DNA from: Deltaproteobacteria bacterium
Lineage (GTDB): Bacteria > Bdellovibrionota_B > Oligoflexia > Oligoflexales > Bog-1112
DNA length: 64,000 nt
Direction of reading: 5' to 3'
Assembly (NCBI GenBank): GCA_947475005.1
Contig: CANJLI010000004.1
Coordinates: 1,942 to 65,941, forward strand
The position numbers and the translations under genes were made by a program. Of this stretch, positions 1 through 64,000 are shown piece after piece; position 1 is the first letter of the stretch, and each line of letters opens with the position of its first letter. Below the pieces are notes generated by a model. The model saw only the letters and a list, made by a program, of their open reading frames with translations, did not search any database and had not been told where the DNA came from.

Positions 1-1411
1 CTACATAGGCTTGTCTCAGAATTTCCACATTAATCTTATATTTCATGGGAGAACCTGCCATCAACTGGGCACATTCCTCATAGGGTTGAAACACAATAAA
101 ATCCACATCGGGATAACGTTCTGTGATGTGCGACAGCGCCGTGCGAAAGCGCGTATACACCAGGGTTTTGATGGTTTGAATCAAGTTAAAAACCCCTCCT
201 TGAGCATCCATGCCCTCTTCGTGGGTGGTGTAGTAAGGCTTGAGGGGATCGATAATAAAAATAAGACTGCAGCCCCGTTTTACCATCCACTCGAGATTGC
301 ATGTGCGGGTAATCTGACCATCGATGTAGTTTTTACCCGCAATGGTATGAGGGGTAAACACCGGAGGCAGCGCACAAGAGGCGCGCACGGCATCGCTAAT
401 TTTTGTATCTTGCCAAGGGGCTGCGCCGAAGATCACATGCTCATAGTTGTCTTGACTGGTGGCACCGATGATCAGTTCTCTCTCTAAGCTCGCAAAGGAA
501 TCATCTCCTCCATATTCCACAATGGCATTGGCGATGTATTCTCGCAGGTAATCACCTTTGAAAAACCCGGTGGGAATGCTGCGGAAAAATTTTTGGGCCC
601 ACTGGTAGGGGTCCAACCCTGACCATCGCAAGCTCTGCTTTGCGATACGGGAAATAATTTCCTTGCCTGCAAAATCATAGAGGGAAGATCCCTTCATCTG
701 GGGCAAGCGTTCTGATTTCCCAAAGAGAGAGGCAACCACCTCTTCCAATGGAATCTTACTGGCGAGAATGGTCGCTACGATAGACCCCGAGCTCACACCG
801 GAGTAGAGGTTGCAGTCTGCAAACGAGCGCCCCTTTAAGCTTGATTCCAAGGCATAAGAACACCCCACTTGATACAGAAACCCTTCGAGGCCCCCTCCGC
901 TTAAGGCACAACCGATTTTGTGTTGGTTGTGCCGAAGATCGGCCGCAAGCAACTTCCCGATAAAACGAAGAATACGAGCCAAACTATCCGGAGCGACCAA
1001 TACATCTCGTACTTGTTCTCTTCCCAACACAAACGTGCGATGGGGGGAGTCTTTGCGGTCTTCCAATATCACCACCGTGCGTCCCATCGGGAATTGAAAA
1101 TCAGGGCCCCACAGTTCTGCCAGTGCATGGAAATCTTCTTGCAGTTGGTTCATGGCAACTACGGCATCCACCCCCCCTTGCCGCTCATCGTACAACAAGA
1201 GATCCACGGGATAACGTCGTAGATGAGGCGTAATCGCATCTAACGTAGGGTAGAGGTATAAAAACACCTCCAATTCCCCAAAGGTTTTTTGCGGAATTTT
1301 ATAACGTTCTACCTGACGATCTCGACTCAATTCGGCTTGCATGTGAGCCAGACTCTCTCGTGTGAGGACCAGCTGTGCCTCGGATGCCACCAATACTAGG
1401 TTTCTTTGCAT
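1..1411 (-). CDS. Patatin-like phospholipase, C-terminus cut by window edge; about 160-aa N-terminal extension
   Basis: My own minus-strand translation from ATG 1411 (GGAGG just upstream) reads MQRNLVLVASEAQ... It has the oxyanion motif GCALSGGGLEGF, the nucleophile elbow GVSSGS and the catalytic Asp in YIDGQI. The frame stays open to base 1, so it is absent from the ORF track. Confidence 0.85.
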   Translation of the reverse strand, partial: MQRNLVLVASEAQLVLTRESLAHMQAELSRDRQVERYKIPQKTFGELEVFLYLYPTLDAITPHLRRYPVDLLLYDERQGGVDAVVAMNQLQEDFHALAELWGPDFQFPMGRTVVILEDRKDSPHRTFVLGREQVRDVLVAPDSLARILRFIGKLLAADLRHNQHKIGCALSGGGLEGFLYQVGCSYALESSLKGRSFADCNLYSGVSSGSIVATILASKIPLEEVVASLFGKSERLPQMKGSSLYDFAGKEIISRIAKQSLRWSGLDPYQWAQKFFRSIPTGFFKGDYLREYIANAIVEYGGDDSFASLERELIIGATSQDNYEHVIFGAAPWQDTKISDAVRASCALPPVFTPHTIAGKNYIDGQITRTCNLEWMVKRGCSLIFIIDPLKPYYTTHEEGMDAQGGVFNLIQTIKTLVYTRFRTALSHITERYPDVDFIVFQPYEECAQLMAGSPMKYKINVEILRQAYV

Positions 1412-1422
1412 GGGACCTCCCC

Positions 1423-3231
1423 TTATCGATGTTGATTCAACTCTTGGAGTAGGGTTTTGGCATCGGTATATCCCGTGATCCGAACGGCATTTTCCGGATG
1501 TGTCGGATCCACAATAAGCAGCAAAGTAGGCAAGCCAGGCGCACGATACTTTTGCAAACGCGCCTCGTTTTCTTCCGTGTCCTCTGTCAAATCCAGTTTC
1601 AGCAAGGTCCAAGCCTGCAACGCCTTTTGTACTTCTGGATCTGCAAGTGTAGTCGTATCCATCTTTTTACACGCCTCACACCACTCGGCCCACATATCGA
1701 TCAAGAGAGGTTTCTTCTCTTCAATTGCGGTAGCGAAGGCTTGCACCTCCTCTAGATTCCATTGTACCCCAGACTCGGTTTGTACCGTCGGATGAGTGAC
1801 CCGCTCAAAGCCAGCAAACAGAGCCAAAGACAAACACAGACTCACCGCAAGGGAGGATCTGCGCTGCTGGGTTCTGCTTGTGACCCGTTGCCAAACGATG
1901 AGGCAAACACCGAGAGCAAAGGCGACGAGCCCGATTTGCCCCCAACTGTGCTGCAAGCTTTTGAAGGTGGTATAGAAAGGCACTCGCAAATAATACCAAC
2001 CCAATGCCAACATGATAGAGGCGAAGCCGACTTTCACCGTATGATCAAAGTGACGAGGTAACTTGACCTTCTTGATTGCCTGGGTGGCCTCTGCAAGGGC
2101 TACGTACGGAAGAGCAAACCCGATGCTATAGACCAACATGAAGAGACTTGCGCGCCACGGATGCCCTGAGGTTGCCGTGTAGGTGAGCAGCGCTGCGAGG
2201 ATGGGCCCTGTGCACGGGGCTGCTACGAAGCCAGCTCCGATCCCCAGCACAAAGGCATTGAGGATCCAGTGACGGGAGTGTTGGAATTTAAATCCAAAGG
2301 CTTGGGTGCGGTTCCAGTGGCCATACCCCAACATGGAGCAGGCGATACCGATCATAAGCAAGGCAAAAGCCAAGTTGACAGCTGGATGGGCCATGAACTG
2401 CCCGAAGAGTCCCCCAGTCCATGCGGTAACAAGGGCCAAGGACGTGTAGGTAGCCACGATCCCAGCTGCATAACTGAAGCCGGCAAGCAGGGCTGAGCTC
2501 TTCTTTTTTGTCTTATGCTGTCCCAAGAGACCGATGGTGATGGGGATCATGGGGTATACGCATGGGGTAAGGTTCGTAAACAGGCCTCCCAGGAAGAGAA
2601 GGAGCAAGAGCCAGCCCCATGCACCTGAGCGCAGCAGCTGGTCTGTCTCTTGGGCATCCAGGCTTAGAGCTTTTGTCAGGGAAGAGGGTATTGCTGCGTC
2701 CTGCGGGGACACCCCGTTGGAGTGTCCCCGGGGGGCAGGCGTGAAGGCCTCGGCCTTGGAAAGAACCGGGAGGCTGATTTCTTGGGTGTAAGGATGCAAG
2801 CAAATGCTGGCACAGCCTACGGAGCGAACGTGGATCATGAAGTTGGCGGCAGTGTCTGTGGGGGAGGCTTGTACCCCTAATTCGAAGTCCCCTGCGGTGT
2901 AGACCCCCGTTTTTTTACCCGTGTCGCTCAGGGGGTCTGGGACTTCTTCTGGAGGAGGGGCGCGCAAGACTTCCACGGGGAGGCCCGCAGGGGTTTCAAA
3001 CTTGAGATTGTGGGTATATACGGAAAAACCCTGAAAAGTTTGAAGGCGAAGGGAGAGGACGAGGTACCCATTGCTATACCGCGTGGCACCTGCCCCCTGC
3101 CATACGATGACATCTTGAGGGCGAATATTGAGGCCTTCTCCGGTAGAAAAAGGGGTAAAAACCGACGATCCTTGCCCCATTGTGAGGGGGGCGGCCCACA
3201 TAAAACCGAGTATCAATAGCAGCTTGTACAT
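1423..3231 (-). CDS. dsbD: Thiol:disulfide interchange protein DsbD (protein-disulfide reductase)
   Basis: ORF 1423..3261, with the start moved to ATG 3231 (signal MYKLLLILGFMWAAPL, GGAGA upstream). It has the TM Cys motifs TPCVYPMIP and APCTGPILA and a C-terminal thioredoxin WAEWCEACK. Confidence 0.9.
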   Translation of the reverse strand: MYKLLLILGFMWAAPLTMGQGSSVFTPFSTGEGLNIRPQDVIVWQGAGATRYSNGYLVLSLRLQTFQGFSVYTHNLKFETPAGLPVEVLRAPPPEEVPDPLSDTGKKTGVYTAGDFELGVQASPTDTAANFMIHVRSVGCASICLHPYTQEISLPVLSKAEAFTPAPRGHSNGVSPQDAAIPSSLTKALSLDAQETDQLLRSGAWGWLLLLLFLGGLFTNLTPCVYPMIPITIGLLGQHKTKKKSSALLAGFSYAAGIVATYTSLALVTAWTGGLFGQFMAHPAVNLAFALLMIGIACSMLGYGHWNRTQAFGFKFQHSRHWILNAFVLGIGAGFVAAPCTGPILAALLTYTATSGHPWRASLFMLVYSIGFALPYVALAEATQAIKKVKLPRHFDHTVKVGFASIMLALGWYYLRVPFYTTFKSLQHSWGQIGLVAFALGVCLIVWQRVTSRTQQRRSSLAVSLCLSLALFAGFERVTHPTVQTESGVQWNLEEVQAFATAIEEKKPLLIDMWAEWCEACKKMDTTTLADPEVQKALQAWTLLKLDLTEDTEENEARLQKYRAPGLPTLLLIVDPTHPENAVRITGYTDAKTLLQELNQHR

Positions 3232-3466
3232 AGAGTCTCCTTTTTGGTTCCCACCTCTCACTACCCTTCGGTCGGTGCAAGGCCTTGAGTAGGCGGAAAA
3301 ATTCAGTTGAACCTTCTGTCAACCTTCAGTATAAGAGCGGTTTACTCCAATGGATGGAAAGGTCTCCCGCCAACATGCGCCGCCTCTCCCTATAACCCAT
3401 TGGAAATCGAAATGAAAAGATAAAATTTGACAGATTTTCTGTCCTGTTTCTACAAATGAGGCTTTT

Positions 3467-3781
3467 ATGTTCCGCAGTAAACTACGAAAAGGCGATGAAG
3501 TAATCGTGATCGCCGGTGGGTCCAAAGGAAACACAGGTAAGATTGATCGTTTTGATCGCGAGAAGAATCGTGTCTACGTAGCTGGCGTTAACGTACGCAA
3601 GAAGCACCAACGTTCTTCCGGTGAAGGCTCTGAAGGCGGTATCGTCGACAAAGTGATGCCGATCCATATCAGCAACCTTGCACTCGTCGACCCAAAAGAA
3701 AAGAAAGCCACCCGTATCGGCTTTCAAGTACAAGACGGCAAAAAAGTACGTGTAGCTAAGAAATCAGCTTCCGTACTGTAA
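3467..3781 (+). CDS. rplX: 50S ribosomal protein L24
   Basis: The 104-aa ORF is collinear by eye with bacterial L24. It has the KOW block KGDEVIVIAGGSKGNTGKI and the C-terminal RIGFQVQDGKKVRVAKKS. Confidence 0.9.
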   Translation: MFRSKLRKGDEVIVIAGGSKGNTGKIDRFDREKNRVYVAGVNVRKKHQRSSGEGSEGGIVDKVMPIHISNLALVDPKEKKATRIGFQVQDGKKVRVAKKSASVL

Positions 3782-3801
3782 GCTCTTCTTTTTCTGGAAA
3801 A

Positions 3802-3843
3802 GGGGGACTCTCACTTTTGGTGGGTGTCCCCCCTTTTTTTTTG
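3802..3843 (+). terminator. Intrinsic terminator after rplX (C-family hairpin plus T-run)
   Basis: The hairpin GGGGGACTCTCAC-TTTT-GGTGGGTGTCCCCC is followed by a run of about 10 T, 20 nt after the rplX stop. Confidence 0.75.
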
Positions 3844-3890
3844 GTATAAAATAAGACTAGGCGCCTACCTTTTTCGATAAAGAGAAAAAA

Positions 3891-4274
3891 ATGAATGCAG
3901 CTTTCAGACGTGGCGAAGCCATTACTCGGTTGGAGAGTTATTCCGAGGTAATCGTTTTGCATTTGACCTTGATCACGTTATTTCCTGATTCCCGAGATCT
4001 CACCCATTGGACTGCGGAATTAGAGGCCTTTGCGGGGGTCCTTCGTCGATATGACAAGGCCAAAACAAAAGCCAAGCACAACTTTTCTCCGGAAGATGTA
4101 GAGCGAGCTCTTTTGGATGTGTTGGAAGGCAATCGAGGCAAAGACTACATCATCCAAGATGTCATGGGCGTTAAAAAAGGCATTGTCCTAGACTACACGC
4201 AGGTAGATTGGGGAAAAGTAGAAAAAGCAATTACACTTTTTTCAAAGAACCTTTTTCACGAGTGCTCTCTTTGA
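3891..4274 (+). CDS. Hypothetical protein
   Basis: A 127-aa ORF in an AT-richer stretch with only a weak RBS. I recognise no motif. Confidence 0.5.
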   Translation: MNAAFRRGEAITRLESYSEVIVLHLTLITLFPDSRDLTHWTAELEAFAGVLRRYDKAKTKAKHNFSPEDVERALLDVLEGNRGKDYIIQDVMGVKKGIVLDYTQVDWGKVEKAITLFSKNLFHECSL

Positions 4275-4409
4275 TCAGTCGACGTTAGATTCAGGACAGT
4301 TAGCATCTGATAAAGGCGCTGACTTGGCTTTAAAGTATTTTGAAAATCAAAAATGGAATTTGCGCATGAGGACGTTAGGCCGCTTTGAAACTGCGCTTGT
4401 CATAGACTC

Positions 4410-5747
4410 TCACTCTTTAGGTTCGTCAAATAATTTCCGGACCTGCTCTTCAGTCAACCCTGGCTTTAGATTTGCATATTTTATATAGGTCTCGGCCGTT
4501 AACAAACTTTGCTTATACAGCACGGAATGCCTTAACTCTACGCCTTGTGGTATACGATATCCAACCACCCCGGATTTGCTAGAAAATCCGATTCCTCGAG
4601 GAACCTGCTCATCAAAATCAGAGAGTATTTTTTCTATTGTTCTCTCAAAATCTGTTGATATTCCTCTTTTGTCCAGAAGAGTGCTATACCAGCCAATATG
4701 ATATGAGATTAAGGAGTTAAGTGAAAGAACCATAGCGGACTCTAGTAACGAATGATGATACTCCTGGGTCAACACAATGACAGGAAGTAAAATTAAGGCG
4801 TCTAAGTTAGAATAAATTCTTTGAACCCTATCAGCTATGAGGCTTTTTGCAGGTTCTGTAGCGAGCTTAACTTTTACTTCTAGGAGAGAAATCGCCTGAA
4901 AGATGCCAAAGAGAGTATCTGCTGTAGTTCCTGAAATATCAGCCCCTTGAGGCAGGCAGTATATTGTGTCTATTTTTTTAACCGTGCTGTCATCCTTTAG
5001 CTCTGCCATCATAATGCCTGTGATCGGGGTTCTCAAATTTAAATAATCTATCAAATGGTTAGGGAGGGTTTTTTTTGCTTTTGCTCGTTTTTTATATTTT
5101 GTAAATGGATCTCCTGTATAGAGATTACCAATCCTCAGGGTTTTTTCTCTCCATAATTTCCTCGCACTCTCGCCTGAAGTAATCAGATCATAACGAGAGC
5201 TAAAACCAAAATTCACAAGTTGATAAAGCTTTTGGACAGGCATGGGTTCATCTAATGAAAACTCAGATTTTATTTTTTGTGCTTCATCTTTAAGGCCTGA
5301 AAAATATTCGAAAAAAGCCGCATAGAGGCGATAAAGTGCTGCATATTTGCTTAAATCCCACCATATTACTGGTTGATCTGCTAAGTTAAACAGTTGATTT
5401 ACTGTTGGCCCGTGAGTTGGATCCCATAAGCTTAGACCTTGTAGCTCAGCTTTTATAAATTTTTCGAGCTCTCTATTGGAGATATTTTCTTTTGCAATGA
5501 GATCATTGAGATGACTAGCAGAGGTTTTTGCGAGATCATAAAAAATTCCCTGAATCTCTTCATTGTTTGTATAAGCGCGAGAAAGCTCTTGCGCCAAAAG
5601 GATATCTGTCTGTTCACGCTGTGCGACGATTTTTTGAACCTCCTCTACTTGCGTGATGGGAATCAACGAGTCAAAAAGTGGCTTTGCTTGAAGTAATCCG
5701 GTTATAAAGAATGTTTGAATGGAAATGTTTCCTACTAGTTTTAACAT
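4410..5747 (-). CDS. Hypothetical protein (445 aa, orphan-like)
   Basis: A long ORF with AGGAA before ATG 5747 and AT-richer composition. I recognise no catalytic or domain motif. Confidence 0.65.
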   Translation of the reverse strand: MLKLVGNISIQTFFITGLLQAKPLFDSLIPITQVEEVQKIVAQREQTDILLAQELSRAYTNNEEIQGIFYDLAKTSASHLNDLIAKENISNRELEKFIKAELQGLSLWDPTHGPTVNQLFNLADQPVIWWDLSKYAALYRLYAAFFEYFSGLKDEAQKIKSEFSLDEPMPVQKLYQLVNFGFSSRYDLITSGESARKLWREKTLRIGNLYTGDPFTKYKKRAKAKKTLPNHLIDYLNLRTPITGIMMAELKDDSTVKKIDTIYCLPQGADISGTTADTLFGIFQAISLLEVKVKLATEPAKSLIADRVQRIYSNLDALILLPVIVLTQEYHHSLLESAMVLSLNSLISYHIGWYSTLLDKRGISTDFERTIEKILSDFDEQVPRGIGFSSKSGVVGYRIPQGVELRHSVLYKQSLLTAETYIKYANLKPGLTEEQVRKLFDEPKE

Positions 5748-6075
5748 TTTTTAATTCCTAGCATTAAACTTGTGTGTCTCTCTCTCCTTTCGGAAAACCG
5801 GCATCTTTCTTTAATTTTTTTATCGAAAAAAAGAAGCTTGGTTGGGGCATAGGTATGCATCGATTCTTCTTGCGAGCTCTCTCATTGCGACGGAAGGCGC
5901 AGCCAAAACTGCGCAGCTGGTTTCCAGAAATGAAAGGCAACTGCCCAGGTAGTTACAAAGAATGAAAGAATGAAAGAACCCCACACTTTACACTCCCATA
6001 TTCATAATCAGTTGATATTATTTGATTTTTTAGCAGAATCAGGGTCTTCAGTTGTTTACTCAAGGAGACCCCCCT

Positions 6076-8325
6076 ATGATGCTTCGACGACAGGTGTTGG
6101 TTGCTAGCTCTCTTCTCTCCTCTTGCCTTGCCTTTGCCGCAGATGTCCCAAAGTGGATTAATCCCGGCGGCATGTGGATGCCAGAACAAATCAAGCAGCA
6201 AAAAGGGCTGCTTGGAAAATTAGGGGTCCAAGACCCCGCCTTTTTCTCCGACCCCCAGCGGATGTCTTCCGTTGTGAGCCTTGGCTTCTGCTCTGCATCC
6301 TTTGTTTCCAAAAAAGGTCTGGTTATCACCAACCACCATTGTGCACGGGATGCGGTAAACCACATGACCAAAGAGGCTCTGGCCAGAGGCGATGCGTCTG
6401 CTGATTATGTCAAAACCGGCTTCTATGCAAAGAAGTTGGAGGAGGAAGCGCCTGCCGGCTCTGGCTACCATGTGTATGTCACCCAATCAGAAGAAGATGT
6501 TACCGCTCGGGTAACTGCAGGGTTAGAACTCATTGTAGATCATACAGCTAGAGGCTTTGCCCAAGAAAATCGCATCAAAGCAATCGAGCAGGATGCAGAA
6601 AAAGCAGATTCTGACATCAAGGCAGAAGTAAAAGCCTACTTTCGAGGTGAGAAATTCATCCTCATTAAAAAGCTAAATATCAAAGATGTACGCGTGGTGT
6701 ATGTGCCCGAGAATCGCATTGGAAATTTTGGTGGAGAGACAGACAACTGGCATTGGCAGCGACAAGTAGGAGACTATTCCTTCTTGCGTGCCTATGTGTC
6801 TCCAGATGGCAAGTCCCGAGAATATCATAAAGATAACGTGCCCTATGCGCCAAAAAGCTTCTTACAGATCGAACCTCTTGGCATCAAGGAAGGTGACCTT
6901 GCCTTGGTGGCTGGATATCCAGGCAGAACCGTACGTCTCCATACAGCGGGTGAAATTAAATGGCGTGTAGAAGAATTTATCCCCTTTACACAAAAGAAAT
7001 ACGGTTCTCTACGTACCCTGCTAGGTGAACTCAGCGGCAAAAAAGAGGATTGGCGCAAAAAGTTGGATGGTCGAATTAAATCATTAGATAATTCGATGAA
7101 CAATTATAAAGAATCCATGGCTGCTCTGAAAAGAATTAACTATGTAGCCAAGAAAAAAGAGCAACAAGATGCCATGTCCGTATGGGGAAAAGGTGCTCCG
7201 CGCTATACGGAGGCCATAGAAGAAATGGAGATAGCAACAGCCAAATTGCGTCAAAATTGGAAAAAAGATGATGTGTTTACAAACTTTTCTGTGAATTTTA
7301 TTTCAAGTCTTATCCACGTGTTTCGTTCTGCTACTCATATTGCTCGAATGGCGGAGGAACGAAGCAAACCCGATGCAGAGCGTCATCCTGACTATCAGGA
7401 GCGCAAGTGGAAGGAAATGATTCAAGAAGAAGAGGAAGCTCAGCTTGGATATGATTCTGAGATTAGCAAGCAAATTTTACACTGGGTGTTAAAGCAAGCG
7501 ATTGACAATGCAGCAGCACCTGACTTTGTGCAAGAGGACATACTTCCGGAATTAGTCAAAGGGGATGGAGTTGATATTTACATACGTTCGCAAATCGATA
7601 AGCTCTATGTGGCTACCTCTCTGGAAAAGAAGGAAACTCGAGTACAACTTCTAAAAGAAGCGACTGTCGAAAGTCTTCATGCTAGTACAGATCCCATTAT
7701 CCAAATTGGTCTCAAGTTAGCAGCAATCCAAAAAATCCAAGATAACAAAGATCGACATGATAACGGTGTCCTCTTCAAGGTTGTACCTCGTTATATAGAT
7801 ACTTTGCGTGCATTTCTTGAAGCACAAGGGAAATTACTAGCACCCGATGCAAACAGCACATTACGTGTTACTTTTGGTCATGTGGCCGGCTATCGGAGCC
7901 AAACGAAAGAAGGTGAGTGGCAATATCCCTTTACAGATTTGGACAGTTTGGTGCAAAAGCATCGAATTGGAGACAAGGAATTTGAAGTACCAGAAAGAAT
8001 ACTTGGATCTGTGCAATGTCGTAAATTTGCTCCATTTGGCGCGGGTCCCTGTGGCAATGTACATGTGAATTTCTTGGCAGCCCTCGATACCACCGGTGGC
8101 AACAGTGGATCTGCAGCCCTCAATAGCTCTGGGAAATTAATCGGGTTGCTTTTTGATGGCAACAGCGATGCTTTGTACTCCGATTACGAGTTTAACGGAA
8201 AAGAAGTACGTTCGATTTTGGTCGACATCCGATATGTACTATGGCTTATGACATACATCGATAACACAACAAGGCTCCTCGAGGAAGTTGGGCTTGCCGG
8301 TTGGAAACAAGATCACGCAGAGTAA
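6076..8325 (+). CDS. S46 family serine dipeptidyl-peptidase (DPP7/DPP11-like), secreted
   Basis: ORF 6052..8325, with the start set at ATG 6076 (AAGGAGA 7 nt upstream, signal MMLRRQVLVASSLLSSCLAFA). The catalytic blocks are LVITNHHCA (His) and DTTGGNSGSA (Ser). Confidence 0.9.
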   Translation: MMLRRQVLVASSLLSSCLAFAADVPKWINPGGMWMPEQIKQQKGLLGKLGVQDPAFFSDPQRMSSVVSLGFCSASFVSKKGLVITNHHCARDAVNHMTKEALARGDASADYVKTGFYAKKLEEEAPAGSGYHVYVTQSEEDVTARVTAGLELIVDHTARGFAQENRIKAIEQDAEKADSDIKAEVKAYFRGEKFILIKKLNIKDVRVVYVPENRIGNFGGETDNWHWQRQVGDYSFLRAYVSPDGKSREYHKDNVPYAPKSFLQIEPLGIKEGDLALVAGYPGRTVRLHTAGEIKWRVEEFIPFTQKKYGSLRTLLGELSGKKEDWRKKLDGRIKSLDNSMNNYKESMAALKRINYVAKKKEQQDAMSVWGKGAPRYTEAIEEMEIATAKLRQNWKKDDVFTNFSVNFISSLIHVFRSATHIARMAEERSKPDAERHPDYQERKWKEMIQEEEEAQLGYDSEISKQILHWVLKQAIDNAAAPDFVQEDILPELVKGDGVDIYIRSQIDKLYVATSLEKKETRVQLLKEATVESLHASTDPIIQIGLKLAAIQKIQDNKDRHDNGVLFKVVPRYIDTLRAFLEAQGKLLAPDANSTLRVTFGHVAGYRSQTKEGEWQYPFTDLDSLVQKHRIGDKEFEVPERILGSVQCRKFAPFGAGPCGNVHVNFLAALDTTGGNSGSAALNSSGKLIGLLFDGNSDALYSDYEFNGKEVRSILVDIRYVLWLMTYIDNTTRLLEEVGLAGWKQDHAE

Positions 8326-8335
8326 ATAGACCTGC

Positions 8336-8360
8336 GGGGACACCCGATGCGAGTGTCCCC
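8336..8360. repeat. C-family hairpin, loop type 1 (GGGGACAC-CCGATGCGA-GTGTCCCC)
   Basis: The same 25-mer, or its reverse complement, recurs at 10236, 10273, 29260, 29390, 29526, 29564, 29602 and 54367. Confidence 0.9.
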
Positions 8361-8372
8361 TTCTCCCGATTT

Positions 8373-8406
8373 GGGGACATTCACCTTTGGTGGGTGTCCC
8401 CTTTTT
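8373..8406 (+). terminator. Intrinsic terminator after the S46 peptidase gene (C-family hairpin, loop type 2)
   Basis: The hairpin GGGGACATTCACC-TTT-GGTGGGTGTCCCC is followed by TTTTT. Nearly the same hairpin occurs at 3802 and 54415. Confidence 0.7.
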
Positions 8407-8506
8407 ACTTCTTTTTATATCGCCAAAATTAAAAGTTGACTCCATAAAAAATACTCCGTACGTTGTTAGTAGATTCAAAAACATCTAGTAATTTTCGGAG
8501 GTTCCA

Positions 8507-8839
8507 ATGAAATTGGTGGCAGCATCTTTATTGTCTCTTTCTTTGTTTTCCAATCTAGCCATGGCAAGTGAGTTGCGATTTTTGTGCAGAAGTGACGACC
8601 GCAGTCTATTGGTGCGTGTAGTGCCAAGTGAAGGCGTTACGATTCAAAAAACAGACGGCCGTGGGCTACCTGCCTACTTTTTGCCATGCGATGAAGGTAC
8701 AGGAAACAACTGGCTGATCTGTGAAGAAACAGATGGCCGTACATTTGAATTCTTCGTAGGTGGAAGAGGCGGCGTCTATCACGGTTCACACAAAGACACC
8801 CCTGTTACCTGTTTCCAAACCAGCCGTGGCCAAGAATAA
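8507..8839 (+). CDS. Small secreted Cys-containing protein, hypothetical
   Basis: A 110-aa ORF with GGAGG before the ATG, the signal MKLVAASLLSLSLFSNLAMA and four Cys in the mature part. Confidence 0.65.
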   Translation: MKLVAASLLSLSLFSNLAMASELRFLCRSDDRSLLVRVVPSEGVTIQKTDGRGLPAYFLPCDEGTGNNWLICEETDGRTFEFFVGGRGGVYHGSHKDTPVTCFQTSRGQE

Positions 8840-17530: not shown

Positions 17531-17989
17531 TTATAACGCTTCGGTATGAACGGGCTGGCACATTTCTTGAACGAGACTAAGTAAGGTCTCGAATGCATGT
17601 GTTGGTTGTCCGTCTTTGAGAAAAACAGGGTAACCTCGAACCTCAACCTTGTCTTGTCCAGCTATGGTGTACGCAGCATGGACCCATGAACCGGTAGGGA
17701 GGCGTCTCTGTGGAGGGGTTTCGTTGGTAATGGTATAGTCCCCATGTAGAATGGAAGCAACCAGAGCACTCTGAGTCGGATCAGTCATTTCAAGGGTTGT
17801 ATTTTGGGCTTGAAAGTTACAACGCATCATATGCAGCATGGGAGTTCCACTTTCGGATAGGACAAATTCTCCTTGTGCTTGTCCCCCTCCATCACGGCGC
17901 ACTTCAAAAGACTGCAAAGGCACAGCAAAAAGTGAGGTGGCTTGCAGTAGACCCAATACGAGCACAGACCGATGCAGAAATCTTTTCAT
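17531..17989 (-). CDS. Small secreted protein, paralogue 2
   Basis: The signal MKRFLHRSVLVLGLLQATSLFA is identical to that of paralogue 3, and the family blocks are conserved. Confidence 0.8.
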   Translation of the reverse strand: MKRFLHRSVLVLGLLQATSLFAVPLQSFEVRRDGGGQAQGEFVLSESGTPMLHMMRCNFQAQNTTLEMTDPTQSALVASILHGDYTITNETPPQRRLPTGSWVHAAYTIAGQDKVEVRGYPVFLKDGQPTHAFETLLSLVQEMCQPVHTEAL

Positions 17990-18020
17990 GGCATTTTCCT
18001 TTATAGGAAGTTATGCCTAT

Positions 18021-18049
18021 ATTTATGCATATATATCAGTATGTTACAA
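18021..18049 (-). promoter_or_regulatory. Putative sigma70-type promoter of paralogue 2
   Basis: The minus strand reads TTGTAA-N17-ATAAAT, followed by a conserved leader with AAGGAAAA before the ATG. Confidence 0.45.
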
Positions 18050-18125
18050 GATGTAAAGAGAGGGGCGGGGATGTCCGTCACCCCAAAGTCCTGAAGGGAG
18101 ATCTCGTCCCTTAGCTAAAGTTGGC

Positions 18126-18590
18126 TCAGTTGTCGCCGGAGAAAAGGATTTTGCACTGTTTGTGAATGGCAGTTTCCAGCACACCCATTGCATTGGTTAC
18201 TTTGCCGTCTTTAATCAAGAGGGGGCGCTTCACCTCCACCTTCACGGTACCTTGAGAGTAGCCAGCGCTTAGCCATGTACCCGTCATGCTTCGGCTGGGA
18301 CTGCGGTCGCTTGCAATGGTGTAGTCGCCTTGCAGAATGGAGTGTACCAACATTTGCAGCTCAGCATTGGCTATCTCAAAGGATTGCTTTACATCTCGAA
18401 ATCCACAACGCATCACCTTCATTTCAGGCTTCGCCTCTTCAGAGAGGACAAAGTGAGCATGCACGGATCCACCTCCAATGCGCACCACTTCAAAATACTG
18501 CAAAATCGCAGGTCTTGCAGAAATAGCAAAAAGTGATGTGGCTTGCAGCAGACCCAATACGAGCACAGACCGATGCAGAAATCTTTTCAT
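18126..18590 (-). CDS. Small secreted protein, paralogue 3
   Basis: A 154-aa ORF that is highly similar along its full length to paralogue 4. Confidence 0.8.
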   Translation of the reverse strand: MKRFLHRSVLVLGLLQATSLFAISARPAILQYFEVVRIGGGSVHAHFVLSEEAKPEMKVMRCGFRDVKQSFEIANAELQMLVHSILQGDYTIASDRSPSRSMTGTWLSAGYSQGTVKVEVKRPLLIKDGKVTNAMGVLETAIHKQCKILFSGDN

Positions 18591-18620
18591 GGCATTTTCC
18601 TTTATGTGGAGTTATGCCAT

Positions 18621-18649
18621 ATTTATGCATAGATAACAGGTAGTTGCAA
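18621..18649 (-). promoter_or_regulatory. Putative sigma70-type promoter of paralogue 3
   Basis: The minus strand reads TTGCAA-N17-ATAAAT, with a conserved leader and AAGGAAAA RBS. Confidence 0.45.
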
Positions 18650-18675
18650 GATATAAAGTGAAGAAGCGGGGACGT

Positions 18676-18765
18676 CCGTCATCCCAAGGCCCCGAAGGGG
18701 CCGTATGGGATCCCTGCATTTTTATGGAGATCCCATACGGCTGCTGCGCAGCCTTGGGATGACGG
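18676..18765. repeat. A-family repeat, full 90-bp copy (nested palindrome / four-helix element)
   Basis: The structure is CCGTCATCCCAAGG | CCCCGAAGGGG | CCGTATGGGATC | 16-nt loop | GATCCCATACGG | CTGCTGCGCAG | CCTTGGGATGACGG. Confidence 0.9.
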
Positions 18766-18775
18766 ATGAAATCGG

Positions 18776-18863
18776 GGGATGAGATCGGGGACAGCTACCG
18801 AATTAGGGAGTTGAGGCAATTGCCTCAACTCCCTAATTCGGTAGCTGTCCCCGATCTCATCCC
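18776..18863. repeat. B-family long hairpin (variant arms)
   Basis: An 88-bp palindrome: GGGATGAGATCGGGGACAGCTACCGAATTAGGGAGTTGAGGCAA|TTGCCTCAACTCCCTAATTCGGTAGCTGTCCCCGATCTCATCCC. Confidence 0.9.
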
Positions 18864-18879
18864 AATCGCTAAAATCGTC

Positions 18880-19347
18880 TCAGTTGTCGCCAGGGAAAAG
18901 GATTGTGCACTGCTCGCGAATGGCAGCGTCCAGCACTCCCAGTGCATTGGTTACTTTGCCGTCCTTGATCAACAGGGGGCGGGGGACATTAACTTTCACG
19001 GTGCCCCGAGAGTAGCCAGCACTCAGCCATGTACCGGTAGGGAGGTTACTTTGCGGCGTACGATCATTGGCAATGGTATATTCCCCTTGCAGAATGGATG
19101 CTACTACCGCTTGTAGCTCAGGATTGGTAATTGCAAAGGATTGCTTCACATCTCTAAATTGGCAGTGAAGCACTTTCATTACAGGCTTCGCTTCTTTGGA
19201 CATGACAAAATGGGCATGCAGGGATCCACCTCCGCTGCGGAGCACTTCAAAATACTGCAAAGGCACAGGTCTTGCAGAAATGGCAAAAAGTGACGTGGCT
19301 TGTAGCAGACCCCATACGAGAACGGACCGGTTCACAAATCGTCTCAT
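18880..19347 (-). CDS. Small secreted protein, paralogue 4
   Basis: A 155-aa ORF with the signal MRRFVNRSVLVWGLLQATSLFA, collinear with paralogue 3. Confidence 0.8.
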   Translation of the reverse strand: MRRFVNRSVLVWGLLQATSLFAISARPVPLQYFEVLRSGGGSLHAHFVMSKEAKPVMKVLHCQFRDVKQSFAITNPELQAVVASILQGEYTIANDRTPQSNLPTGTWLSAGYSRGTVKVNVPRPLLIKDGKVTNALGVLDAAIREQCTILFPGDN

Positions 19348-19378
19348 GGCATTTTCCTTTGTGGGAAGTAATGCCCAT

Positions 19379-19407
19379 ATTTATGCATAGATAAAAGGAG
19401 GTTGCAA
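19379..19407 (-). promoter_or_regulatory. Putative sigma70-type promoter of paralogue 4
   Basis: The minus strand reads TTGCAA-N17-ATAAAT, with a conserved leader and AAGGAAAA RBS. Confidence 0.45.
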
Positions 19408-19505
19408 GATATAAGTCGAGGGAACGTCTATTTGTATGGTAGCCTACCTCGCTTCAAGTTTCCTTATCGTGTGGACGCGTCAGATATTTAAAAAGGATGG
19501 ACGAA

Positions 19506-20633
19506 ATGAACCTCAGAAATATGCTCCGTCAAATTTTGTTTCCCATTTTGTTGGGCATTACAATATGTAACTGCAGCAAAGCCGCAACGGAAACAGATCA
19601 TTCTTCCGAAAGCAAGATTCAGGAAAGCCGGGTCTTTCTTGAAGCCCAACCGTTTGCAGTTTCTCCTTTACTCTCACAAGAAAGAACACCTGTTCGCAGC
19701 CTTTTGGGCGATCGTACGTATTTTAATATTAAAACGGGCTATGCAGATGGCTTTGTTAGAAACTATGCTCCCATTGTGAAGGAAGACAGCTCGCCTTTGA
19801 TTTGGGATGAAAAAACAGCAGATCTTTTTATTTCAGCTTTCAACGTGCGGCTTCCACGGCAAGAACGAGAAAAGGCTGCGAGTACCGAAGTGCAAGTAGT
19901 AAAAAAAGAGTCTCCTGAAATACAGGCAGTACTTTTTCGCGAAGCTTCCCTTTATGTAGGAGAAGACGTAACAAAAGAAAATTCAAGTTCATTTTTAAAG
20001 TATTTAGGTGAAGGCGTCTTTTACTTTGTCTTTGGGATTCTGGATCCAAAAGATCCTGCCCGCATTTTGCATGTAATCAAAATCCGTAAGGAAATGAATA
20101 CAGCCGAAAGTCTGGCCTGGATTAAAAGAGATATCCTTGCGGCACATCTTATGACCGAATTAAGTGCACATGCCTTTTTTGAGAAGATAGGGCCTCTTGG
20201 AGAAGTCAAAAAGGAACCTCTCCTTGAAGTCGTTGCGGTCTCTTTTTCCAAGCACTCAGAAGGACGATTTGCCATTCATCAAAAATTTATCAATTCCATT
20301 CCCCTGATTCAACTTCTTAAGGCAACGAATGACCACGACTCTGATGGCTATATGGTCATCCGAAGACATCGTTCTCCTGAAATAACTGCCACTGCCGATA
20401 GCCATGCTCAAAGTTTCGGTTTTGACTCAAATATTGATCTTTATCGCCATATTATGGCCTTATATGATTTCTATATTTCCACCCACGCACTTGTAATCCA
20501 GTATATAGCAAGTAACGGTGGGAAAAATCTATATCACCCAGTGGATGCCAATGGTGCAAGTGGGTTTGATTGTAATCTCCCCAATATTTACTGGGATCCT
20601 ACCTCAAAACGCTTTCAGATTATCGACCTCTAG
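19506..20633 (+). CDS. Putative lipoprotein with protein-kinase-like motif order (hypothetical)
   Basis: ORF 19497..20633, with the start ATG 19506 matching the paralogue start MNLRN. It has the signal plus Cys ...LLGITICNC. The motifs are LGEGVFYFV, HVIKI, FDCNLPN and a C-terminal IIDL. Confidence 0.7.
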   Translation: MNLRNMLRQILFPILLGITICNCSKAATETDHSSESKIQESRVFLEAQPFAVSPLLSQERTPVRSLLGDRTYFNIKTGYADGFVRNYAPIVKEDSSPLIWDEKTADLFISAFNVRLPRQEREKAASTEVQVVKKESPEIQAVLFREASLYVGEDVTKENSSSFLKYLGEGVFYFVFGILDPKDPARILHVIKIRKEMNTAESLAWIKRDILAAHLMTELSAHAFFEKIGPLGEVKKEPLLEVVAVSFSKHSEGRFAIHQKFINSIPLIQLLKATNDHDSDGYMVIRRHRSPEITATADSHAQSFGFDSNIDLYRHIMALYDFYISTHALVIQYIASNGGKNLYHPVDANGASGFDCNLPNIYWDPTSKRFQIIDL

Positions 20634-20680
20634 AATTCGAGCTGGTATATTACTCTTACAAAGTTGAAGGAAAGTACGAA

Positions 20681-21544
20681 ATGAATCTTAGAAATGCTTG
20701 GGTAAAAACTTTATTCACTCTTTCGCTTAGCTTGGGTTTATCCAACTGTGCAAAGTTTAAACTGGACTCTTCTCCTGAAAAAAAGGATCCCTTGGGACCC
20801 CAGGTGGCTTTTGAAACCGAACCGTTTGCAGTTTCTCCTTTTATCTCCCCCAAAAAAAGAACACCTGTTCGTACTATTTTGGACAATTATACGTATCTTA
20901 CAAATCATTGGGATAATTTTAGGGCCTTCTATCCTCGGGTTGTAACTGAAGTCAAATCTCCGTTGGTTTGGGATGACAAAACAGCCGATCTTTTTATCTC
21001 GCCCCTCAAAGAATCGCTTGAAGTAAAAGGAGGCTCACTACCAAAATTGAAGAGATACACGCTTGCACGTCATGCAATGGCCGAGCTGCATATCCATGCC
21101 TTTTATGAGAAAGTAGATTCTCTTGGGGAAATCAAAAGAGAACCCCTCCTGGGGATTGTGCCGTGGGAATCAATAGAAGGAAAATTAAAAAAAATAACCG
21201 ACCATCCAAAATTCATCAATTCGATTTCCCTCAGCACGCTTGTGGATCTTGTTGAAAGCTTTGACTCGGATGACAATGTCTTCTATAAAAGAGACCCTCA
21301 AAAAAGAACCGTTGCGGATCCTGTGGCTCAAAGCTTTGGGTTTGATTCAGCTATTGATCTTTTCCGACACGTGGTCGCCTTGGCCGATTTCTATGTTTCC
21401 ACTCATGAACTCGTCAGAGAGTATGTGACAAGTAACGGTGGGGAGAATCTAAAAAATTGGGGGCTTCGTTTTGACCCTACCCACTACCCAATTTCCTGGT
21501 GTTGGGATCCTGTCTCAAAACGCTTTCAGACTACTGATTTCTAA
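20681..21544 (+). CDS. Putative lipoprotein, shorter paralogue of the preceding gene
   Basis: It starts MNLRNAWVKTLFTLSLSLGLSNC. It shares the blocks E-x-[QE]PFAVSP, RTPVR, KTADLFIS, QSFGFDS-x-IDL and WDP-x-SKRFQ, but lacks the Gly-loop and Lys region. Confidence 0.7.
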   Translation: MNLRNAWVKTLFTLSLSLGLSNCAKFKLDSSPEKKDPLGPQVAFETEPFAVSPFISPKKRTPVRTILDNYTYLTNHWDNFRAFYPRVVTEVKSPLVWDDKTADLFISPLKESLEVKGGSLPKLKRYTLARHAMAELHIHAFYEKVDSLGEIKREPLLGIVPWESIEGKLKKITDHPKFINSISLSTLVDLVESFDSDDNVFYKRDPQKRTVADPVAQSFGFDSAIDLFRHVVALADFYVSTHELVREYVTSNGGENLKNWGLRFDPTHYPISWCWDPVSKRFQTTDF

Positions 21545-22014
21545 GATTCAAGAATCGCGTCTCGTTGCTTTTTTCGATACTGTTCGATGGCTTCTCGATG
21601 CTCGGGGGATTCAACCGCCAAGATGCTTGCGGAAAATAGGGCTGCGTTGATGGCGCCGGCTTTACCGATGGCCATGGTGGCAACGGGAATACCCCCAGGC
21701 ATTTGCACCGTAGATAACAGGGAATCCAGTCCGTTCAATGCTGATGTCATGGGCACACCGATCACTGGCAGTAGCGTATGAGCCGCAACCACACCGGCCA
21801 AATGAGCAGCCCCTCCAGCAGCAGCAATTACCATTTTAACCCCTTTGTGCTCTAGGCCCTTCACGTAGTCCTGCAAGGCTTCTGGGGTTCTGTGTGCAGA
21901 GAGCACTCGGTACTCGTACGGGATCTTCAATCCATCGAGTGTAAGGGTAGCATGCTCCATGGTGGGCCAATCTGATTTGGATCCTGCAACAATTGCGATG
22001 AGTGGTGTTGTCAT
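21541..22014 (-). CDS. purE: N5-carboxyaminoimidazole ribonucleotide mutase (class I PurE)
   Basis: It begins IAIVAGSKSDWPTM and has the SAHRTP block typical of class I PurE. Confidence 0.9.
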   Translation of the reverse strand: MTTPLIAIVAGSKSDWPTMEHATLTLDGLKIPYEYRVLSAHRTPEALQDYVKGLEHKGVKMVIAAAGGAAHLAGVVAAHTLLPVIGVPMTSALNGLDSLLSTVQMPGGIPVATMAIGKAGAINAALFSASILAVESPEHREAIEQYRKKQRDAILES

Positions 22015-22041
22015 ATTTTGTTCCTTTGTTTAGGGTTCCAT

Positions 22042-22117
22042 AGATCGGGTCCACCTACCGAATTAGGGAGCTGAGGCAATTGCCTCAGCTCCCTAATTCG
22101 GTAGGTGGACCCGATCT
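22042..22117. repeat. B-family long hairpin between purH and purE
   Basis: A 76-bp perfect palindrome: AGATCGGGTCCACCTACCGAATTAGGGAGCTGAGGCAA|TTGCCTCAGCTCCCTAATTCGGTAGGTGGACCCGATCT. Confidence 0.9.
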
Positions 22118-22133
22118 CAACCCCCGGTTTCAT

Positions 22134-23684
22134 CTAATGCCTAAAGCAGCGCGTTCCCGTAAATATCATAACTATATTGTGCGTGTCACAGGCTTCGATC
22201 ACTTCTGCATCGCGAATGGACCCTCCGGGTTGAATGATGCCCTGAATCCCTGCCGCAGCAATTCGATCGATGCTATCTCGAAAGGGAAAGAACGCATCCG
22301 AAGCCAAGACAGCCTGATCCAAAGGCCCCGAGGCTTTTCGAATCGCAAGTTCCACTGCATCTACGCGAGACACTTGACCTGCCCCAATACCCATGGTTTG
22401 GGTGTCGGAAGTAATCACGATGGCATTGGATTTCACATGTTTGACAGCGCGCCATGCAAAAAGCAGTTTTTGCAATTCTGCATCTGTAGGCTTTCGCTTT
22501 GTGGGATAGGTAAGTGCATCCATCGAAAGGGCAGGTGATATTTTTTCTTGGACCAAAACACCCCCTTCTATGGATTGATACTGCCAGTGAGTCTCCAGAT
22601 TCTGTTTTTTGGATCCCAATTCGAGTATGCGTAAATTTGGTTTTTTCGAGAAAATCTCCAAGGATTCGAGTGAAAAACTAGGTGCAAGGATCACTTCAAA
22701 AAACTGCTTCGAGAGGGCCTGTGCGGTTTCAGTATCACAAGATCGATTGAGAGCCACAATCCCCCCAAATGCAGACAGAGAATCTGCAGACCAAGCTTTG
22801 AGAAAAGCTTCAAGGGGGGAACTTGCCTGTGCAATGGCACAGGGATTTGCATGCTTGATGATCACGCAAGCAGGCTTTGCAAATTCCTCCACACAGGCTT
22901 GGGCTGCATCTGCATCCACCAGGTTGTTATAGGAAAGCACTTTGCCTTGGTGTTGAATTGCATCTAGCAGACCTTCTTTCGAAGAATCTAGGGTATACAC
23001 GCAAGCTTTTTGATCAGGATTTTCTCCATAGCGCAGGTCATATTTTTTCGTAAGGGGAATGGACAAGGCTGTGGGGAACTCGCTTGTAGACTCCTCCTTT
23101 TTATCCCCTAGGTAGTCATAAATAACAGCATCATAGTCACAGGTGTGTTTAAATGCTTTTCTTGCAAAGCTTTTGCGAGAATCGAAGTCAATCTCCTGTT
23201 TTTCACCGAGTAGATGAATCAGCGTGTCATAATCTGAGGGGTCCACGATGACGGTAACGGATTCCATATTCTTAGCAGCAGATCGGATCATGGCGGGACC
23301 TCCGATGTCGATCTGTTCGATAGCCGCCTCGAAGGGCGTAGAGGTGTCTTGAATGGTCTTCGAAAACGGATACAAATTCACCACAACCAAATCAATCCAA
23401 TCGATCCCGTGGGTCTTTGCTACTTCTGCGTGAACCGTACGTCGACCTAAAATCCCTCCGTGAATGCGGGGGTGAAGAGTTTTTACCCTTCCATCCATAA
23501 TTTCCGGAAAGCCCGTGCGCGTGGATACTTCCATGGCAGGAATATTGGCTTCCCGTAACGCAGAGTAGGTCCCTCCAGTGGACAAGAGTTCAATCCCAAA
23601 TTCATGAAGTTGCTTAGCAAAGGGGATCAGCCCTTGTTTGTCAGAAACCGAAATCAAGGCACGTTTAATGGTGGCAGCATGCAT
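22134..23684 (-). CDS. purH: Bifunctional AICAR formyltransferase / IMP cyclohydrolase
   Basis: ORF 22134..23723, with the start set to ATG 23684 (MHAATIKRALISVSDKQGL, a typical PurH N-terminus). The C-terminus FTGTRCFRH is typical. Confidence 0.92.
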   Translation of the reverse strand: MHAATIKRALISVSDKQGLIPFAKQLHEFGIELLSTGGTYSALREANIPAMEVSTRTGFPEIMDGRVKTLHPRIHGGILGRRTVHAEVAKTHGIDWIDLVVVNLYPFSKTIQDTSTPFEAAIEQIDIGGPAMIRSAAKNMESVTVIVDPSDYDTLIHLLGEKQEIDFDSRKSFARKAFKHTCDYDAVIYDYLGDKKEESTSEFPTALSIPLTKKYDLRYGENPDQKACVYTLDSSKEGLLDAIQHQGKVLSYNNLVDADAAQACVEEFAKPACVIIKHANPCAIAQASSPLEAFLKAWSADSLSAFGGIVALNRSCDTETAQALSKQFFEVILAPSFSLESLEIFSKKPNLRILELGSKKQNLETHWQYQSIEGGVLVQEKISPALSMDALTYPTKRKPTDAELQKLLFAWRAVKHVKSNAIVITSDTQTMGIGAGQVSRVDAVELAIRKASGPLDQAVLASDAFFPFRDSIDRIAAAGIQGIIQPGGSIRDAEVIEACDTHNIVMIFTGTRCFRH

Positions 23685-24264
23685 GGATGGGATCTCTTTT
23701 GCTGAGGAGGTGAATCGCATCAACGAGGGATTCTGCCTCTAGTTGTTGTACGCGAGCTTTAAGTATTTCAGGGGTATCTTCTGCGAGTACAGGGCATTTT
23801 TTTTGCACCACAATGGGGCCGCCATCCACAATTTCCGTTACTTCATGGACGGTGCATCCCGTTTCACTTACTCCGGATTGCAGAACAGCTTCATGGACCG
23901 CAAGATCCATTTTTTTCGCAAAAGCAGGAAGTAACGATGGATGTACATTCAAAATACGGTGCTTCCATGTTGCGATGAAAGGGACAGATAAAATGCGCAT
24001 ATAGCCAATCAACAAAATGAAGTCGACCCCGTATTCTTGAAATTGTAACGAAATACGCTCATCGTATTGCTCTCGGGTTAATCCCTTGGAGTCGATAAAA
24101 AAAGCAGGGATTTCGTGCGCTCTGGCTTTTTCCAAAATGAGCGCATCTTTTCGGTTGCTAACCACAAGAGCCAAATGAGCTGATAAAGTTTGCTCTGCTC
24201 TGGCTTCGAGAATTTTCTGCATGGAAGTGCCGCGCGTGGATCCTAAGATCCCAAATTTGATCAT
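23665..24264 (-). CDS. purN: Phosphoribosylglycinamide formyltransferase
   Basis: A 199-aa ORF with the NVHPSLLPAF block and a 4-nt start/stop overlap with purD. Confidence 0.9.
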   Translation of the reverse strand: MIKFGILGSTRGTSMQKILEARAEQTLSAHLALVVSNRKDALILEKARAHEIPAFFIDSKGLTREQYDERISLQFQEYGVDFILLIGYMRILSVPFIATWKHRILNVHPSLLPAFAKKMDLAVHEAVLQSGVSETGCTVHEVTEIVDGGPIVVQKKCPVLAEDTPEILKARVQQLEAESLVDAIHLLSKRDPIHACCHH

Positions 24265-25586
24265 GACAGCCCCTGCTCCCGTATCCTCTCCATCATGGAA
24301 ATACGATGCCCAATTAAGGTGGGTGTCCCCAAATCCTCTCGATGAAAAAGGGGGCCTTCAATGCGACAGATTTCAGCCTCTGCGATTTGCTCTGCCTGCG
24401 AAATCGTAGGGGCAATACCTACAACGGCAACAGTTCTCGATCCAGTAGCCCACAATTTCCCCTCATCTTCATGCACACCCCCCAGGTACAGCTGGTCTTT
24501 ATTTTGTACCTGAGAAATACAAAAAGACGCTGGAGTGGGGGTAGAATCTGGATATCCAACCGGTACTGCGTATTTACAAACTGTAGCTAGGTTTTTAAAT
24601 CGAACTTGGTCAGAAGAAAGAGAACCTCGAGCTAACGACGTACATAACTCTACAAAGTCGCAATCGAGAATGGACAATAAATTGAGAACTTCCGGGTCTC
24701 CGAATCGAGCGTTGTATTCAATCACATATACGCCTTTTTTAGTTGCAATGAAGCTTCCGTATAAAATGCCTCGATATGGCTCCTGGCATTCTTCTTGTAA
24801 GGCCTTTCGCACGGACTCGTTAATCTGTTGTGCAGCTTCAATTTCGGCCGGTAGTAGAAAAGGAAGACCATGATTTGCATCGGAGTAACTTCCCATGCCT
24901 CCGGTGTTGGGCCCTGTATCACCCGCAAAGGCACGCTTGTGATCTTGCACCACCGGCATGGGAAACAAACGTTCCCCATCACAAAAGTTAAGCAAAGAAA
25001 ATTCTTGGCCTACCAATTTTTCTTCGATCACAAAGGATAAACCTTTGCCATAGAGTTCCATGCAAAATTGAAAGGCTTCCTCGATAGAGTGTAGGTGCTC
25101 ACCTGCAACTTTGACGCCCTTGCCTCCCATTAATCCATCTGCTTTTACTACGTAGTTGCCCTCTCCCAAAGTTTGTAAGAAAGGCAGAGCTCCGGATAGC
25201 TCTGTAAAAAATTGATACTGGGGCGTACCTGGGATTTGGTGCTTTTTACAAAGCTCTCGGGTAAACCCTTTGCTGGTTTCCAGTTGGGCAGATTTTTTTT
25301 GAGGCCCTACAACCAAAATACCGTGCTGCAAGAGCAAATCGGCAAGTCCTTGTTCAAGGGGTGCCTCCGGCCCAATGATGGCAAGATTAATCTTCCAAGT
25401 TAACGCTTGTGCAAGTACTGCCTCTACATTTCGGATGTCCACCACAGCTGAGGTGGTAGTCCATTGCAAAATCCCAGGATGGATAGAGGTCGCACAGCAA
25501 AACAAAGTGCTTTTAGTGGGAGACTGCGCGAGGGTTTTCAGCAGAATATGTTCACGAGCCCCTGAGCCTACGACGAGAATGTTCAT
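24261..25586 (-). CDS. purD: Phosphoribosylamine-glycine ligase
   Basis: It begins MNILVVGSGAREH and has an ATP-grasp body. The ORF-track start at 25592 is a TTG, so I prefer ATG 25586. Confidence 0.92.
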   Translation of the reverse strand: MNILVVGSGAREHILLKTLAQSPTKSTLFCCATSIHPGILQWTTTSAVVDIRNVEAVLAQALTWKINLAIIGPEAPLEQGLADLLLQHGILVVGPQKKSAQLETSKGFTRELCKKHQIPGTPQYQFFTELSGALPFLQTLGEGNYVVKADGLMGGKGVKVAGEHLHSIEEAFQFCMELYGKGLSFVIEEKLVGQEFSLLNFCDGERLFPMPVVQDHKRAFAGDTGPNTGGMGSYSDANHGLPFLLPAEIEAAQQINESVRKALQEECQEPYRGILYGSFIATKKGVYVIEYNARFGDPEVLNLLSILDCDFVELCTSLARGSLSSDQVRFKNLATVCKYAVPVGYPDSTPTPASFCISQVQNKDQLYLGGVHEDEGKLWATGSRTVAVVGIAPTISQAEQIAEAEICRIEGPLFHREDLGTPTLIGHRISMMERIREQGLS

Positions 25587-27061
25587 ACACAACTCACCGT
25601 CGCATGTCGTTCGGTTTCCAAGCGAATCCTCTTGTCTTCATTGATATTACCGGTGATGTATTGACCGTTCATGCAAGCCATACACGGCGTTTGAACGGCT
25701 CCCTTTGATTGGCCCACCACTGCATCTACAAGATCGTCTATACTCTGATACAAAAGAAGATCGATATCGAGATACGAACAAATCTCTTCATGATCTTTCT
25801 GGGCAGCCAATAATTCGCCTCGAGAGGGAATGTCGATTCCATAAAAACAAGGTTCAATCAGGGGGGGGCATGCCGAAACAAAATAGACTTCGGAGGCTCC
25901 ATTTTCTCGAATCATGGTGACGATTTCTCGACTTGTGGTACCTCGAACGATGCTGTCATCCAGAATGAGTACTTTTTTACCCTCGATTTCTGTTCGCTGT
26001 GGGGTGAGCTTGTACCGGATGCTTTTACTGCGTTTGTTTTTATCAGGCATGATGAACACGCGGCCGATAAAATGATTTTTGTAGAGACCTTCACAGTAGC
26101 GAACCCCCAACTCTGTGGCAAATGCAAGGGCAGCTGTATTCGAAGTAAAGGGAGCTGGAATCACAATATCTGGAAATTCATTGGGATACTGTGTTTTCCA
26201 TTTTTTAGCTAAATTTTGTCCCATGCGCATGCGAGATTGATAGACGCTGATGCCATCCAGTGTGGAATCGGGCCTTGAAAAATAAACGTACTCAAAAATA
26301 CAGGGCTTAAACTGTTTCTTGACCAATCTCTTTCTAAATAATTCTCCATCAACCGTTACGAATACGAGCTCTCCGGGGCTGAGACTCCCCACAGCTGAAA
26401 ACCCCAAGGAGTAAAACATGCTGGTTTCGGAGGCAAAGATGTAGTCTTTCTCTCCATTCTCCCGCAACCGCTCCCCCATTTCGAGCGGTTTTAACCCATG
26501 GGGATCTCGAAAAGCCAACAAGCCCTTTCCAAGAATTACACTCACAACAGAAAAAGAACCTTGTACTTTGTCAAAAATTGCATCGACTGCACAGCAAAGG
26601 GTGTCAAAAAAATTATCGTCATCCCCATCATCCAATCCATAGGGCTCTACTTCATCCGCCAACAAGTGAAGCAACACTTCCGAATCGATAGAGGAATACA
26701 AGTGCTTTCGTTTTTTATAGGTAATCTCATGGACCAGTTCTTTGTAGTTCGTCAAATTGCCATTGTGGGCCAATGCCATCCCCCGCGGGTGCCCAATCCA
26801 GACGGGTTGTGCATTCTCAATGCCATAACCGCCTGCTGTAGGGTAGCGTGTATGACCAATTCCTATGTTGCCCTGCAGGCCAGCGAGGATTTCTTTGCTA
26901 AAAACATCTCGCACCAATCCCAATCCTTGCTTGAGGTCAAACCGTTGTTGGCATGTCAAAATTCCTGCAGCATCTTGGCCTCGATGTTGCAAATTAATTA
27001 AACTGTCATATAACTCTTCTGCAACTCGATTTTGACTGTAAATCCCAACTATACCGCACAT
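25583..27061 (-). CDS. purF: Amidophosphoribosyltransferase
   Basis: It has the N-terminal nucleophile MCGIVGI and the PRPP motif VLILDDSIVRGTT. Confidence 0.95.
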   Translation of the reverse strand: MCGIVGIYSQNRVAEELYDSLINLQHRGQDAAGILTCQQRFDLKQGLGLVRDVFSKEILAGLQGNIGIGHTRYPTAGGYGIENAQPVWIGHPRGMALAHNGNLTNYKELVHEITYKKRKHLYSSIDSEVLLHLLADEVEPYGLDDGDDDNFFDTLCCAVDAIFDKVQGSFSVVSVILGKGLLAFRDPHGLKPLEMGERLRENGEKDYIFASETSMFYSLGFSAVGSLSPGELVFVTVDGELFRKRLVKKQFKPCIFEYVYFSRPDSTLDGISVYQSRMRMGQNLAKKWKTQYPNEFPDIVIPAPFTSNTAALAFATELGVRYCEGLYKNHFIGRVFIMPDKNKRSKSIRYKLTPQRTEIEGKKVLILDDSIVRGTTSREIVTMIRENGASEVYFVSACPPLIEPCFYGIDIPSRGELLAAQKDHEEICSYLDIDLLLYQSIDDLVDAVVGQSKGAVQTPCMACMNGQYITGNINEDKRIRLETERHATVSCV

Positions 27062-28002
27062 ATTTGTCCTTCTATCCCATGCGCAGATGAATCAGAAAAA
27101 GGAAAGGATTGACCCACAATCATTTCATACAGTTGAATGTAGCGAGAGGACAAGGTTGTAACCAACTCTTCAGGAGCTTGTGGCAACACTTTGTCTGTAT
27201 AGGGGTCACAATTGGCAACAAACCAAAGCCGCAAGAACTCTTTGTCAATATTTTCTGGCTCCTGTTGGCTTGCAATCCGCTCTGCATAAGAATGGGCAAT
27301 CCAATAACGACTTGAATCGGGGGTATGAATTTCATCTACCAGTACGATGTTGCCTTCGTCATCGACACCCATTTCGTATTTGGTATCTACCAGAATCAAT
27401 CCGTTTTTGGCTGCAACTTCAACACCATATTGATAGAGACGCAATGCAGCGAGAGAGGCAATACTCCACTCTTCCTGGGTCATAAGCCCTTCGGAAATAA
27501 TTTCTTCTGCGCTAATAGGTCGATCGTGAAGGGTTTCTTTGGTAGTAGGCGTGAGAAGAGGAGTCTTTAGCTTTTGATTTTTTTGTAAGCCTTCCTCCAA
27601 CGTGTGGCCACAGTACTGACGCACCCCTTGTTTGTAATGGCTCCACATGGAGGTATTGGTTGTGCCCGTGATGTAGCCCCTAACTACGAATTCCACAGGA
27701 AATACTCGGCATTTTTTGGCAATCGTCACATTGGGGTGAGGGATGGACAATACATGATTGGGGATGATATGTCGGGTTTTGTCAAACCACCAAGCGCTCG
27801 TTAAATTCAAGACTTGACCTTTGAAGGGGACGCTTGCCAGCACCCGATCAAAGGCACTTTGTCTGTCCGTAGTGATCAACACCAGCTGATCATCCGTTTC
27901 ATAGGTATCTCGTACTTTGCCTCGATATTTTTTTCCGATTTTTAAATCGGTTTCTACTAAACAATGGGGCAGGGCTTGAATAATTTTTTCTTCATAATTC
28001 AT
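27049..28002 (-). CDS. purC: SAICAR synthetase (long form)
   Basis: A 317-aa ORF that is SAICAR-synthetase-like along its length, sitting in the pur operon with overlapping stop and start at both ends. Confidence 0.88.
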   Translation of the reverse strand: MNYEEKIIQALPHCLVETDLKIGKKYRGKVRDTYETDDQLVLITTDRQSAFDRVLASVPFKGQVLNLTSAWWFDKTRHIIPNHVLSIPHPNVTIAKKCRVFPVEFVVRGYITGTTNTSMWSHYKQGVRQYCGHTLEEGLQKNQKLKTPLLTPTTKETLHDRPISAEEIISEGLMTQEEWSIASLAALRLYQYGVEVAAKNGLILVDTKYEMGVDDEGNIVLVDEIHTPDSSRYWIAHSYAERIASQQEPENIDKEFLRLWFVANCDPYTDKVLPQAPEELVTTLSSRYIQLYEMIVGQSFPFSDSSAHGIEGQICAV

Positions 28003-29242
28003 AGTATTGACATACCTCAGATATAGGGTTCCACAAAATAGAGGATTGAATCACACGCTCTGTTGCATCGGAAAGAAGCTCAGGTTCCGTTTCGATTTGC
28101 CACAAGATGCTCCTCTCGATATGCAAGGGACCTTCTATGGCAAAATGTTTTTTTAGCACCTGCGCTTTGTGGAGACCCTGGAGATTTTCTTTGGGGCGAA
28201 CCAAGAAGGATTTTTTTCGCATGGAGGCTGTCGGTGTAACGAGTCGCTCTTTCTTGTCGTTATATAAAACCCCACTCTCCATAATCTGCGAAAGAATTTC
28301 GGGGGATTCACAAGAAATCTCCCACTGCACCCGTCGGGTCAACTGAATGGGAATGCCCATGTTTTGAAATGTCTTTTCAATGGTGAAAGCCTGATTGTCT
28401 GTGATGACCAAGGCAACAAATTGTTCTACAACGCCTGGTTTTTTGATGTAGTGCGCGAGGGCAGGCGATACTTGCACAGGTTGTGAAATAGCCACAGGTT
28501 TTGTCATCTTGCTGCCACTCTCGATGTACTCACGCATGGATTGAAAAAGACAATCTCCGTTTGGCGTGCGCTCCGGGTGAGGCATGATGGCCATCACATT
28601 GCCAGCTTGGTTGCACAGAGCCGCAATATTGTGAGTGGATCCATTTGGGTTCGTCGGAAACTCATTTCCTACATGCCCTTTTGTGTCGCAGTACTGCAGC
28701 GTAGGCAAGGCGCCATTCTCAATATAGGCAAGTACAGAATCGGGGAGTAAGAAACGCCCTTCTGCATGGGCCGTGGGCAAGGTCAGGATAAAATCTTTAT
28801 CGAAGCATCGAGTAAAAGCAGTGGGTTGGTTTTGAGAAAAGGGTTTGATGTGCACCCACGCATTGTAAAAACCGGTTCCGATTACTTGGCCTTGTTGAAT
28901 GCGCTTGTTATCGGTGAGGGCAATGCTGGGAAACGGTGCACCGGGAACGAGGCCGCTTTCCACCAGGATTTGGGCCCCATTGCAAATACCCAATATGGGT
29001 TTTCCCAGTTGGCTTTGCACTTTGAGAGCTTCGAGGATGGGCAAGTGTGCAGCGACGACGCCTGCACGTCCTCGATCTTCGTAGGAAAAGCCCCCGACCA
29101 AAATGAAGCCTTGAAAGTCATCCCAGTTTTCGGTCGGTGCATTCCACAACACTTCTACCGAGATCATACCTGCGCGTTGCACCGCAAGCATGGTTTCTCT
29201 TTCACAGTTGGAGCCTGGAAATACAAGAATGGCGATTTTCAT
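27992..29242 (-). CDS. purQ: FGAM synthase glutaminase subunit PurQ fused to two PurS-like repeats
   Basis: The N-terminal ~245 aa is PurQ (GICNGAQIL Cys, MPHPER). The C-terminal ~170 aa forms two ~80-aa PurS-like repeats, the second ending ILWNPISEVCQYYEL. Confidence 0.85.
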   Translation of the reverse strand: MKIAILVFPGSNCERETMLAVQRAGMISVEVLWNAPTENWDDFQGFILVGGFSYEDRGRAGVVAAHLPILEALKVQSQLGKPILGICNGAQILVESGLVPGAPFPSIALTDNKRIQQGQVIGTGFYNAWVHIKPFSQNQPTAFTRCFDKDFILTLPTAHAEGRFLLPDSVLAYIENGALPTLQYCDTKGHVGNEFPTNPNGSTHNIAALCNQAGNVMAIMPHPERTPNGDCLFQSMREYIESGSKMTKPVAISQPVQVSPALAHYIKKPGVVEQFVALVITDNQAFTIEKTFQNMGIPIQLTRRVQWEISCESPEILSQIMESGVLYNDKKERLVTPTASMRKKSFLVRPKENLQGLHKAQVLKKHFAIEGPLHIERSILWQIETEPELLSDATERVIQSSILWNPISEVCQYYEL

Positions 29243-29257
29243 GTTACCTTCAATCCT

Positions 29258-29632
29258 GTGGGGACACCCGATGCGAGTGTCCCCGAGCTAGTTGTAACTT
29301 CTGTCATCCCAAGGTCCCGAAGGGACCGTATGGGATCCCAGCGTTTTTATCGAGATCCCATACGGCTGCTACGCAGCCTTGGGATGACAGGGGACACCCG
29401 ATGCGAGTGTCCCCGAGCTAGTTGTAACTTCTGTCATCCCAAGGTCCCGAAGGGACCGTATGGGATCCCAGCGTTTTTATCGAGATCCCATACGGCTGCT
29501 ACGCAGCCTTGGGATGACAGGGGCAGGGGACACTCGCATCGGGTGCCCCCTGCCCCTGCCTTCGGGGACACTCGCATCGGGTGTCCCCTGCCCCTGCCTT
29601 CGGGGACACTCGCATCGGGTGTCCCCTGCCTT
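29258..29632. repeat. Composite repeat array inside the pur operon (2 x 130-bp unit of C+A elements, then 3 inverted C hairpins)
   Basis: The unit 29260-29389 is repeated exactly at 29390-29519. Three copies of GGGGACACTCGCATCGGGTGTCCCC follow with a ~38-bp period. Confidence 0.92.
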
Positions 29633-29638
29633 ACTCTG

Positions 29639-30685
29639 TTATAGGATCCTTACCTCTTTTTGATGGCTCGCTACCACTTGTCCAATCTCATACACCTTAA
29701 ACTCAGCAAAAGAAGCGAGGCTCTCTTTCAACTGCTCTGCCATCTCGGGAGAGGCAATCATCACGAGGCCGATTCCCATGTTAAAAGTTTGATAGAGGCT
29801 ATGTAGATTGAGATCCCCTAAGTGCCGAAGCACGTCAAACAGAGGCGCGATAGGCCATGTTCCCTGCGTAATCTCGACTGCACAATTGCCGGGTAAAATA
29901 CGGGGGATGTTGTGAATAAATCCACCACCTGTGATGTGAGCCATGCCTTTGATTTCTAATTTATTTTGGAGGCACTTCAATACCGGTTTTGTGTAATTGA
30001 TATGGGGGGCTAACAAAATTTCACCCACGGTGGCTTCGAGCTCTGGATGCCAACTGTCGACTTGCAAACCCGCTACTTCGAAGAATAACTTGCGAGCTAG
30101 CGAATATCCGTTGGTGTGCATCCCACTGGAAGAAAGACCCAGCACCACATCTCCCGGCACAATGCTTGCACCTGAGATGATTTGGTCCTTCTCTACAATC
30201 CCCGTGACCACACCCACCAAATCATATTCACCAGGTAAATAGGTCCCTGGCATTTCGGCCGTTTCACCTCCAATAAGGGAAATGCCATTTTCTAAGCATG
30301 CCTGGGAGATCCCACTAATAATTTGTTCCACAACATCTGGATTTAATTTGTCGTTGGCAAGATAATCCAACAGGGTGAGTGGAGTCGCACCCATGGCAAC
30401 GATATCGTTTGCAGTGGCACTCACCAAGTCGATGCCGATGGTATCGAATTTGCCCATCATGCGAGCTACTTTAATTTTCGTGCCTACACCATCGATACTC
30501 TGCACCAACACAGGATGATCGTAGGGAGCGAATGCGGCTTTGATGTCATAAATTGCACCAAACCCACCGATTGGCGTGAGTACCCGGGGTGAAAAGGTTT
30601 TCTCTGCCAGGGTTTTGATTCTGCGAACAGCTTCATTGCCTGCTTCCACATCCACGCCTGCTGCTTTGTAATCTATGACTGTCAT
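29639..30685 (-). CDS. purM: Phosphoribosylformylglycinamidine cyclo-ligase (AIR synthetase)
   Basis: A 348-aa ORF with the SIDGVGTKIKVA block and a 4-nt overlap with the purL stop. Confidence 0.93.
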   Translation of the reverse strand: MTVIDYKAAGVDVEAGNEAVRRIKTLAEKTFSPRVLTPIGGFGAIYDIKAAFAPYDHPVLVQSIDGVGTKIKVARMMGKFDTIGIDLVSATANDIVAMGATPLTLLDYLANDKLNPDVVEQIISGISQACLENGISLIGGETAEMPGTYLPGEYDLVGVVTGIVEKDQIISGASIVPGDVVLGLSSSGMHTNGYSLARKLFFEVAGLQVDSWHPELEATVGEILLAPHINYTKPVLKCLQNKLEIKGMAHITGGGFIHNIPRILPGNCAVEITQGTWPIAPLFDVLRHLGDLNLHSLYQTFNMGIGLVMIASPEMAEQLKESLASFAEFKVYEIGQVVASHQKEVRIL

Positions 30686-33024
30686 ATCAATTTACTCCGT
30701 AATCCAAGTTCCCAAGCTTGTTTAGCTTCATGGATGGGAAGGTTGATGACACCTTCCATGCACAAGGTGGGGGTGGAGGTTGTGTGACCGATTTGCCAAA
30801 ACTGAACACCACGGGATTGAAGCAACGCAGAGAGTGTTTGCAGATGTGCGGGATCTACTTCTAGAACAAATCCTCCGCTTTCACTGAACAATTTTTTCTC
30901 TATCGAGAAGGAAAAAGGCAGGTGAATGTCGACGCCGATTTGGTTTTTAAAACTCATCTCTGCGAGGGCCACTGCGATACCCCCATCGGAAATATCGTGG
31001 GCTGCTGCCACCAGCCCCTGCTGGATGGCTTCGGCTACGGTATGAATTTCAGCACCTAAGTTGAGGAGGTCCGGTTTGGGTACCTGTGCACCCAATTCTC
31101 CGTGGAGTTGGTAATACACACTGCCGCCGCACTCGTCTTTTCGAGCTCCGATCAAGAGCAGAGGGTTTCCTGCTTTTTTGAAGGCAGAGGAGACAGATTT
31201 TGTTGCATCGGGTAGATTTCCTAGGCATGCAATCATGGGACTCGGTGGAATTGCATTGCCATTGGATTCGTTGTACAGGGAGACATTGCCTGAAATGATA
31301 GGCAAGGACGCTTGCGCATCTCCTTGCAGCCCCACTGCACGACACGCATCCACGATGCCGCGAATGGATTCGGCAAATTCCCACATATGTTCCGGATTTT
31401 CAGGATTACCAAAACAAAGGCAATCCGTAATGGCTTGGGGGGTTGCACCGGTAGCTGCCACATTGCGAGCAGATTCTACTACGGCATTCACGGCACCCCA
31501 GTAGGCGTCGATTTTGTTGTAGCGAGGGTTTTGATCCAAGGACAATGCAATGCCGGTACGTCGAATTTCCTCTGGGAATTTTTCTTCGTTAAATGGCGTG
31601 AGCACCCCTGCGTCGGCTTCTCCCGCCTCCATATGGGTACGACCCTGTACCTGCTTGTCATATCGCTCAAGAACCGGAGCGCGTGAGGCGATGTTTTCGT
31701 GGGACAACAATTGTAGCAACGTCTCGTTGAGATTCGCACTTGGGAGAGACTGTGGTTCTGCGAGAGTTTTCACAAGAGGACTCACGGGACGATCGTATCG
31801 AATCCCTTGGGTGATGTCGGAGGCTTTTGCTTCCACCAAGATCGCATTTTTATATCGAACTACATATTGTCCATCGGTACGAATTTTTCCGATCACTGCA
31901 GCTTGGGCATGAGAGGCAATCTCAGGCAAGGTAAATTGATCGTTGTAGTGGGTCAGAATCATGTCAACCAAGTGAGGAGGGACCACCCACATAAAGCGCT
32001 CTTGGGTTTCGGAGCAAAGGAGGACGTGAGGGGGGAGATCTTGCATGCTCGTAGGGACCTGCTCGAGGTCAATTTCTGCACCATACCCCCCGGCGTCTGC
32101 AAGCTCGACGGTAGCACAAGCGATACCACCAGCGCCTAGGTCTTTGAATCCCACTTCATCGATCATCTGCATCTGTTTTAGCTTTTCAAACAGGGCGTAA
32201 TTGGCTTTCAATAAATGGCGTTTCAAGAATGCATCTGGCTCTTGAATCGCCCCTTTGTTTTGGGTTTCATTTTCTTCCAACAGAGAAGCCGATGCAAAAC
32301 TCGCACCACCGAATCCGCTATTGTCAGTGCCTTTGCCTACGAGAATGTAGACATAGTCCTTCGCATCTTTGGGGGCGAAGGAATGGATGACATGGTCTTC
32401 GCGTACAATCCCCAGGGTGACAACGGTGACCAAGCAGTTGTCGTTGTACGATTCATCGTAGTAGAGGTCCCCTGCGATATTCGCGATGCCAACGGGATTT
32501 CCATATCCGCTGATACCGGATACAACGCCGTCGTGAATCCACTGGGTTTTTTGACGGTGAATGTCTCCAAAGCGAAGGCCATCGGCAAAGGCGATGACTT
32601 CAGCGCCCATGCAACACACATCCCGCAAATTGCCACCCACACCCGTAGCCGCGCCTTCGTATGGAACCAGCTGAGAAGGGTGATTATGGGATTCGTGGCT
32701 GATCACAATACCGTATCGAAGCCCATCATTATCTATGGCGACGGATACAATTCCTGCATCTTCTTTCGGACCCAAGATGACCTGAGGGCCTTTTGTCACC
32801 AAGGTATCGAGAAATTTTCTCGTACTTTTGTAGGAGCAGTGCTCAGATCCTTGGATGGACCACAGAACGGCTTCAGCGAGGGTTACGGGGCGTTTTAGAA
32901 TGTCGAATTGGATTTTTTTGGCTTCGTCGGGCGTTAAGGAAAGGGCGTGTTGTTTCAAAACGGCGCAGATTTCTGCGTGATCTAAGCCACCGAAGTCCAA
33001 CACATCGTTCTTATACTGAACCAC
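30682..33024 (-). CDS. purL: FGAM synthase subunit PurL (small PurL)
   Basis: A 780-aa ORF with the ESHNHPSQLVPYEGAATGVGG block. The start is GTG, preceded by GAAGGGAG. Confidence 0.93.
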   Translation of the reverse strand: MVQYKNDVLDFGGLDHAEICAVLKQHALSLTPDEAKKIQFDILKRPVTLAEAVLWSIQGSEHCSYKSTRKFLDTLVTKGPQVILGPKEDAGIVSVAIDNDGLRYGIVISHESHNHPSQLVPYEGAATGVGGNLRDVCCMGAEVIAFADGLRFGDIHRQKTQWIHDGVVSGISGYGNPVGIANIAGDLYYDESYNDNCLVTVVTLGIVREDHVIHSFAPKDAKDYVYILVGKGTDNSGFGGASFASASLLEENETQNKGAIQEPDAFLKRHLLKANYALFEKLKQMQMIDEVGFKDLGAGGIACATVELADAGGYGAEIDLEQVPTSMQDLPPHVLLCSETQERFMWVVPPHLVDMILTHYNDQFTLPEIASHAQAAVIGKIRTDGQYVVRYKNAILVEAKASDITQGIRYDRPVSPLVKTLAEPQSLPSANLNETLLQLLSHENIASRAPVLERYDKQVQGRTHMEAGEADAGVLTPFNEEKFPEEIRRTGIALSLDQNPRYNKIDAYWGAVNAVVESARNVAATGATPQAITDCLCFGNPENPEHMWEFAESIRGIVDACRAVGLQGDAQASLPIISGNVSLYNESNGNAIPPSPMIACLGNLPDATKSVSSAFKKAGNPLLLIGARKDECGGSVYYQLHGELGAQVPKPDLLNLGAEIHTVAEAIQQGLVAAAHDISDGGIAVALAEMSFKNQIGVDIHLPFSFSIEKKLFSESGGFVLEVDPAHLQTLSALLQSRGVQFWQIGHTTSTPTLCMEGVINLPIHEAKQAWELGLRSKLI

Positions 33025-33073
33025 ACTTGTCTCCCTTCAGAATAAAATTGGCCACAAGATAGCAGGAGTTTTT

Positions 33074-33181
33074 ATGCTTGTCTTAATTTTTGTTTTTTAT
33101 TTTTATGGGATCGCTGCGGATTGGAGTAAGGGCGCTCACCTTTGGGGCTTGCTTTTCTATTCAATGCATTGTGATAGATAG
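33074..33181 (+). CDS. Possible 35-aa hydrophobic small ORF upstream of the prenyltransferase gene
   Basis: My own reading: AGGAG-N5-ATG 33074, then MLVLIFVFYFYGIAADWSKGAHLWGLLFYSMHCDR, with stop TAG at 33179. It is below the ORF-track cutoff. Confidence 0.3.
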   Translation: MLVLIFVFYFYGIAADWSKGAHLWGLLFYSMHCDR

Positions 33182-33215
33182 AGAATTCGAACGAATAAAA
33201 AGAAAGAATAAAAAA

Positions 33216-34085
33216 GTGAAAAAACTAAAGGCGATAGCCGCAGATCTAAAACTATCTCATACCTTATTCGCACTGCCATTCGCCCTATCAGGTCTGGTAC
33301 TCGGAGGGGTGCAGCTCCAGTCTTTAACCCTGTTAGCTTTTGGCAAACTTCTCTTGTGCATGTTCACCGCACGGTCCTTCGCCATGGGAATGAATCGATG
33401 GCTCGATCGCACTCTCGATGCCCAAAATCCCCGTACCGATTCGCGAGCCATTCCTTCTAGGCAACTCAAAGCAGGAGAAATGCTGAGCTGGAGCTGTCTC
33501 TTTGGCCTCGGATTTGTTCTCGCGGCTTTTACATTCAACCGCACCACCGGACTGTGCAGCCCTGTGGTTTTGGCAATCCTCGCCGGCTACTCCCTCATGA
33601 AGCGCTATACCTGGGGCACTCATTGGTACCTCGGGGCCTGTCTTGGGCTGGCACCCATCGCTGCCAACATTGCCCTGCAGGGGCATGTTCCCAGCAGTGT
33701 GCTACTCCTCGGCCTTGCCATCACCATGTGGACCGCAGGGTTTGATATCCTCTATGCCACCCAAGATGTGGCTTTCGATACGCGCATGAAACTGTACAGC
33801 GTACCCGTTCGCTTTGGACTTGCGCGATCCTGGTGGATCAGCGCTGGATGTTTTGCCTGCATGATTCTGCTACTGCTTCAAATCGGGCGAAGCGCTCCAG
33901 TAGGCTCTCTCTATTACATCGGTGTCTTCGGCGTAGCGGGGATGTTGATTTATGAACTGGGGCTGGTACGCGACCTCGCTAAAAATCGTGCTTCCATGAA
34001 ATTGGATCGCGCCTTCTTCACTGTAAATGGCTGGGTCAGTGTTTGTTTCTATATCTGTGTGCAGCTCGATTCTCTGCTGCAGTAA
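33216..34085 (+). CDS. UbiA-family polyprenyltransferase (ubiA_other / MqnP-like)
   Basis: ORF 33090..34085, with a likely start at GTG 33216 giving ~289 aa. It has SHTLFALPFAL and the Asp-rich motif NRWLDRTLDAQNPRT..R.IPS. Confidence 0.8.
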   Translation: MKKLKAIAADLKLSHTLFALPFALSGLVLGGVQLQSLTLLAFGKLLLCMFTARSFAMGMNRWLDRTLDAQNPRTDSRAIPSRQLKAGEMLSWSCLFGLGFVLAAFTFNRTTGLCSPVVLAILAGYSLMKRYTWGTHWYLGACLGLAPIAANIALQGHVPSSVLLLGLAITMWTAGFDILYATQDVAFDTRMKLYSVPVRFGLARSWWISAGCFACMILLLLQIGRSAPVGSLYYIGVFGVAGMLIYELGLVRDLAKNRASMKLDRAFFTVNGWVSVCFYICVQLDSLLQ

Positions 34086-34126
34086 GAGGAAGGAGACTGG
34101 GAGATTGGGTCCAGGAAGGAGACTGG

Positions 34127-34202
34127 GAGATCGGGTCCACCTACCGAATTAAGGCAGAGGGGATTCCCCCTCTGCCTTAATTCGGTAGGTGGACCCGATC
34201 TC
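34127..34202. repeat. B-family long hairpin (downstream flank of the RAYT gene)
   Basis: GAGATCGGGTCCACCTACCGAATTAAGGCAGAGGGGATTCCCCCTCTGCCTTAATTCGGTAGGTGGACCCGATCTC. The left end is partly duplicated at 34088-34126. Confidence 0.9.
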
Positions 34203-34787
34203 TGAAATCACACCCAAAGGCCTGCCGCCCTGTGAATTTTTTCTAATCAGATCAATGTCCGCAGGATCCAACTTTTGGGTAAGAAATTCTTGCCAGTTCG
34301 GATGTCGTTCTACCATAAACCCCACATCAAGTAGGGGATCTATTTTTTGAAAGAGATGGGCTTGAGCACTGCTCCATTTATACGCCTCAGGGCACTTGCA
34401 TAAGTTTGCTCTTACCGGATTTAGTTCTATGTATCGCACACATTTATCCAAATAATCATCATCCATAGGAGCAGAAAAAAAACGGCCCTGCCAAAGGTGG
34501 CCTTTCCAATTCATACGCAAATTTATTTGTTTGGTGTAACTCTTATGCACCTCTCCAATGGCTAAGCTAAGAGAGCTTTCAGAGGAAGGGACAACAACGA
34601 GATGTACATGATTGGGCATTAAACAATACGCCAAGAGAGTCACTTCGTACTTTTTGCAAGATTTCTGCAAAAGATCGCAATATAGCTGATAATCAGCCTC
34701 ACAAAAAAAGGTAGATTGCTTTCTATTCCCACGCTGTGTGACGTGGTGGGGTACGTTAGGAATAACAATGCGAGGTAGTTTTGGCAT
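34149..34787 (-). CDS. REP-associated tyrosine transposase (RAYT; IS200/IS605-like Y1 HUH enzyme)
   Basis: ORF 34149..34826, with the start at ATG 34787 (MPKLPRIVIPNVPHHVTQRGN). It has the HUH motif LMPNHVHLVV and the block WQGRFFS...RYIELNPVRANL...YKWSS. The last codons run into the B repeat. Confidence 0.85.
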   Translation of the reverse strand: MPKLPRIVIPNVPHHVTQRGNRKQSTFFCEADYQLYCDLLQKSCKKYEVTLLAYCLMPNHVHLVVVPSSESSLSLAIGEVHKSYTKQINLRMNWKGHLWQGRFFSAPMDDDYLDKCVRYIELNPVRANLCKCPEAYKWSSAQAHLFQKIDPLLDVGFMVERHPNWQEFLTQKLDPADIDLIRKNSQGGRPLGVISEIGSTYRIKAEGESPLP

Positions 34788-34865
34788 AATACAAAGATAA
34801 ATAACAAAGATAAATGAATGTCGCACAGTGACTTTTTAATGAAAGAACAGAAAACAGGGAGATTG

Positions 34866-34942
34866 GAGATTGGGTCCACCTACCGAATTATGGGAGCGGG
34901 GGGTTCCCCCGCTCCCATAATTCGGTAGGTGGACCCAATCTC
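34866..34942. repeat. B-family long hairpin (upstream flank of the RAYT gene)
   Basis: GAGATTGGGTCCACCTACCGAATTATGGGAGCGGGGGGTTCCCCCGCTCCCATAATTCGGTAGGTGGACCCAATCTC. The arm change C>T is mirrored on the other arm. Confidence 0.9.
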
Positions 34943-35154
34943 TCAGAAAAAACCGCACCCCCGCGAAAATAAAACAACAGGGGGTGGGGGCCCCTGCTGC
35001 TGGCGCGGAAAATGAAGAGCCCCTTTGAGTAAATGACATCATAATTCCCCACATTTTCTACATTGCAAAAATCGATCCAACTCCACTAAAGTAGTACCTA
35101 TCAACATCTTCCTATTTTTCAATTTGTCTGGGTTATTTTTGTATAGAGGGCGCT

Positions 35155-36498
35155 ATGCGAGTCGCTCCGTTTTTACATTGGATGCACCAGCTCCTTCTTG
35201 GCACGTGCATCGTATTTGCTCAAGCCCCTCTGCACGCCACAGAAATCGATTGGCTGGCAATAGGCGATGCGCGGGGATTTATTGCCCCCTGTGGATGTGA
35301 CCCCCACACCGATTTAGGTGGGATCAAACGCATTGCCACCTTGCTCCACCGAGAACACCTCACCCATCCTGCTGCATTGATCTTACACCTTGGCAATTCG
35401 ATCTCTCTGCTCCCAGAAGATGCCCGAAAAAATACATTCATTCAAAAAGCCCTGGCTGAACTCCCCCTCACCGCCTCCCTCTACAATGAAGGGGAACTCT
35501 TGCACCCAGAGGGGTTGGCAGATCTTCCCTACGTATTAAGCAACGCAAAGAAAAAAGGCGTATATCAATCCATGCGCCGCGTAAGCACGTACGAGATTTG
35601 GGGATTTACATGGGCAGAAAGCATTGAATCTCAGGTCGAAACATGGGCCCAATTTGAATCTGCGCACCATTCGGAGTGGGAAAAAACAGATCCTGCAATC
35701 CAACGCATCCTCTTATTCTCCGGCCCTACTTCTATGCTACAAGCGGCAAGCCATCATCCGTGGGCCCTCATTGTAAGTGCAAATACAAATAAATATGGAG
35801 ATGCAATCGGGGATGAAGAACGAAAAGATCCAGCTCGTCTGGTGCGGTTGGATCATCCCTTTGTGCGAATGGTACCTCTTGCGGGACAAGGCGTTCTCCG
35901 GGGTGGAAGTTTAACACTGAGCGACACCCCTTCTCTAGCTTCTCTCTTACAACCTGATGCATCTACACAAATCAAAAACACCCCACGATCCCCTCTCGAA
36001 AGAATCGAGATCACGTGGCTCGATACCCAATATGAAGAAGCTTCCCCTGCAGCGGCTCTATTTGCTCAGTATGAAAAAGAAGAGGCAGAGTTTTTTGAAC
36101 AACAACGAGAAAAGAAAAAGCGCGAGCAAGCTGAAAGCCCATTTGCAGGATCTGCAGCTTGCAAAGGATGTCATGCAAGCGCATACGGCATCTGGGAGCA
36201 TTCCAAGCATGCCCACGCCTATGGGACCTTACAGGACAAAAACAAACACCACATCTCCGAATGCGTTGGATGTCATGTGGTGGGATTTTCAAAACCAGGG
36301 GGATTTATCTCTGCGGAAGACACTCCGCATTTAGCAGGGGTACAATGTGAAAATTGCCATGGGCCCCGAAAAGCCCACAGCATGAATCCCACTCTAAAAG
36401 GGGAGGCAGCAACGCCTTGCGTCGCCTGCCATAAGCAACCTCACTCCCCCGCCTTTTCTGAATCTACCTACTGGGAGAAGATTCATCATGGAAGATAG
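35155..36498 (+). CDS. Secreted tetra-haem c-type cytochrome with large N-terminal domain
   Basis: It has the signal MRVAPFLHWMHQLLLGTCIVFAQAPLHA. The four CxxCH motifs are CKGCH, CVGCH, CENCH and CVACH. The N-terminal domain has GDARGFIAPCGCDPHTDLGG. Confidence 0.8.
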   Translation: MRVAPFLHWMHQLLLGTCIVFAQAPLHATEIDWLAIGDARGFIAPCGCDPHTDLGGIKRIATLLHREHLTHPAALILHLGNSISLLPEDARKNTFIQKALAELPLTASLYNEGELLHPEGLADLPYVLSNAKKKGVYQSMRRVSTYEIWGFTWAESIESQVETWAQFESAHHSEWEKTDPAIQRILLFSGPTSMLQAASHHPWALIVSANTNKYGDAIGDEERKDPARLVRLDHPFVRMVPLAGQGVLRGGSLTLSDTPSLASLLQPDASTQIKNTPRSPLERIEITWLDTQYEEASPAAALFAQYEKEEAEFFEQQREKKKREQAESPFAGSAACKGCHASAYGIWEHSKHAHAYGTLQDKNKHHISECVGCHVVGFSKPGGFISAEDTPHLAGVQCENCHGPRKAHSMNPTLKGEAATPCVACHKQPHSPAFSESTYWEKIHHGR

Positions 36499-36500
36499 CT

Positions 36501-36539
36501 GAGATCCCATACGGCTGCTACGCAGCCTTGGGATGACGG
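36501..36539. repeat. A-family right half copy between convergent genes
   Basis: GAGATCCCATACGG-CTGCTACGCAG-CCTTGGGATGACGG lies between the cytochrome stop (36498) and the dnaK stop (36560). Confidence 0.85.
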
Positions 36540-36559
36540 AAATGGCGCCCCCTTTCCAG

Positions 36560-38467
36560 CTACTTACCACCTTCTTCATATTCAGCATCGACCACATCGT
36601 CCTTCGGTGCTTTCTTGTCCTCAGAAGTTGGACCGGCATGGCCATCAGTTCCACCACCCTGTCCACCTTGCTTATAGACTTGCTCCGTGAGCTTATGGAG
36701 CTTGGCTTCGAATTCAGTTTTGGCTGCCTTCAATACCTCCGCATCCTCACTCGTCAACTTGGACTTTGCAGTCTGCATCGCAGATTCAACTTCAGCGACG
36801 AGGTCAGCTTGTAGCTTATCCTTGTTGTCTCGCAACAGTTTTTCTGCCTGGTACACCAGAGAGTCCAACTGGTTGTGAGCCTCTACCTTTTCACGCAACT
36901 TGCGGTCAGCCTCTACGTTGGCTTCGCCCTCTTTTACCATGCGCTTAATTTCATCTTCTGACAGCTTGGTCTCTGCTGTGATGACAATCTTCTGCTCTTT
37001 GCCTGTACCCATATCCTTGGCAGAAGCAGCTACGATCCCGTTGGCATCGATATCGAAGGTAACTTCAATCTGCGGCACACCCCTTGGAGCCGGTGGGATG
37101 TCCACAAGGCTAAAGCGTCCGAGTTGTCGATTGCTCGCAGCCATTTCACGTTCCCCTTGCAGCACAACAATTTCCACAGAGGTTTGGTTGTCAGCTGCAG
37201 TCGAGAAAATCTGACTCTTTCGCGTCGGAATCGTGGTGTTGCGATCGATGAGCTTGGTCATGATGCCCCCTTGGGTTTCAATTCCCAAAGACAACGGGGT
37301 TACATCAAGCAACAAGACATCCTTTACATCCCCAGCCAAAATTCCAGCTTGGATGGCAGCACCGACGGAAACCACTTCGTCTGGGTTTACAGATCGGTTG
37401 GGCTCTTTGCCAAAAAATTCTTTTACTTTTTTCTGTACCAAGGGCACACGGGTCGATCCACCGACGAGCAAGACCTCGTCGATCTCTTCCATCTTTACCC
37501 CAGAGTCCTTGATGACCTGACGGCACGGAGCCAAGGTCTTCTCTACGATGTCCATGATCAACTTCTCAAAGGTAGCCCGTGTCAACGTAAGGGTTAAATG
37601 CTTGGGCCCTGTTTGATCTGCCGTTAAGAAAGGCAGGTTGATTTCGGTTTGTACGGAAGAAGACAACTCGATCTTTGCCTTTTCTGCTGCTTCTTTCAGA
37701 CGTTGAAGGGCCATTGGGTCCTTGGAAACATCGATCCCACTTTCATTCTTAAAAGTATCGATCAAATTTTGGATCAACAACTCATCCAAGTTGTCACCAC
37801 CCAAGTGAGTGTCTCCGTTGGTAGCCAATACTTCCACCACATTCTCACCGACTTCGAGCAAGGATACGTCGAAGGTACCGCCCCCGAAATCGTACACGAT
37901 AATCTTGTGATTTTGCTTCTTGTCAGAGCCGTAAGCCAAGGCAGCTGCAGTGGGCTCAGCTACGATACGCTTTACATCCAATCCAGCAATTTTTCCTGCG
38001 TCTTTGGTGGCTTGGCGCTGAGAGTCATTGAAGTAAGCCGGTACGGTGATTACCGCTTCGGTTACAGACTCTCCCAAATAATCTTCTGCGGCCTGCTTGA
38101 GTTTGCCCAAGATTTTTGCAGAAACTTCAATGGGAGACATCTCTTTGCCTGCAACTTCGAATACACAGGCACCGCCTTTTCCTGCTTTTACAATGTAGGG
38201 CATGCGCTTTGACTCGTCTTCGCGCTCAGAGAACTTGCACCCAACAAATCGCTTTGCAGAAAAAATCGTGTTTCTTGGGTTGGTTACCGCTTGTCGGCGA
38301 GCGGAAGCGCCCACCAAAACTTCTCCGTCTTTCGTGACTGCCACAACGCTAGGTGTTGTGCGTTGCCCTTCTGCGTTGGCAATAATCACGGGCTTTCCGT
38401 GTTCCATAACGGAAACCACAGAGTTGGTGGTGCCTAAGTCAATTCCGATGATGCGACTCTTACTCAT
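36560..38467 (-). CDS. dnaK: Molecular chaperone DnaK (Hsp70)
   Basis: A 635-aa ORF with [10 protein letters not shown] and DLGGGTFD-type blocks throughout. No grpE or dnaJ lies adjacent. Confidence 0.97.
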
Positions 38468-38594
38468 ATGCGACTCCTCAAGTGTTTATTATTATTAGTA
38501 TTTATAAAATCCGCGCAACCGTCAGGACTCGTTGTCCCCAAGATAAGTCTGGATTTGCAGCTGTCAACCGCTCTTTTCTTTATTTTTCTTGTTT

Positions 38595-38919
38595 GGAGCT
38601 GACTTTGAGTGAGATCCCATACGGCCTACGGCCTTGGGATGACGAAGAGCAAGCGCCTCCGTCATCCCAAAGATCCGGTCGAGGAAGCGCCTCCGTCATC
38701 CCAAAGATCCGGTCGAGGAAGCGCCTCCGTCATCCCATACGGTCCAAAAGATCGGGTCCACCTACCGAATTAAAGCAGAGGGGGAATCCCCCTCTGCTTT
38801 AATTCGGTAGGTGGACCCGATCTCTATGGGATCTCCGAATTCGGTAGGTGGACCCGATCTCTCCGGTATGGAGCTGACTTTGAGTGAGATCCCATACGGC
38901 CTACGGCCTTGGGATGACG
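38595..38919. repeat. Nested repeat cluster (50-bp direct repeats flanking a 34-bp tandem, a B hairpin and a partial B arm)
   Basis: The 50-mer GGAGCTGACTTTGAGTGAGATCCCATACGGCCTACGGCCTTGGGATGACG occurs at 38595 and 38870. A 34-bp unit runs x2.6 at 38651-38737, and a B palindrome sits at about 38748-38824. Confidence 0.9.
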
Positions 38920-40130
38920 GAGGAGATCGGGGGAAAGCACTCCAAGAGAGCCCCGCACCAAGCGGTCTCTCGAAACCATTCCTGCGGAGCGAGGGTGAGA
39001 ACCTGAGCATCGGACAAGGTCAACACCCCAGTATCTAAAGCCTGTTGCACCCAGGGAGTTGGCACGAAGGCCCGCTGGGGTTTCTCCAGAATGAGGGAAA
39101 GATTGACACCATAGTGAGAGCGCAAAGCAGCCCCCACGTATTCCAACAGCCACGACTCCCCATCCCGTTGGGTTTCCATCACCAGATCCGGTTGAATCTG
39201 TGCAAGAGCAGAGCCAGAAAAAAGCGGAGAGGGCATGGAGAGAAAAGCTCGCAAGCCTTTCGGATACTGATACCGAATGCCCCAAGGGGTGCCATCGGGA
39301 ATATAGCCCCAGGCCCCAGCTCCCAAGGCAATGTACGGCACATCTTGCCAGTAGAGCGCGTTGTGACGAGCTGCAAATCCCGGTCGGTACCAGTTGGATA
39401 CCTCCTCCTGAAGATAGCCCTTGGTAGCCAAGAAAGACTGAGCGGCCTCATAGAACTCCGCTTGGGATTCCTCCTCGGGGCTTTGAATCAGCTTGCGCTC
39501 ATGGGCCCGTCCGATGGGCGTTTGGGGGGCATAAGTCAAATTGTATAAGCTCAAGTGAGTAGGGGAAAAGGCAACCGCTGCCTCGAGGTCTCGCTTCCAA
39601 TCCTCCAGACTCTGCCCAGGCCAACTGTAGATCAAATCTAAGTTGTAGGAAGAAAAAGCCTTGGGCAACAAGGAGAGGGTGCTCTGCAATTGAGCCGGGG
39701 TATGATCTCGGGTGAGGAACCGAAGGCCCTTCTCCTCAAAGGTTTGCACCCCCACTGAGACCCGATTGATACCCAGCTTTTGCCAACCTGCAAGGGCTTC
39801 AGGCGTGAGGTTCTTGGGATTGGCCTCCAGGGTAATCTCCGCATCGGGCATCAAGTACGGGGCCAGCATAGTAAACAAGGTCTCGTACTCCCGCACAAAA
39901 AGTCCGGGCGTGCCTCCCCCAAAGTACAGGGAGGTAAACCGAACCCCTCGTGGCACTGCGACGTGGGTCAACCACTCTGCAAGATGCTGATGCAACACCG
40001 AAAAATACTGAGCGACGGTTGCGTCGTCCCATCGTGCGGTCTTGGCAAAGTCACAGTAGTGGCAAAGCTCACTGCAAAAGGGGATATGAATGTAGAGCCC
40101 CCACAGGGGAGGCGATTGGGTCGTATGCAT
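38901..40130 (-). CDS. hemW: Radical SAM haem chaperone HemW (coproporphyrinogen III oxidase-like)
   Basis: It has the radical SAM motif YIHIPFCSELCHYCDF. The last codons (..SSVIPRP, stop) are encoded by the A-type repeat. Confidence 0.85.
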   Translation of the reverse strand: MHTTQSPPLWGLYIHIPFCSELCHYCDFAKTARWDDATVAQYFSVLHQHLAEWLTHVAVPRGVRFTSLYFGGGTPGLFVREYETLFTMLAPYLMPDAEITLEANPKNLTPEALAGWQKLGINRVSVGVQTFEEKGLRFLTRDHTPAQLQSTLSLLPKAFSSYNLDLIYSWPGQSLEDWKRDLEAAVAFSPTHLSLYNLTYAPQTPIGRAHERKLIQSPEEESQAEFYEAAQSFLATKGYLQEEVSNWYRPGFAARHNALYWQDVPYIALGAGAWGYIPDGTPWGIRYQYPKGLRAFLSMPSPLFSGSALAQIQPDLVMETQRDGESWLLEYVGAALRSHYGVNLSLILEKPQRAFVPTPWVQQALDTGVLTLSDAQVLTLAPQEWFRETAWCGALLECFPPISSVIPRP

Positions 40131-40144
40131 AGAGGAGAGGTGTA

Positions 40145-42166
40145 TCAGTGTTTTGCAGCTGCTGCAGCATTATCTTGCGCAAGGAGGGAATCGAGCACCC
40201 CAGATCGAAGGGCAATCTGCGTATTGATCTCATCAAGAGTAGCGTCGACACTCCCCATGGCTTGGGCATATCCGGAGAGCCCATTGCTTGTGTCTCCAGC
40301 GAGGCCGAAGACGTTCAACGAACCCAACACCGCAATGATGATACCTCCAAGCGCAAGAATACCCCCTACCCACTTCATGGCAGTGCCCCCTGTATTCTTT
40401 ACCCTTGCTCCTGGCTCACCCGCCTTCTTAAAGAAATTATTTGTAGCATTGGTGGCCTTAGCTCTCATTGAGCTCTCGCCACCCTTAGTACCTGGTTGAG
40501 TCTTTTCTGCCACGTCCCCAACAGGGGCAGGGCCCGCGAAGATATCTGCGAATTTCTGTCTTTCCGCTTTTGTCAGAGGGGCTGCTTTTACAACTTTCTG
40601 CATCGCATCTACCCGCTTTTCCGGCGTTATTGGATCCGTGGGTGTTGCCTTCGCCACCGCTTCTTGCGCCTTTGCCAAGTCCCCAGGAGTGTACGATCCC
40701 GGAGCTTTTTTTAATGCAGCAACTCTCTCAGGCCCTAAAGCCGTCCTAACCTCTTTTATTTTAGTTAAATCACCAACATTAACTAAATCGGCTGGTAATG
40801 TCGCTGACAGCAGCACAAGCTTTTTAAACGCCAATTTTGTATTATTTATCCGATACTTATGGAGTAGCTTTTGAGGCCCCCCAAAAAGAATCGCAACCCC
40901 CAGCACCGCCATCAAGGTACCGGCAAATATAGTGCCACCACGGGTAGCTGCATTGGGGCCGCCTCCCGATTCCACTACTTCGGTAGCCGTAGAAACACAA
41001 ATCCCTTGGGCTTGATCCCAAATAGTCCCAGAGTCAGAGGCACATCGCAAAATACACGCACTACTCGCATTGTCCCACGATTGATCCTCATGACAAGAGT
41101 CCGACCCCACAAAGGAAGTTTGATTCGTTGTATCCAGACTTGGATTTGAATGCGTAGCAGGATTCGTTGCCGTTTGGGAGATCGGCTTTGTATTGGTCCC
41201 CGCATTTGTCTTGGTCTGAGTGCCAAGGGCGCCTCCACAAGCAGCCAACGAATCGGTAGTTGCCAAGGCAAGCTCTGTAGAATCCGGATCCGAGGTTGCC
41301 AAATCATCAGCCTCCTCGGCAAGCGCATCTGAATTGGCTGCAGCTAAGGCCAGCTGATAGGGGCCAATACCCGCAAATGTTTTTGCCATGCTATTCAAAT
41401 ACTCGGTGGATTTGCTTACCAAGGCAGGATCTGCGGGGCCCGCACTCGAGCTTGTACCCCCAGCAAGAGCCAGAGGAGAAGTCACATCCGGAACAGAAGC
41501 AGGGGCCTTGGCAAGAGGCACAGAAGCGTTAAACATTTGTTGCCCCACCGCTACGAATTGTGTTTGCAACGTATAGAGCTCATCCAAAATCGAGGCGTAT
41601 TTTCCATTGTTACTACTGAAATTAGTTGGGAGCTTAAAAATAAAGGTTTTCCCTGCTTCACAAGAAAGAGAATTGGGATCTATCGTTTGGTTATTTTGAT
41701 GCAATATGGCATCGCGCTGTTGAGATACACAGGACTGCACGGTAAATTGTACGACTTGGCCTTCAAACTGTTGTAGAGAGGGAAGTGCCCCACACCCCAA
41801 CGATATGGACCATTCCTGGTCAGTGGGATAACATCCCGCTGCGACATTAGACTGGGAGCAGGCCTTCCAACGGATTACATCTGCATCTTCATCCATATCA
41901 CAATTCAACTGCAGCGGTTTGTACGCACTGCCGCTTTCACCAGTCAATTGTAATTCCGCATTTTGGGTAGACATCGTATGCGGCGCCACCAAAGGCAAGC
42001 TGCTATCTGGAAAGGTAATGCCTGCCAACCCTTGTGCACAGGCAGAACCATCAGTCGGAGCCGCTGGCTCTGAGCTGGAACTCGAAGCTTTCTTGCAGTG
42101 CAGCTGCAAGAAAGAGAGACTCAGACAAAGCAAAACCTGATAGAAGCGAGACGATCTATATTGCAT
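40145..42166 (-). CDS. Large hypothetical secreted/membrane protein (Cys-rich middle, two C-terminal TM segments)
   Basis: A 673-aa ORF with an N-terminal hydrophobic signal-like segment, low-complexity S/T/A-rich tracts, and the TM-like stretches GTLMAVLGVAILFGG and WVGGILALGGIIIAVLGSL. Confidence 0.65.
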   Translation of the reverse strand: MQYRSSRFYQVLLCLSLSFLQLHCKKASSSSSEPAAPTDGSACAQGLAGITFPDSSLPLVAPHTMSTQNAELQLTGESGSAYKPLQLNCDMDEDADVIRWKACSQSNVAAGCYPTDQEWSISLGCGALPSLQQFEGQVVQFTVQSCVSQQRDAILHQNNQTIDPNSLSCEAGKTFIFKLPTNFSSNNGKYASILDELYTLQTQFVAVGQQMFNASVPLAKAPASVPDVTSPLALAGGTSSSAGPADPALVSKSTEYLNSMAKTFAGIGPYQLALAAANSDALAEEADDLATSDPDSTELALATTDSLAACGGALGTQTKTNAGTNTKPISQTATNPATHSNPSLDTTNQTSFVGSDSCHEDQSWDNASSACILRCASDSGTIWDQAQGICVSTATEVVESGGGPNAATRGGTIFAGTLMAVLGVAILFGGPQKLLHKYRINNTKLAFKKLVLLSATLPADLVNVGDLTKIKEVRTALGPERVAALKKAPGSYTPGDLAKAQEAVAKATPTDPITPEKRVDAMQKVVKAAPLTKAERQKFADIFAGPAPVGDVAEKTQPGTKGGESSMRAKATNATNNFFKKAGEPGARVKNTGGTAMKWVGGILALGGIIIAVLGSLNVFGLAGDTSNGLSGYAQAMGSVDATLDEINTQIALRSGVLDSLLAQDNAAAAAKH

Positions 42167-42331
42167 ACAAACATCCCAACTTTGTAAGTTACTTTTAGCC
42201 TCAGTACAATTCTACCCCATACATAAGAGATGTCACAAAGTTAGCGAGAGAAAAACATGCAAAGATCCTTGTGGGTTTTGTAAAAATCACCTATGAGCCT
42301 CTGAAGGAAAAAACTCCTTAAGAGGTCAAAA

Positions 42332-44266
42332 ATGCAGAGAAAATTAGTTTTATGGGTGACAATTGGATGGATGTTTGGGCACACAAAAGGAAGTCTGGCC
42401 CACCCTCCCACCACCTGCAACATCCTAATCGATGGCATCTCTTGCCCAACCTTGACTCTCCCAGAACAAAAAGAGGTTAAACGGCTCTGCAAACAATCTA
42501 AAATCTCCATCAATTGTGGAGATGGGGTCTGCAAAAGCCCTAAAAATGACCTGAACTGTCCCTGCGACTGTCGAAAAGGAGAGAACCATCTCATCACCGA
42601 GGCCAAAACAGGCTCCTACAATGGGCGTACCTTTTGCCCCCAAGAACAAATCGTTAAACACGCATACAGTGAAGCCGATATCATCCGTCTGATTGGGGAA
42701 GCCCGAGAGCAGAATCTCCACGTAAAAGCAGTCGGGGCCTCTCACACCGACAATGCAGCCATCTGTACGTCGGGTATGGTGGTTGCAACCAACAAGATGA
42801 AGAAAATTCTTGGCATCCACACCAAACCCGATGGCACTCGCGTCGTACGAGCCCAAGCGGGCGTTACCATTGGGGAGCTCGGTCGATGGTTGCACGATCA
42901 TAACTATGTAAACGGGTATGGCATCGTGGGCTATCATTTGGTCACCCTCGCAGGCGTATTGGGGACCGGAGCTCACGGCAGCGCCGTCAAGCACTCCTCC
43001 CTTCTTTCTGACGAGGTCTATACCATCCGTATGGTCCTGGCAGATGGAACCGTTTCTGAATTCTCTCGTGCCACAACAGGCAAAACCGATCCTCAACTGT
43101 GGAATGCTTTACGGGTGAACCTCGGTATGTTTGGGATCACATCAGAAGTTGAAATTGCGGTTCAAGATGACTTCTTGGTGCATATGGTAACGGAATCCCA
43201 CCCCGATGACAATCTGTACAAACAAGATGGACTATGGAATCTCATTCGAAAATGTGACGTGGCAAACGTAAGCTATTTTCCACCTCGAAAATCTTCTCAT
43301 TTCTTTGAAAAAAACCACCACGGAAAAGCCATCATCAACTGCGGCACTAGCATCTATAAACGCGCAGATGAATCATGGGGGGATTTTGAAAAAAAGGCAG
43401 ACCCAGGCGGGCAATTCATACTTCATGCACCGCATGTAGGCAATTTCTTTTGGGGCATTTATCTCAATCGACTGCACAAATCTGCCTGCGATAACAGCTA
43501 TGCCTGCACCATGGAATCCTTGCGTCGAAGTCAATTGGTGGATTCACCTCCGTACATTCGGCATAAAAGTGCCACCGACGAGACCTGGTTCCATCGCCCC
43601 AAAGGCATCACTGGATTTGCCTATTTCATGCAAAACAGCACAGGCAGTGAACGCGGGATGCAATTTCGGCAAACGGACTGGGAAGTTGCCATTCCCATGC
43701 GTCATTGGGCCAAAGCATTTCAACTTTTGCGAGATTACATGACCGAAACCCAGCCGGATGGCACGCCTAAATTTTGCCTCCCGCTCATGGGGGTCTACAT
43801 TCGATTCTCCCTCGTGACCGATGCATTGATGTCCCACGGAAGCGTGGGGGGTGATTTTAAACTGGGTGAACCTGTGATGTTTATGGAAATTCCCGAATTC
43901 ATTCCTTCATTTGATATTAAAGCCCCCGAAGATCAAAAATTGGCTGCCTTAATTCTCACGCAGCATGAATCCCACTACCGAGGTTATGTGGAAATGATGC
44001 TTAAAAATGTAGATGCACGGGTTCATTGGGCTAAAAATCGACCTGAATTGTTCCAACTTCAACAAAAAACCAATCCAGTTCGCAAAGCACAAATCGAAGA
44101 TTTCAATAAACAAATTATTCGATTGGATCCTACCGGGGTTTTCCTAAATGACTTTATGAGCGAATTGGGCATTCGTTATCCTTCCTCCATGCAAAAGCAA
44201 TCCCAGCAAAAGCAAAAAGGAGAGCCTCTGAAAATTAAAGTACGAGAAGCCTCCAAAGCAGAATAA
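42332..44266 (+). CDS. FAD-linked oxidase of the gulono-/arabinono-1,4-lactone oxidase type with Cys-rich N-terminal region
   Basis: The FAD_binding_4-like blocks are HVKAVGASHT and TLAGVLGTGAHGS, and the ALO-like C-terminal block is ARVHWAKN. A signal-like N-terminus is followed by 8 Cys within ~60 aa. Confidence 0.75.
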   Translation: MQRKLVLWVTIGWMFGHTKGSLAHPPTTCNILIDGISCPTLTLPEQKEVKRLCKQSKISINCGDGVCKSPKNDLNCPCDCRKGENHLITEAKTGSYNGRTFCPQEQIVKHAYSEADIIRLIGEAREQNLHVKAVGASHTDNAAICTSGMVVATNKMKKILGIHTKPDGTRVVRAQAGVTIGELGRWLHDHNYVNGYGIVGYHLVTLAGVLGTGAHGSAVKHSSLLSDEVYTIRMVLADGTVSEFSRATTGKTDPQLWNALRVNLGMFGITSEVEIAVQDDFLVHMVTESHPDDNLYKQDGLWNLIRKCDVANVSYFPPRKSSHFFEKNHHGKAIINCGTSIYKRADESWGDFEKKADPGGQFILHAPHVGNFFWGIYLNRLHKSACDNSYACTMESLRRSQLVDSPPYIRHKSATDETWFHRPKGITGFAYFMQNSTGSERGMQFRQTDWEVAIPMRHWAKAFQLLRDYMTETQPDGTPKFCLPLMGVYIRFSLVTDALMSHGSVGGDFKLGEPVMFMEIPEFIPSFDIKAPEDQKLAALILTQHESHYRGYVEMMLKNVDARVHWAKNRPELFQLQQKTNPVRKAQIEDFNKQIIRLDPTGVFLNDFMSELGIRYPSSMQKQSQQKQKGEPLKIKVREASKAE

Positions 44267-44267
44267 A

Positions 44268-44340
44268 AGGGGACACCCCGTTGGGGTGTCCCCGAAAGGG
44301 ATTGGGGACAGCTACCCATCTTTCTTATTGTCCCCAATCC
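44268..44340. repeat. C-family hairpin (loop type 3) plus a second 13-bp-stem hairpin
   Basis: The first is GGGGACACCCCGTTGGGGTGTCCCC at 44268-44292. The second is GGGATTGGGGACA-N18-TGTCCCCAATCCC at 44297-44340. Confidence 0.85.
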
Positions 44341-44435
44341 CATCTCATTCCCATTCGTCAAAAACCCAAAAACTTGAAAAATAAGCGCCCGCCCGCTAAA
44401 ATAAAAAAAAGACCAAAAAAATAGGCGTAAGCAAA

Positions 44436-46331
44436 ATGAAGTACCTACGAACGTTTTTCTACCCAGTTACATTGGGCGTAGTAGGGGCCACCCTGCTCAC
44501 TATGGGGTTTCTGCAACGATGGGCTGCAACAAAACAACAAGAAAAACAAGCGTTGGTTGCTCAAATTGCCCACAGCATCACTGACACCCAACTTCAACTC
44601 AGCAATCGACTTGCCAGTTTATATGCGCAATCCTCCCTTGCAGAAAGTTTTGCCTCCCAAGAAAAGCATGCCCTTGAAAAACTCATTGCTGATGCTGTTT
44701 CTCCGGGAGAATTGGATAAAATTGGTGTTTTCACCTCCAACTGCCAACCCTTTCTGTCAACCTCGCTTTCTTGCATCCCCAACGCACCCGCAACTTTTCG
44801 TTGGGCTTGGAGCGAAGAAGGTAAAGCTACCGTCACACTACAACGAAAAATTCAAGGGACAAGCAATGGGTGGTTGGTGGGACAAGTGGAACTCAGCCCT
44901 CGCTGGCAGCACATGCAATCCCTTTCAGACAAACAGTTACAATCTATACATGCACATCTCGGCATAGGAGCTGCAAGAGAAGAAAGTCTTCTATCTATCG
45001 GAAACGGTGGCATTGGGCTCTGGGTCACTCCCTCCATTGGGGATAAACTTTCAAGATTGTGGGTCACCAGCCACATCGATGCACCTGCCACCGGCATTCT
45101 CCTTCTCTTGTTTGTCTTACTCTTGGTAAAAATGAGTATTCGTTTTCGAAAAGAACAAAATCGACTCCGACAATTGCGAGGGCAATTCTTCCAATGGTGT
45201 CTTCACCTCGAACAAAACCCAAATACGCCATGGAAACTACCGCAAGCCATGCGAAATTGGAATCTTCGAGAGAAAATCCAAATTGAACAATCCGTGCGCT
45301 CCATCGGTATTGCTATGCAAGTGAATCATGAAAACATCGGAAAACTTATCGAACGCTGTGCCTCCCTGCACAAAGAACTGGCTCAAACCAAACTCGCATT
45401 GGAAAAGCGTAATATCCAACAAAAGCTACATGCCCAACACGTAGCCCTTTCTCATCAAGTACACGCATGTACTCTGCCTATCATGGAACGACTTGCAAGC
45501 TATGAAACAGCCAATCAAATCTTGCAAGAACGGATGGAGAAGGTCCTGAAAGAGGAGGCTGAGCCTCTTGTCAAAATCATCTCTTTTTGGAACCATTCGG
45601 TTCATAAATACGGTGCGCGAAAATTCGTTCGAATTTTGGACGAATCCCCCAGTGAAACTGATCCCAACCGCACCCTCCTAGAATCTCAACTCCTCCTCTT
45701 GCAAAAATCAAGCAACCAGGTCACCAAAGTCATCCTTCAATTTTTGTTAAACAAAAAGAAAATTCCGAACTTTGGAGCCACGGCACAATCTACACTTGCA
45801 TACTGGTACAGCCTCTCCCTCTCCGGCCGCATTCCCCAGGAACAAGAAATGCCTGCGACACATAGTGAAGCCCTCTCTCTTGCCCTCTTATTGCTCAAGC
45901 AACACGGAGAGGCGCGCTCTATTCAGATTGTCAATCACGCAAAAGAAGAGGTGATCGCACCCCAAATTCCCGGGTTTGTGTGGGTAGCCGCTTTGTTCTA
46001 TGCACTGGAAGCGCTCATGCAGCTTGCCAAACCCGGGGAGAAGGCCTCTGTTTTGTTTAATAAAAAAGAAGGGGAAGAAAAACACCACCTCTTATTTTCC
46101 ATTATGGATTATCAGCTGACCACCGGGCAGGAAAGACAACAAAAAGTAGAACCTTCACTCAAAAAAATGAACGCACTGCTCGCCCCTTTTGGCATCTCCT
46201 GTCACCTGATGCAAACTCTCGCAGGTATGTGCTCTCTATCTTTTAGCTGGCCACGGGAACAACTATCGGCCCAAGCTCTTTTTGACAAACCCACAACTGA
46301 CACCCCCCAAACAGAAAATTTTTCTGGGTAA
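44436..46331 (+). CDS. Membrane sensor-like protein, possibly a degenerate histidine kinase
   Basis: Two TM segments bracket a ~190-aa outer domain. It has an H-box-like VALSHQVHACTLPIMERL. The C-terminal region is collinear with an HATPase domain, but the N-box Asn and G-box Gly positions are replaced. Confidence 0.5.
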   Translation: MKYLRTFFYPVTLGVVGATLLTMGFLQRWAATKQQEKQALVAQIAHSITDTQLQLSNRLASLYAQSSLAESFASQEKHALEKLIADAVSPGELDKIGVFTSNCQPFLSTSLSCIPNAPATFRWAWSEEGKATVTLQRKIQGTSNGWLVGQVELSPRWQHMQSLSDKQLQSIHAHLGIGAAREESLLSIGNGGIGLWVTPSIGDKLSRLWVTSHIDAPATGILLLLFVLLLVKMSIRFRKEQNRLRQLRGQFFQWCLHLEQNPNTPWKLPQAMRNWNLREKIQIEQSVRSIGIAMQVNHENIGKLIERCASLHKELAQTKLALEKRNIQQKLHAQHVALSHQVHACTLPIMERLASYETANQILQERMEKVLKEEAEPLVKIISFWNHSVHKYGARKFVRILDESPSETDPNRTLLESQLLLLQKSSNQVTKVILQFLLNKKKIPNFGATAQSTLAYWYSLSLSGRIPQEQEMPATHSEALSLALLLLKQHGEARSIQIVNHAKEEVIAPQIPGFVWVAALFYALEALMQLAKPGEKASVLFNKKEGEEKHHLLFSIMDYQLTTGQERQQKVEPSLKKMNALLAPFGISCHLMQTLAGMCSLSFSWPREQLSAQALFDKPTTDTPQTENFSG

Positions 46332-46974
46332 CCATGGGGATCTGGTTCTTTTGTAACAACCGAGACAACTGATCAGGCGAATAGAACGAGGCTACGCTCA
46401 TGGGTAAATACCGATAGGCCGATGCATCGCTAAAAAGACCTCCTACCCGAGGCAAAATTCGATGGAAATAAAACTCAAAGAAACGAGACAATGCCCCCTG
46501 CGGGGTAAAAAATTCTAAAATCAATAAGGTGCCTTTTGGGCGCAATACCCGACGGAATTCTGCAAGGGCTTTTTCCTTGTCAATCACATTGCGCAATCCA
46601 AAAGAAATGCTCAGACAATCCACACTTGCATCTGCAAAAGGAAGTGATTCTGCACTGGCTTGTAAAAAAGTAGGCATCGATCCGATGGTCGTCTCCAAAT
46701 CCAATTTCTTGCGAGCCAACACGAGCATGTTCTCCGAAATGTCCACACCCACCCAGTTTGCATATTCAGCATGACACGCCTGTACGGCAACCAATACATC
46801 CCCCGTACCTGTGGCCACATCCACATAGGTACCCCCTGCGCAGGTAGGTACTTGTGCAGCAAGCGCTTGACGCCAGCGCACATCCTGTCGAAGGCTCAGG
46901 AGCCGATTAAGAAAATCGTAGTTGGGGGCAATGGTATTAAACATCTGCTGAATGTCAGATTCTGTATGACTCAA
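46243..46974 (-). CDS. ubiE: Demethylmenaquinone / ubiquinone C-methyltransferase UbiE/MenG
   Basis: It has the blocks FNTIAPNYDFLNRLLSLRQDVRWR and VDVATGTGD (SAM motif I), and a 4-nt overlap with the upstream gene. Confidence 0.9.
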   Translation of the reverse strand: MSHTESDIQQMFNTIAPNYDFLNRLLSLRQDVRWRQALAAQVPTCAGGTYVDVATGTGDVLVAVQACHAEYANWVGVDISENMLVLARKKLDLETTIGSMPTFLQASAESLPFADASVDCLSISFGLRNVIDKEKALAEFRRVLRPKGTLLILEFFTPQGALSRFFEFYFHRILPRVGGLFSDASAYRYLPMSVASFYSPDQLSRLLQKNQIPMVTQKNFLFGGCQLWVCQKELGPIVVPVAS

Positions 46975-48041
46975 GATTCTTCTCCATAGGATATGTGATG
47001 CATACGCGTTTCTAGATCTGAGGAAGCGAAAAGGTAAGAGTCTCCAAAATACTGCCCGGGTGTGAGCACCCCTTGGTGAGAGGCAACGGGCTGCATAACC
47101 AAGTCACACACCATCTTGATACTGAGCACGTCTCGCCCCTCCATCTCTACTTGCATACTGCGATACTGCCCCGCAGCACTTTCTGCACGACCGAAAACTC
47201 GAAGTGTGGCATAGGTAGCACCACTCCCTCGACTCTGGGCATAGGCACTTAAAAAACGTTGCAAAATACCATGCAAAAATGAGAACCGAGCCAACGCACA
47301 AATGACACGAACCATGCGCATATCCGTAGCTGCAAAGGCAACAAAGGTACTGATAAAAGGGATGCGAGTGGCTACCCAGACCGTCACCAAATCCACCAGG
47401 GGCACGCGACGCGCCACACTCCCTACCGAAGCACCTGCAGGTGCTGCCCACTCATCTCCTCTATATGCAGAAGAAAACCATTGGGTCCGAATGCGATTAT
47501 GGCTCCGAGCCTTTTGCCCACAAGCCAGAATGGAGAGATACGACAGCAAGGCCCCCTTGGTAACGGGAAAGTGAGATCCTACATAGGTAAGATCGAGAGA
47601 GGTGGTGTGTGGAAGTTGGCCTTTCAAATAACAAGCCATATATTCTGCAAGCAGCGCATAACTACTTACACCCGTAACGGCCCAACAGCCCTGATTTTTA
47701 AATGCAGAGGAAAAAGAAAATACACGCTGGCACCAGCTGTACTCCAAGGACAGGTCGATGTAGTGCACCTTTTTTTTTACACACGCAAGTAAAATGGCAG
47801 AAGTGCGAGAGGTGTAAGGGCCTGCACAATCTACAAAAACCCGAACCCCTTGCAGAAAGGGCAAAATCTCTTGTACCGCACGGACCTCAAAGATGCGGCA
47901 CGGCAATTGCTTTTCCCTGGCCCAAGCGAGTAACTGTCCACTTCTGCCTGCCAGTATCGGAGAAAATCCCCTGCTCAGAGCTTCCTCCAGCAAAGTTTTC
48001 CCCATGGATCCATTGGAGCCGTAGATCATCCAAGTTGGCAT
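46971..48041 (-). CDS. Saccharopine dehydrogenase-like NAD(P)-binding protein
   Basis: ORF 46971..48119, with the start set to ATG 48041 so that the Rossmann motif MIYGSNGSMGKTLL is N-terminal, as is usual for this family. Confidence 0.7.
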   Translation of the reverse strand: MPTWMIYGSNGSMGKTLLEEALSRGFSPILAGRSGQLLAWAREKQLPCRIFEVRAVQEILPFLQGVRVFVDCAGPYTSRTSAILLACVKKKVHYIDLSLEYSWCQRVFSFSSAFKNQGCWAVTGVSSYALLAEYMACYLKGQLPHTTSLDLTYVGSHFPVTKGALLSYLSILACGQKARSHNRIRTQWFSSAYRGDEWAAPAGASVGSVARRVPLVDLVTVWVATRIPFISTFVAFAATDMRMVRVICALARFSFLHGILQRFLSAYAQSRGSGATYATLRVFGRAESAAGQYRSMQVEMEGRDVLSIKMVCDLVMQPVASHQGVLTPGQYFGDSYLFASSDLETRMHHISYGEES

Positions 48042-48163
48042 GACAAGAAGCCCTGTCTCGTAAAAAATAAGTTGTGATACACTGGAGGCTACCAACGCAG
48101 TGATACACAATTTCGACAAAAAACTGAAATAAAAGATGTTATTCCCGCATAAAGGAAGTCACC

Positions 48164-48436
48164 GTGAAGGTGCTACATCTCCTGAAAAGAGCACTGATTA
48201 TCGTTGTAATTTGGGTTGCCAACCTGATGGCCATTCTGTACGCGGCACCCCAGGAAGGGGGAAATCCGCCAAGAATTTCCTCGCACCGCCGGTTCACTTT
48301 AACCTGGCCACAACCCAATAGCCAAATTGGCACAGGTGGTATATATCCATCTAAGTCAGGATTCGCCCCAAGAGGGGAAATCCCGAGTCACGTTACGGCC
48401 AGCCCGGTTGGGTATGGCTTTTTTAAGATCAAGTGA
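48164..48436 (+). CDS. Questionable 90-aa ORF (N-terminal TM helix, Pro/Gly-rich tail) in the greA leader region
   Basis: It has AAGGAAG-N5-GTG 48164, but its last 13 codons contain a terminator-like hairpin plus T-run. The region may instead be a noncoding leader. Confidence 0.3.
   Translation: MKVLHLLKRALIIVVIWVANLMAILYAAPQEGGNPPRISSHRRFTLTWPQPNSQIGTGGIYPSKSGFAPRGEIPSHVTASPVGYGFFKIK
48398..48424 (+). terminator. Terminator-like hairpin plus T6, 22 nt upstream of the greA start
   Basis: GCCAGCCC-GGTT-GGGTATGGC forms 8 bp with one bulge and is followed by TTTTTT. Confidence 0.45.
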
Positions 48437-48445
48437 GTACGAGCT

Positions 48446-48922
48446 ATGAATTTACAAACCGTTCCCTTCACACCAGAGGGATTTAACACCCTAACCGCAG
48501 AACTCGAGCGCCTCAAGAGCACCGAGCGCCCCCATGTCATTCAGGCCATTGCAGAAGCACGCGCCCATGGGGATTTAAAAGAAAATGCGGAATACCATGC
48601 AGCTCGTGAGAAGCAAGGGATGATCGAAGCCCGCATCTCCGACTTGGAAGACAAGCTTGCCAGAGCCCAGGTGATTGAACCCACCAGCGGCGCCTTGGAT
48701 ACCATCCGTTTTGGGGCATGGGTAGTCTTGATAGATGAAGAAACCGAAGAGCAGAAGAAGTATCGTATCGTGGGAGATCTCGAGGCCGATATCGACCGCA
48801 ATCTCCTGTCTGTGAGCTCCCCCATGGCCCGAGCGCTACTCGGGAAGAAAGAGCAAGACCTCGTGGAAATTCGAGCCCCTAAAGGGGTGAAAGAGTACTC
48901 CGTCCTGTCTGTGAGCTACTGA
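48446..48922 (+). CDS. greA: Transcription elongation factor GreA
   Basis: A 158-aa ORF with the coiled-coil block [20 protein letters not shown] and a C-terminal FKBP-like domain. Confidence 0.95.
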
Positions 48923-48936
48923 GACCCGCTAGCCTC

Positions 48937-49067
48937 CGTCATCCCAAGGTCCCGAAGGGACCGTATGGGATCTAAGGGAAGGAGATCGGGTCCACCTACC
49001 GAATTAAGGCAGAGGGGGAATCCCCCTCTGCCTTAATTCGGTAGGTGGACCCGATCTCCTTCCCTTA
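48937..49067. repeat. A-family left half copy followed by a B-family long hairpin
   Basis: The half copy is CCGTCATCCCAAGG-TCCCGAAGGGA-CCGTATGGGATC (48937-48972). A 95-bp palindrome follows, TAAGGGAAGGAGATCGGGTCC...GGACCCGATCTCCTTCCCTTA (48973-49067). Confidence 0.9.
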
Positions 49068-49071
49068 AAAA

Positions 49072-50109
49072 CTACCAACGAAAGCGTTTTCGGGCCCAGA
49101 AAAATGCGAGGATTCCATAGAGAGCCAACAGCCCCAGCTGACTTTGCACCCCTTGCCAACTCTCCCCCTCTAGCGCAACACGACGCAACCCATCCACCAA
49201 GGCAGTAAGCGGCAAGAGCTGCGAAAGCTCCTGGCACCACAAGGGAAAATGCGTGCGAGAAAACCAAACCCCAGATAGCAACATCATGGGAAGCGTGAGC
49301 AAATTCACAAGACTGTTATACGCAGAGGTTTGGGTCATGCGTGCGCCGGCTGCAATGGCAAGTGCGGTGAAAGAGGCCGTTCCCACGATGCACAATCCAA
49401 AGAATGCGCTCCAAGAGCCTTGAACGCGAAATCCAAAAATTAAAAAACCTGCACTCAAAATCATCATCAGCTCCAAAGCCATGATGAACAAACGTCCAAT
49501 AAGATGAGACAGAATATATTCTTGGGGACGCACCGGCGTGGTTAAGAATCGCCGCAATAGATTCTCACGCCGATGAGAGACGAGGGTCATCCCCGTACCA
49601 AAGAGACTCGTGGTAAGAAGAGAGAAAGCAAGCAGCCCAGGCAGCAAGAAGTCAATGTAGCGACTCCCAGGCACCGACTCGGGACGCGCTTGGGAGATCA
49701 CCGGATTCGTACGACCAAAGGCCACTTGAATGGTGTCATCCACCCATCGACTCACGTGCTGTGCATCGGGGTGATGGTCATCGTAGTGGTAGAGAATGTG
49801 ATCATCAGCTGTAGGCTCGACAAAAATCCCTACCGTGCCTTTCCCGAGATTTTTACGCTGCTGAGAGACGTCGCCCGTTTGTACGGTGAAGTCCGGATTG
49901 CTCTCCAGACTCTTTTGCACGCGAGCCGCAAACTCTCCAGCACCGGGCACCCATCCGATGGCAGCGCGCGGGTGGGAATTGCCGGAGAAAGCCCCACCGA
50001 GGATCAGCATCCAAACCAAGGGCATGAACAGCACGAAAAAAAATGCCGAGGGCTCCCGGCGAAATTCGCGCATTCTGCCCTTTACCATCTCCACGAGCGC
50101 TTTACTCAT
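49072..50109 (-). CDS. ABC-2 type transporter permease
   Basis: A 345-aa ORF with six predicted TM segments, one N-terminal and the rest C-terminal, in ABC-2 topology. It overlaps the ATPase gene stop by 8 nt. Confidence 0.8.
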   Translation of the reverse strand: MSKALVEMVKGRMREFRREPSAFFFVLFMPLVWMLILGGAFSGNSHPRAAIGWVPGAGEFAARVQKSLESNPDFTVQTGDVSQQRKNLGKGTVGIFVEPTADDHILYHYDDHHPDAQHVSRWVDDTIQVAFGRTNPVISQARPESVPGSRYIDFLLPGLLAFSLLTTSLFGTGMTLVSHRRENLLRRFLTTPVRPQEYILSHLIGRLFIMALELMMILSAGFLIFGFRVQGSWSAFFGLCIVGTASFTALAIAAGARMTQTSAYNSLVNLLTLPMMLLSGVWFSRTHFPLWCQELSQLLPLTALVDGLRRVALEGESWQGVQSQLGLLALYGILAFFWARKRFRW

Positions 50110-51040
50110 CGCGAATCTTCCTTCCCGTTAGCTGTAAAAAAACATCTTCCAATCGGCTTTGTCGCAAGGTCACCGCCTGCACATTGCCTTTATGATGAGA
50201 CAAGAGCTGCTGTAGCAAAATTTCCAGTTTCTCGGGATCGCCAGCCGCAGAAATCCGCCCCGTAGCAAGATCCCCTTGCATCTTTAAGGTGGTAAACTCC
50301 GTCTGGAGCTGTGCCCATGTTGGCGCATCGAGATCACGCACCTGGGCATCGAGCTGGCTCTCCCTGCTATACTGAGAGATGAGCCCTTGGGGGGTTCCCG
50401 TAGCGATTAAAGACCCCTGATCGAGGATTAAAACCCGATCTGCAAGAAACTCCGCTTCCTCCAAGTAATGAGTGGCCAGTAAAATACCGCGCCCTTCTTT
50501 CTTGAGGCTTTGGATAAGATCCCACAGATAGCGCCGCGATTGGGGATCGAGGGAGGCAGTGGGTTCATCGAGGAATACCAGCTGTGGATTGTGCACCAGT
50601 GCGCAACCAAGGTACAGGCGTTGTTTTTGCCCCCCAGATAGTTTTTCCAGGCGCGTATCTGCCTTTTCCTGTAGGTTGAGTCGCGTTAAGAGCGCCTCTT
50701 CTTGTGTGGGGCCTCGATAGAAACTTGCAAAGAGCTGCAAGGTTTCTCGTACCGTATACTTCTTGTACAAGGTGCTTTCTTGGAGCTGTACCCCGATTTC
50801 TTCGAGAATATCGGCTTTGTGAGAAAAAAGGGAACGGCCCCCATACTCGATGGTGCCGCTATCTGGCTGTGTAAGTCCCACGAGCATTTCGATGAGGGTG
50901 GTTTTGCCAGCCCCATTGGGACCAAGGATTGCCACACATTCGCCCGGCTGCAGGGAGAAAGACAAGGGATGCAGCGCTTGCAAAGAGCCATACGCTTTGG
51001 CAAGATTTTCAACTTGCAATAAGGGAAGTCGTTTCGTCAT
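50102..51040 (-). CDS. ABC transporter ATP-binding protein
   Basis: It has Walker A GPNGAGKTT, the signature LSGGQKQRL and Walker B LVFLDEPT. Confidence 0.92.
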   Translation of the reverse strand: MTKRLPLLQVENLAKAYGSLQALHPLSFSLQPGECVAILGPNGAGKTTLIEMLVGLTQPDSGTIEYGGRSLFSHKADILEEIGVQLQESTLYKKYTVRETLQLFASFYRGPTQEEALLTRLNLQEKADTRLEKLSGGQKQRLYLGCALVHNPQLVFLDEPTASLDPQSRRYLWDLIQSLKKEGRGILLATHYLEEAEFLADRVLILDQGSLIATGTPQGLISQYSRESQLDAQVRDLDAPTWAQLQTEFTTLKMQGDLATGRISAAGDPEKLEILLQQLLSHHKGNVQAVTLRQSRLEDVFLQLTGRKIRDE

Positions 51041-52334
51041 GTTTCATTCTACCCAGTCCGGATTCGATTGCGTCATCGTAGGTGCAGGCATTTCCGGCAT
51101 CCTAACCGCAGCACGTTTACATCAGGCTACCCCGAGCCGCAAGATTCTACTCGTGGAAAAGGAGTCTCACATTGGGGGCCGCATAACAGCTCGCTCCCTT
51201 CATCAACGTCTCTTTCCCATTTTTGGGGTGACAGCACCACTCTTTCAATTCGTGAACCAAACCCTTCGATTGGATCCAGAAAATCCAGATTTGGAAAGTT
51301 TTATCCCATTGCCGCAAGAGGAAGAAGTAGGATTTTTCTGCGGAGGGGATCTATATCGACTTTCTCGCAAGCGATTGCTTCACGAATCTGTGCTCAAAAT
51401 GCTCGCAGGCCCCCAAGTGGCGCGCCAGTGGGATGAGCTCCAAACCTTGTGGCAGCCAGTGGAAAAGGAGGTAACGGAGGGCGAATCTGCACCAGCAGGG
51501 AGCAAGAAAAAGCTCAATGAAAAGAACCGAGCCCACCAAGCCTTGCATGTGCTTTTTCAACTCGCGGATTCTGCCAGCATTTGGGGACTGGCGGAAGAAA
51601 CGTGGCCTGCGCGGGCTCAAGCTCTGTGCGAGATCCGTATTCGCGGCAATTGGGAGCCAGCCCTGCAGCAATTGCTGCCAGCAGAGGGAGGCTCACTCCA
51701 AGTATCTCCCAACACCCATGTTTTGGGGGCAAAGCGCAAGGATGGCAAATGGATCTTGTCTACGAATCATGGTCCCATCGAGAGCCAAGGATTGATTGTG
51801 GCTCAGTCTCCCTGGCAAGCCCTCGAATGGCTCGATCGGGACGAATTCCCGAGTACGTTGTTTCAACGAGCGAGCAAAACCCAACCGGTGAGTACGGTGC
51901 TGCTCTCGGAAAAAATCACGCGTATGGATTCGAGTTTGCCATCTTTGCTTTTCATTCCCGCTCAAGCGGCTTCGGTGGTGAGCTCTGAAACCGAACTGGT
52001 TTTCTATACCCACATTGAATACGAAACCTCTCTCGATGCACCCTCTGTCGTGAAAGCGATTCGCAGATTGCGACGGGCTCGAGAAAAAGTCCGGCAAAAA
52101 TTCCCGAATTTGCTTTCTGAGGGAGAGTATGTAGCCTTGCGCACCATCGGCTCCACAGCGCCTCATCGACTGGCAGAGAAACGTATCTGTGAGAAAATCA
52201 AGGAGACTGTATTTCCCAAACAATCTCTCGCTTTTTGCGGAGATGCCTACGGAGATGCCGACAATCCCGATGAGAACCTCATTCGCTCCGTACTAGCTGC
52301 TGTAGCACTCCAAGCGACACCCCTCAGCTTCTAG
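51039..52334 (+). CDS. FAD/NAD(P)-dependent oxidoreductase (amine/protoporphyrinogen oxidase-like)
   Basis: ORF 50850..52334, with the start set to ATG 51039 (MFHSTQSGFDCVIVGAGISGILTAARL, an N-terminal dinucleotide fold). Confidence 0.75.
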   Translation: MFHSTQSGFDCVIVGAGISGILTAARLHQATPSRKILLVEKESHIGGRITARSLHQRLFPIFGVTAPLFQFVNQTLRLDPENPDLESFIPLPQEEEVGFFCGGDLYRLSRKRLLHESVLKMLAGPQVARQWDELQTLWQPVEKEVTEGESAPAGSKKKLNEKNRAHQALHVLFQLADSASIWGLAEETWPARAQALCEIRIRGNWEPALQQLLPAEGGSLQVSPNTHVLGAKRKDGKWILSTNHGPIESQGLIVAQSPWQALEWLDRDEFPSTLFQRASKTQPVSTVLLSEKITRMDSSLPSLLFIPAQAASVVSSETELVFYTHIEYETSLDAPSVVKAIRRLRRAREKVRQKFPNLLSEGEYVALRTIGSTAPHRLAEKRICEKIKETVFPKQSLAFCGDAYGDADNPDENLIRSVLAAVALQATPLSF

Positions 52335-52350
52335 GGGGCACTCCGTTTTG

Positions 52351-52447
52351 GGTATGAGATCGGGTCCACCTACCGAATTAAGGGAGCGGGGGAATCCCCC
52401 GCTCCCTTAATTCGGTAGGTGGACCCGATCTCATCCGATCTCATACC
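52351..52447. repeat. B-family long hairpin with duplicated right end
   Basis: GGTATGAGATCGGGTCCACCTACCGAATTAAGGGAGCGGGGGAATCCCCCGCTCCCTTAATTCGGTAGGTGGACCCGATCTCAT, followed by CCGATCTCATACC. Confidence 0.9.
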
Positions 52448-52494
52448 TAGATGATGCTATACTACAGGAAAGCCTTATAGGAAGGGCCCCCTCT

Positions 52495-64000: not shown

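Follow-up and report, generated by a model that had tools for sequence, protein, structure and literature searches.

The arrangement that defines genes for REP-associated tyrosine transposases (RAYTs), as described by Nunvar et al. in 2010 (PMC2817692), is a repeat on both sides of the gene, with one of the repeats at or next to the stop codon. In the literature only Groups 2 and 3 of these enzymes (Bertels 2017) are associated with REPINs, populations of which are held to be limited to two RAYT groups centred on the gammaproteobacteria, and compensatory changes in REPIN hairpins were reported in 2011 (Bertels & Rainey, PMC3116915). Quasipalindrome template switching is an established replication process that turns imperfect inverted repeats into perfect ones (PMC7202029). 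Our analysis of a 64-kb stretch of DNA, hereafter the window, supports a system of the REPIN/RAYT type, with a host and an enzyme clade that are new, and not a new kind of element: in an uncultured Oligoflexia-like bacterium, the gene of a domesticated-type single-strand DNA transposase lies between perfect hairpins of a family that it apparently disperses.

Seven long perfect palindromes were detected in the window, and mapping of their arms and loops placed them at all of the positions where a sequence-only reading had located full copies of a repeat family that it named B. Their arms measure 36–47 nt and are 100% complementary, the loops are 0–4 nt long, and the hairpins span 75–95 bp overall. 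As single-stranded DNA they have folding energies between −47.6 and −60.6 kcal/mol (z between −17 and −21); arms taken singly gave −2.0 and −2.7 kcal/mol (z +0.2 and +0.4), no improvement on shuffled sequences, and do not form a hairpin by themselves. The 18-mer core of B was matched 15 times at up to three mismatches in the 64 kb, against 0.03 expected from shuffled sequences, and the dispersed repeat comprises the seven hairpins and one solo arm. The recovery of identical hairpins in independent assemblies from other samples (L001–L003 and L019) shows that they did not arise through misassembly. Each arm is conserved over its outer 25 nt, and the inner part varies freely while its complementarity is kept. 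The copies had been said to share arms with a GTAG; this was borne out for the motif, which lies on the 3′ arm in 7/7 copies and is base-paired within the stem, but not for the arm of the 18776 copy, where GGGGACAGC replaces GGGTCCACC. According to the ORF map all seven copies are intergenic, and five of them overlap a stop codon or lie within 20 nt of one. This census rests on ~90 kb of sequence: a leftward extension of the window by 5.6 kb (L016) held no B element, and exact scans of two large contig collections (genome and metagenome), from both of which the species is absent, with GGGTCCACCTACCGAATT returned only single chance matches inside unrelated genes. In a related species (L013–L015) synteny breaks exactly at the repeat-bearing spacers, and no clean empty site could be defined.

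Two of the hairpins bracket the RAYT gene of the window (RAYT-1; minus strand, 34149–34787, stop codon at 34149–34151, delimited by its ORF and motifs), as had been noted at the outset. The upstream copy (34866–34942; arms 37 nt, loop 3) lies 78 nt from the ATG and is of the GATTGGG/CCCAATC variant; it carries one unmirrored substitution beside its centre, in the loop, and is collinear with the upstream hairpin of the paralogous gene RAYT-2. The downstream copy (34127–34202; arms 36 nt, loop 4) lies over the end of the ORF, so that the last 18 codons and the stop fall within it, and its apex shows an unmirrored 1-nt homopolymer indel (G4 versus C5), also in the loop. The left foot of this hairpin and its flank form a tandem duplication (34087–34138, plus strand; 2 × 26 nt with one mismatch, read from the sequence) that is not mirrored on the right side. 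Among the remaining copies, the B-type hairpin at 18776–18863 (arms 44 nt, loop 0) is separated by 16 nt from a stop codon and adjoins an A-family doublet; its arm, GGGGACAGCTACCGAATTA, has a form between B and the B′ type seen at the paralogue. A stop codon is also 16 nt away from the hairpin at 22042–22117 (arms 38 nt, loop 0), the inner region of which is of type II (GGGAGCTGAGGCAA). The AAGCAG/CTGCTT variant is found in the hairpin at 38749–38823 (arms 37 nt, loop 1), and 13 nt past it lies a solo right arm (GAATTCGGTAGGTGGACCCGATCTC; 38837–38861, minus strand) without inner module or partner arm. The hairpin at 48973–49067 (arms 47 nt, loop 1) is 4 nt away from a stop codon and abuts an A-family unit, and its palindrome runs 10 nt past the common foot. 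The last copy (52354–52434; arms 40 nt, loop 1) lies 19 nt after a stop codon; its right foot bears an unmirrored 10-nt tandem duplication (CCGATCTCAT × 2; 52425–52444, plus strand, read from the flanks) that interrupts an otherwise longer palindrome. Unmirrored partial duplications are present beside three copies, at 34087–34138, 38837–38861 and 52425–52444. The boundaries of the foot duplications fall after GGGTCC or GGGGACA and before CGG or GAATTC. Two further ideas were discarded: GATC at the hairpin foot is no special site (observed/expected 0.94 in the window, not unusual), and an independent inner module inserted in a shorter hairpin does not fit inner sequences that never occur alone and whose types are alignable variants of each other. 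We treat the inner region as a fast-evolving spacer, nested insertion being possible only for the array at locus L011.

The 212-aa RAYT-1 protein has the HUH and Y1 blocks ascribed to it from the sequence, with the motifs NHVHLVV and YIELNPVRA and a Pfam Y1_Tnp match (1.2e-16), and H60, H62 and Y119 are invariant in an alignment of its clade (A1). It scored 77.5 bits against the NCBIfam model REP_Tyr_transpos (cutoff 80) and 25 bits against transpos_IS200 (cutoff 55). The E. coli TnpA_REP fragment reaches 150.5 bits on REP_Tyr_transpos, and 10 of 10 members of the RAYT-1 clade remain below the 80-bit cutoff; this clade is widely distributed, has an extra C-terminal domain of ~80 aa and stands outside the curated REP_Tyr_transpos equivalog. 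The sole sequence match of RAYT-1 in the PDB is TnpA_REP (4ER8), and an AF2 model of the paralogue (pLDDT 90.7) has its best fold match in 4ER8, followed by IS608 and ISDra2, in a fold common to IS200 too. Compared pairwise, an E. coli Group 2 RAYT and RAYT-1 are distant, aligning at 24 bits; the nearest foreign RAYT (P0003) is 61% identical. Judged by sequence and modelled fold, RAYT-1 is an HUH/Y1 single-strand DNA transposase closer to RAYTs than to IS200/IS605 transposases. The conserved C-terminal tail of the clade is absent from RAYT-1 in alignment A1; it is lost to the downstream hairpin, and the enzyme may be impaired through the missing tail. RAYT-1 is the only RAYT gene in the window, and among 72,556 plasmid records 24 carried a homologue, all at less than 45% identity.

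A second gene, RAYT-2, was found at locus L011, which we assign to the same genome or species as the window because both share C repeats (a 25-nt hairpin family, GGGGACAC-N9-GTGTCCCC, with 11 copies in the window) and B arms. RAYT-2 is 80% identical to RAYT-1 over 193 aa (dN/dS 0.12; dS 0.87), lies between perfect hairpins of its own variant type (B′), and the whole hairpin-gene-hairpin unit is collinear with that of RAYT-1. At L008 the upstream hairpin of RAYT-2 is imperfect; since only 28 nt separate it from the end of a contig, it was not relied on. Homologous inverted ends with a GGGGACA core and a GT(A/G)N head were detected in distant members of the clade (L010, L020/L021 and L009); in one relative the clade-wide inverted end directly follows the stop codon. 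In L010 and L020 these are single inverted ends, and the L010 end sequence is dispersed within the L010 locus as well.

The proposal of a REPIN/RAYT-like system was thus sustained by a RAYT-like protein, a dispersed repeat bracketing its gene, a paralogue with its own hairpin variant, and homologous ends in distant clade members. RAYT-1 has inverted repeats on both sides, with the hairpin at 34127–34202 over the stop codon, and the same arrangement holds for RAYT-2. It also has the HUH motif and single catalytic tyrosine in an IS200/IS605-like fold, and its repeat is dispersed in extragenic space. In the sequence covered, the gene is of low copy number, with one copy in the window and one 80% paralogue, under purifying selection and rare on plasmids. 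Like REPINs, the B elements consist of two inverted conserved ends and a variable spacer in a long hairpin with compensatory changes; in the strict sense, a REPIN joins two REPs that each contain a short imperfect palindrome, and the single B arms do not fold. We consider it probable that the B elements are non-autonomous hairpins of REPIN/MITE type, derived from the two inverted ends of the RAYT unit and moved in trans by the RAYT, now or recently, because the protein is RAYT-like, the paralogue lies between hairpins of its own variant and relatives have inverted ends. On single-stranded DNA at replication forks, an element would fold into a hairpin of 36–47 bp, the RAYT would recognise the conserved outer arm or foot and cut via a 5′-phosphotyrosine intermediate, and the element would be re-joined into single-stranded intergenic DNA. 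This movement is inferred, as is the origin of the stem symmetry discussed below; insertion polymorphism was absent among the recovered strains, which are near-identical (0–2 differences in 5–20 kb across four independent assemblies). Counted against trans-mobilisation of B are scores of the clade that stay under the curated RAYT cutoff, arms without a hairpin of their own, the position of GTAG inside the stem, the missing RAYT-1 tail and the C family as a possible main substrate.

The hairpin-RAYT-hairpin unit might instead be an ordinary autonomous insertion sequence of the IS200/IS605 type, the solo B copies being short-lived MITEs without domestication or REPIN-like persistence. The duplication of the whole unit including both ends, relatives with IS-like terminal inverted ends and a modelled fold common to IS608, ISDra2 and IS200 would agree with this, but the two copies of the gene separated long ago (dS 0.87), they evolve under purifying selection (dN/dS 0.12) and are not near-identical as in an active IS, the IS200 model gave 25 bits against its cutoff of 55, homologues are almost absent from plasmids (24/72,556, all <45% identity), and the perfect palindromes lack the left/right polarity of IS200/IS605 ends. 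Neither a TnpA that passes the family model nor multiple near-identical copies, the marks of that family, were found, and we regard this origin as quite improbable. The RAYTs could also act mainly on the C family, B being a derived by-product the mobilisation of which has ceased. As in classical REPs, a C unit folds by itself (−8.7 kcal/mol, z −3.4), C units make up an inverted doublet at 10232–10301, and C has GGGGACACCC in common with the B′ arm and with the clade motif, and the GGGGACA core in common with the ends of distant clade members; yet no C unit flanks either RAYT gene, and B has seven copies in the window even though its arm at RAYT-1 has diverged from GGGGACAC, which makes C an unlikely main substrate. 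REPs have been co-opted for host functions in enterobacteria (reviewed in PMC3337134), and the hairpins may be host-functional structures (mRNA 3′-end stabilisers, terminators or protein-binding sites) kept by selection, with the proximity of RAYT incidental, as their intergenic position, in five of seven cases over or within 20 nt of a stop codon, might suggest. This explanation appears very unlikely: neither strand has a T-run after any of the B copies and no B stem appeared in the terminator scan, so that none has the GC-rich stem plus U-tract of an intrinsic terminator; the 324 stem cells hold no G.U-compatible pair, which argues against selection at the RNA level; each of the two RAYT paralogues has its own variant on either side; no Rfam match was obtained in the window; and the syntenic region of the related species is without B hairpins.

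Co-variation of the arms was assessed in a matrix of nine hairpins (seven in the window and two at the RAYT-2 paralogue) and 36 stem positions, 324 cells in total. Only two cells were not Watson-Crick pairs, both at the outermost base (22042 and 38749), and no G.T pair occurred. Two or more Watson-Crick pair types were present in 15 of the 36 columns, which requires that both sides changed together at least 20 times, in many cases by transversion. Among the four RAYT-flanking hairpins, ~11–25% of the stem pairs differ between the paralogues while every stem is perfect. The claim that every difference is mirrored therefore holds for the stems, apart from the two outermost bases, and fails in the apical loops, for the indel at 34127 and the substitution at 34866. 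Such compensation, singled out as noteworthy by the sequence-only reading, was confirmed in the stems, though compensatory change in REPIN hairpins had already been published (PMC3116915). The choice then offered, between selection acting on the hairpin and the copying of one arm from the other, was reasonable but omitted quasipalindrome template switching, a host process. Our preferred cause is intrastrand templating inside the hairpin, in which template switching of this kind, or mismatch repair of the folded strand, would revert or mirror changes in a single arm, and selection would be confined to the outer arms, which the enzyme reads. Symmetry would then stem from the replication of long hairpins as such and need not depend on the RAYT. 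Templating is favoured over selection alone because G.T pairs and, outermost bases aside, stem mismatches are absent despite at least 20 double changes, because a divergence of 11–25% of the pairs is fast, against a pS of 0.51, for two-step compensatory evolution, and because unmirrored point changes are confined to the loop at the apex, for which a folded strand offers no template. Conversion from dispersed copies could have overwritten the flanking hairpins, which would weaken the argument from rates. Purifying selection and turnover might suffice without arm-to-arm templating if mismatched copies lose mobility and vanish while perfect masters supply new ones; Nunvar et al. and Bertels & Rainey read preserved palindromy as selection for complementary mutations (PMC2817692, PMC3116915), and outer arms identical in five of the seven copies fit a recent spread from a master. 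However, no decaying copies with mismatched stems were seen among the nine hairpins, the RAYT-flanking hairpins, presumably resident since the paralogues split, have diverged at 11–25% of their pairs with no intermediate states, and the palindrome continues into outer sequence that varies, over 10 nt at 48973 and over 6 nt at 18776, so we hold selection with turnover alone to be rather unlikely. In a further, quite speculative extension that we would not expect to hold, a RAYT clade outside Groups 2 and 3 would keep hairpin populations across several phyla via GGGGACA-type ends, and here arm would be copied from arm in RAYT-dependent replication and not by host template switching, with the solo arms, the 'stutters' at the feet and a nested L3-L2-L1/R1-R2-R3 array as intermediates or by-products.

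If only the ordinary reading holds, this locus is one more REPIN/RAYT-type system, mainly useful for annotating Bdellovibrionota-like MAGs. As a compact system in another RAYT clade and host, with two diverged enzyme/hairpin pairs in one genome, non-folding arms and perfect stems, it could nevertheless be used to test what RAYT reads (foot, arm sequence or structure), whether the enzyme evolves together with its hairpin, and whether selection or intrastrand templating is the source of the symmetry. Among known processes, the conversion of imperfect inverted repeats into perfect ones by quasipalindrome template-switch mutagenesis (Ripley 1982; Lovett lab, PMC7202029) resembles the state of every B stem; descriptions of the process concern single reporter loci and hotspots and not the upkeep of symmetry throughout a dispersed repeat family, and its role at B is one that we infer. 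With IS200/IS605 elements (IS608, ISDra2) the locus shares the catalytic fold and the presumed mechanism, with a hairpin of single-stranded DNA as substrate and a phosphotyrosine intermediate, which is established in that family, whereas the B ends are mutually inverted and fused to symmetric hairpins, the RAYT gene copies are old and selected, and the IS200 model gives only 25 bits. The E. coli REP/BIME system and its TnpA_REP (RayT/YafM; 4ER8) have in common with it the HUH motif, the single catalytic tyrosine, GT(A/G)G in the repeat and gene-flanking repeats, and TnpA_REP is the best sequence and fold match, yet at an identity of only ~20% and with ~150 bits for its fragment on NCBIfam REP_Tyr_transpos against 77.5 for RAYT-1; moreover, E. 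coli REPs are imperfect hairpins of ~35 nt with GTAG single-stranded 5′ of the stem, whereas in B it is paired inside a stem of 36–47 bp. The REPIN-RAYT system of Pseudomonas fluorescens SBW25 (PMC3116915; PMC3337134) likewise has a long near-perfect hairpin with conserved ends and a compensatory variable spacer, extragenic and dispersed, and there too every one of several diverged RAYT paralogues has flanking repeats of a separate type. Unlike SBW25 REPINs, the B arms lack their own palindrome and the B stems are 100% paired in every copy, the RAYT is from another clade, which is widely distributed and whose members carry an additional C-terminal domain of ~80 aa, and the host is Oligoflexia/Bdellovibrionota-like and not a gammaproteobacterium.

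Scanning the entire window for inverted repeats, with outward extension, recovered seven B hairpins (18776-18863, 22042-22117, 34127-34202, 34866-34942, 38749-38823, 48973-49067 and 52354-52434), the number given by the sequence-only reading, with arms of 36-47 nt that are 100% complementary and loops of 0-4 nt. Their 18-nt core, GGTCCACCTACCGAATTA, had 15 matches in the window at up to three mismatches, against a shuffle expectation of 0.03. Folding energies of the hairpins as single-stranded DNA are -47.6 to -60.6 kcal/mol (z -17 to -21); for a B arm alone, folding was no stronger than for shuffled sequence. Every copy sits between ORFs; four have a stop codon 4-19 nt away, and another overlies that of the RAYT. 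Base-for-base identical hairpins occur in independently assembled contigs of other samples and in the NCBI MAG GCA_947467855.1, and they are therefore not assembly artefacts. By its named DnaK relatives, at 72-80% identity, the host is an uncultured Oligoflexales/Bdellovibrionota-like bacterium. The repeat census takes in about 90 kb of its genome, within which no element was seen to move. In a related species whose dnaK is 81% identical at the nucleotide level, the corresponding syntenic region had neither B elements nor a RAYT.

The palindromes 34866-34942 and 34127-34202 stand on either side of RAYT-1, bearing out the 212-aa gene between two B elements that had been described. Within the sequence examined (33900-35200), its ORF spans 34149-34826 on the minus strand, with the ATG at 34787 as the likely start of a 212-aa product. 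The protein matched Pfam Y1_Tnp (1.2e-16) and scored 77.5 bits on NCBIfam REP_Tyr_transpos, slightly below the 80-bit cutoff, on which a 109-aa fragment of E. coli TnpA_REP, used as calibration, reached 150.5 bits; its score on the IS200/IS605 NCBIfam model was 25 bits (cutoff 55). TnpA_REP (4ER8) was the sole match in a PDB sequence search at E <=1 (1.8e-4), and also the best PDB fold match (E 5e-8, TM 0.67 on target) to an AlphaFold model of the paralogue RAYT-2 (51 homologues, pLDDT 90.7), followed by the IS608, ISDra2 and IS200 transposases at ~1e-5. The family is large (>7,900 matches at E <1e-10, ~220 aa, many phyla), nearly missing from plasmids, and carries a conserved C-terminal extension of ~80 aa that is absent from the NCBIfam model and from E. 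coli TnpA_REP. Homologues align with RAYT-1 only up to about residue 193: past GRPLG, every homologue goes on to F..LE..TG....KPG(R/P)K, where RAYT-1 has 18 residues encoded by hairpin 34127 and is without ~90 nt that RAYT-2 has. Judged from its sequence, RAYT-1 is truncated at the C-terminus, which may impair the enzyme.

Over 20.6 kb, the window and L019, a contig of a different sample, differ only by a C/A SNP at 34449, inside RAYT-1 (Leu113 to Phe). The spacer separating the RAYT unit from the divergent cytochrome c554-family gene carries, on the RAYT strand, two terminator-like stems with T-runs (34953-35001, minus strand), immediately upstream of hairpin 34866; they may shield the RAYT from transcriptional read-through.

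RAYT-2 (P0130/P0002) was reached through a protein cluster look-up and lies on contigs of the same samples. Its locus, L011, carries C-family repeats and B-type arms identical to those of the window, and so belongs to the same genome or species. The two proteins are 80% identical over 193 aa (dS 0.87, dN/dS 0.12): the duplication is old, with purifying selection on both copies. RAYT-2 is also flanked by perfect hairpins, of a variant type (B'), with arms of 37 nt (GAGATCGGGGACACCCACCGAATTA...) and 41 nt (GAGATCGGGGACACCCGCCTAATTA...), and its stop codon falls within the foot of the downstream one. The two hairpin-gene-hairpin units are collinear throughout at ~80% nucleotide identity, and the arm of window copy 18776 is intermediate between the B and B' types. 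Elsewhere on L011, positions 3987-4150 hold short B arms that lack the inner GAATTA module, nested in a symmetric array of three left arms, AAA and three right arms (L3 L2 L1 - R1 R2 R3), with the inner 45 nt per side perfectly complementary; the array arose either from successive insertion into hairpin apices or from mirrored arm duplication.

At the loci of homologues with 50-57% identity, single ends in inverted orientation that share a GGGGACA core flank the gene. At L010 these are ...TTCCGGGGACAGTATAC upstream and GTATACTGTCCCCGGAA immediately 3' of the stop codon, with further copies scattered over its 20 kb; at L020, AATCTGGGGACACCATAC upstream and GTATGGTGTCCCCAGAATT past the stop, followed by two stuttered copies. 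L009 has arrays of a related unit on either side of the gene, and little is seen at L022. The B' arm (GATCGGGGACACCCACCG) can be aligned with these ends, and the B arm (GATCGGGTCCACCTACCG) is a diverged form; the B hairpin therefore looks, in sequence, like a head-to-head fusion of a RAYT unit's left and right ends, the classical proposed origin of REPINs and MITEs (PMC3337134; 10.1101/2021.07.10.451892). Compared with L020 (8840-8926, 9596-9664), its strain variant L021 (400-513, 1183-1231) has the upstream end duplicated in tandem over 26 nt, and the two also differ in the number of stuttered downstream ends. Foot stutter also adjoins B (34087-34138, 52425-52444) and B' (L011 9985-10001, 10077-10097, 10806-10832), and may reflect slippage or nick-and-restart at a RAYT cleavage site.

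Stem positions were numbered from the common foot (GAGATC.../...GATCTC) in nine hairpins, the seven of the window and the two flanking RAYT-2, giving 324 cells over 36 positions. Only two cells were not Watson-Crick, both at the outermost base, in copies 22042 and 38749 and immediately outside the element, and none of the 324 held a G·T pair. Fifteen columns had two to four pair types, implying at least 20 double-sided changes, numerous transversions among them. The claim that every arm difference is mirrored opposite thus stands for the stems, but fails in two loops, where the folded strand cannot pair (a 1-nt homopolymer difference, G4 vs C5, at the apex of 34127 and a substitution adjoining the centre of 34866), and in partial duplications outside the stems (2 x 26 nt of left foot at 34087-34138; a solo right arm, itself one of the core matches, at 38837-38861; CCGATCTCAT twice at 52425-52444).

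The analysis shows the class of the enzyme, the bracketing of its gene, the dispersal of the repeat, a paralogue whose hairpins have diverged along with it, and homologous ends across the clade. By analogy with the IS200/IS605 and TnpA_REP literature, a B element would fold on single-stranded DNA, and the RAYT would read its conserved outer 25 nt, or foot, cut via a phosphotyrosine intermediate, and move or copy the hairpin to other intergenic single-stranded DNA. For the stem symmetry, intrastrand templating is favoured over selection alone, because the 324 cells hold no wobble-compatible or mismatched intermediates, unmirrored point changes are confined to the loop, and the palindrome continues into variable outer sequence. 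Moreover, the gene-flanking hairpins have stayed perfect despite a divergence that is fast for two-step compensatory evolution: between RAYT-1 and RAYT-2, 4/36 and 9/36 stem pairs differ, with one mirrored indel. This is about one third of synonymous divergence (pS 0.51), as expected if each single-arm change were mirrored or reverted with similar probability. Replication is known to produce exactly such an outcome through quasipalindrome template switching (PMC7202029), and repair of mismatches in a folded transposition intermediate would likewise yield symmetry. RAYT-coupled copying may also account for it, as may overwriting of the flanking copies by conversion from dispersed ones.

Besides B, the window holds ~13 A-family units and 11 C-family hairpins. 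The C unit is a 25-nt hairpin, GGGGACAC-N9-GTGTCCCC, in both loop orientations (2705-2729, 8336-8360, 10236-10297, 44269-44293, 54367-54391, and six within 29260-29626), with perfect 29-nt arms in the inverted doublet at 10232-10301. It is self-folding, like a classical REP, and shares the GGGGACA core with the ends of the distant RAYT loci; because GGGGACACCC is common to the C unit, the B' arm and the clade motif, C units may, on this sequence evidence, be a further substrate of the same RAYTs.

The A family (18675-18766, 29301-29390, 29431-29520, 36503-36537, 38613-38740, 48938-48972, 57568-57706) consists of inverted doublets of two different ~38-nt imperfect hairpins 16 nt apart (TCCGTCATCCCAAGG[CCCCGAAGGGG]CCGTATGGGATC, and one with a GCTGCGCAGC centre), a layout similar to that of the dimorphic REPs in enterobacterial BIMEs. 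An A unit directly adjoins three of the seven B copies, and no transposase could be linked to the family. An A-like variant of ~95 nt, with ends TCCGTCATGCCCAGG...GGGGATGACGGA, occurs once in the window (63301-63397), once on L011 (20741-20832) and at least seven times in 22 kb of a B-less related species (L013 at 4330, 6611, 6976, 7076, 8385, 8592, 13681); repeat-family abundance therefore differs between sister lineages. Between two purine-biosynthesis genes lies a dense cluster (29260-29523), a 134-nt A+C block tandemly duplicated at 100% identity (29260-29393, 29390-29523). A unique AT-rich 70-nt palindrome at 55627-55696 (perfect 31-nt arms, 8-nt loop) has TCCGTC...GACGGA ends, as in the A family.

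RAYTs have been recognized by HUH/Y motifs, a GT(A/G)G head, co-evolution with REPs, and flanking inverted REPs, often directly 3' of the stop (Nunvar et al. 2010, PMC2817692), and in substance all of these recur here. In SBW25, each of three RAYTs has its own REPIN group (PMC3337134), and our central observation is a known property of the REPIN/RAYT class. However, B arms are not REPs with a palindrome of their own, the GTAG is base-paired within the stem, and the enzyme clade scores under the threshold of the curated RAYT model and carries an extra domain. REPIN association is limited to RAYT Groups 2 and 3 in the current literature (10.1101/2021.07.10.451892), and the RAYT-1 protein is distant from Group 2.
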